Assembly (NCBI GenBank): GCA_049658265.1
Contig: JBASOM010000021.1
Location: forward strand, 40,155 to 64,154
DNA from: Tepidanaerobacteraceae bacterium
GTDB taxonomy: Bacteria; Bacillota; Thermosediminibacteria; Thermosediminibacterales; Tepidanaerobacteraceae
Direction: 5' to 3'
Length of the DNA stretch: 24,000 nucleotides
Shown here: piece after piece, positions 1-24,000 of the stretch
Layout: the number at the start of each line of letters is the position of its first letter
How positions within the stretch are numbered: the stretch's first letter is position 1
Notes under the pieces: model-generated
Told to the model about the DNA's origin: nothing
Seen by the model: the letters and a program-made list of their open reading frames with translations, nothing else
The model's database searches: none
Made by a program: the position numbers and the translations under genes

Positions 1-48
1 TCCACAAGGATTCCCCCCCCTTAATAATCTCAAAGCCATAATATGCCT

Positions 49-681
49 TCAAAGACTGAAATAATTTGAGAAAAGCTTAATAAATACAGGCGAAATGTAT
101 CCTTCTATTAATCCCGATATCACAAGAAAGAAACTGAAAATTAGATTCAACAACATATATCCGCTTATAACTTGGCGGTAGTCTTCCTGATATCTTTTAG
201 TTCTATTTTTTATAACGGTACTAGCGAAGGTTAAGCCGGTTACTCCTATTGAAATCATACATGGTAAAATGATGAGATTTTGCGGAAAGATGGACAATAT
301 TGATAAAATTAAACCCTTTGCTCCCAATTCTTCGATTAAAAAAGCTACGGTAAATCCCAATATAAATCCCCTAAACAAAATAACAGCTAAGATAAATGGT
401 ATACCTATGACTGAAAGCCCTAACAATATCAATAAAACAGCTGTTTTTAAGTTATTTGACATTGATAAAAAAAAGATGGATGAATAATCAACGGAAACAT
501 CATTTACATTTGCTAAAAAACCACTTATATACCTTTGCAAATTTACAGACTGTATATCGGATAAAAAGTTTACCGTAATGCTCCCAGCAATGATACCACT
601 AATCAAAATAAGACTTAAGAAAATATATTTAATTATATTTCTCTTGAAATAATCTTTCAGTATTCTGGAAAAGTAATTCAT
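49..681 (-). CDS. spoIIM: Stage II sporulation protein M (SpoIIM), polytopic membrane protein
   Basis: The maximal ORF 49..705 (218 aa) is a multi-TM protein with SpoIIM-like sequence. I place the start at ATG 681 because GGAAGGTGG lies 9 nt upstream, whereas ATG 705 has no SD. It sits in a sporulation-gene neighbourhood. Confidence 0.75.
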   Translation of the reverse strand: MNYFSRILKDYFKRNIIKYIFLSLILISGIIAGSITVNFLSDIQSVNLQRYISGFLANVNDVSVDYSSIFFLSMSNNLKTAVLLILLGLSVIGIPFILAVILFRGFILGFTVAFLIEELGAKGLILSILSIFPQNLIILPCMISIGVTGLTFASTVIKNRTKRYQEDYRQVISGYMLLNLIFSFFLVISGLIEGYISPVFIKLFSNYFSL

Positions 682-717
682 TAACGCAGTCCACCTTCCG
701 TACATATTCCATAGAAA

Positions 718-746
718 ATATTATGCCGGAGGGGACTGGATTATAC
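718..746 (-). promoter_or_regulatory. Weak sigma-E-like promoter candidate for spoIIM
   Basis: The minus strand reads GTATAAT-14 nt-CATAATAT about 37 nt upstream of ATG 681. This is only a partial match to the mother-cell sigma-E consensus as I recall it from B. subtilis (kmATAtt-14-CATAcanT). Confidence 0.25.
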
Positions 747-749
747 ATT

Positions 750-1919
750 TCAATCTAAAACCCTTCCGTAAATACCTCCTCCTCCTACCTCTATGTTCAG
801 CTTTCCTTCTCTTGCAAGTACGATATTTTCAGCTACTCGTTCCCCGACAACTTCGGTAAGTTCGGTTTTTTCAACATTGTGGATAACATTCATCTCGGTT
901 CCAAAATGTAAAATTAATTTTTCAATTGTTTTTTTGCCTATACCGGGAATAAATTCCAGCGGCACCTGATACTGATATAATGGCCTACCCGATGGATGAA
1001 TAGGTGTTTTATGGTCAGCGATGAGAGCAATCCTGTCAAATACTCCTAGTGTTACATCTTCGTTGTTACAAAAGGGACATTTTGTGATAGGTGATATATC
1101 CTTGGCAACATAGTTACATGCTGGACAAAAGGTCCTGTGGTATTTACCAAGTTTAGGGTCAAGGCCATAATTTGCCGCAATATAATTTCCATTATGCCCC
1201 TTAAGTGCTAAAACTAGATGCTCAAAGTCGGGAAATTGCAAATGCAGTTTATTGTATTCGCGTGCAATTTTTTCTAGGGAATGGGCATCTGAATTAGTTA
1301 AAAATGTTTTTTCTCTAAGTTCACTTATTGTATCGGCAAAATCCGTATCAGCGCTGAGCCCCAATTCAACTGAAATAATCTTATCCAAATCATCTTCGAA
1401 AGCATCTGCAAGTCTATCATAACAGCTTCCGTAAAAGCTTTTAAAAGGAGTAAAAACATGTGCCGGAATCAGCACTCCATCTAGATTTCGAACGATTTTA
1501 AATAAATCTTTGGCGCTAAGCCGGGCTTTTTGTGAACTCAAATTTATGTTAGTTATATATTCTGAAATGACTGAAGAAAAATCCTTAATTTGTTCAAGAA
1601 AAGGAAAGAAGGCTATGCTGTGAGCAACTCCCCTTAGCTCTTCAGTCTCTATCTCTGCTCCAAAAATTACGGTAAGCTTATCTTTATATCTTGCACCTCC
1701 ACCGGATAATGGTACTAGCTTCTCTTCATTAAACTGTTCTCGTAGTTCTTCAAGAACAAAGGGTGAAGCACAATCAATTATTCCAACAATATCTAAACCT
1801 TTCTTGTTAATGCAATAGTCATAAATATTATCAAGAGTTAACCTTCTTGAAGCGGTAATCTTAATAGGCTGATTTTTTGCTTGGCCTATGTGCACGTGTA
1901 AATCAGCAAAATATTCCAT
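750..1919 (-). CDS. PHP-domain plus zinc-ribbon protein, endonuclease Q (TIGR00375)-like
   Basis: 389 aa. It has an N-terminal YFADLHVHIG PHP-type metal motif and an internal CPAC-x12-CPFC four-Cys ribbon, followed by a C-terminal helical region. The start ATG overlaps the nudF stop by 1 nt (TAATG). Confidence 0.6.
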   Translation of the reverse strand: MEYFADLHVHIGQAKNQPIKITASRRLTLDNIYDYCINKKGLDIVGIIDCASPFVLEELREQFNEEKLVPLSGGGARYKDKLTVIFGAEIETEELRGVAHSIAFFPFLEQIKDFSSVISEYITNINLSSQKARLSAKDLFKIVRNLDGVLIPAHVFTPFKSFYGSCYDRLADAFEDDLDKIISVELGLSADTDFADTISELREKTFLTNSDAHSLEKIAREYNKLHLQFPDFEHLVLALKGHNGNYIAANYGLDPKLGKYHRTFCPACNYVAKDISPITKCPFCNNEDVTLGVFDRIALIADHKTPIHPSGRPLYQYQVPLEFIPGIGKKTIEKLILHFGTEMNVIHNVEKTELTEVVGERVAENIVLAREGKLNIEVGGGGIYGRVLD

Positions 1920-2461
1920 TATAAATCACCCTTAATTTGATCATATGCCAATAGCAATCCTGTTATTGTTTTACTATCGACAATTTCACCGGTTCGGATT
2001 TTGTTTATAGCTTCCTCAAAAGGCACTTTTTCAGCCTGTAAGTATTCATCAAAATCGGCATCTCTACTCTTTTTGATGAGATTCTTAGCAATGAACAGGT
2101 GCAGTATCTCATTGGAAAAACCAGGAGAGGTATAAAAACTTGTTAAGTACGTTAATTCATTGGGAAAATAACCCGTTTCCTCCATTAATTCACGTTCTAC
2201 ACATACCTCCCTCGATTCACCTTCCTCAAGTTTGCCTGCAGGTATTTCCAGCAACTCCCTTTCTATGGCTTTTCGGTACTGTCTTACCATCAGTACTTCA
2301 TCATTCTCGGTAATGGCAACTACAGCAACGGCCCCCGGATGCTCCACAATTTCTCTTGTGGATTTCCTCCCGTTTGGCAATAACACTTCATCCACACGTA
2401 GCTTTAATAAATTCCCAGAAAACATCTGCTTAGAACTTAGGGTCGTTTCGTAAAATTCCAT
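1919..2461 (-). CDS. nudF: Nudix hydrolase, ADP-ribose pyrophosphatase-like
   Basis: It carries a complete Nudix box, GKLEEGESREVCVERELMEETGY (Gx5Ex7REUxEExGU). I place the start at ATG 2461 (MEFYETTL...) because GGGAGTGG lies upstream. The track ORF extends to 2506 without an SD. Confidence 0.8.
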   Translation of the reverse strand: MEFYETTLSSKQMFSGNLLKLRVDEVLLPNGRKSTREIVEHPGAVAVVAITENDEVLMVRQYRKAIERELLEIPAGKLEEGESREVCVERELMEETGYFPNELTYLTSFYTSPGFSNEILHLFIAKNLIKKSRDADFDEYLQAEKVPFEEAINKIRTGEIVDSKTITGLLLAYDQIKGDL

Positions 2462-2541
2462 TATATGTTTCCACTCCCAAATAACATATTTTTTGCCCAT
2501 ATACATATAATATTTTAAGACAAGTTTAAGGAGAGGTAAAG

Positions 2542-2706
2542 GTGGAATATATCATTCACAAAGATGGGCTTTATATCGTCGGTAAGCCTTCGGAAATAAA
2601 CCATTTTTTAAACAATAAAACGAAAATTTATAGAACATTAAAAGAGTTTCTTGACTTTGAAAATGAATATGAAAGGACATGGGCAAATAAAACTTTTATT
2701 CTTTAA
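2542..2706 (+). CDS. Hypothetical 54-aa protein (MEYIIHKDGLYIVGKPSEINHFLNNKTKIYRTLKEFLDFENEYERTWANKTFIL)
   Basis: It is not in the ORF track because it is short and starts with GTG. A strong SD (AAGGAGAGG) ends 5 nt before GTG 2542. An in-frame stop at 2527-2529 means this GTG is the first possible start. It is the only plausible plus-strand gene in the window. I recognise no family. Confidence 0.4.
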   Translation: MEYIIHKDGLYIVGKPSEINHFLNNKTKIYRTLKEFLDFENEYERTWANKTFIL

Positions 2707-2744
2707 AAAATAAAGTCGCAAAGTGCTCTATATAACTTTGCGAC
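2701..2744 (-). terminator. Rho-independent terminator downstream of spo0A
   Basis: A perfect 10-bp inverted repeat, GTCGCAAAGT (2715-2724) / ACTTTGCGAC (2735-2744), has a 10-nt loop. On the minus strand it is followed by TTTATTTTTT (2714-2705). On the plus strand no U-tract follows. Confidence 0.75.
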
Positions 2745-2878
2745 ATGATATACATATCACTATTGATTAAATTTAGTCTTATCTGAATTCAGTTAAAACT
2801 ATAATGCTTTTATAATTGCCTAAAGCAACAAACCACCCGTATTTAGTCTCCAAAACCAAATCAAGTTTATAAATAAGC

Positions 2879-3661
2879 TTATCCCACCTTCAGCTCCATT
2901 CTCAGTTTATCCGAAATCAATGCAATGAACTCCGAATTTGTGGGTTTTCCTCTATCTTTTGTGGTGGTAAATCCAAAAAGGTTGTTTAAAGTTTCCACAC
3001 ACCCTCTATTCCAAGCCACTTCTATAGCATGCCTTATGGCCCTTTCCACTCTGCTAGGAGTCGTATTGTATTTTTTTGCTATGCTGGGATACAATTCTTT
3101 GGTTACTGCAGATAACAATTCTACATCATTTATCACCATAGATATGGCTTCACGGATATAAAAATAACCTTTTATGTGAGCCGGGATCCCTATTTCATGG
3201 ATAATATTTGTAATTTGAGCCTCTAGATTATCAGCTGAAAATCCTGCATTTCTTTTTTGCGTTTGCTGCACAAAAGGTGTGTTGACGTCAACCATCTGCC
3301 TTACGCGGTCAATCAAAATATTTAAGTCGAAAGGTTTAACAATGTAATAATCGGCACCTAGAGAAATTGCTTTTTGAGTAATCTTATCTTGACCTACAGC
3401 TGATAGAACAATGATTTTGGGTCTTTCCGGTTCATTAGATAACCGTTCTATTACACCTAATCCATCAAGATTAGGCATAATCAAATCGAGGATTAAAACT
3501 TCAGGTCTAAATTGGTCAACTTTTTCTAAAGCATCCAATCCATCATGGGCTACGCCAACAACTTTGATATCCTTTTGACTTTCGAAAAATTCAACCACCA
3601 AATTGCAAAACTCTTTGTTGTCGTCAGCAATTAACAATTTCACTGACTGTTCTTCCAACAT
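2879..3661 (-). CDS. spo0A: Sporulation master regulator Spo0A (response regulator)
   Basis: 260 aa. The receiver domain shows LLIADDN...LDLIMP. The C-terminal region contains the Spo0A-specific [15 protein letters not shown] helix. SD GGGGGG lies 6 nt before ATG 3661. Confidence 0.97.
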
Positions 3662-3700
3662 TAAAAACCCCCCTATGAATAATTTACTGATAAATGATTA

Positions 3701-3727
3701 ATTCGACAAAGACTGGAATTTTCCTCC
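3701..3727 (-). promoter_or_regulatory. Sigma-H-type promoter candidate for spo0A with an overlapping 0A box
   Basis: The minus strand reads GGAGGAAAA (3727-3719), an 11-nt spacer, then GTCGAATTA (3707-3699). This fits the recalled sigma-H consensus RnAGGAwww-11/12-RnnGAATww. A perfect Spo0A box, TGTCGAA (3708-3702 on the minus strand), overlaps the -10 element, 41-47 nt upstream of the ATG. Confidence 0.45.
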
Positions 3728-3750
3728 TTGTATTCCATATTTTGTTTAAA

Positions 3751-5037
3751 TTATATTTTTTCACGGTTGCCTACGGTATTAATCTCATTTAACATCCATT
3801 CAACAAATATGCCGTACCCTTTTGTCGGATCATTTACGAATACATGTGTTACTGCACCAACTATATAACCATTTTGGATTATAGGACTTCCGCTCATGCC
3901 TTGTATAATACCGCCGGTTTTTGCGATAAGCTCTTCATCAGTTATTTTTATTATCATGCCTTTATCATTAGGATGAGATTGTTTTATTATCTTTTGTATC
4001 TCTATATCAAATTCCTGTATTCTTTCTCCTTCAATTACCGTCAAAATCTTTGCCTTGCCTTCTTGAACTTGATTTATGGTAGCAACGGGAAGAGAATCGT
4101 AAAATGGGTTCTCAAAGGAATAACGAGCTTCTCCGAAAATACCAAAAGGAGTATTTGCAACTATTGTGCCAATAATTTTGTCTTCATTTACAAAAACTCC
4201 TTTCTTTTCTCCAGGCTGATTTTTTTTGCCAGGTGTTATTGAAGATATTTTAGCTCGAATTATCTCTCCTTGGCCTACCTCTATAATTTTCCCCGTATCT
4301 GCGTCCGAAATAATATGACCTAAAGCACCATAAAAATTTGATTTTGGGTCGTAAAAAGTTAATGTTCCAACTCCTGCTGCTATGTCCCTTACCCACAATC
4401 CAATCTGATAATAACCTAAATTGTTTTTTACAGGACTTAATGTTACATTGAAGGTCTCCCCATTTCTTTTTACAGCAAGGTTTACGGTTTTCTGCTTGTC
4501 AATTAATCTTGTCAACTCTTCTGCCTGATTGATTTTTTGGTTGTTAACCATAACAATGGTATCGCCCACCTGTATGCCCGCATCCTGTGCAGGCTGATGT
4601 CTGCGGCCTTTTTCATCAATTACAGATGCTAATCCCACTACTATCACGCCATTTGGCCTCAGCTTCACTCCAAGTGAATGCCCCCCCGGGACAACCCTGG
4701 TTTCAGGTAATACATATACTTTCAACCTCTTTACCGGTATAAAACCTAATAATCTAAACTCTAAATTGTATGCCCCCTGACTAGATGATTTTAAGACAAG
4801 AGGCTCTTTTAAATTTATTGTAAGCTTATCTTTTATATAGTTACCATTAACAAAAAAAGGGGCTTTACAAAATAGTTGTAAGGTCATTGGAGCTTCAAGC
4901 TCAAGCCTTTGCTCTTTTCCCTCAATTAATTTTATTTCATCCGGCAAATCAACGAGAAAAATATTGATGAAAGTAGAAGCAAAAATCAGTACTAATAAAA
5001 AAAACATGGCAAATTTATTCAATTTTGTTTTTTGCAT
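3751..5037 (-). CDS. spoIVB: SpoIVB signalling serine peptidase (S55, PDZ domain)
   Basis: 428 aa. It has an N-terminal TM segment, a PDZ-like segment (GIQVGDTIVMVNNQKI) and S55 protease motifs (GTLTFYDP...YGALGH, GMSGSPI). It occupies the canonical position next to spo0A and recN. Confidence 0.93.
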   Translation of the reverse strand: MQKTKLNKFAMFFLLVLIFASTFINIFLVDLPDEIKLIEGKEQRLELEAPMTLQLFCKAPFFVNGNYIKDKLTINLKEPLVLKSSSQGAYNLEFRLLGFIPVKRLKVYVLPETRVVPGGHSLGVKLRPNGVIVVGLASVIDEKGRRHQPAQDAGIQVGDTIVMVNNQKINQAEELTRLIDKQKTVNLAVKRNGETFNVTLSPVKNNLGYYQIGLWVRDIAAGVGTLTFYDPKSNFYGALGHIISDADTGKIIEVGQGEIIRAKISSITPGKKNQPGEKKGVFVNEDKIIGTIVANTPFGIFGEARYSFENPFYDSLPVATINQVQEGKAKILTVIEGERIQEFDIEIQKIIKQSHPNDKGMIIKITDEELIAKTGGIIQGMSGSPIIQNGYIVGAVTHVFVNDPTKGYGIFVEWMLNEINTVGNREKI

Positions 5038-5122
5038 TCTTTCACTCCCGACTTAAGTGCATACTTGATGATAAAAAAAACAATGTGGATTAGTGACTGA
5101 AAATAAACTTTCCTACGAGTTA

Positions 5123-5152
5123 TAAGATAACCTTAACAAAATCTTTTTATAC
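5123..5152 (-). promoter_or_regulatory. Forespore (sigma-F/G-like) promoter candidate for spoIVB
   Basis: The minus strand reads GTATA (5152-5148), a 15-nt spacer, then GGTTATCTTA (5132-5123). This has one mismatch to the recalled sigma-F pattern GyATA-15-GGnnAnAHTR. It lies about 85 nt upstream of ATG 5037. Confidence 0.25.
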
Positions 5153-5185
5153 TGCATAATCGGGAGTCAATTTTTGCAAAATAAG

Positions 5186-5217
5186 AACAAAAAAAGCCTT
5201 GCAATTGTTGCAAGGCT
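5186..5217 (-). terminator. Rho-independent terminator downstream of recN
   Basis: A perfect 10-bp stem, AGCCTTGCAA (5195-5204) / TTGCAAGGCT (5208-5217), is followed on the minus strand by a run of 7 T (plus-strand A-run 5189-5195). Confidence 0.8.
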
Positions 5218-5235
5218 CGGCTTAAAACTCAAATA

Positions 5236-6963
5236 TTAAATTGACTCCTTTATCTTTTTTGCCATATTTAGCATCTCTTGAGCATGGGCAAGGGTATTTT
5301 TCGTTATTTTGGCGCCACCTAGCATTCGCGCAAGCTCATTTATCCTATCCTGGCCTTCGATTCGGTATACTCTCGTTGAAGTATGCTCATCAACACTTTC
5401 TTTTTTTATTAAATAATGAAAATCTCCGATGCTTGCAATTTGCGGAGAGTGCGTTACGCATAAGATTTGATGCTGCCTGGCAAGTTTTGATAGCTTTTCT
5501 CCCACTGCCTGGGCTGTTCTGCCACCAATGCCGGCATCTATTTCATCAAAGATTAAGCATGAAATTTTATCAACCTTGGCCAGAATGCTTTTTAACGCCA
5601 ACATTATCCGCGACGATTCGCCGCCTGAAATGATTTTTGCCAAAGGTTTTAACGGTTCTCCCGGGTTTGTAGATATCAAAAATTCAACTTCGTCAATGCC
5701 GTCTTCAGTTATTGATACCACTTCATCGCCTAAATCTATTCCATTCGGGTCCTTTTGTATCCTAATTTCCACTTTAAATACAACGTTTTTCATACCTAAG
5801 TCTTTCAACTCTTTTGAAATACTGTCTTCTAATTGTTGTGCTATACTCTGCCTTTGCTCATGTAACTTAATCGCGCTTTTGCTAAGCTCTGATTCGATTT
5901 TAGCAAGTTTTGTTTTTAGCTCCTCGATTTCCTCGTTTATATTAAAAGCTAAATCCAATTCGGCTGCAATTTGCGCTTTATAATCCAATAGTTCGGCAAG
6001 GCTTTTATTATATTTTGATTTAAGTCTATCTAATAGTTCCAATCTCCTATTTATCTCATCAAGCCTGCCCATGTCAAAATCTATTGAATCCCTAAGATTG
6101 CGCAGGTTGGATGAGATGTCCTCTAGTTCATACAATATATTTTTTAGGGACTCAGTAATGTTATCTACAGGTGCATAAAAAATAACAATCTTTTCAAGGC
6201 AATCTATAACCTTGCTAAGGCAGTCAGTTACGGACAGATTTTCGAGGCCATGGTATAAAATACTGTATGCGAAATCTAAAGCGCTGAAGATCTTCTCAGC
6301 GTTTTCAAGAATCTCCCTATCTTCTCGCAATGCCGTATCTTCGTCAGCTTTTAATTGTGCCTTTTCTAACTCATTAAGCTCATATCTTAACCTGTCCTGT
6401 TCCCTATGAAAATCCATATGTCTTTTTTGTAACTGGCTAATTTTGTTTTGTATCTGGCAGTATTCTTTGTAAAGATTTTTTACTTCCTTCTTGGATTTTG
6501 ATACATCTTCATAACCAAGGGAATCTAAAATTCTAATATGATTTTTGCTATCAAGAAGTGATTGATGCTCATGTTGTCCGTGTATATCTATAATTAGTTT
6601 GCCTACTCGTTTGAGTGCAGAGGCAGGAACCATTTTGCCATTCAACCTAGAAATACTTCGCCCCTGGATATTTATTTCTCTCGTTATTATTAGCGTATTA
6701 TCTTCCGGTTCAATGCCATATTCTTTTAATACCTCATCCACACCTTCATCTTCATATTCAAATGCTGCTTCAACGCTGGCATTCTGCCGTCCAGTGCGGA
6801 TAAATTCAGTATAAGCTCTTTCACCAATGATGAGATTTATAGCATCAATAATGATCGATTTGCCTGCTCCCGTTTCGCCGGTGAGAATGTTTAATCCAGG
6901 ACCAAAATCAATGGATATATTGTCAATTAGAGCATAGTTTTTAATACAGAGGTTAAGGAGCAT
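5236..6963 (-). CDS. recN: DNA repair protein RecN (SMC-like ATPase)
   Basis: About 575 aa. It has Walker A GETGAGKS, a long coiled-coil middle and a C-terminal signature/Walker B region (GGESSRIMLALK, LIFDEIDAGIGG). ATG 6963 lies 8 nt after AAGGAGG. The track uses TTG 6966. Confidence 0.95.
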   Translation of the reverse strand: MLLNLCIKNYALIDNISIDFGPGLNILTGETGAGKSIIIDAINLIIGERAYTEFIRTGRQNASVEAAFEYEDEGVDEVLKEYGIEPEDNTLIITREINIQGRSISRLNGKMVPASALKRVGKLIIDIHGQHEHQSLLDSKNHIRILDSLGYEDVSKSKKEVKNLYKEYCQIQNKISQLQKRHMDFHREQDRLRYELNELEKAQLKADEDTALREDREILENAEKIFSALDFAYSILYHGLENLSVTDCLSKVIDCLEKIVIFYAPVDNITESLKNILYELEDISSNLRNLRDSIDFDMGRLDEINRRLELLDRLKSKYNKSLAELLDYKAQIAAELDLAFNINEEIEELKTKLAKIESELSKSAIKLHEQRQSIAQQLEDSISKELKDLGMKNVVFKVEIRIQKDPNGIDLGDEVVSITEDGIDEVEFLISTNPGEPLKPLAKIISGGESSRIMLALKSILAKVDKISCLIFDEIDAGIGGRTAQAVGEKLSKLARQHQILCVTHSPQIASIGDFHYLIKKESVDEHTSTRVYRIEGQDRINELARMLGGAKITKNTLAHAQEMLNMAKKIKESI

Positions 6964-6976
6964 CAAATTTGCCTCC

Positions 6977-7423
6977 TTATCTCAAAATTTCTTCCAATCT
7001 GTCCATAATATCCCTGACAACCTTTTTAGACTTGGCTACAACTAAAATAGTATTGTCACCGGCCACTGTGCCTAATACATCATTCCAGTCGAGGACATCT
7101 ATAGCTTCAGCAACTGCAGAAGCTGTTCCCGAAGATGTTTTAATTACAATAATGTTTTCTGATGCAGCAAAGCTAATGATGGATTCTTTAAATATCCTAA
7201 GCAATCTATCTGATGATAGAGAAGTTCTCTCAGGTTCTGCATAGCAGTAGTGTTCGTTGTTTCGTAAAACCTTAACTAATCTCAGTTCTTTTATATCTCT
7301 AGACACGGTAGCTTGAGTTACTTTAAAGCCTTCCTTCCTAAGTTCCTCTGCCAATTCTTCTTGGGTTTGTATGGGTTTTTCCCTTATGATTTCTCTTATC
7401 TTCAAGTGTCTTTTTTGCTTCAT
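6977..7423 (-). CDS. argR: Arginine repressor ArgR/AhrC
   Basis: It has a winged-helix N-terminus (KIREIIREKPIQTQEELAEEL...VTQATVSRDIKEL) and a C-terminal oligomerisation domain (GTVAGDNTILVV). I place the start at ATG 7423 because GGAGAGGTG lies upstream. The track ORF extends to 7456. Confidence 0.9.
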   Translation of the reverse strand: MKQKRHLKIREIIREKPIQTQEELAEELRKEGFKVTQATVSRDIKELRLVKVLRNNEHYCYAEPERTSLSSDRLLRIFKESIISFAASENIIVIKTSSGTASAVAEAIDVLDWNDVLGTVAGDNTILVVAKSKKVVRDIMDRLEEILR

Positions 7424-7456
7424 AAAGCACCTCTCCACCCTTAATATCCCGCACAT

Positions 7457-8305
7457 TCATTCACTCAATTTTTTTCTAAGCAAATCGTAAAAACTCCTCT
7501 TTTTGATGCGTATCAAGCGAGTTGAAAAAGATGATTTGTTCACTATTACCGTATCCTTAGGCAATAATTTGTAACCCTCCTGGCCATCCACCGTCAACAT
7601 TACTTCAGGATGGTCTGCCAAAACTGTAACTTTAATCACATCATCCTGAGAAAGGATAATTGAACGACTGTGCAATGTGTGAGGACAAATCGGAGTCAAT
7701 AAGAGGAGGTTCATATCAGGTCTTATTATTGGGCCGCCGGCAGATAAGGAGTAGGCAGTGGAGCCTGTTGGCGTAGATATTATCAGCCCATCCGCCGGAT
7801 AAGTGTCCACGTAAGCTTCATTGGCATATGTCTTGAGTCTTATTAGTCTTGCGAAGGGACCTTTGGTTATAACTATATCATTGAGGGCTAAAAATTCAGT
7901 CAAGACTTTCTCGTTTCGAATAACTTTTGCCTCCAGCATCATTCGAACATCAATATCGTACTCTTTGTTGTGAAAACATTCTAGGTCAGTGAATAAATCA
8001 CCGAGTTCAACTTCGGTTAAAAATCCCACATGACCCATATTTATACCCAAAATAGGTATTTTATGTTGTGCAACAAGTCTAGCTACACCTAAAAGAGTTC
8101 CATCGCCGCCTAGCGTAACTGCCACATCTATTTTGCTGGTAAGCTCAGCAGGGTCTGCTGAAAGGTAGGACATGTCTAGCAATTCCGCAACTTCCATAGA
8201 AAGTTTTACTCGATAAGCTCTATCTTCAAACCATGTAACCAAACTTTTTGCGACTTTTATCATATTTTTTTTGCGTATATTTGGGAAGACACCTACAGTT
8301 AGCAT
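7457..8305 (-). CDS. nadK: NAD+ kinase
   Basis: 282 aa with the GGDGTLL motif and the NAD kinase C-terminal region (TPTGSTAYSLSAGGPI). Confidence 0.92.
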   Translation of the reverse strand: MLTVGVFPNIRKKNMIKVAKSLVTWFEDRAYRVKLSMEVAELLDMSYLSADPAELTSKIDVAVTLGGDGTLLGVARLVAQHKIPILGINMGHVGFLTEVELGDLFTDLECFHNKEYDIDVRMMLEAKVIRNEKVLTEFLALNDIVITKGPFARLIRLKTYANEAYVDTYPADGLIISTPTGSTAYSLSAGGPIIRPDMNLLLLTPICPHTLHSRSIILSQDDVIKVTVLADHPEVMLTVDGQEGYKLLPKDTVIVNKSSFSTRLIRIKKRSFYDLLRKKLSE

Positions 8306-8306
8306 T

Positions 8307-8828
8307 TTATCCTCCTCTAGTTAAAAAGCCAACAACGAAACCTACTATAAATAAGAACAATAATATAAGTAAGTGCTTAAAGTATGTGGTTTTTTCATAA
8401 TTTATTATAGAGTACTCTACGGTCCTCAATCTTTGTTTTTCCATGTCAACTAAGATTAAACCGCTTGGACGGTACACCATGAAATATTCTAGCAATTGCC
8501 GCCGCGTATCTGCGTACTTGGGAGATGTTACTTTATCACCTGTTTTTACTTCAGCAACGTAAATTTTATTGCCTTTTTTCACAATCATATCAGCTTTGAC
8601 TGTTACTTTGTGAGCTTTATTATCAATAAATAATGTATACGATGATTCTTTTTGTAAATCAAGTATCTCAAAGCCATTATTCTCCATAAACTTTATGGCT
8701 TTATGTTCACCTCTTTTGGCCTTCTTCATTCTCTTTATTAGCTGCAGCTTTCTTATGTATTTAATAATATTTATTGTCAAAAAGATACCTATTATTGCAC
8801 CAAATATTAAATAATATATAATATCCAT
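8307..8828 (-). CDS. Membrane-flanked PD-(D/E)xK (NERD/YraN-like) nuclease-fold protein, function unknown
   Basis: One hydrophobic helix sits at each end (IIYYLIFGAIIGIFLTINII and LLILLFLFIVGFVVGFL). Between them is a soluble core of about 125 aa with the pattern RGEHKAIKFMENNGFEIL ... KADMIVKKGNKIYVAEVKTG, i.e. E...D...ExK. I place the start at ATG 8828 (GAAGGG 7 nt upstream). The track starts at GTG 8858. Confidence 0.5.
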   Translation of the reverse strand: MDIIYYLIFGAIIGIFLTINIIKYIRKLQLIKRMKKAKRGEHKAIKFMENNGFEILDLQKESSYTLFIDNKAHKVTVKADMIVKKGNKIYVAEVKTGDKVTSPKYADTRRQLLEYFMVYRPSGLILVDMEKQRLRTVEYSIINYEKTTYFKHLLILLFLFIVGFVVGFLTRGG

Positions 8829-8912
8829 TTTTAAACCCTTCAAGATCTTCAGTATCACTATGATAGCTTTTCCTCGCTATTGCTATATTTCTACAAAAAA
8901 ATAAAAATTCCT

Positions 8913-9716
8913 TTAAGTCAGTTCTAGATGCGATTTTTTTACAACTTCCTCTATTTTAACAGAGTGACCAATTAATGGGCTTTTCCTAAAATGTGATAGA
9001 TACTCAATGTTGCCCTTGGGGCCCTTTATCGGAGAAAAGGTGAGGTTATATATATGGAAATTGTTTTCCTTAGCATCATTGATGACTTTTTCAATGGCTT
9101 TTATGTGTAAATTATAGTCTCTCACAACTCCTTTTTTACCTACATCTTTTCTACCTACTTCAAATTGTGGCTTTATAAGTGTGATTAAGTCGCCATCTTC
9201 TTTCAGCAGTGTATAAAAAGGCTTGAATACTTTAGCAAGGGAAATGAATGACAAGTCAGCCGTAATAATATCCACCTTTTCGCCTATGTCTTCCAACGTC
9301 AAATACCTTACGTTTTTTCTTTCAAGTACAATTACTCTCGCATCCTCCCTCAGTTTGTACGCAAGCTGACCGTACCCCACATCCACAGCGTATATTCTTT
9401 TTGCGCCCCTTTGCAACATGCAGTCGGTAAAACCCCCGGTAGAAGCGCCTGCATCTAGTGCGATCTTATCTTTTACCTGTACATCAAATAGGTCAAGGGC
9501 TTTTTCTAGCTTCAACCCCCCTCTACTGACGTAGGGAATAGCTTTATTTTTAAGGACTATATGGCTGTCAACATCAACTGCCGTACCAGGCTTATCTATG
9601 ATTTGATTGTTAACCATGACATTGCCACACATTATTTCAGCTTTTGCTTTCTCCCGGCTTTCGATTATGCCTTTATTTACTAATAACATATCTAATCTTA
9701 TTTTGTTCTGGCTCAC
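8913..9716 (-). CDS. tlyA: TlyA-family rRNA (cytidine-2'-O)-methyltransferase (S4 + FtsJ domains)
   Basis: 267 aa. It has an S4-like N-terminus and the SAM-binding motif LDAGASTGGFTDCMLQRGAKRIYAVDVGYGQL. The start overlaps the upstream membrane-protein gene by 4 nt. Confidence 0.9.
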   Translation of the reverse strand: MSQNKIRLDMLLVNKGIIESREKAKAEIMCGNVMVNNQIIDKPGTAVDVDSHIVLKNKAIPYVSRGGLKLEKALDLFDVQVKDKIALDAGASTGGFTDCMLQRGAKRIYAVDVGYGQLAYKLREDARVIVLERKNVRYLTLEDIGEKVDIITADLSFISLAKVFKPFYTLLKEDGDLITLIKPQFEVGRKDVGKKGVVRDYNLHIKAIEKVINDAKENNFHIYNLTFSPIKGPKGNIEYLSHFRKSPLIGHSVKIEEVVKKSHLELT

Positions 9717-10348
9717 TGGCTTTCTCTCCTGCCGTTTCTTCTATTATTGTTGTTACTAGGTAATAGGTCAAGTTGTAAATTGTTCTTTAGTTTATACAAG
9801 AATAATCCAACACCGTAGACTACAGTTTTAGAGTTCTTTATTGCTATGCCCTTACCTAATGCTTTACCTCCGATGGTTAAGGTAGAAATAATACCGGTTA
9901 AAAGTATGCTAAAAATAATTACCTGATTTTGGCTAAAACCTGTTGCGGCAACTCTGACAACTATGGCTGCACCTGCTGCACCGCTTACAATACCACATAT
10001 GTCTCCCACAACGTCATTGCAAAAGTTTGAAACTATGTCAGCATTTCTAACGAGTCTGACTGCTTCCTTGCTTCCCGGAACCTTATCTGCCGCCATGGCG
10101 TGAAAAGGTGCTTCATTGGATGAAGTAACAGCTACTCCTATAATATCAAAGAAAACACCAATTATTATTATAAACAGCAATATGAACATCGAAATTATAA
10201 GATTAACTTGCTTTAATAAGATTTCCGAAATCGTACTAAAAAAAACGGAAAGCCCAAAAGCCAGAATAACGACCTTGTGTACCCAATTGGCTTTTGAACC
10301 TCCGTTATTTTTTTTATGCTTCCTCTTTTCTATATCAGAGTTCAACAA
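9713..10348 (-). CDS. oapA: Small basic-tailed integral membrane protein, candidate OLE-associated protein A (OapA)
   Basis: 211 aa, about four hydrophobic segments, with a basic N-terminus (KRKHKKNNGGSK) and a basic C-terminus (NNNNRRNGRRESQ). A DVVGD (DxxxD) motif lies at residues 112-116 (nt 10001-10015). The gene sits immediately 3' of the structured RNA. SD GGAGG is at 10357-10353, and the TTG start is at 10348 or 10345. The identification rests mainly on context. Confidence 0.65.
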   Translation of the reverse strand: MLNSDIEKRKHKKNNGGSKANWVHKVVILAFGLSVFFSTISEILLKQVNLIISMFILLFIIIIGVFFDIIGVAVTSSNEAPFHAMAADKVPGSKEAVRLVRNADIVSNFCNDVVGDICGIVSGAAGAAIVVRVAATGFSQNQVIIFSILLTGIISTLTIGGKALGKGIAIKNSKTVVYGVGLFLYKLKNNLQLDLLPSNNNNRRNGRRESQ

Positions 10349-10367
10349 AATACCTCCAGTTTCTTAA

Positions 10368-10970
10368 GGGAAACAGATGGTAATGGATGGGTTAATTTTG
10401 TGGCTTAGGTCTAGCAGGATTTCCCCAGCAGAAATCTATTCGTTGCCGAATAGACGGTTCCCCTTTAATTCTACTGCTGTTATGTCGCCAAAAACAGAGC
10501 TAGATTACCACTTAGTCCACACTGTAATCCCCTATCCATCTCCAATATTGGACCAGTCTAGGAGATTTCCTCACCAAAATCCTTCTCCTCCTAGCCTCTT
10601 TTGCAAAATGGATTTCAAAGGTAAAAAATTGATTTGTAATTGGCCAAATTACAAATCAACAAAAACCTTTTTCCGCCCATTTCACTCAAGGCAGGCTACA
10701 CTGCACCCAACCTTTCATCGAATGCAGGTTCACACCCTAAGCCATAGCCCTCAAGGAGTCCTATCAGGCCACGAACTTAGGTCTCCGCGGAAGTAGGGTC
10801 AACGCCTACATGCCTTTGTAGATCGCCCCATCTTCCTTACTCCCAGCACCAGCCCCCGACTGGGCGTCAGAAGCCAGCACTAGGAACTTCATCGATGTGC
10901 CCTTTGACGGATTTTTAGCCCCGCCCTCAGAGGAGGGATTTTGACTAGAATACTGTACCACCTGTTTCCC
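10368..10970 (-). ncRNA. ole: Large structured noncoding RNA, candidate OLE (ornate, large, extremophilic) RNA
   Basis: The element is 603 nt. It is bounded by a 13-bp helix: 5' GGGAAACAGGUGG (10970-10958) pairs with CCAUCUGUUUCCC 3' (10380-10368), with one G.U. It contains many nested helices, listed in the findings. It is richer in G+C than its flanks and has no ORF with an SD. The synteny ispA-[RNA]-4TM protein-tlyA-nadK-argR-recN matches the published OLE context, and the size matches the roughly 610 nt reported. I did not align it to the consensus. Confidence 0.8.
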
Positions 10971-10982
10971 TTGCTGAAAAAT

Positions 10983-11011
10983 ATTATAACACAAATACGA
11001 AACTGATTCAA
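10983..11011 (-). promoter_or_regulatory. Near-consensus sigma-A promoter driving the structured RNA (and probably oapA)
   Basis: The minus strand reads TTGAAT (11011-11006), a 17-nt spacer, then TGT-TATAAT (TG at 10991-10990, -10 at 10988-10983). It begins 18 nt after the ispA stop codon. The predicted start around 10976 is about 6 nt before the first base of the closing helix. Confidence 0.6.
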
Positions 11012-11028
11012 CGGAAGTGGAAAGTTGG

Positions 11029-11919
11029 TCAATAGCTACGGTTTACAATAAAATCTGTTAACTGTATAAAAAAGTCGCTGTTTTTAAAATGTGATATTAA
11101 TTTCTTGGCTTCCAAAGACAATTCGTTAATTATTTTTACACAACCAATATTACCGTACATACTAACAAAGGTGTTTTTCAAATTTTTAATATCACTGCCC
11201 ACAGGTTTGCCCAAAGTGTTTTCGTCACCTTTTTCATCTAACATATCATCGACGATTTGAAAAGCCAAGCCTATCTTTTCTCCAAAAAGCTCTATTATTT
11301 CCAGGTCTTCCTTAGATGCTCCAGCAAGTCGAGCCCCCGACCAGAGTGAAATCTTTATCAAATATCCCGTCTTATGATTGCTTATGTAATATAGGGTATC
11401 CCTGTCTATATTCTTTCCGGATGTTTCGATGTCAATCACTTGTCCACCAATCATTCCATATCCTCCGGCGGCCAGAGATACTTTTTCGATTACATCCAAG
11501 ACAGCTTTAAGACTGATACCAATGATTTTGCTGTTCATTGCTATTGTAGCAAAAGCATGTGTCAGTAGGGCGTCTCCAGCAAGTAGGGCTAATGCCTCAC
11601 CGTATACTTTGTGGCACGTGGGCTTTCCCCTGCGAAAATCATCATTATCCATAACAGGCAAGTCATCGTGAATCAGCGAATATGTATGTATCATTTCGAT
11701 GCCGCAAGCAGTTGGCATTACATTTTCATAAGACATCCCGAAGAGTTCTGCAGCTTTCATCACCATGATAGGTCTCAATCTCTTGCCACCCGATAAAGTG
11801 CTATAGTGCATTGCTTCAAAAAGTTGTGGGGGAAACTCATTTTTCTTTGGGAGAAACTTGACCATTTCTTCTTCTACTATCTTTCCTAAATGAACCAATT
11901 CTCTCGTAAAATTACTCAA
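11029..11919 (-). CDS. ispA: Farnesyl/geranyl diphosphate synthase (polyprenyl synthetase)
   Basis: 296 aa with both aspartate-rich motifs (LIHDDLPVMDNDDFRRG and FQIVDDMLD). The TTG start overlaps the xseB stop by 8 nt. Confidence 0.93.
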   Translation of the reverse strand: MSNFTRELVHLGKIVEEEMVKFLPKKNEFPPQLFEAMHYSTLSGGKRLRPIMVMKAAELFGMSYENVMPTACGIEMIHTYSLIHDDLPVMDNDDFRRGKPTCHKVYGEALALLAGDALLTHAFATIAMNSKIIGISLKAVLDVIEKVSLAAGGYGMIGGQVIDIETSGKNIDRDTLYYISNHKTGYLIKISLWSGARLAGASKEDLEIIELFGEKIGLAFQIVDDMLDEKGDENTLGKPVGSDIKNLKNTFVSMYGNIGCVKIINELSLEAKKLISHFKNSDFFIQLTDFIVNRSY

Positions 11920-12154
11920 TCAGTTCCGAACCTCCATCATAAGCTTTTAATATCAGATTACCTTCAAGATCTTTTGTCAAAACTTCGATTTTGCCTTCCG
12001 CTTCATCTAACATTCTAGAACATATCTTAATAAGATTTATTCCCTCTTCAAAAAAAGTGAGAGCTTCATCTAAGGTCAAATCACCTTTTTCTAATTGTTC
12101 GGTAATATGCTCCAGACGAGATATCGCCTCTTCATATTTATAAGTGGGACTCAA
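11912..12154 (-). CDS. xseB: Exodeoxyribonuclease VII small subunit
   Basis: An 80-aa helical protein (YEEAISRLEHITEQLEKGDLTLDEALTFFEEG). It overlaps xseA by 4 nt. Confidence 0.9.
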   Translation of the reverse strand: MSPTYKYEEAISRLEHITEQLEKGDLTLDEALTFFEEGINLIKICSRMLDEAEGKIEVLTKDLEGNLILKAYDGGSELIE

Positions 12155-13371
12155 TTGGCATCACCCTTTCCCAGGCATTCTTTCACGTCACATATAAGAC
12201 TTCCATCTGAAAGCAAAACCCTTACATGATCGCCTTTTTTCACATCAGCGATCTCCTTTACGAGCTGATTTGTATCACCTTTGATACAAATACTATAACC
12301 TCTTTTAAGAATTGATAAGGGATTTAAGGCATCCAACCTTGAAATGTTGTGATTTAAAACAGACTTTTGCTTTGTTATATAGTAATTGGTCTCTTTTATT
12401 AGCCTTCTGAATAATTCGTCTACTACCAGTCGACAATTAATCACATATGTTCGCGGTTTTTTATATACCTGTGCCGATTTTAAATATTCGAGTTTTTGCC
12501 TTTTTTCTCCAATGTAATTATAAAATCCATTACCTAACCTTAAACTGATGTGCCTTAATTCATTTTTTAGGGTGCGCTTTTCCGGCACTACAATTTCACC
12601 TGCAGCCGAAGGAGTAGGTGCCCTTTTGTCTGCAACAAAATCAGCAATCGTATAATCCGTTTCATGGCCAACGGCTGAGATGACGGGCACTTTAGATTCC
12701 GCAATGGCCCTGGCTACCCTTTCCTCGTTAAAGGCCCAAAGTTCCTCAATGGATCCGCCGCCTCTGCCTACAATTATAACGTCTAAACCCTGTAAACTGT
12801 TGAGCTGTGAAATGGCAGAGCATATGTCATCGGCAGCTCCCTCACCCTGAACCAGTACCGGCGCAATTACTATATCCACATTGGGAAAGCGCCTTCTTAT
12901 CACGGTCAATAAGTCCCTTATTGCTGCACCGGTAGGGGAAGTCACCAGAGCTATTTTTTTGGGTAAAAAGGGTATCGGCAGTTTTCTCTCTTGTGCAAAA
13001 AGGCCTTCCTGTTCCAAGCGCATTTTAAGCCTTTCAAAGGCAATATGCAGGGCTCCTATACCATCAGGTTCTAAAGCTTCAACATACAATTGATATTGGC
13101 CGTCCCTGTTAAATACACTTATAAAACCGAAAGCAATTACCTTCATGCCGTTCTCGGGCATAAAAGAAAGTAGCCTATTGCTGTTTTTAAACATAACACA
13201 GCGAATTTGTGACATCTCATCTTTTAGTGTAAAGTACATATGGCCGGACATATTGTGGTGTTTAAAATTTGATATTTCTCCTCGAACGTAAACCTGTCTT
13301 AAAATTTCATTGTTATCTAAAAGATTCTTTATAATATTGTTAACTTCACTAACGGTAAAAACTGGCTTCAA
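12151..13371 (-). CDS. xseA: Exodeoxyribonuclease VII large subunit
   Basis: It has an OB-fold N-terminus (FTVSEVNNIIKNLL...VYVRGEISNFK) and a catalytic core (GRGGGSIEELWAFNEE). I place the start at TTG 13371 because GGGGGAG lies 6 nt upstream. The track uses TTG 13386. Confidence 0.92.
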   Translation of the reverse strand: MKPVFTVSEVNNIIKNLLDNNEILRQVYVRGEISNFKHHNMSGHMYFTLKDEMSQIRCVMFKNSNRLLSFMPENGMKVIAFGFISVFNRDGQYQLYVEALEPDGIGALHIAFERLKMRLEQEGLFAQERKLPIPFLPKKIALVTSPTGAAIRDLLTVIRRRFPNVDIVIAPVLVQGEGAADDICSAISQLNSLQGLDVIIVGRGGGSIEELWAFNEERVARAIAESKVPVISAVGHETDYTIADFVADKRAPTPSAAGEIVVPEKRTLKNELRHISLRLGNGFYNYIGEKRQKLEYLKSAQVYKKPRTYVINCRLVVDELFRRLIKETNYYITKQKSVLNHNISRLDALNPLSILKRGYSICIKGDTNQLVKEIADVKKGDHVRVLLSDGSLICDVKECLGKGDAN

Positions 13372-13399
13372 AACTTTCTCCCCCAAGATACTACGTTTT

Positions 13400-13801
13400 T
13401 CATCTTGGCAAGCAATCTTTTGCGATTGACCCTAACAATCCGTTTATGAATCTATATGACTTTTCGTCTCCGTATTTTTTTGCAAGTTCAATTGCTTCAT
13501 TTATGGAAACGCTGACAGGTATATCATCACAGTACAGTATTTCGTACACTGCAAGGCGAAGTATATTTCTATCTGCAGATGCCATTCGGCCAACCGTCCA
13601 ATCTTCTGAATACCTGTTTATATGCTTATCAATATTTGATAAATTGTTCAAAACTCCCTCTACTTCTCTAAATATAAAACTTTTTTGATCATCATTTAGG
13701 GAGTCAATCATAGGCTCTGATGCTTCTTCAATTGTATTGCCACCAACATCTATAGCAAAAAGAATCTTAAATGCTTGTTCTCTGGCAATTTTCCTACTCA
13801 A
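13400..13801 (-). CDS. nusB: Transcription antitermination factor NusB
   Basis: It shows SRKIAREQAFKILFAIDV...RLAVYEILY...INEAIELAKKYG. I place the start at TTG 13801, 8 nt after AAGGAG. The track's GTG 13810 lies inside that SD. Confidence 0.9.
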   Translation of the reverse strand: MSRKIAREQAFKILFAIDVGGNTIEEASEPMIDSLNDDQKSFIFREVEGVLNNLSNIDKHINRYSEDWTVGRMASADRNILRLAVYEILYCDDIPVSVSINEAIELAKKYGDEKSYRFINGLLGSIAKDCLPR

Positions 13802-13813
13802 GAAAAGCACTCC

Positions 13814-14041
13814 TTATCTATTACTTGGAGGTAATAATTTATCAAGTAAACTGCGAATATCTTCTTTTCTATCTACATTTTTACCTATATAATATCCTAA
13901 TAGTGTGCAGAAAATGACAAACAAAGCTTTGAAAAACCCTAAGGTGATGATAATAATGCCAATTATAAGTCCTGCAATCCCGCCAATTATTTCCCTTCTA
14001 TGCTCATGCCACAGCTCTCGCAAATAGTCCACCGCATTCAC
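13814..14041 (-). CDS. Small integral membrane protein (DUF2273-like)
   Basis: 75 aa with two hydrophobic helices. It holds the conserved third position in the Asp23-AmaP-DUF2273 triplet. Confidence 0.6.
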   Translation of the reverse strand: MNAVDYLRELWHEHRREIIGGIAGLIIGIIIITLGFFKALFVIFCTLLGYYIGKNVDRKEDIRSLLDKLLPPSNR

Positions 14042-14044
14042 CCC

Positions 14045-14578
14045 TTATTTTCCTGCTTTTGCTTTTTGATTTGAAACATTGCTAACTCTTATTAACACGT
14101 TATTAACTTTAATTCCTGCAGTAGATTCAACATAATCTCTAATTGTCCCTTGCATTTCAGAAGCTAGTTCCGGGATTATAACATCGTAATTTACAGTAAT
14201 TTTTAGGGTTATTGACACCCCATCTTCTTGTCTTTTTATGTAAATCCTCGATTCTGTTACGTCTTGAATATCCCGTATCACTTTTTGAACTAAACTTTCA
14301 ACAGCACCCAAGGTAATACAAACCTTTCCCAGCTCACTGTCACTGACCACAGCTTCTGGCAGTTTCCTTGGCTTTAAGACGTAGACTAGAACGAATAAAC
14401 TAAATATCAACAAGACAATACCGAGGGCACCTGTTTCCCATTTTCCGTAGACCATGGATAAGTAAATACTAAGATATTGCTGACTAACAACTCTAGCAGA
14501 TATAACAATAAGGAATAAGGACACACAGGTTGCAAGGAGGGATAAAAGAACAATTAACAGTTTGTCCAAAAACTTCAT
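14045..14578 (-). CDS. amaP: Alkaline shock response membrane anchor protein AmaP-like
   Basis: 177 aa with N-terminal TM helices and a soluble C-terminus. It lies directly downstream of asp23. SD AAGGAG lies 7 nt before ATG 14578. Confidence 0.65.
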   Translation of the reverse strand: MKFLDKLLIVLLSLLATCVSLFLIVISARVVSQQYLSIYLSMVYGKWETGALGIVLLIFSLFVLVYVLKPRKLPEAVVSDSELGKVCITLGAVESLVQKVIRDIQDVTESRIYIKRQEDGVSITLKITVNYDVIIPELASEMQGTIRDYVESTAGIKVNNVLIRVSNVSNQKAKAGK

Positions 14579-14606
14579 AAGTAAGCTCCTTTCTAAAGGA
14601 AATTAA

Positions 14607-14633
14607 CCCCCTGAACACGTCATTATCAGGGGG
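14607..14633 (-). other. Intercistronic GC-rich hairpin between asp23 and amaP
   Basis: An 8-bp perfect stem, CCCCCTGA (14607-14614) / TCAGGGGG (14626-14633), has an 11-nt loop. On the minus strand it is followed by UUAAUUUCCUUU and then the amaP SD. Confidence 0.5.
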
Positions 14634-14640
14634 TATTAGG

Positions 14641-15018
14641 TTATTTGCCTTCTCCTTCCTTAGCAGGACCGAAGCTGACACCTTGGATATGTATATTAAC
14701 TTCAGTAACAGACAGGCCGGTCATATTTTCTATTGCTTTTTTCACATTTTCTTGAACATTCCAGGCTACATCTGGTATTCGAACACCGTAGTTTATAATC
14801 ATGTACAGATCTACTTTAGCTTCTTTATCGCTAACCTCAACCTTAACACCTTTTGATAAATTTTTGCGCCCTAACATCTCGGCAATTCCACCAACGATGC
14901 CTCCACTCATGCCTGCTACCCCCTCAACTTCCGTAGCAGCAAGGCCCGCAATTACACCTACGACATCATCAGCAATTTTTATTGAACCCTTGTCATTGTT
15001 AATGTCCGCATTACTCAT
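14641..15018 (-). CDS. Asp23/Gls24-family envelope stress protein
   Basis: 125 aa (MSNADINNDKGSIKIADDVVGVIAGLAATEVEGVAGM...). I place the start at ATG 15018 because GGAAGGAGAAGG lies upstream. The track's 22-aa N-terminal extension has no SD. Confidence 0.88.
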   Translation of the reverse strand: MSNADINNDKGSIKIADDVVGVIAGLAATEVEGVAGMSGGIVGGIAEMLGRKNLSKGVKVEVSDKEAKVDLYMIINYGVRIPDVAWNVQENVKKAIENMTGLSVTEVNIHIQGVSFGPAKEGEGK

Positions 15019-15094
15019 TTTCCTTCTCCTTCCGGATGGTAATAAACCTAACGATATTATAGCAAAATAAATACATTTATACAATTAATGTGGC

Positions 15095-15640
15095 CTATTT
15101 TCTTTCTATTATGGTAATTTTGTCCACCGACACACCGGTTGTTTTTGTAACAACATCTGTAATCTGAGCAATATCTTTTTGCATAAGACCATCAGTTTTT
15201 ACTACTACATTGATGTGGTCATCAGAAAAGAAGATCACTGCATCTTCAAAGCCCTTCGCCCTTATGAGATTCTCTACAAGCATTTCCTTCTCTACTTTCT
15301 GGGAAAGCGCTATTAATTCTTGCTGGGCTTTTTCTTTAGATTCTGTACTGGCATTGGGATTGTTTATTAGTTCCCTCAAATAATCAGCTTCCTGGCCCCT
15401 CAATCGATCTCTTTCCAATTTATACTCTATAAAAAAATCATTTTCCAGATTTGCTACAGCCGAAATCTCTTGTGTATCATCAATTGCAGAAATAGATACC
15501 TTTTCCAATTCACCAGAATCCAGCTGTTTTTCGTACACCACTTTTGGAAAGTTACCTAAAAACATCATGTATGCAGACAATAAAAGTATTAAAGCAAATG
15601 CGATTATTAACAGGGTTCTTTTCTTAATCACAAATGACAC
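15095..15640 (-). CDS. spoIIIAH: Stage III sporulation protein AH
   Basis: 181 aa with an N-terminal TM segment and a C-terminal YscJ/FliF-like domain. It is the last gene of the spoIIIA array. It uses a GTG start next to GGGAGGGG. Confidence 0.8.
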   Translation of the reverse strand: MSFVIKKRTLLIIAFALILLLSAYMMFLGNFPKVVYEKQLDSGELEKVSISAIDDTQEISAVANLENDFFIEYKLERDRLRGQEADYLRELINNPNASTESKEKAQQELIALSQKVEKEMLVENLIRAKGFEDAVIFFSDDHINVVVKTDGLMQKDIAQITDVVTKTTGVSVDKITIIERK

Positions 15641-15713
15641 CCCTTTCCCCTCCCAATATTAAAAAATATTAAAGCCTATAACATAAAAAAGCGGTATCTC
15701 GCTGGTATATAGC

Positions 15714-16310
15714 CTATTTTGCCAAAACACTAATTCTATAAGTGGGTATGTCTAATAGTGTGGCTGTGGATTTAATAATCTTTTCTTTGATTTTTGATGA
15801 TGAGGCTCCATCGGCAATGATGAGTATCCCTTTTATTCTAGGGGCAGTTTTTTTTAAAACCATAGCCTCTTCCTCACCATTTTTTCTGAGCAGGACCATC
15901 TGTTGATTTCTTTGCTTTTCTACAATTGTCCTAACACCTCCTTCATTGTCTTTTTCCTCAGATGTTTTTTCGGTGTCAATAACATTAAATGCCGGTTCAA
16001 TCAATGTCTCATCCTCTAAGACAATCATCACATTAACATCACCTACGCCTTCTACTTGGCCCAACAATTCTGACAGTTGTTTTTCCAGCCTATTCTCATA
16101 AGACAGGTTTTCTATTGACTGACGGGGAATTTGTTGTAACTCTTTAGAGTCGTTTTTCGCGTGCTTGTAATTAGTATCGGAAAACATTTTGCTTAAGGAC
16201 ATCAGCAACAATCCCAATGTAAAAATAAAAATAAATTTGGAAACGACCTTGTTCTTGGGATTCTTTATCCATTCAAGAATCGACTTTATGTCTAGTTGTG
16301 ATTTCATCAA
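15714..16310 (-). CDS. spoIIIAG: Stage III sporulation protein AG
   Basis: 198 aa with an N-terminal TM segment and a C-terminal ring-forming domain (GVGDVNVMIVL...IKGILIIADGA). Position in the operon supports the call. Confidence 0.85.
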   Translation of the reverse strand: MMKSQLDIKSILEWIKNPKNKVVSKFIFIFTLGLLLMSLSKMFSDTNYKHAKNDSKELQQIPRQSIENLSYENRLEKQLSELLGQVEGVGDVNVMIVLEDETLIEPAFNVIDTEKTSEEKDNEGGVRTIVEKQRNQQMVLLRKNGEEEAMVLKKTAPRIKGILIIADGASSSKIKEKIIKSTATLLDIPTYRISVLAK

Positions 16311-16311
16311 C

Positions 16312-16941
16312 TCAATCCTCCAAACTTATATATATTTTCTCTTCGGGAATATTAAAGCTTGCAGCCAAGTAGTTTACAATTTCTTTAAACTCTTCTTTTG
16401 TCATTTCGGAAAGGACGTTAGAACCCAATGGTTTATTATCTATCTTTACTTTCTCAATGGATATTTTTTCTTGTTTGACATTTCCGTCAGCAAGCTGACC
16501 TGGTGGATTTTTATTCAAAGTTATTACAATTTCAGATATTTGCCCAAAGTCAGGACTAGAAAAATCCTCAACTAGTTTAACAGATACATCTCGAAGGTCA
16601 TGAGAAGTTATTTCGGCTATTTTTTGAAATAAATACTTCTCAATATTTGCTTTATACTCTGCAATCTTTATTTTATCGTTGTTTTCACTTAAGATGTGGG
16701 ACTTTGAATTAATACTTCTGTAATCTATAGGATCATCATATACAAAAGCAATTTCGTCAATTGAGAAATCCCTATGAAAAAGAGACATCACCGGACTCAT
16801 TATTACTATCATCACTAAAAGACCTAAAAAAACTTTTACATACCTTGAAAAGCTTTTTTCCGGTATAAAAAAATCAACAAAGGCCGCAAACATGACCACC
16901 ATCACTATTTGTCTAACCCATTGGCTTACTGCAGCAAGCAT
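16312..16941 (-). CDS. spoIIIAF: Stage III sporulation protein AF
   Basis: 209 aa with two N-terminal TM helices. Position in the operon supports the call. Confidence 0.8.
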   Translation of the reverse strand: MLAAVSQWVRQIVMVVMFAAFVDFFIPEKSFSRYVKVFLGLLVMIVIMSPVMSLFHRDFSIDEIAFVYDDPIDYRSINSKSHILSENNDKIKIAEYKANIEKYLFQKIAEITSHDLRDVSVKLVEDFSSPDFGQISEIVITLNKNPPGQLADGNVKQEKISIEKVKIDNKPLGSNVLSEMTKEEFKEIVNYLAASFNIPEEKIYISLED

Positions 16942-16945
16942 TGCA

Positions 16946-18118
16946 TCACCTCATCATAAGGCTAATGTTGCCGGACGCAATGATTACCGTTACAGCTACA
17001 AAAAACATTAATGCAACAGAGCTTACTGTAACAGCAATAAAAGTTAAATTGCCTGCTATTTCATTTAAACATTTGACCATTGGTTCAACTCCTAAAGGCT
17101 GAATTATAGCCCCTGCTAACCTATATATGAACACCATAGCCAATATTTTAATCACCGGAAATAAAATAGTTAAAAATATTACAACCAGGCCGGTAAATCC
17201 AATGGCATTTTTTAGTATTAAAGAACAGCCTACAACCGTGTCTATCGTATCCGAAAAAATACTGCCGACTATGGGAATAAAGTTTTTTGAAGCAAATTTG
17301 GCAGTTCTTATTGTTATTCCATCTACCGTTGATGCAGCAGCACCTTGAACCACTAAAATGCCTAAAAAAGCGCTGAGGAAAAGACCAAGCAAAAAAATAC
17401 ATACTTGTTTCAATAGAGATGATAACGCGGACACATGAAACCTGTCAGAAATGCTGCTTATAATACCTAATGCAGCTACAAAATAAATAATAGGAAGCAG
17501 AATATTTCTAATCCATGTACTTGCTATAGAAACACCTAAAAAGATTACTGGGTTGAAGATAGCAACTGAAGTTAAACCGCCTATAGAAGCGAGCAACGGT
17601 AGAATTACCGGCAACAGCGCTTGAATGACACTTACCATTTTATCTATTGTGTCCCTACCTACTCCCAAAGCAATGTCAAAACTTTGAATAGCTATTGCTA
17701 TCAGCAGTAAAAATGTAAATGCATATGTTACCTTTCCGATGTTATCATTTTCAAAGGCGCTTTGCACATTATACATCACCGCGCAAATTATAGATATGAT
17801 TATGAGTTCAGCTAATAAGCTCATGTTTGCAGATAATTCATGGAAAAAGTATCCTGCTATGCCCGTTATTAAAGCTTTTAAGTCGTAAGGTTTTTGACCT
17901 CTAAAGGCTTTTATCAAATCATCCAAACCATACTGAGGTATGTAATCTCTATAAGTTGAATTTAATTGTTCAATGAATAAATCAAATTCTGCCTTATCAA
18001 TTAGTTCATATTGTTTTTTTAGTATTTCTTCATTTATGTTGTCCTGGGCCAAAGCAGTGTTTGCAGCAAAGAACAAAGATATTATTAAAGTAATTACAAC
18101 AAAATATACTATTTTCAA
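16946..18118 (-). CDS. spoIIIAE: Stage III sporulation protein AE (polytopic membrane protein)
   Basis: 390 aa with a signal-like N-terminus and multiple TM helices. It uses a TTG start after AAGGAGG. Position in the operon supports the call. Confidence 0.88.
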   Translation of the reverse strand: MKIVYFVVITLIISLFFAANTALAQDNINEEILKKQYELIDKAEFDLFIEQLNSTYRDYIPQYGLDDLIKAFRGQKPYDLKALITGIAGYFFHELSANMSLLAELIIISIICAVMYNVQSAFENDNIGKVTYAFTFLLLIAIAIQSFDIALGVGRDTIDKMVSVIQALLPVILPLLASIGGLTSVAIFNPVIFLGVSIASTWIRNILLPIIYFVAALGIISSISDRFHVSALSSLLKQVCIFLLGLFLSAFLGILVVQGAAASTVDGITIRTAKFASKNFIPIVGSIFSDTIDTVVGCSLILKNAIGFTGLVVIFLTILFPVIKILAMVFIYRLAGAIIQPLGVEPMVKCLNEIAGNLTFIAVTVSSVALMFFVAVTVIIASGNISLMMR

Positions 18119-18167
18119 AAAATACTAAACCTCCTTGTACAATATAGTTGGTTTTCCGAGCACGTCT

Positions 18168-18554
18168 TCAAGGAAGTATCCTGATAACCATATCCATCAC
18201 TGCCATTAAAAGCGGGAGTGATAAAACTAATATGAGTATCTTTGCACCAAATTCTATCTTTGACGCTATTGCGTGCGAACCAGCATCTTTGCATATTTGT
18301 GAGCCAAATTCAGCTATATAAGCTATTCCTATAATTTTAAAAACAGTACTGATATACAAATTGTTAATATTGGCTCTTAATGATAACTCCCTTAAATATT
18401 CAATAACAGCTAGAATTTGGTCTATCATGCGCAGGAAGATTATTGCACCCACAATTATACTCATTTGCAAAGCGATTTCCGGCCTGTCCTCCCGAAGAAG
18501 CACCACAAGTATTGTTGTAACAATGCAGAGGCCGACAATTTGTATTATTTCCAT
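18168..18554 (-). CDS. spoIIIAD: Stage III sporulation protein AD
   Basis: 128 aa and about four TM helices. SD AGGAGG lies 7 nt before the ATG. Position in the operon supports the call. Confidence 0.88.
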   Translation of the reverse strand: MEIIQIVGLCIVTTILVVLLREDRPEIALQMSIIVGAIIFLRMIDQILAVIEYLRELSLRANINNLYISTVFKIIGIAYIAEFGSQICKDAGSHAIASKIEFGAKILILVLSLPLLMAVMDMVIRILP

Positions 18555-18565
18555 GAAAAGTCCTC

Positions 18566-18763
18566 CTAATAAAGTTGGAACATGCTTTTGACGTTCGAAA
18601 ATAACTGACTGACCAATTGTATTACCATCATTAAAACTATTACGACACCAACAAGAGTAGTCATTTGAGCTTGCTCCTTCCTGCCCGCTTCATCAAGTAC
18701 TTTGCTCAAAATTGAAATGACGATGCCGATCGCAGCTATTTTGAATAGAATATCTACTTCCAC
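18566..18763 (-). CDS. spoIIIAC: Stage III sporulation protein AC
   Basis: With GTG 18763 as start (AGAGAGGTG 5 nt upstream) the protein is 65 aa with two TM helices, the expected SpoIIIAC size. The track's 84-aa version overlaps spoIIIAB. Confidence 0.85.
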   Translation of the reverse strand: MEVDILFKIAAIGIVISILSKVLDEAGRKEQAQMTTLVGVVIVLMMVIQLVSQLFSNVKSMFQLY

Positions 18764-18779
18764 ACTAACACCTCTCTTG

Positions 18780-19301
18780 CTAATATAGTAAGAGGACAAC
18801 CATGATGCCCGACAATACACCTAAATATCTCCACATTTTCTCATTCTTCTCCTTTTCCTGAATTGAGCTGAGTTCTTGTTGCCTTAAATTGTTCATTGCC
18901 AATCTTATATTTTTAATTTGGTCCTGTTTGTCCGTTGAGCCCAGGTATTTCCCGAATGCTATTAATATTTCATAATCATTTTCTGCTATATAAGAGTTAA
19001 AAAAGAATTCCTTTAGCGACTTTTCCCATGCTTCATCGGCAGTCAAACCATTTCTGGAAGAAAGATACTGTGCTGCTCGAGCAAAAAGTTCCGCCACATC
19101 CTTATCACACTTCCTGCTGATGCTCTTTAGTGCTTGTGGAAGCGGTAAATGGCCATAGTTTATTTCAGATTCAAGCATGGAAAGTGCTGCTTGTAAATTT
19201 CTCAATGTATTAGGTCTTTTTTTATAAGTACCAGCGATAATAAAGCCTATCATGCTAGAAGATAGAACAACCATCATTCCTCCCACAAGTTTCAGCCACA
19301 C
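18780..19301 (-). CDS. spoIIIAB: Stage III sporulation protein AB
   Basis: 173 aa with one N-terminal and one C-terminal TM helix. It overlaps the spoIIIAA stop by 10 nt. Confidence 0.85.
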   Translation of the reverse strand: MWLKLVGGMMVVLSSSMIGFIIAGTYKKRPNTLRNLQAALSMLESEINYGHLPLPQALKSISRKCDKDVAELFARAAQYLSSRNGLTADEAWEKSLKEFFFNSYIAENDYEILIAFGKYLGSTDKQDQIKNIRLAMNNLRQQELSSIQEKEKNEKMWRYLGVLSGIMVVLLLY

Positions 19302-20308
19302 ATCTTTTCCTCCCTCCTGATTTTTATCAAATTCCTTCCAGTCGCGCTATCCAGTATGGCTTCTATTTTTCCCACTCCTAAATTCTTACTTAGGATGATG
19401 TATCTATCAAAAAATAATCTGTTTATCAATTTTCGAATGGTAGGCCTCTTTTTTATTTCTTCAAGACTTGAGCCGTGCACCGTAGCGATAATGGCAACAC
19501 CTGCATTTATGACTTCTTCGATTGCCAGAGCATCTTCATTTTTTCCTATTTCGTCGGTTGCGATTAAATCCGGTGACATAGAGCGAAGAAGCATCATTAT
19601 GCCCTTGGCCTTTGGGCAGCCGTCCAGTACATCCGTTCTCATGCCAACATCGTTTTGAGGGACTCCCTCATAGCAGCAAGCAATTTCCGACCGCTCATCA
19701 ACCAGTCCGACATTAATTCCATTGATTCCAAGTCTATCTACTCCGTTGCTGAGCTGTCTTATCAGGTCCCTAAGTAGAGTTGTTTTGCCTGCTTTTGGAG
19801 GAGATATAATTAATGCATTTAACAGCCGACCCTTATCTACTATGTAGGGTAAGACTTTATCTGCCGCTCCGATTATCTCCCTTGCTATTCTTATGTTTAA
19901 GCTCGATATGTTTCTGATAGCCTTAATATCATTATTCTCTAAAATCACATGACCTGAAAAACCAACTCTATGACCACCCGAAATGGTTATATAGCCATTT
20001 TTCAATTCTTCTTCAAAGGAATACACTGAGCATTGACTTATAAAGTGATAGGATTTATTGATATCTTCCTTCGTTACGTAATAAGCTAAATCACAATTCC
20101 GGGTTATCTCCCCATTATTTGTGAGCATAAAAGCCTCATTGTTTATTGTTAGCATTAGCGGTTTCATAGCTCTAAGCCTGATCTCTTCTAAACTCAAAAG
20201 ATATTTTATGTCTATGGATTCTATGGTTTTTGCTATGTGCAAAGGCAGTATGGGCAATATTTCATTTTGTAATACAATTTCAATTGATTTATTACCTTTA
20301 ATGCCCAT
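19292..20308 (-). CDS. spoIIIAA: Stage III sporulation protein AA (secretion-type AAA+ ATPase)
   Basis: 338 aa with Walker A (SPPKAGKTTLLRDL) and Walker B-like (LIATDEIG) motifs. It is the first gene of the eight-gene spoIIIA array. Confidence 0.92.
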   Translation of the reverse strand: MGIKGNKSIEIVLQNEILPILPLHIAKTIESIDIKYLLSLEEIRLRAMKPLMLTINNEAFMLTNNGEITRNCDLAYYVTKEDINKSYHFISQCSVYSFEEELKNGYITISGGHRVGFSGHVILENNDIKAIRNISSLNIRIAREIIGAADKVLPYIVDKGRLLNALIISPPKAGKTTLLRDLIRQLSNGVDRLGINGINVGLVDERSEIACCYEGVPQNDVGMRTDVLDGCPKAKGIMMLLRSMSPDLIATDEIGKNEDALAIEEVINAGVAIIATVHGSSLEEIKKRPTIRKLINRLFFDRYIILSKNLGVGKIEAILDSATGRNLIKIRREEKMCG

Positions 20309-20370
20309 AATTGTCTTGTCCCCCTCTTTATAAATTTATATTTAATGCTTTTTATGTTTATGACTGAAAT

Positions 20371-20412
20371 AAAAAAAAGAGGGCTAAAACCCTCAAGTTT
20401 AAAACCCTCTTT
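20371..20412 (-). terminator. Probable Rho-independent terminator after the acidic zinc-ribbon gene
   Basis: On the minus strand two competing stems are possible. AAAGAGGG (20412-20405) or GAGGG (20394-20390) pairs with CCCUC(UUU) (20383-20376). A run of 8 U follows (20378-20371). Confidence 0.5.
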
Positions 20413-20428
20413 AATTTTGCTAATAATA

Positions 20429-20860
20429 TTATTCATTTTCTGCGTCATCAAATACAATTGTCGCTTTGCAATTTGGGCATTCTGCCTTGCCATCATCTAA
20501 AAAATCTTTGTCAATATATACTGTCTCACGGCAATTTGGACAATCTGCTTCTACAAAATCATCATCATCAAAATCAAACTCATCATCGTCGTAATCATCA
20601 AAGTCGTCGTATTCATCATAATCATCATCTTCATAATCCATGTCGTAAAAATCATCTTCCAGTTCTCCCAAATCTTCATCTATGCATTCTACGTATTCTT
20701 GTGTGTCATCTATTGTCATTTTAAGATCATTTATTGCATCAGCCATGTCATCCAAAATACTAATTATCTCAGATAGTACTCTTTTGACTTTTTCATCTTC
20801 TATTTCCAGGCCTTCTACAAGACCTTTAACATAAGATACCTTTAAGCTAATGTCATACAT
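20429..20860 (-). CDS. Hyper-acidic zinc-ribbon protein (resembles Clostridia proteins annotated as CD1247 N-terminal domain-containing)
   Basis: 143 aa. It has a helical N-terminal domain of about 50 aa. Residues 61-106 are 30/46 D/E plus 10 F/Y by my count. A C-terminal CPNC-x17-CPNC ribbon follows. The gene lies between efp and spoIIIAA. Confidence 0.6.
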   Translation of the reverse strand: MYDISLKVSYVKGLVEGLEIEDEKVKRVLSEIISILDDMADAINDLKMTIDDTQEYVECIDEDLGELEDDFYDMDYEDDDYDEYDDFDDYDDDEFDFDDDDFVEADCPNCRETVYIDKDFLDDGKAECPNCKATIVFDDAENE

Positions 20861-20882
20861 CTCTTGATCCTCCTTTTTTATA

Positions 20883-21440
20883 TTATACTCTGCCTAAATA
20901 CTCCCCTGTTCTCGTATCTACTCTTATTATATCGCCGATATTGATAAACAGCGGCACCTGGACTGTTAGACCGGTCTCCAGGGTGGCTGGTTTGGAACCT
21001 CCTGTTGCAGTATCGCCTTTAAATCCAGGCTCAGTTTCAGTTACCTCAAGTTCTACAAATGTTGGTAATTCGATTCCTATGGAAACGCCCTCATGCAACA
21101 TAACCATAACTTCCAAGTTTTCCTTTAGATAATCAACCGAATCTCCTAATTGGTCTTTATTGAGAGGAATCTGTTCATAAGTTTGGGTATCCATAAAATA
21201 GTATACATCACCTTCAGAATATATATACTGCATAGTCTTTCTTTCCACAATAGCACGATTCAGTTTTTCCCCTGCTCTAAAGGTTCTTTCAAAGACTTGT
21301 CCGGTTTTTACGTTCTTTATTTTCGTTCTGACAAAAGCAGCACCTTTTCCTGGTTTTACATGCTGAAAATCTACAATCATAAAAACTTCGCCATCAATTT
21401 CAACGGTTACACCTGTTTTTAAGTCGTTAGTAGATATCAA
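20883..21440 (-). CDS. efp: Translation elongation factor P
   Basis: With TTG 21440 as start (GGAGG 8 nt upstream) the protein is 185 aa ([10 protein letters not shown]...[13 protein letters not shown]...). The track's GTG 21449 lies inside the SD. Confidence 0.95.
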
Positions 21441-21455
21441 GAAAAACACCTCCAG

Positions 21456-22529
21456 TTATAAACAGATTAAAGCTTTTTCGCTATGAGTTAAATTCTCACA
21501 TCCCTTTTCAGTTAATACGACCATATCCTCTATCCTTACCCCACCGAAATGTTTTATGTAAATTCCCGGCTCCACTGTCACTACCATTCCTGGTAAAAGT
21601 ACGTTTTCAACATTTGGGGACAGTCTTGGGGCTTCATGGATTTCCAATCCTACACCATGACCTAAACCATGACCGAAATAATTGCCATAACCTCGATCGG
21701 AAATGTGTCTTCTTGCCACATCATCAATATCCTTACCTTTTAAGCCGGGTTTAATTGCTTCCAAAGCCTTGTTTTGGGCATCAAGAACCGCATTGTAGAT
21801 TGACAGTTGCTGCTCTGATGGCTCCCCTATTATTACGGTCCTGGTCATATCCGAACAATAGCCTTTAAAGCGAGCACCAAAATCAATAGTAACGAAATCT
21901 TTACGCTGCAATTTGCGTTCAGATGGGACACCATGGGGCAACGAGGTTTTAGGACCGGAAATTAGTATGGTCTCAAAGGCTGTATTTTTAGAGCCGCTTT
22001 TTTTCATAAAGTATTCTAGCTCGGCTACTAAATCCAGTTCCCTCACTCCGGGTTTAATAAAGGCTAATATATGCTCAAAAGCTTTGTCGGTTATTTGCTG
22101 TGCAGATTTTATGAAGGCGATTTCACTGGTATCTTTAATGATTCTCAGATCTTCAACTAGACCCTCAGTTTTTATTAAATTAACACCTTCACAAATATCA
22201 GAAAGCTCATCATACTCTTTAACGGTCAATGAATGGCTTTCAACACCGATATTCTTCAAGTTCAGCTCTTTTATAAGCTCATATGCAGCTGAAAAAATGG
22301 AAACACCAGGTCGGGTCTCTACAATCTCAAAGCCTGTTGTTTCATGCTTTGCCTGCTCAACATATCTAAAATCAGTAATAATATAGTTTACTTCATCGGT
22401 TATTATCGTTAAACCTTCACCAGAAAAAGCACTTAGATAATAAATATTTTCCGGTTTGCTAACAATTAATCCCTTTATACTATGATTTAATAGTTTTTCC
22501 CTTAATTTTTTTATACGAGCCTGTATCAA
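21456..22529 (-). CDS. M24-family Xaa-Pro aminopeptidase/dipeptidase
   Basis: 357 aa with a creatinase-like N-terminal domain and M24 metal ligand motifs (DFGARFKGYCSDMTRT, HGLGHGVGLEIHE, VEPGIY, RIEDMV). It uses a TTG start after AAAGGGGGG. It holds the classic position upstream of efp. Confidence 0.9.
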   Translation of the reverse strand: MIQARIKKLREKLLNHSIKGLIVSKPENIYYLSAFSGEGLTIITDEVNYIITDFRYVEQAKHETTGFEIVETRPGVSIFSAAYELIKELNLKNIGVESHSLTVKEYDELSDICEGVNLIKTEGLVEDLRIIKDTSEIAFIKSAQQITDKAFEHILAFIKPGVRELDLVAELEYFMKKSGSKNTAFETILISGPKTSLPHGVPSERKLQRKDFVTIDFGARFKGYCSDMTRTVIIGEPSEQQLSIYNAVLDAQNKALEAIKPGLKGKDIDDVARRHISDRGYGNYFGHGLGHGVGLEIHEAPRLSPNVENVLLPGMVVTVEPGIYIKHFGGVRIEDMVVLTEKGCENLTHSEKALICL

Positions 22530-22643
22530 GCAATCCCCCCTTTAAAAGGATAACATTACTATCGTGAGTATTTCCCCCAGAGTGCATAAATATTCTTTTA
22601 TAATATTATCATATTTCCTTTTTTTTGAATAGGCCCTTATCAA

Positions 22644-23726
22644 CTAATCTCCAAAGCTGATTCCAAGCTCCCGGGCAGCCTTGATTAGCTGATGATCCCT
22701 CGGTACCGCCCTTATCAATTTTGGAATATCTTCGAAATCGATAAATGTGATTTTACCATTTTGCAGGGATACCATGCAACCGGATTTGCCAGATATAGCC
22801 AATTTTGCCGCCTCAACTCCGTATCGGGTTGCAAGTATCCTGTCAAAGTGAGAAGGTGATCCTCCACGCTGCAAGTGACCTAGAACGGTTGCCCGGCTTT
22901 CGATACCGGTAACTTTTTCGACCATATCTGCTATGACGTAAGCGATGCCTCCGAGTCTAATCAGATCGGAGCTACCATCGATCACCTTTTTTAGCACTTG
23001 GCTGCCATCATGAGTCTTAACCCCTTCAGCTACGACCACAATGCTGAAATACTTGTCTTCTTCCCTGCGCTTATATATCTTTTCGGCAACTTTTTCAATG
23101 CTCCAAGGGATTTCCGGTATGAGAATGACATCGGCACCGCCTGCAACACCGCTGTATAGGGCTATCCAACCGGCATATCTGCCCATCACTTCAAGCACCA
23201 TTACCCTATGATGAGATTCTGCTGTTGTATGCAGTCGATCTAATGCATCTACAGCTACTGAAACTGCTGTATCAAAGCCAAAAGTCTGCTCCGTTCCGTT
23301 AAGGTCATTGTCGATGGTTTTGGGAACACCAACAATCCTTGCGCCTTTCTGAGATAGTTCTTTTGCTATGGCAAGCGTCCCATCTCCGCCTATTACTACG
23401 AGGCACTCGATCCCGAACAATTTCAGATTTTGAAGGGCTGTATCCGACATATCTTTATATATTAGCTTTTCGCCTTCCTTCACCGGGAAATTAAATGGGT
23501 TGTCCCGGTTGTTGGAACCGAGAATAGTACCGCCCTTTGGCAGGAGGCCGGAAATATATGGCTTTGTCAGCACTATGAATTCCCCTTTTATTAGGCCGCT
23601 GAAACCATTCTTAAAACCGTAAAGCTCCACACCTGCAGCCTCAGCCACCCTGGCCACGGCCCTAATAACAGCATTGAGGCCAGGAGCATCTCCGCCTCCC
23701 GTAAGTATGCCAATCCTTTTCACCAT
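22644..23726 (-). CDS. pfkA: 6-phosphofructokinase (phosphoryl donor not assignable from sequence alone)
   Basis: It shows MVKRIGILTGGGDAPGLNAVIR, IGGDGTLAIA and GVPKTIDNDL. I place the start at ATG 23726, 5 nt after AAGAGG. The track starts at GTG 23732. Confidence 0.9.
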   Translation of the reverse strand: MVKRIGILTGGGDAPGLNAVIRAVARVAEAAGVELYGFKNGFSGLIKGEFIVLTKPYISGLLPKGGTILGSNNRDNPFNFPVKEGEKLIYKDMSDTALQNLKLFGIECLVVIGGDGTLAIAKELSQKGARIVGVPKTIDNDLNGTEQTFGFDTAVSVAVDALDRLHTTAESHHRVMVLEVMGRYAGWIALYSGVAGGADVILIPEIPWSIEKVAEKIYKRREEDKYFSIVVVAEGVKTHDGSQVLKKVIDGSSDLIRLGGIAYVIADMVEKVTGIESRATVLGHLQRGGSPSHFDRILATRYGVEAAKLAISGKSGCMVSLQNGKITFIDFEDIPKLIRAVPRDHQLIKAARELGISFGD

Positions 23727-23746
23727 CAACACCTCTTATTCTATGT

Positions 23747-24000
23747 TTAAGTTGTTGGAGGAATATAATAGAGACCGACATTAATGGTAAGTTTCCAGTC
23801 TAAAGAAGGGGAGGAATTTCTTTCTGAAAGTCCCGTTAACTTTATCTCGTTAATTCGACATATTCGATGGTAATTTTCCAACTTGTCAACAAAAGTCAAG
23901 AGTAAATCAAAATTGCCCCTTATTGTTATTTCACAGGGAATTAAGTTGACCTCAATTTCTTCGATTTGCTCCGTTTTTGTTTCCTGAGGAACGATCGAAA
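23747..24000 (-). CDS. 3' end of a PilO-like type IV pilus assembly gene (partial; 5' end lies beyond the window)
   Basis: An open frame of 83 codons runs off the window edge and stops at 23747-23749. The sequence is ...EVNLIPCEITIRGNFDLLLTFVDKLENYHRICRINEIKLTG...LDWKLTINVGLYYIP. The G-aromatic-x-D/L-L-x-F-V ... RI ... I-x-L pattern resembles PilO C-termini. It is absent from the ORF track because it contains no Met. Confidence 0.4.
   Translation of the reverse strand, partial: SIVPQETKTEQIEEIEVNLIPCEITIRGNFDLLLTFVDKLENYHRICRINEIKLTGLSERNSSPSLDWKLTINVGLYYIPPTT

Follow-up and report, generated by a model that had tools for sequence, protein, structure and literature searches.

OLE RNA is among the largest and best conserved of bacterial non-coding RNAs, and its biochemical function is still unknown. 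It has one near-universal protein partner, OapA (OLE-associated protein A). The locus described here raises the question of whether the open reading frame (ORF) directly behind an OLE RNA encodes this partner in an uncultured member of the Tepidanaerobacteraceae, as an initial annotation made from the DNA sequence had proposed. The whole stretch of DNA that was analysed, 24,000 nucleotides in length, is referred to as the window. From sequence comparison it is almost certain that the ORF encodes OapA; the proposal is supported by homology to OapA of Halalkalibacterium halodurans, by the presence of a DxxxD motif, by a likeness to CNNM domains and by co-occurrence with OLE. The protein itself is an already-described one, and the window holds a routine orthologue of it in an uncultured Tepidanaerobacteraceae genome. 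The features of the locus are summarized in Table 1.

Table 1. Features of the ole-oapA locus, in window coordinates.
Feature	Position	Strand	Basis and remarks
GGKALGK basic patch, residues 160-166, TM4 end	9851..9871	-	K162 and K166 invariant; alignment A1
DVVGD (D112, D116), DxxxD signature of OapA, TM3 start	10001..10015	-	residues 112-116; both Asp invariant in 20 homologues
oapA (OLE-associated protein A orthologue)	9713..10348	-	211 aa, four predicted TM helices; 210 aa from TTG 10345
Shine-Dalgarno GGAGG of oapA	10353..10357	-	sequence; 4 nt before TTG 10348, 7 nt before TTG 10345
OLE RNA, full-length type, directly upstream of oapA	10361..10977	-	Rfam RF01071, 531.3 bits, model 1-616 of 616
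Promoter-like TTGAAT-17 nt-(TG)TATAAT	10983..11011	-	consensus scan, 10/12 matches with TG extension

The ORF had been described as encoding 211 residues with about four hydrophobic segments and two basic ends, and this description holds in each part, with a TTG start on the minus strand. The calculated mass of the product is 22.7 kDa and its pI is 9.96. Kyte-Doolittle hydropathy gives four hydrophobic segments, at approximately residues 25-45, 51-75, 112-135 and 142-161, and the AlphaFold2 model (mean pLDDT 76.5, pTM 0.64) has its long helices at residues 17-47, 50-76, 103-135 and 140-171. By charge count, residues 1-24 contain six Lys/Arg and two Asp/Glu, and residues 162-211 contain ten Lys/Arg and two Asp/Glu. 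The chain ends approximately 45 residues past the fourth transmembrane helix (TM4), and no part of the 211 residues is assigned by Pfam to a CBS or CorC_HlyC domain. Hydropathy, AlphaFold2 and Pfam together give a protein of approximately 200 residues with four predicted TM helices and no soluble domains, which is the size and topology of OapA.

OapA of H. halodurans was formerly also named BH2780 (PMC7936274). Its sequence was obtained through a Bacillaceae orthologue (L077), from which a further round of homologue searching led to an H. halodurans cluster (P0231); the other member of this cluster (P0241) is BAB06499.1 / Q9K970, the “BH2780 protein” of H. halodurans C-125. BLASTP against this protein, a comparison that had been proposed together with the initial annotation, gives 42% identity and 67% positives over 184 aligned residues (E = 1e-55). 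BH2780 has DVIGD at residues 100-104, and its D100 and D104 are aligned with D112 and D116 of the window protein. The initial annotation had also described OapA as a membrane anchor of approximately 21 kDa, encoded just downstream of ole, in which mutation of conserved aspartates is dominant-negative. The published record agrees on all of these points, and the mutant in question is PM1, OapA D100A/D104A (PMC9723947, PMC7936274).

The two proteins are similar in size, with 211 residues and 22.7 kDa in the window and 200 residues and 21.2 kDa in H. halodurans (WP_010898928.1). They have in common the DxxxD motif, four hydrophobic helices, a GGKAxGK patch and a basic C-terminal tail, whereas the N-terminal tail of the window protein has 12 additional residues and a more basic character (KRKHKKNNGGSK). 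In both organisms the gene lies directly downstream of a full-length OLE RNA (538.6 bits on the H. halodurans contig), but the gap between the two is 12 nt in the window and approximately 50 nt in H. halodurans. The hosts differ as well, one being an uncultured anaerobic lineage of thermophile type and the other an alkaliphilic Bacillus.

The family to which the protein belongs is large. Of 5.8 billion proteins searched, 6114 match the oapA product at E <= 1e-3; among the 120 matches listed, nearly all are 185-240 residues long, with a few shorter or marked as partial, and the closest homologues listed come from metagenome-assembled genomes (MAGs) of Tepidanaerobacteraceae. In a 20-sequence alignment (A1, 44-80% identity), 25 columns are invariant; its members were taken from a plain sequence search and the invariance is not circular. 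Since the ORF has this many matches and this many invariant columns, it is real beyond chance. The TTG start, a marginal Pfam match to Phage_holin_5_2 (E = 0.2) and marginal NCBIfam matches would suit some other small membrane protein, such as a holin-like or generic hydrophobic one, or a spurious ORF lying over the 3' flank of the RNA. However, the Pfam and NCBIfam matches are at noise level, NCBIfam having no model for the OapA family, and this reading has next to no probability against thousands of homologues, the invariant columns, a strong Shine-Dalgarno sequence and orthology to a biochemically characterised OapA. An identity as a holin or other small membrane protein was rejected on the noise-level matches, the homologues, alignment A1 and the BLASTP result with BH2780.

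Two patches stand out in the alignment. The first is the DVVGD motif, which is located where it had been placed, at residues 112-116, and lies at the start of TM3; N111, D112, G115, D116, S122 and G123 are invariant and form the core of a SNFCNDVxGDIxGxxSG pattern. A DxxxD motif is distinctive of OapA and is missing from CNNM domains (PMC11332333). The second patch is GGKAxGK, in which G161, K162, A163 and K166 are invariant and G160 and G165 are at least 90% conserved. W22 and S41 are also invariant in the family alignment. A conserved positive cluster of speculative role has been described on the cytoplasmic face of OapA (PMC12265935), and GGKALGK is a candidate for it on sequence grounds, with the cytoplasmic face assigned by the positive-inside rule.

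That rule was applied to the four TM helices, and the topology prediction suggested with the initial annotation gives a clear charge pattern. The segments predicted to be cytoplasmic (the N-terminal tail, the loop at residues 76-111 and the C-terminal tail) contain 20 Lys/Arg and the two short outer loops contain one, so that an N-in/C-in topology is predicted, with both basic tails and the loop in the cytoplasm. The DxxxD motif, where TM3 begins, and the GGKAxGK patch, where TM4 ends, would then lie at the cytoplasmic interface, and the basic tails could contact the RNA.

A further question is how the protein relates to CNNM transporters. An OapA protein is expected to lack the conserved proline that is typical of CNNM domains. 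The PF01595 (CNNM) profile matches the oapA product with 24.2 bits (E = 2.9e-5), below its gathering score of 28.4; the match pairs residues 56-185 with profile positions 2-125, and the likeness therefore begins at TM2. A similarly weak CNNM match is found in 13 of 20 family members. When the AlphaFold2 model, which is of moderate confidence, is compared with the PDB by Foldseek, the MtCorB structures 7m1t and 7m1u and the CorC TM domain 7cfg rank first, as weak matches (best E = 2.5e-3, TM-score 0.44-0.50). The PDB was also searched by sequence for OapA or CNNM relatives, with the single protein and with a 20-sequence profile, and gave noise only (NccX, E = 0.94). A CNNM/DUF21 match below threshold together with a CorB-like fold is the pattern of OapA. 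In the literature OapA is distantly related to CNNM proteins and has a fourth TM helix where these have three, and 7M1U is the structure that matches it best (PMC11332333). The initial annotation had pointed to a resemblance to the TM domain of CorB/CNNM-type transporters and had suggested a DUF21/CNNM profile comparison; the resemblance is borne out in weak form by the profile, by Foldseek and by the literature. Relative to the CNNM/DUF21 TM domain (PF01595; PDB 7M1T, 7M1U and 7CFG), then, the oapA product has weak sequence similarity from TM2 onwards and its best, though weak, structural match, but it carries one extra TM helix at the N-terminus and a DxxxD motif that CNNM domains do not have.

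The same resemblance could be taken to mean that the gene encodes a stand-alone, truncated CNNM/DUF21 Mg2+ exporter of the MpfA/CorB/CorC type, which adjoins OLE by chance and works independently of the RNA. The profile match and the CorB/CorC structures would fit such an exporter, and some databases name relatives “CBS domain containing-hemolysin-like protein” or “Mg2+ and Co2+ transporter CorB”. The architecture of MpfA/CorB/CorC transporters is defined in the literature (PMC11332333), and the window protein falls outside it, with a PF01595 score under the gathering value and a chain that ends at residue 211 without a CBS pair or CorC_HlyC domain. The DxxxD motif and the fourth TM helix are present, the similarity to OapA is far stronger (E = 1e-55), the protein has an RNA partner unlike these transporters, and the link to OLE in 78 of the 80 best loci (see below) goes beyond chance adjacency. 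The exporter is thus very improbable and, as a claim of membership, effectively refuted, whereas Mg2+ transport by the protein alone would still allow an OLE-linked role. The oapA product fails the membership tests for MpfA/CorB/CorC yet resembles the TM module of such a transporter. Across Bacillota MpfA is anticorrelated with OLE, and shared ancestry and an overlapping Mg2+-related function of OapA and CNNM proteins have been proposed (PMC11332333). For OapA, a more speculative view from the literature is that its core is a divergent CNNM/CorB-like TM module with one extra N-terminal helix. With such a core, OapA itself may move or sense divalent cations under the control of OLE, as has been hypothesized in the literature.

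Co-occurrence with OLE was surveyed with a family-alignment scan of one genome per species, which gave at least 582 relatives. The analysis continued with the best 80 loci, which come from Thermoanaerobacterales, Clostridia, Oscillospiraceae, Paenibacillus and many Bacillaceae. One seed pattern of the scan was CNDV[IV]GDI, and motif conservation among the 80 loci is therefore partly circular; the flanks alone were searched for OLE. Searches by nhmmer with the window OLE found the RNA in 78 of these 80 loci, a set that over-represents close relatives, and it is always on the same strand and ends just upstream of oapA. The initial annotation had proposed this survey, and its assignment depended on homology to OapA and on a family that is not widespread in genomes lacking OLE; the BLASTP result (E = 1e-55) and the 78 loci agree with both. 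In a published analysis of 2,822 OLE hits in Bacillota, OLE and OapA were “almost completely mutually inclusive” (PMC11332333).

The two other loci (L011 and L045) have no OLE within 4 kb, either by Rfam (E <= 0.01) or by nhmmer with a profile of the 78 OLE matches (E <= 10). Both are uncultured Bacilli MAGs with OapA-like proteins that carry CNDV[VI]GDI (L011 3974-4507 and L045 3944-4546, 55% and 48% identity to the query, respectively), and in L011 the upstream gap is only approximately 235 nt. OLE may lie elsewhere in these genomes or may be absent from them.

OLE (RF01071) is the sole Rfam family in the whole window, and the order of the two features on the minus strand, with the RNA at 10361-10977 and the first start codon at 10348, 12 nt past the end of the OLE model, gives the ORF the gene position of OapA. 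In the Rfam consensus structure, the final paired base of OLE is 10382 and is followed by an unpaired modelled tail of 21 nt to 10361. The Shine-Dalgarno sequence therefore begins 24 nt past the closing helix and 3 nt beyond the end of the RF01071 model. It had been located at 10357-10353, which is confirmed as GGAGG, but its distance from the closing helix, given before as approximately 11 nt, does not stand. The conclusions are unaffected by the corrected distance.

Two neighbouring in-frame TTG codons, 10348 and 10345, occur at the oapA start. TTG 10345 is the better-spaced of the two, because GGAGG lies 7 nt from it and 4 nt from TTG 10348. Public gene calls use both starts: one record (P0245) has 211 residues and is identical to the window protein, and another (P0001) is near-identical, begins at the second TTG and has 210 residues. 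A third, an NCBI MAG record for the identical protein (P0010, “hypothetical protein WAQ00_05450”), is annotated as 158 residues only, starting at Met54. This call spans window positions 9713-10189 (minus strand) and is 53 residues short relative to 9713-10348. Its start is probably mis-called, because the basic N-terminal tail, TM1 and the invariant W22 and S41 are dropped.

The absence of a terminator between the RNA and the ORF had been reported before, and a scan of the minus strand likewise found no terminator-like site between OLE and oapA. The junction (10320-10400) folds no better than shuffled sequences (z = -0.17), and a hairpin that hides the Shine-Dalgarno sequence, or a terminator at this place, was rejected on that value. 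The promoter-like site ends 6 nt before position 1 of the OLE model, and six related loci (L001-L005 and L016) have TTGAA and TGnTATAAT elements aligned in register 5' of their OLE. The site probably drives an ole-oapA transcript, and the conserved hexamers suggest a dedicated ole-oapA promoter within a larger gene cluster. Since no terminator separates ole from oapA and a conserved promoter-like site lies just 5' of OLE, the two are most likely made as one transcript.

The 12-nt gap, the lack of a terminator and the promoter-like site at the 5' end of OLE also allow a bolder idea, in which OLE and the oapA message may remain one molecule and membrane insertion of nascent OapA would deliver its own OLE to the membrane in cis. 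This is a long shot; if true, the complex would assemble by way of co-translational membrane insertion and not by simple diffusion and binding. In E. coli, OLE is reported to be localised in an OapA-dependent manner (Block 2011), and the account of this in PMC12265935 does not distinguish cis from trans.

The likely role of the window protein can be described by analogy with H. halodurans. There, OapA binds OLE cooperatively (at least 2:1), localises OLE to the membrane and is needed for tolerance of ethanol, cold and Mg2+ (PMC12265935, PMC7936274); the experiments, cited in the literature, are those of Block 2011, Wallace 2012 and Harris 2018/2019. By orthology, the OapA of the window would dimerise in the membrane and bind OLE cooperatively near P2 and P4a, with two or more proteins per RNA, and would be needed to localise OLE to the membrane. 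The resulting ribonucleoprotein would help the cell to tolerate short-chain alcohols, cold, raised Mg2+ and poor carbon sources. Both DxxxD aspartates would be needed for proper function, and alanine versions would be expected to poison the complex. The locus contributes an example from the Tepidanaerobacteraceae in which the ole-oapA junction is unusually tight, and it leaves the known picture of the OLE-OapA system unchanged. It also allows the gene to be named correctly, where public databases have “hypothetical protein”, “CBS domain containing-hemolysin-like protein” or “CorB”.

Every recognisable gene in the window is on the minus strand. The order begins with pfk, an M24 peptidase gene, efp, spoIIIAA-AH, two asp23 genes, DUF2273, nusB, xseA, xseB and ispA; after ispA follow OLE, oapA, a tlyA-type FtsJ/S4 methyltransferase gene, a 183-residue membrane ORF, nadK, argR, recN and spoIVB, and then spo0A, a NUDIX gene, a 389-residue ORF and spoIIM. 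The core order nusB-xseA-xseB-ispA-ole-oapA-...-tlyA-argR-recN-spoIVB is common to the window and H. halodurans. In H. halodurans, dxs lies directly after oapA (L081 6613-8502), whereas it is missing in the window, and the window has nadK and the extra 183-residue membrane ORF between tlyA and argR. The OLE partners OapB (KOW/YbzG) and OapC (YbxF, L7Ae-type) had been reported as not evident in the window, and Pfam scans of minus-strand ORFs of at least 70 residues did not find them either.

Sporulation genes flank the ole-oapA cluster, namely spoIIM, spo0A, spoIVB and the whole of spoIIIAA-AH (49-705, 2879-5037 and 15095-20308, minus strand). These flanks fit the published correlation of OLE with sporulation genes (PMC11332333). 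Directly downstream, the start of the tlyA-type gene (8913-9716, minus strand) is overlapped by 4 nt of oapA (9713-9716). The 183-residue ORF (8307-8858, minus strand) lies between the tlyA-type gene and nadK, a position that is empty in H. halodurans. Its N- and C-terminal ends are hydrophobic, and its centre has sub-threshold matches to the PD-(D/E)XK-type families Cas4, UPF0102, NERD and PDDEXK_1 (E = 0.01-0.06); it may encode a membrane-anchored protein with a nuclease fold. The 389-residue ORF (750-1919, minus strand) has weak PHP_C and helix-hairpin-helix matches (E = 1e-4 to 5e-4), which are below threshold.

Follow-up and report, generated by a model that had tools for sequence, protein, structure and literature searches.

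A full-length-type OLE RNA gene with a long closing helix upstream of oapA in a probable Tepidanaerobacter

The description of OLE (ornate, large, extremophilic) RNA reportedly dates from 2006, and more than 2,800 copies are said to have been counted in a survey of 2024. Like the GOLLD, ROOL, and raiA motif RNAs, it is a large, highly structured, and conserved bacterial RNA; to our knowledge, those three have neither a dedicated membrane-protein partner nor the OLE gene neighborhood. GOLLD and ROOL form homo-oligomers in cryo-EM, as OLE does (PMC12286853). In Halalkalibacterium (Bacillus) halodurans, OLE is highly abundant and very stable, gives a single Northern band, and binds OapA, by which it is localized to the membrane in a particle that also contains OapB, OapC, and bS21, and its deletion causes stress phenotypes (PMC3413148, PMC12265935). 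Its half-life in this species is about 3 h, a promoter proximal to the RNA is active, and the 5' ends lie near the start of helix P1 (PMC3413148). The dimer contacts comprise the A-rich loops of P4, the P5.1/P6.1 kissing loops, and a P9-P9 palindromic kissing loop, OapA binds palindromes located within or close to P2 and P4a, and a passage through the membrane has been proposed for the P3 stem (PMC12265935). OapB binds at P13, beside P12.2, where a bulge and a GNRA tetraloop make up its site (PMC7936274), and full-length and variant OLE types have been distinguished (PMC11332333).

The locus described here shares with the OLEs of H. halodurans, Clostridium acetobutylicum, and C. botulinum (the latter two known by cryo-EM) the same P1-P9 and P12.2-P14.1 four-way-junction region, including an A-rich P4, P5.1/P6.1, a palindromic P9, and GNRA-capped P13 and P14.1. 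The surroundings are also alike, with oapA as the next gene and the series xseA-xseB-ispA...tlyA-nadK-argR-recN, and a promoter-like sequence precedes P1 here. It differs from them in its P1 of 16 bp (the median is 9 bp in 78 OLEs among the matches listed), a short P8, the absence of dxs, an OLE-oapA junction without a terminator, an extra gene (orf183), and changes at two near-invariant positions by P2.

Identity of the intergenic element

The largest intergenic gap of the window (the whole stretch of DNA analyzed, 24,000 nt) measured 680 bp (10349-11028), and the next largest were 372, 198, and 120 bp, in agreement with an initial annotation that had reported a gap of about 680 bp and mostly short ones elsewhere. 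That annotation had read the gap as a candidate OLE RNA, a described class and not a novel one, and had proposed running the Rfam OLE covariance model on it. The search returned a full-length match on the minus strand (RF01071, 10361-10977, 531.3 bits with a curated gathering threshold of 50, E value of 2.1e-153, model positions 1 to 616 of 616, not truncated), while no other Rfam family reached its threshold anywhere in the 24,000 nt. The second-largest gap (2507-2878) had no Rfam match at an E value of ≤1, no terminator-like site, and tiny ORFs only. Between the outer ends of P1, the OLE core spans 10366-10972, or 607 nt. Conservation reached 95% or more at 220 columns in the 90 other OLEs among the matches listed; the window copy retained 218 of these, and 149 of the 158 consensus base pairs of RF01071 were canonical. 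Near-invariant positions were changed next to P2, at 10956 (G>A) and 10553 (U>G).

The composition and strand likewise agreed with what had been annotated. The OLE region had a G+C content of 46.7% compared with 37.3% for the whole window and 37 to 39% for the flanking genes, and 35 of 60 nucleotides at 10801-10860 were G or C. The minus strand, which had been taken as the transcribed one, carried the Rfam match and folded with a minimum free energy (MFE) of -254.7 kcal/mol (z = -12.8 versus shuffled sequences), whereas the plus strand reached z = -6.5. The nearest OLE among the matches listed, 94% identical, was that of Tepidanaerobacter sp. GT38 (NZ_JAFFJA010000059.1, locus L042; Clostridia, Thermosediminibacterales). 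OLE hosts are anaerobic and/or extremophilic Bacillota, and both this relative and the sporulation genes in the window (spo0A, spoIVB, spoIIM, and spoIIIAA-AH) place the present host among them.

With the full-length match, a covarying consensus fold, and an OapA homologue downstream, the reading as OLE RNA was borne out, and nothing argues against it. Read on the minus strand, 10361-10977 almost certainly encodes a full-length-type OLE RNA; the host is a spore-forming anaerobe of the Bacillota, probably a Tepidanaerobacter. The OapB-binding architecture that sets the full-length type apart from variant 1 (a GNRA loop and a bulge in P13 beside P12.2) was present, and P7, P8, and P9 were all present, so the RNA is not variant 2. 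The judgment that this is a known class is correct; the copy is typical, intact, and ordinary apart from its long P1. Biologically there is nothing categorically new in it, but it adds a clean full-length OLE from a syntrophic, biogas-type anaerobe, and for annotation the seemingly empty 680 bp hold a genuine RNA gene, to be labeled OLE RNA, with the downstream gene labeled oapA.

Conserved fold

Homologues were collected by scanning a genome collection with an exact 19-mer, which gave at least 120 loci and a biased sample. For covariation, 91 OLE sequences among the matches listed were aligned with MAFFT; the alignment was not structure guided, so the variable tips of P7 to P9 are undercounted. 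In these 91 sequences, 83.1% of the cells of the consensus structure were paired compared with 70.3% in shuffles, and the covariation score was 0.419 versus 0.191 for shuffled columns, with none of 500 shuffles reaching 0.419. When the 3' partners were slid as a control, covariation fell to between 0.09 and 0.17. The ornate secondary structure of OLE, with about 25 helices, is thus backed by strong covariation across the aligned sequences. About one-third of the examined columns (220 columns) were at least 95% conserved, many of them in joining regions and not in helices.

Individual helices behaved differently (Table 1). P2 was paired in all 91 sequences among the matches listed and was invariant; therefore, covariation is no test of it. 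P3 and P3.1 covaried clearly (0.378 versus 0.164 shuffled, with 0 of 500 shuffles reaching 0.378, in 91 OLEs among the matches listed), and P3 was 95% paired in the OLEs among the matches listed, each of its six pairs showing changes in both strands. The P6.1 loop motif CAAAGGCAUG was found at its expected place, and the dimerization-loop motifs of P4, P5.1, P6.1, and P9 were all present, the contacts themselves being derived from the literature.

Table 1. Features of the OLE locus by position in the window (h, helix drawn in the initial annotation)
Feature	Position	Strand	Remarks
OLE RNA gene	10361..10977	-	RF01071, 531.3 bits; 149/158 pairs; 218/220 columns
Promoter-like site, sigma-70 type	10983..11011	-	-35 TTGAAT (11011-11006), 17-nt spacer, TG-extended -10 TATAAT (10988-10983); 10/12 consensus matches, TGnTATAAT
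P1 5' arm, AAGGGAAACAGGUGGU	10957..10972	-	Uninterrupted 16 bp with 10366-10381; family-wide covariation at inner ~9 pairs
P1 3' arm, ACCAUCUGUUUCCCUU	10366..10381	-	Ends 8 nt before oapA Shine-Dalgarno
P2 5' strand, CAGU-AUU-CUAG with CUAG palindrome	10945..10955	-	Pairs with 10554-10561 (CUAGACUG); name P2 assigned here
P3.1 (CAAAAUCC) and P3 (CUCCUC) 5' strands	10930..10943	-	Pair with 10575-10582 (GGAUUUUG) and 10585-10590 (GAGGAG); 14 bp in total
P4 hairpin	10906..10925	-	Conserved A-rich loop CUAAAAAU at 10918-10911; 99.3% paired among OLEs listed
P5/P5.1, 20 bp	10840..10886	-	Loop CGCCCAG at 10866-10860; 97.3% paired, 12 pairs changed on both sides
P6 with P6.1	10789..10836	-	P6.1 at 10821-10806, loop AAGGCA; P6.1 is h3
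P7, 17 bp	10736..10781	-	Also in MFE fold; h4 and h5 compete
P8, short version	10701..10727	-	13 model pairs, 2 central ones noncanonical; RF01071 alignment
P9 composite arm, 5+10+5+15 bp	10594..10692	-	Palindromic loop UUGGCCAA at 10647-10640; distal stem is h6
3' part of "domain 2"	10382..10552	-	Helices 21-26 80 to 99.6% paired, many changes on both sides
Small hairpin in "domain 2"	10552-10541	-	Name deduced
Long-range helices	10540-10530/10391-10382, 10521-10517/10403-10399	-	Names deduced
P12.2	10504-10499/10415-10410	-	RF01071 alignment
P13	10497-10477	-	Bulged U and GCGA tetraloop (10488-10485); OapB-site architecture
P14	10476-10469/10433-10426	-	RF01071 alignment
P14.1	10455-10434	-	GCAA tetraloop; h10
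oapA, about 210 aa	9713..10348	-	Shine-Dalgarno GGAGG 10357-10353; tandem TTG starts 10348, 10345
ORF of 139 aa, antisense to OLE	10377..10796	+	Spurious; no Pfam match; frame rarely open elsewhere
ORF of 62 aa	10806-10994	-	No Pfam match at E ≤ 1

The secondary structure drawn by hand was the weak part of the initial annotation. All 10 of its helices were complementary exactly as written, and its 13-bp closing helix (10970-10958/10380-10368, with 12 Watson-Crick pairs and one G.U) is the published P1, which covaries and is really 16 bp long. Of the remaining nine, three coincided with Rfam consensus pairs, namely h3 (10822-10817/10810-10805), which is P6.1, h6 (10659-10647/10641-10629), the distal part of P9, and h10 (10455-10447/10442-10434), which is P14.1. 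The other six (10937/10924, 10799/10734, 10786/10755, 10594/10558, 10530/10502, and 10479/10426) failed as conserved structure: in the 91 OLE sequences among the matches listed, their covariation was 0.109 versus 0.106 shuffled, a value reached by 111 of 500 column shuffles. All six use bases that are paired otherwise in the Rfam consensus, and at least four compete with the covarying P3, P7, P13, and P14. Over half of the drawing is thus not the conserved fold. Helix h9 (10479/10426) is a register-shifted P14, which a CAGCAG repeat permits. Helix h8 (GGAUUAC/GUAAUCU, 10530-10524/10508-10502) was 94% paired across species, but hardly any variation occurred in either strand, and a helix that covaries would lie across its path; at most, it might be a tertiary or alternative pairing.

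Gene neighborhood and transcript ends

An OapA homologue followed OLE on the same strand in all 103 judgeable loci among the matches listed. The window protein, which had been annotated as having four transmembrane segments, was identified as OapA by homology and by its conserved position, and it has four hydrophobic segments (roughly residues 22-47, 40-79, 112-139, and 141-163). The DxxxD motif distinctive of OapA (PMC11332333) reads D111-V-V-G-D115, and N110, D111, V112, G114, and D115 were invariant in 71 orthologues among the matches listed. The CNNM domain PF01595 scored 24.2 bits on the window protein, below the Pfam threshold of 28.4, and matched at an E value of ≤0.01 in 49 of the 71 orthologues among the matches listed (best, 9.3e-9). 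When a profile built from the 71 orthologues was run on the full set of PDB sequences, nothing matched at an E value of ≤10; therefore, the CNNM/CorB link rests on Pfam scores and on the literature, in which the predicted OapA structure matches CorB and MpfA anticorrelates with OLE (PMC11332333). OapA is a distant relative of the CNNM (DUF21) domain and not a strict family member, a conclusion also reached in the literature (PMC11332333). Compared with the MpfA/CorB/CNNM Mg2+ transporters, in which PF01595 is joined by a CBS pair and CorC, OapA shows the weak but recurrent CNNM match but lacks the CBS and CorC domains, and its DxxxD motif is missing from CNNM domains; the likeness is one of how the systems may work. 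OapA also lacks the conserved proline of CNNM domains (PMC11332333).

The gene order was nusB-xseA-xseB-ispA-OLE-oapA-tlyA-(orf183)-nadK-argR-recN, where orf183 is a membrane-anchored ORF of 183 aa. Of the neighborhood initially annotated, xseA, xseB, ispA, tlyA, nadK, argR, and recN were found in canonical order, but dxs, a frequent member of OLE clusters, was not in the window. The genes for OapB and OapC are located outside it. The dxs gene was also absent from the nearest relative and from at least one other locus (L077), in which tlyA directly follows oapA. The GT38 locus shares the order xseB-ispA-OLE-oapA-tlyA-orf183-nadK, the absence of dxs, and the G>A change after P1.

The promoter-like site ends 11 nt before P1 and is a sequence match only, one of five such sites in the scanned region compared with 3.7 expected from shuffles, which is no excess. 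A TATAAT-like box was found at the same distance in most other OLE loci among the matches listed. From the spacing of the -10 element, transcription would start near 10976, 4 nt before P1. On the minus strand of 9600-11200, we found no terminator-like site and thus none between OLE and oapA. A crude search for terminators within 150 nt downstream of P1 gave 26 hits in 91 loci among the matches listed, many of them within oapA, so we used from it only the observation that a clear intrinsic terminator directly follows P1 in some species (e.g., L002, L005, and L027) and is lacking in the window.

P1 comprises 16 contiguous base pairs, 10972-10957 with 10381-10366, and is not part of the Rfam model. 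Its inner ~9 pairs covaried; an example pair was GC in 42, AU in 38, GU in 8, and other in 2 of the OLEs among the matches listed. The sequences flanking OLE paired better within the same genome than between different genomes (8.7 versus 5.8 bp and -16.7 versus -11.3 kcal/mol). At 16 bp, the P1 of the window was the longest of the 78 OLEs among the matches listed.

Proposed function and alternative explanations

By analogy with H. halodurans and the two Clostridium OLEs, the RNA would be made both from its own promoter and by read-through from xseA-xseB-ispA, and P1 would close its 5' and 3' ends, as in published OLE work. Going by the literature, two copies would dimerize by contacts between the A-rich loops of P4, by kissing of the P5.1 and P6.1 loops, and at the palindromic loop of P9. 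Dimers of OapA would recognize the CUAG palindromes close to P2 and P4a, anchoring the RNA at the membrane; the P3/P3.1 stem, which measures 14 bp here, is the proposed membrane-crossing element. According to a published hypothesis, OLE would be the RNA regulatory and scaffold subunit of a membrane particle. The OapA core would be a stripped-down divalent-cation transporter of the CNNM/CorB type, and OLE would supply the sensing and partner docking that the CBS and CorC domains perform in the all-protein MpfA, a comparison drawn in a review (PMC12265935). In doing so, OLE would tune how Mg2+ is handled and how well alcohol, cold, and poor carbon sources are tolerated.

There is practically no chance that the gap instead encodes a protein, in the 139-aa plus-strand or the 62-aa minus-strand ORF, with RNA structure being incidental. 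Both ORFs exist, but, as had been annotated, neither is credible: Pfam searches gave no match at an E value of ≤1 for either. The OLE region was 100% identical in four public contigs from independent assemblies, and the 139-aa ORF was called as a gene in three of them; public records thus carry a spurious hypothetical protein opposite OLE. However, its frame was open for at least 120 aa in only 14 of the 90 other OLEs among the matches listed (median, 83.5 aa). Codon-periodic substitution in relatives, which the initial annotation had named as a sign against an RNA, did not appear in this frame, since the 30 substitutions between the window and the 94% identical L042 fell on codon positions 1/2/3 as 8/9/13, with no clear third-position excess. 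A tblastn search with the 139-aa ORF did find its translation in other OLE loci but is uninformative as a coding test, since translated hits are to be expected from any conserved DNA. Conservation, in contrast, tracks base-paired columns with compensatory changes, and the Rfam match is full length, so that the protein reading is effectively refuted already. That the RNA is a decaying, nonfunctional relic of an OLE is also highly improbable. The loss of dxs from the cluster, the short P8 with its two noncanonical central pairs, and the changes at 10956 and 10553 could be taken as signs of decay, but they are set against the conserved columns and consensus pairs retained (218 of 220 and 149 of 158), the promoter-like site, the dimerization loops, the architecture of the OapB site, and an oapA that is intact and keeps its invariant DxxxD. 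Additionally, the region is identical in the four independent assemblies and 94% identical to that of another species, and the differences in P1 preserve pairing.

Two further explanations accept an intact OLE but give it another role. With no terminator-like site between OLE and oapA, and with the P1 3' arm stopping 8 nt short of the Shine-Dalgarno sequence of oapA, a message from the proximal promoter would include all of OLE as a 5' leader, and OLE might act here mainly in cis as a giant leader controlling oapA translation or mRNA stability. We see only a slim chance of this. Loci L002, L005, and L027 have an intrinsic terminator after P1, so the function of the family does not need cotranscription, the H. 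halodurans RNA is an abundant, stable single Northern band that binds OapA (PMC3413148, PMC12265935), and an RNA of 600 nt with 220 conserved columns far exceeds the needs of a leader. It is less improbable, but still unlikely, that OLE is a ribozyme whose size and conservation serve some membrane reaction and not the regulation or scaffolding of OapA. Its discoverers argue that RNAs of such size, complexity, and conservation mostly turn out to be ribozymes (PMC12265935, PMC11332333), and the large share of columns conserved at 95% or more (220, about a third of those examined), many in joining regions, would suit a catalyst. However, no self-cleavage or splicing products are seen in H. halodurans (PMC3413148), many of the conserved loops are explained by dimer contacts and protein sites (PMC12265935, PMC7936274), and the MpfA anticorrelation, together with unpublished cross-rescue cited in the review, suggests a transporter-linked role (PMC12265935, PMC11332333). 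Nothing in the window bears on catalysis. We retain the OapA-bound regulatory and scaffold subunit as the preferred reading.

The long P1 is where the window copy stands out. In GT38, P1 has 11 bp, a small internal loop, and then 6 bp (UUCAAC/GUUGAA), whereas that of the window has 16 uninterrupted base pairs with AAGGG/CCCUU at the end; both outer parts pair, although their sequences are not the same. In the Tepidanaerobacter lineage, P1 has thus grown to 16 to 17 bp, against ~9 bp as a rule, and two species retain this length while their sequences differ. It is a possible, if somewhat doubtful, reading that such a length was selected, as an end-protecting clamp in a moderately thermophilic host or as an RNase III-like processing site that cuts OLE from an ole-oapA cotranscript and couples the amounts of RNA and protein. 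With a P1 of 16 bp, the 5' end of the primary transcript would lie buried, and the stem would stop 8 nt before the ribosome-binding site of oapA; it would serve as a stabilizing clamp and might also mark the processing site that parts OLE from the oapA message. The long P1 and the terminator-less oapA junction could help in studying OLE end formation and RNA/protein coupling.

Identity as an OLE RNA gene

The 680-bp gap at 10349-11028, flanked by a 211-aa ORF (9713-10348) and ispA (11029-11919), and noted in the initial annotation, was the largest in the window (the next largest are 372, 198, and 120 bp), and the rest of the window is one tight minus-strand gene array. The proposed Rfam check, run over the whole window, gave a single above-threshold match, to OLE RNA (RF01071) at 10361-10977 on the minus strand, with 531.3 bits versus a gathering score of 50 (E 2.1e-153), spanning model positions 1 to 616 of 616. 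The window OLE contained 158 of the 159 consensus pairs, 149 of these 158 being canonical. At least 120 other OLE loci were collected from the genome collection by the conserved 19-mer AAAGGGCACATCGATGAAG, and the window sequence was aligned with 90 complete OLEs among the matches listed (91 sequences). It departed at only 2 of the 220 columns that were at least 95% conserved in those 90. The landmark loops (A-rich P4, P5.1, P6.1, and the palindromic P9 loop UUGGCCAA) were intact, P7, P8, and P9 were all there, and GNRA tetraloops capped P13, with its bulged U present, and P14.1. This OLE is of the "full-length" type and not variant 1 or 2 by the criteria of PMC11332333, and it has the OapB-site architecture as defined in PMC7936274. 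We consider its identity as an OLE RNA gene practically certain; the initial interpretation was correct and the finding real.

The two departures were 10956 G>A, just after P1 and common to Tepidanaerobacter sp. GT38 (L042), L054, and L062, and 10553 U>G, immediately past the 3' strand of P2 and found only in the window among the matches listed. These columns would pair as G.U in most species and as A-U in L042, L054, and L062, adding one pair to P2; in the window they are A.G.

A rival reading is that the gap codes for protein. The two ORFs that the initial annotation had dismissed do exist (139 aa, plus strand, 10377-10796; 62 aa, minus strand, 10806-10994), and on three (L121, L123, and L124, at 510-929) of four fetched contigs whose OLE region matches the window at 100% identity (ENA, NCBI GCA_049656565.1, and two from JGI) the antisense 139-aa ORF was called as a gene, while the fourth (L122) has a 51-aa call in the region. 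However, neither ORF, the called 139-aa protein included, matched a Pfam family, just 14 of the 90 other OLEs among the matches listed kept the antisense frame open over 120 aa or more, and substitutions versus GT38 fell 8/9/13 on the three codon positions, which counted against coding. We rejected this reading, and OLE is mis-annotated as a hypothetical protein in public assemblies. A decaying OLE copy was likewise rejected, since conserved positions and pairs were nearly all retained. The element has a G+C content of 46.7% versus 37.3% for the window (exactly 35/60 at 10801-10860, as counted initially), and the minus-strand RNA folded at -254.7 kcal/mol (z = -12.8 versus dinucleotide shuffles), compared with a z of only -6.5 for the plus strand.

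The exact sequence of the window OLE is already in public assemblies, though wrongly annotated. Its class is already described, as the initial annotation had stated, and this copy is an ordinary one. A NadK protein identical to that of the window occurs in 567 blocks of the genome collection.

Two 19-mer matches came from records labeled non-Bacillota. L034 (Streptomyces sp.) is likely a chance match, its upstream flank looking unrelated to OLE; L079 (Succinivibrio sp.) has a full OLE alignable with the others. This suggests that the record was mis-binned or the OLE horizontally transferred, in line with what the literature says of rare non-Bacillota OLE matches.

Conserved fold and closing helix

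The Rfam consensus plus P1 was projected onto the 91-sequence alignment (among the matches listed). Paired cells made up 83.1% versus 70.3% in column shuffles, and the covariation score was 0.419, a value reached in 0 of 500 shuffles, versus 0.191 for the shuffles; sliding the 3' partners by 1 to 3 columns lowered it to 0.09 to 0.17. RF01071 shows no pairing in the first ~50 or the last ~20 nt, but the published OLE model has P1, P2, and P3 in these terminal regions (PMC12265935, PMC3413148). We located P1, P2, P3, and P3.1 in the window, the names being assigned in the present analysis. P3 and P3.1 covaried strongly (0.378 versus 0.164; 0 of 500 shuffles), while P2 was paired in 91 of 91 sequences among the matches listed but never varies and is therefore beyond the reach of covariation.

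Terminal helices located in the window OLE
Helix	Pairing strands	Positions	Strand	Basis
P1		10972-10957 with 10381-10366	-	pairing and published model
P2	CAGU..CUAG with CUAGACUG	10955-10945 with 10561-10554	-	pairing and published model
P3.1	CAAAAUCC with GGAUUUUG		-	pairing
P3	CUCCUC with GAGGAG		-	pairing and published model

The ten helices drawn by hand in the initial annotation were all complementary exactly as written, but six were not supported as conserved OLE structure. Three of the nine local ones correspond to real OLE helices, namely P6.1 (10822/10805), distal P9 (10659/10629), and P14.1 (10455/10434). The other six were no better than shuffled columns (0.109 versus 0.106), and all draw on bases paired otherwise in the Rfam consensus: 10937/10924 and 10594/10558 use up P3 strands, 10799/10734 and 10786/10755 cross P6 and P7, and 10479/10426 is P14 slipped in register, taking three P13 bases. 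The sixth, 10530/10502, joins two near-invariant segments, beyond the covariation test, and crosses a covarying long-range helix.

The closing helix, P1, proved longer than the 13 bp claimed, with 16 contiguous pairs (AAGGGAAACAGGUGGU with ACCAUCUGUUUCCCUU). In 78 OLEs with both flanks anchored, among the matches listed, the median was 9 and the next-longest after the window was 12. Flanks from the same genome out-paired those from different genomes (8.7 versus 5.8 bp; -16.7 versus -11.3 kcal/mol). The inner ~9 pairs showed clear covariation in per-pair counts, and the window's outer 7 pairs lie at positions unpaired in most other species among the matches listed. In GT38, the nearest relative among those matches (OLE 94% identical), P1 has 11 bp, a small internal loop, and then six pairs, UUCAAC/GUUGAA, where the window has AAGGG/CCCUU. 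Because the outer P1 of GT38 differs in sequence yet pairs, the long P1 seems, on this one comparison, to be maintained in the window/GT38 lineage.

Putative expression signals, gene cluster, and possible role

Minus-strand positions 11011-10983 form a promoter-like site (TTGAAT-17 nt-TATAAT, TG-extended). Judging by the -10 spacing, OLE transcription would begin near 10976, 4 nt ahead of P1. Boxes of the TATAAT type occur at comparable distances in most other loci among the matches listed. The corresponding proximal promoter of B. halodurans boosts OLE expression over 100-fold, and OLE 5' ends there map close to where P1 begins (PMC3413148). The 3' arm of P1 stops at 10366, and the next gene has its GGAGG at 10357-10353; our scan found no terminator-like site between OLE and that gene, and some other species have a clear terminator right after P1.

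This 211-aa ORF encodes OapA, and 103 of 103 judgeable loci among the matches listed have a homologue directly downstream on the OLE strand. The window protein has four hydrophobic segments, and its NDVVGD stretch includes DxxxD, the motif said to distinguish OapA (PMC11332333), with motif residues invariant in 71 orthologues among the matches listed. The window OapA scored 24.2 bits against the CNNM transmembrane domain, below the 28.4 threshold; 49 of the 71 orthologues matched CNNM, the best at E 9.3e-9, and CNNM was the sole Pfam family to recur in them. These sub-threshold matches reproduce the published distant relationship to the MpfA/CorB Mg2+ transporters (PMC11332333). A sequence-profile search found no solved structure for OapA.

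The minus-strand order is pfk, M24 peptidase, efp, a 143-aa ORF, spoIIIAA-AH, two asp23, DUF2273, nusB, xseA, xseB, ispA, OLE, oapA, tlyA, a 183-aa ORF, nadK, argR, recN, spoIVB, spo0A, a NUDIX gene, a PHP/HhH protein, and spoIIM. The published OLE cluster named in the initial annotation is therefore present, except that dxs, whose usual place in OLE clusters is between oapA and tlyA, is missing. Here oapA and tlyA overlap by 4 nt (9713-9716); GT38 has the same order and overlap and likewise lacks dxs, and tlyA directly follows oapA in at least one other locus, L077.

In sum, the OLE gene is intact and has a promoter-like site, and it runs into an equally intact oapA with no terminator-like site in between. 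OLE RNA is abundant and long-lived (PMC12265935, PMC3413148), dimerizes via the P4, P5.1/P6.1, and P9 loops, and sits at, perhaps through, the membrane via P3 (PMC12265935). It is bound by OapA, OapB, OapC, and bS21 and is required for cells to tolerate alcohol, cold, excess Mg2+, and poor carbon sources (PMC12265935, PMC3413148, PMC11332333, PMC7936274). Within a cation-transport particle built on OapA, OLE may be the RNA subunit that regulates and scaffolds, taking the place of the CBS and CorC domains found in MpfA-type proteins, and the long P1 of the window lineage would also clamp the RNA ends beside the oapA start. We hold this mechanistic reading tentatively, as close to an even call but slightly short of one. 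A ribozyme or a cis-acting leader, both less likely, would be an alternative mechanism, not an alternative identity.

The second-largest gap (2507-2878, 372 bp), between spo0A and the NUDIX gene, had no Rfam match at E<=1 and no terminator-like site; it has one weak promoter-like site, and its ORFs are all 54 aa or shorter. Two minus-strand ORFs had no Pfam family: the 143-aa ORF adjoining efp (20429-20860), with faint zinc-ribbon-like C-terminal matches, and a 198-aa ORF (15714-16310) in the spoIIIAG position of the spoIIIA operon. The unannotated 183-aa ORF (8307-8858, minus strand), inside the OLE cluster between tlyA and nadK, is hydrophobic at both ends, and its middle gave only sub-threshold matches to PD-(D/E)XK-type nuclease families (Cas4, YraN/UPF0102, NERD, and PDDEXK_1). 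GT38 has a counterpart (72% identity) at the equivalent position, and weaker homologues occur in L106, L024, and L009, three further OLE loci among the matches listed.
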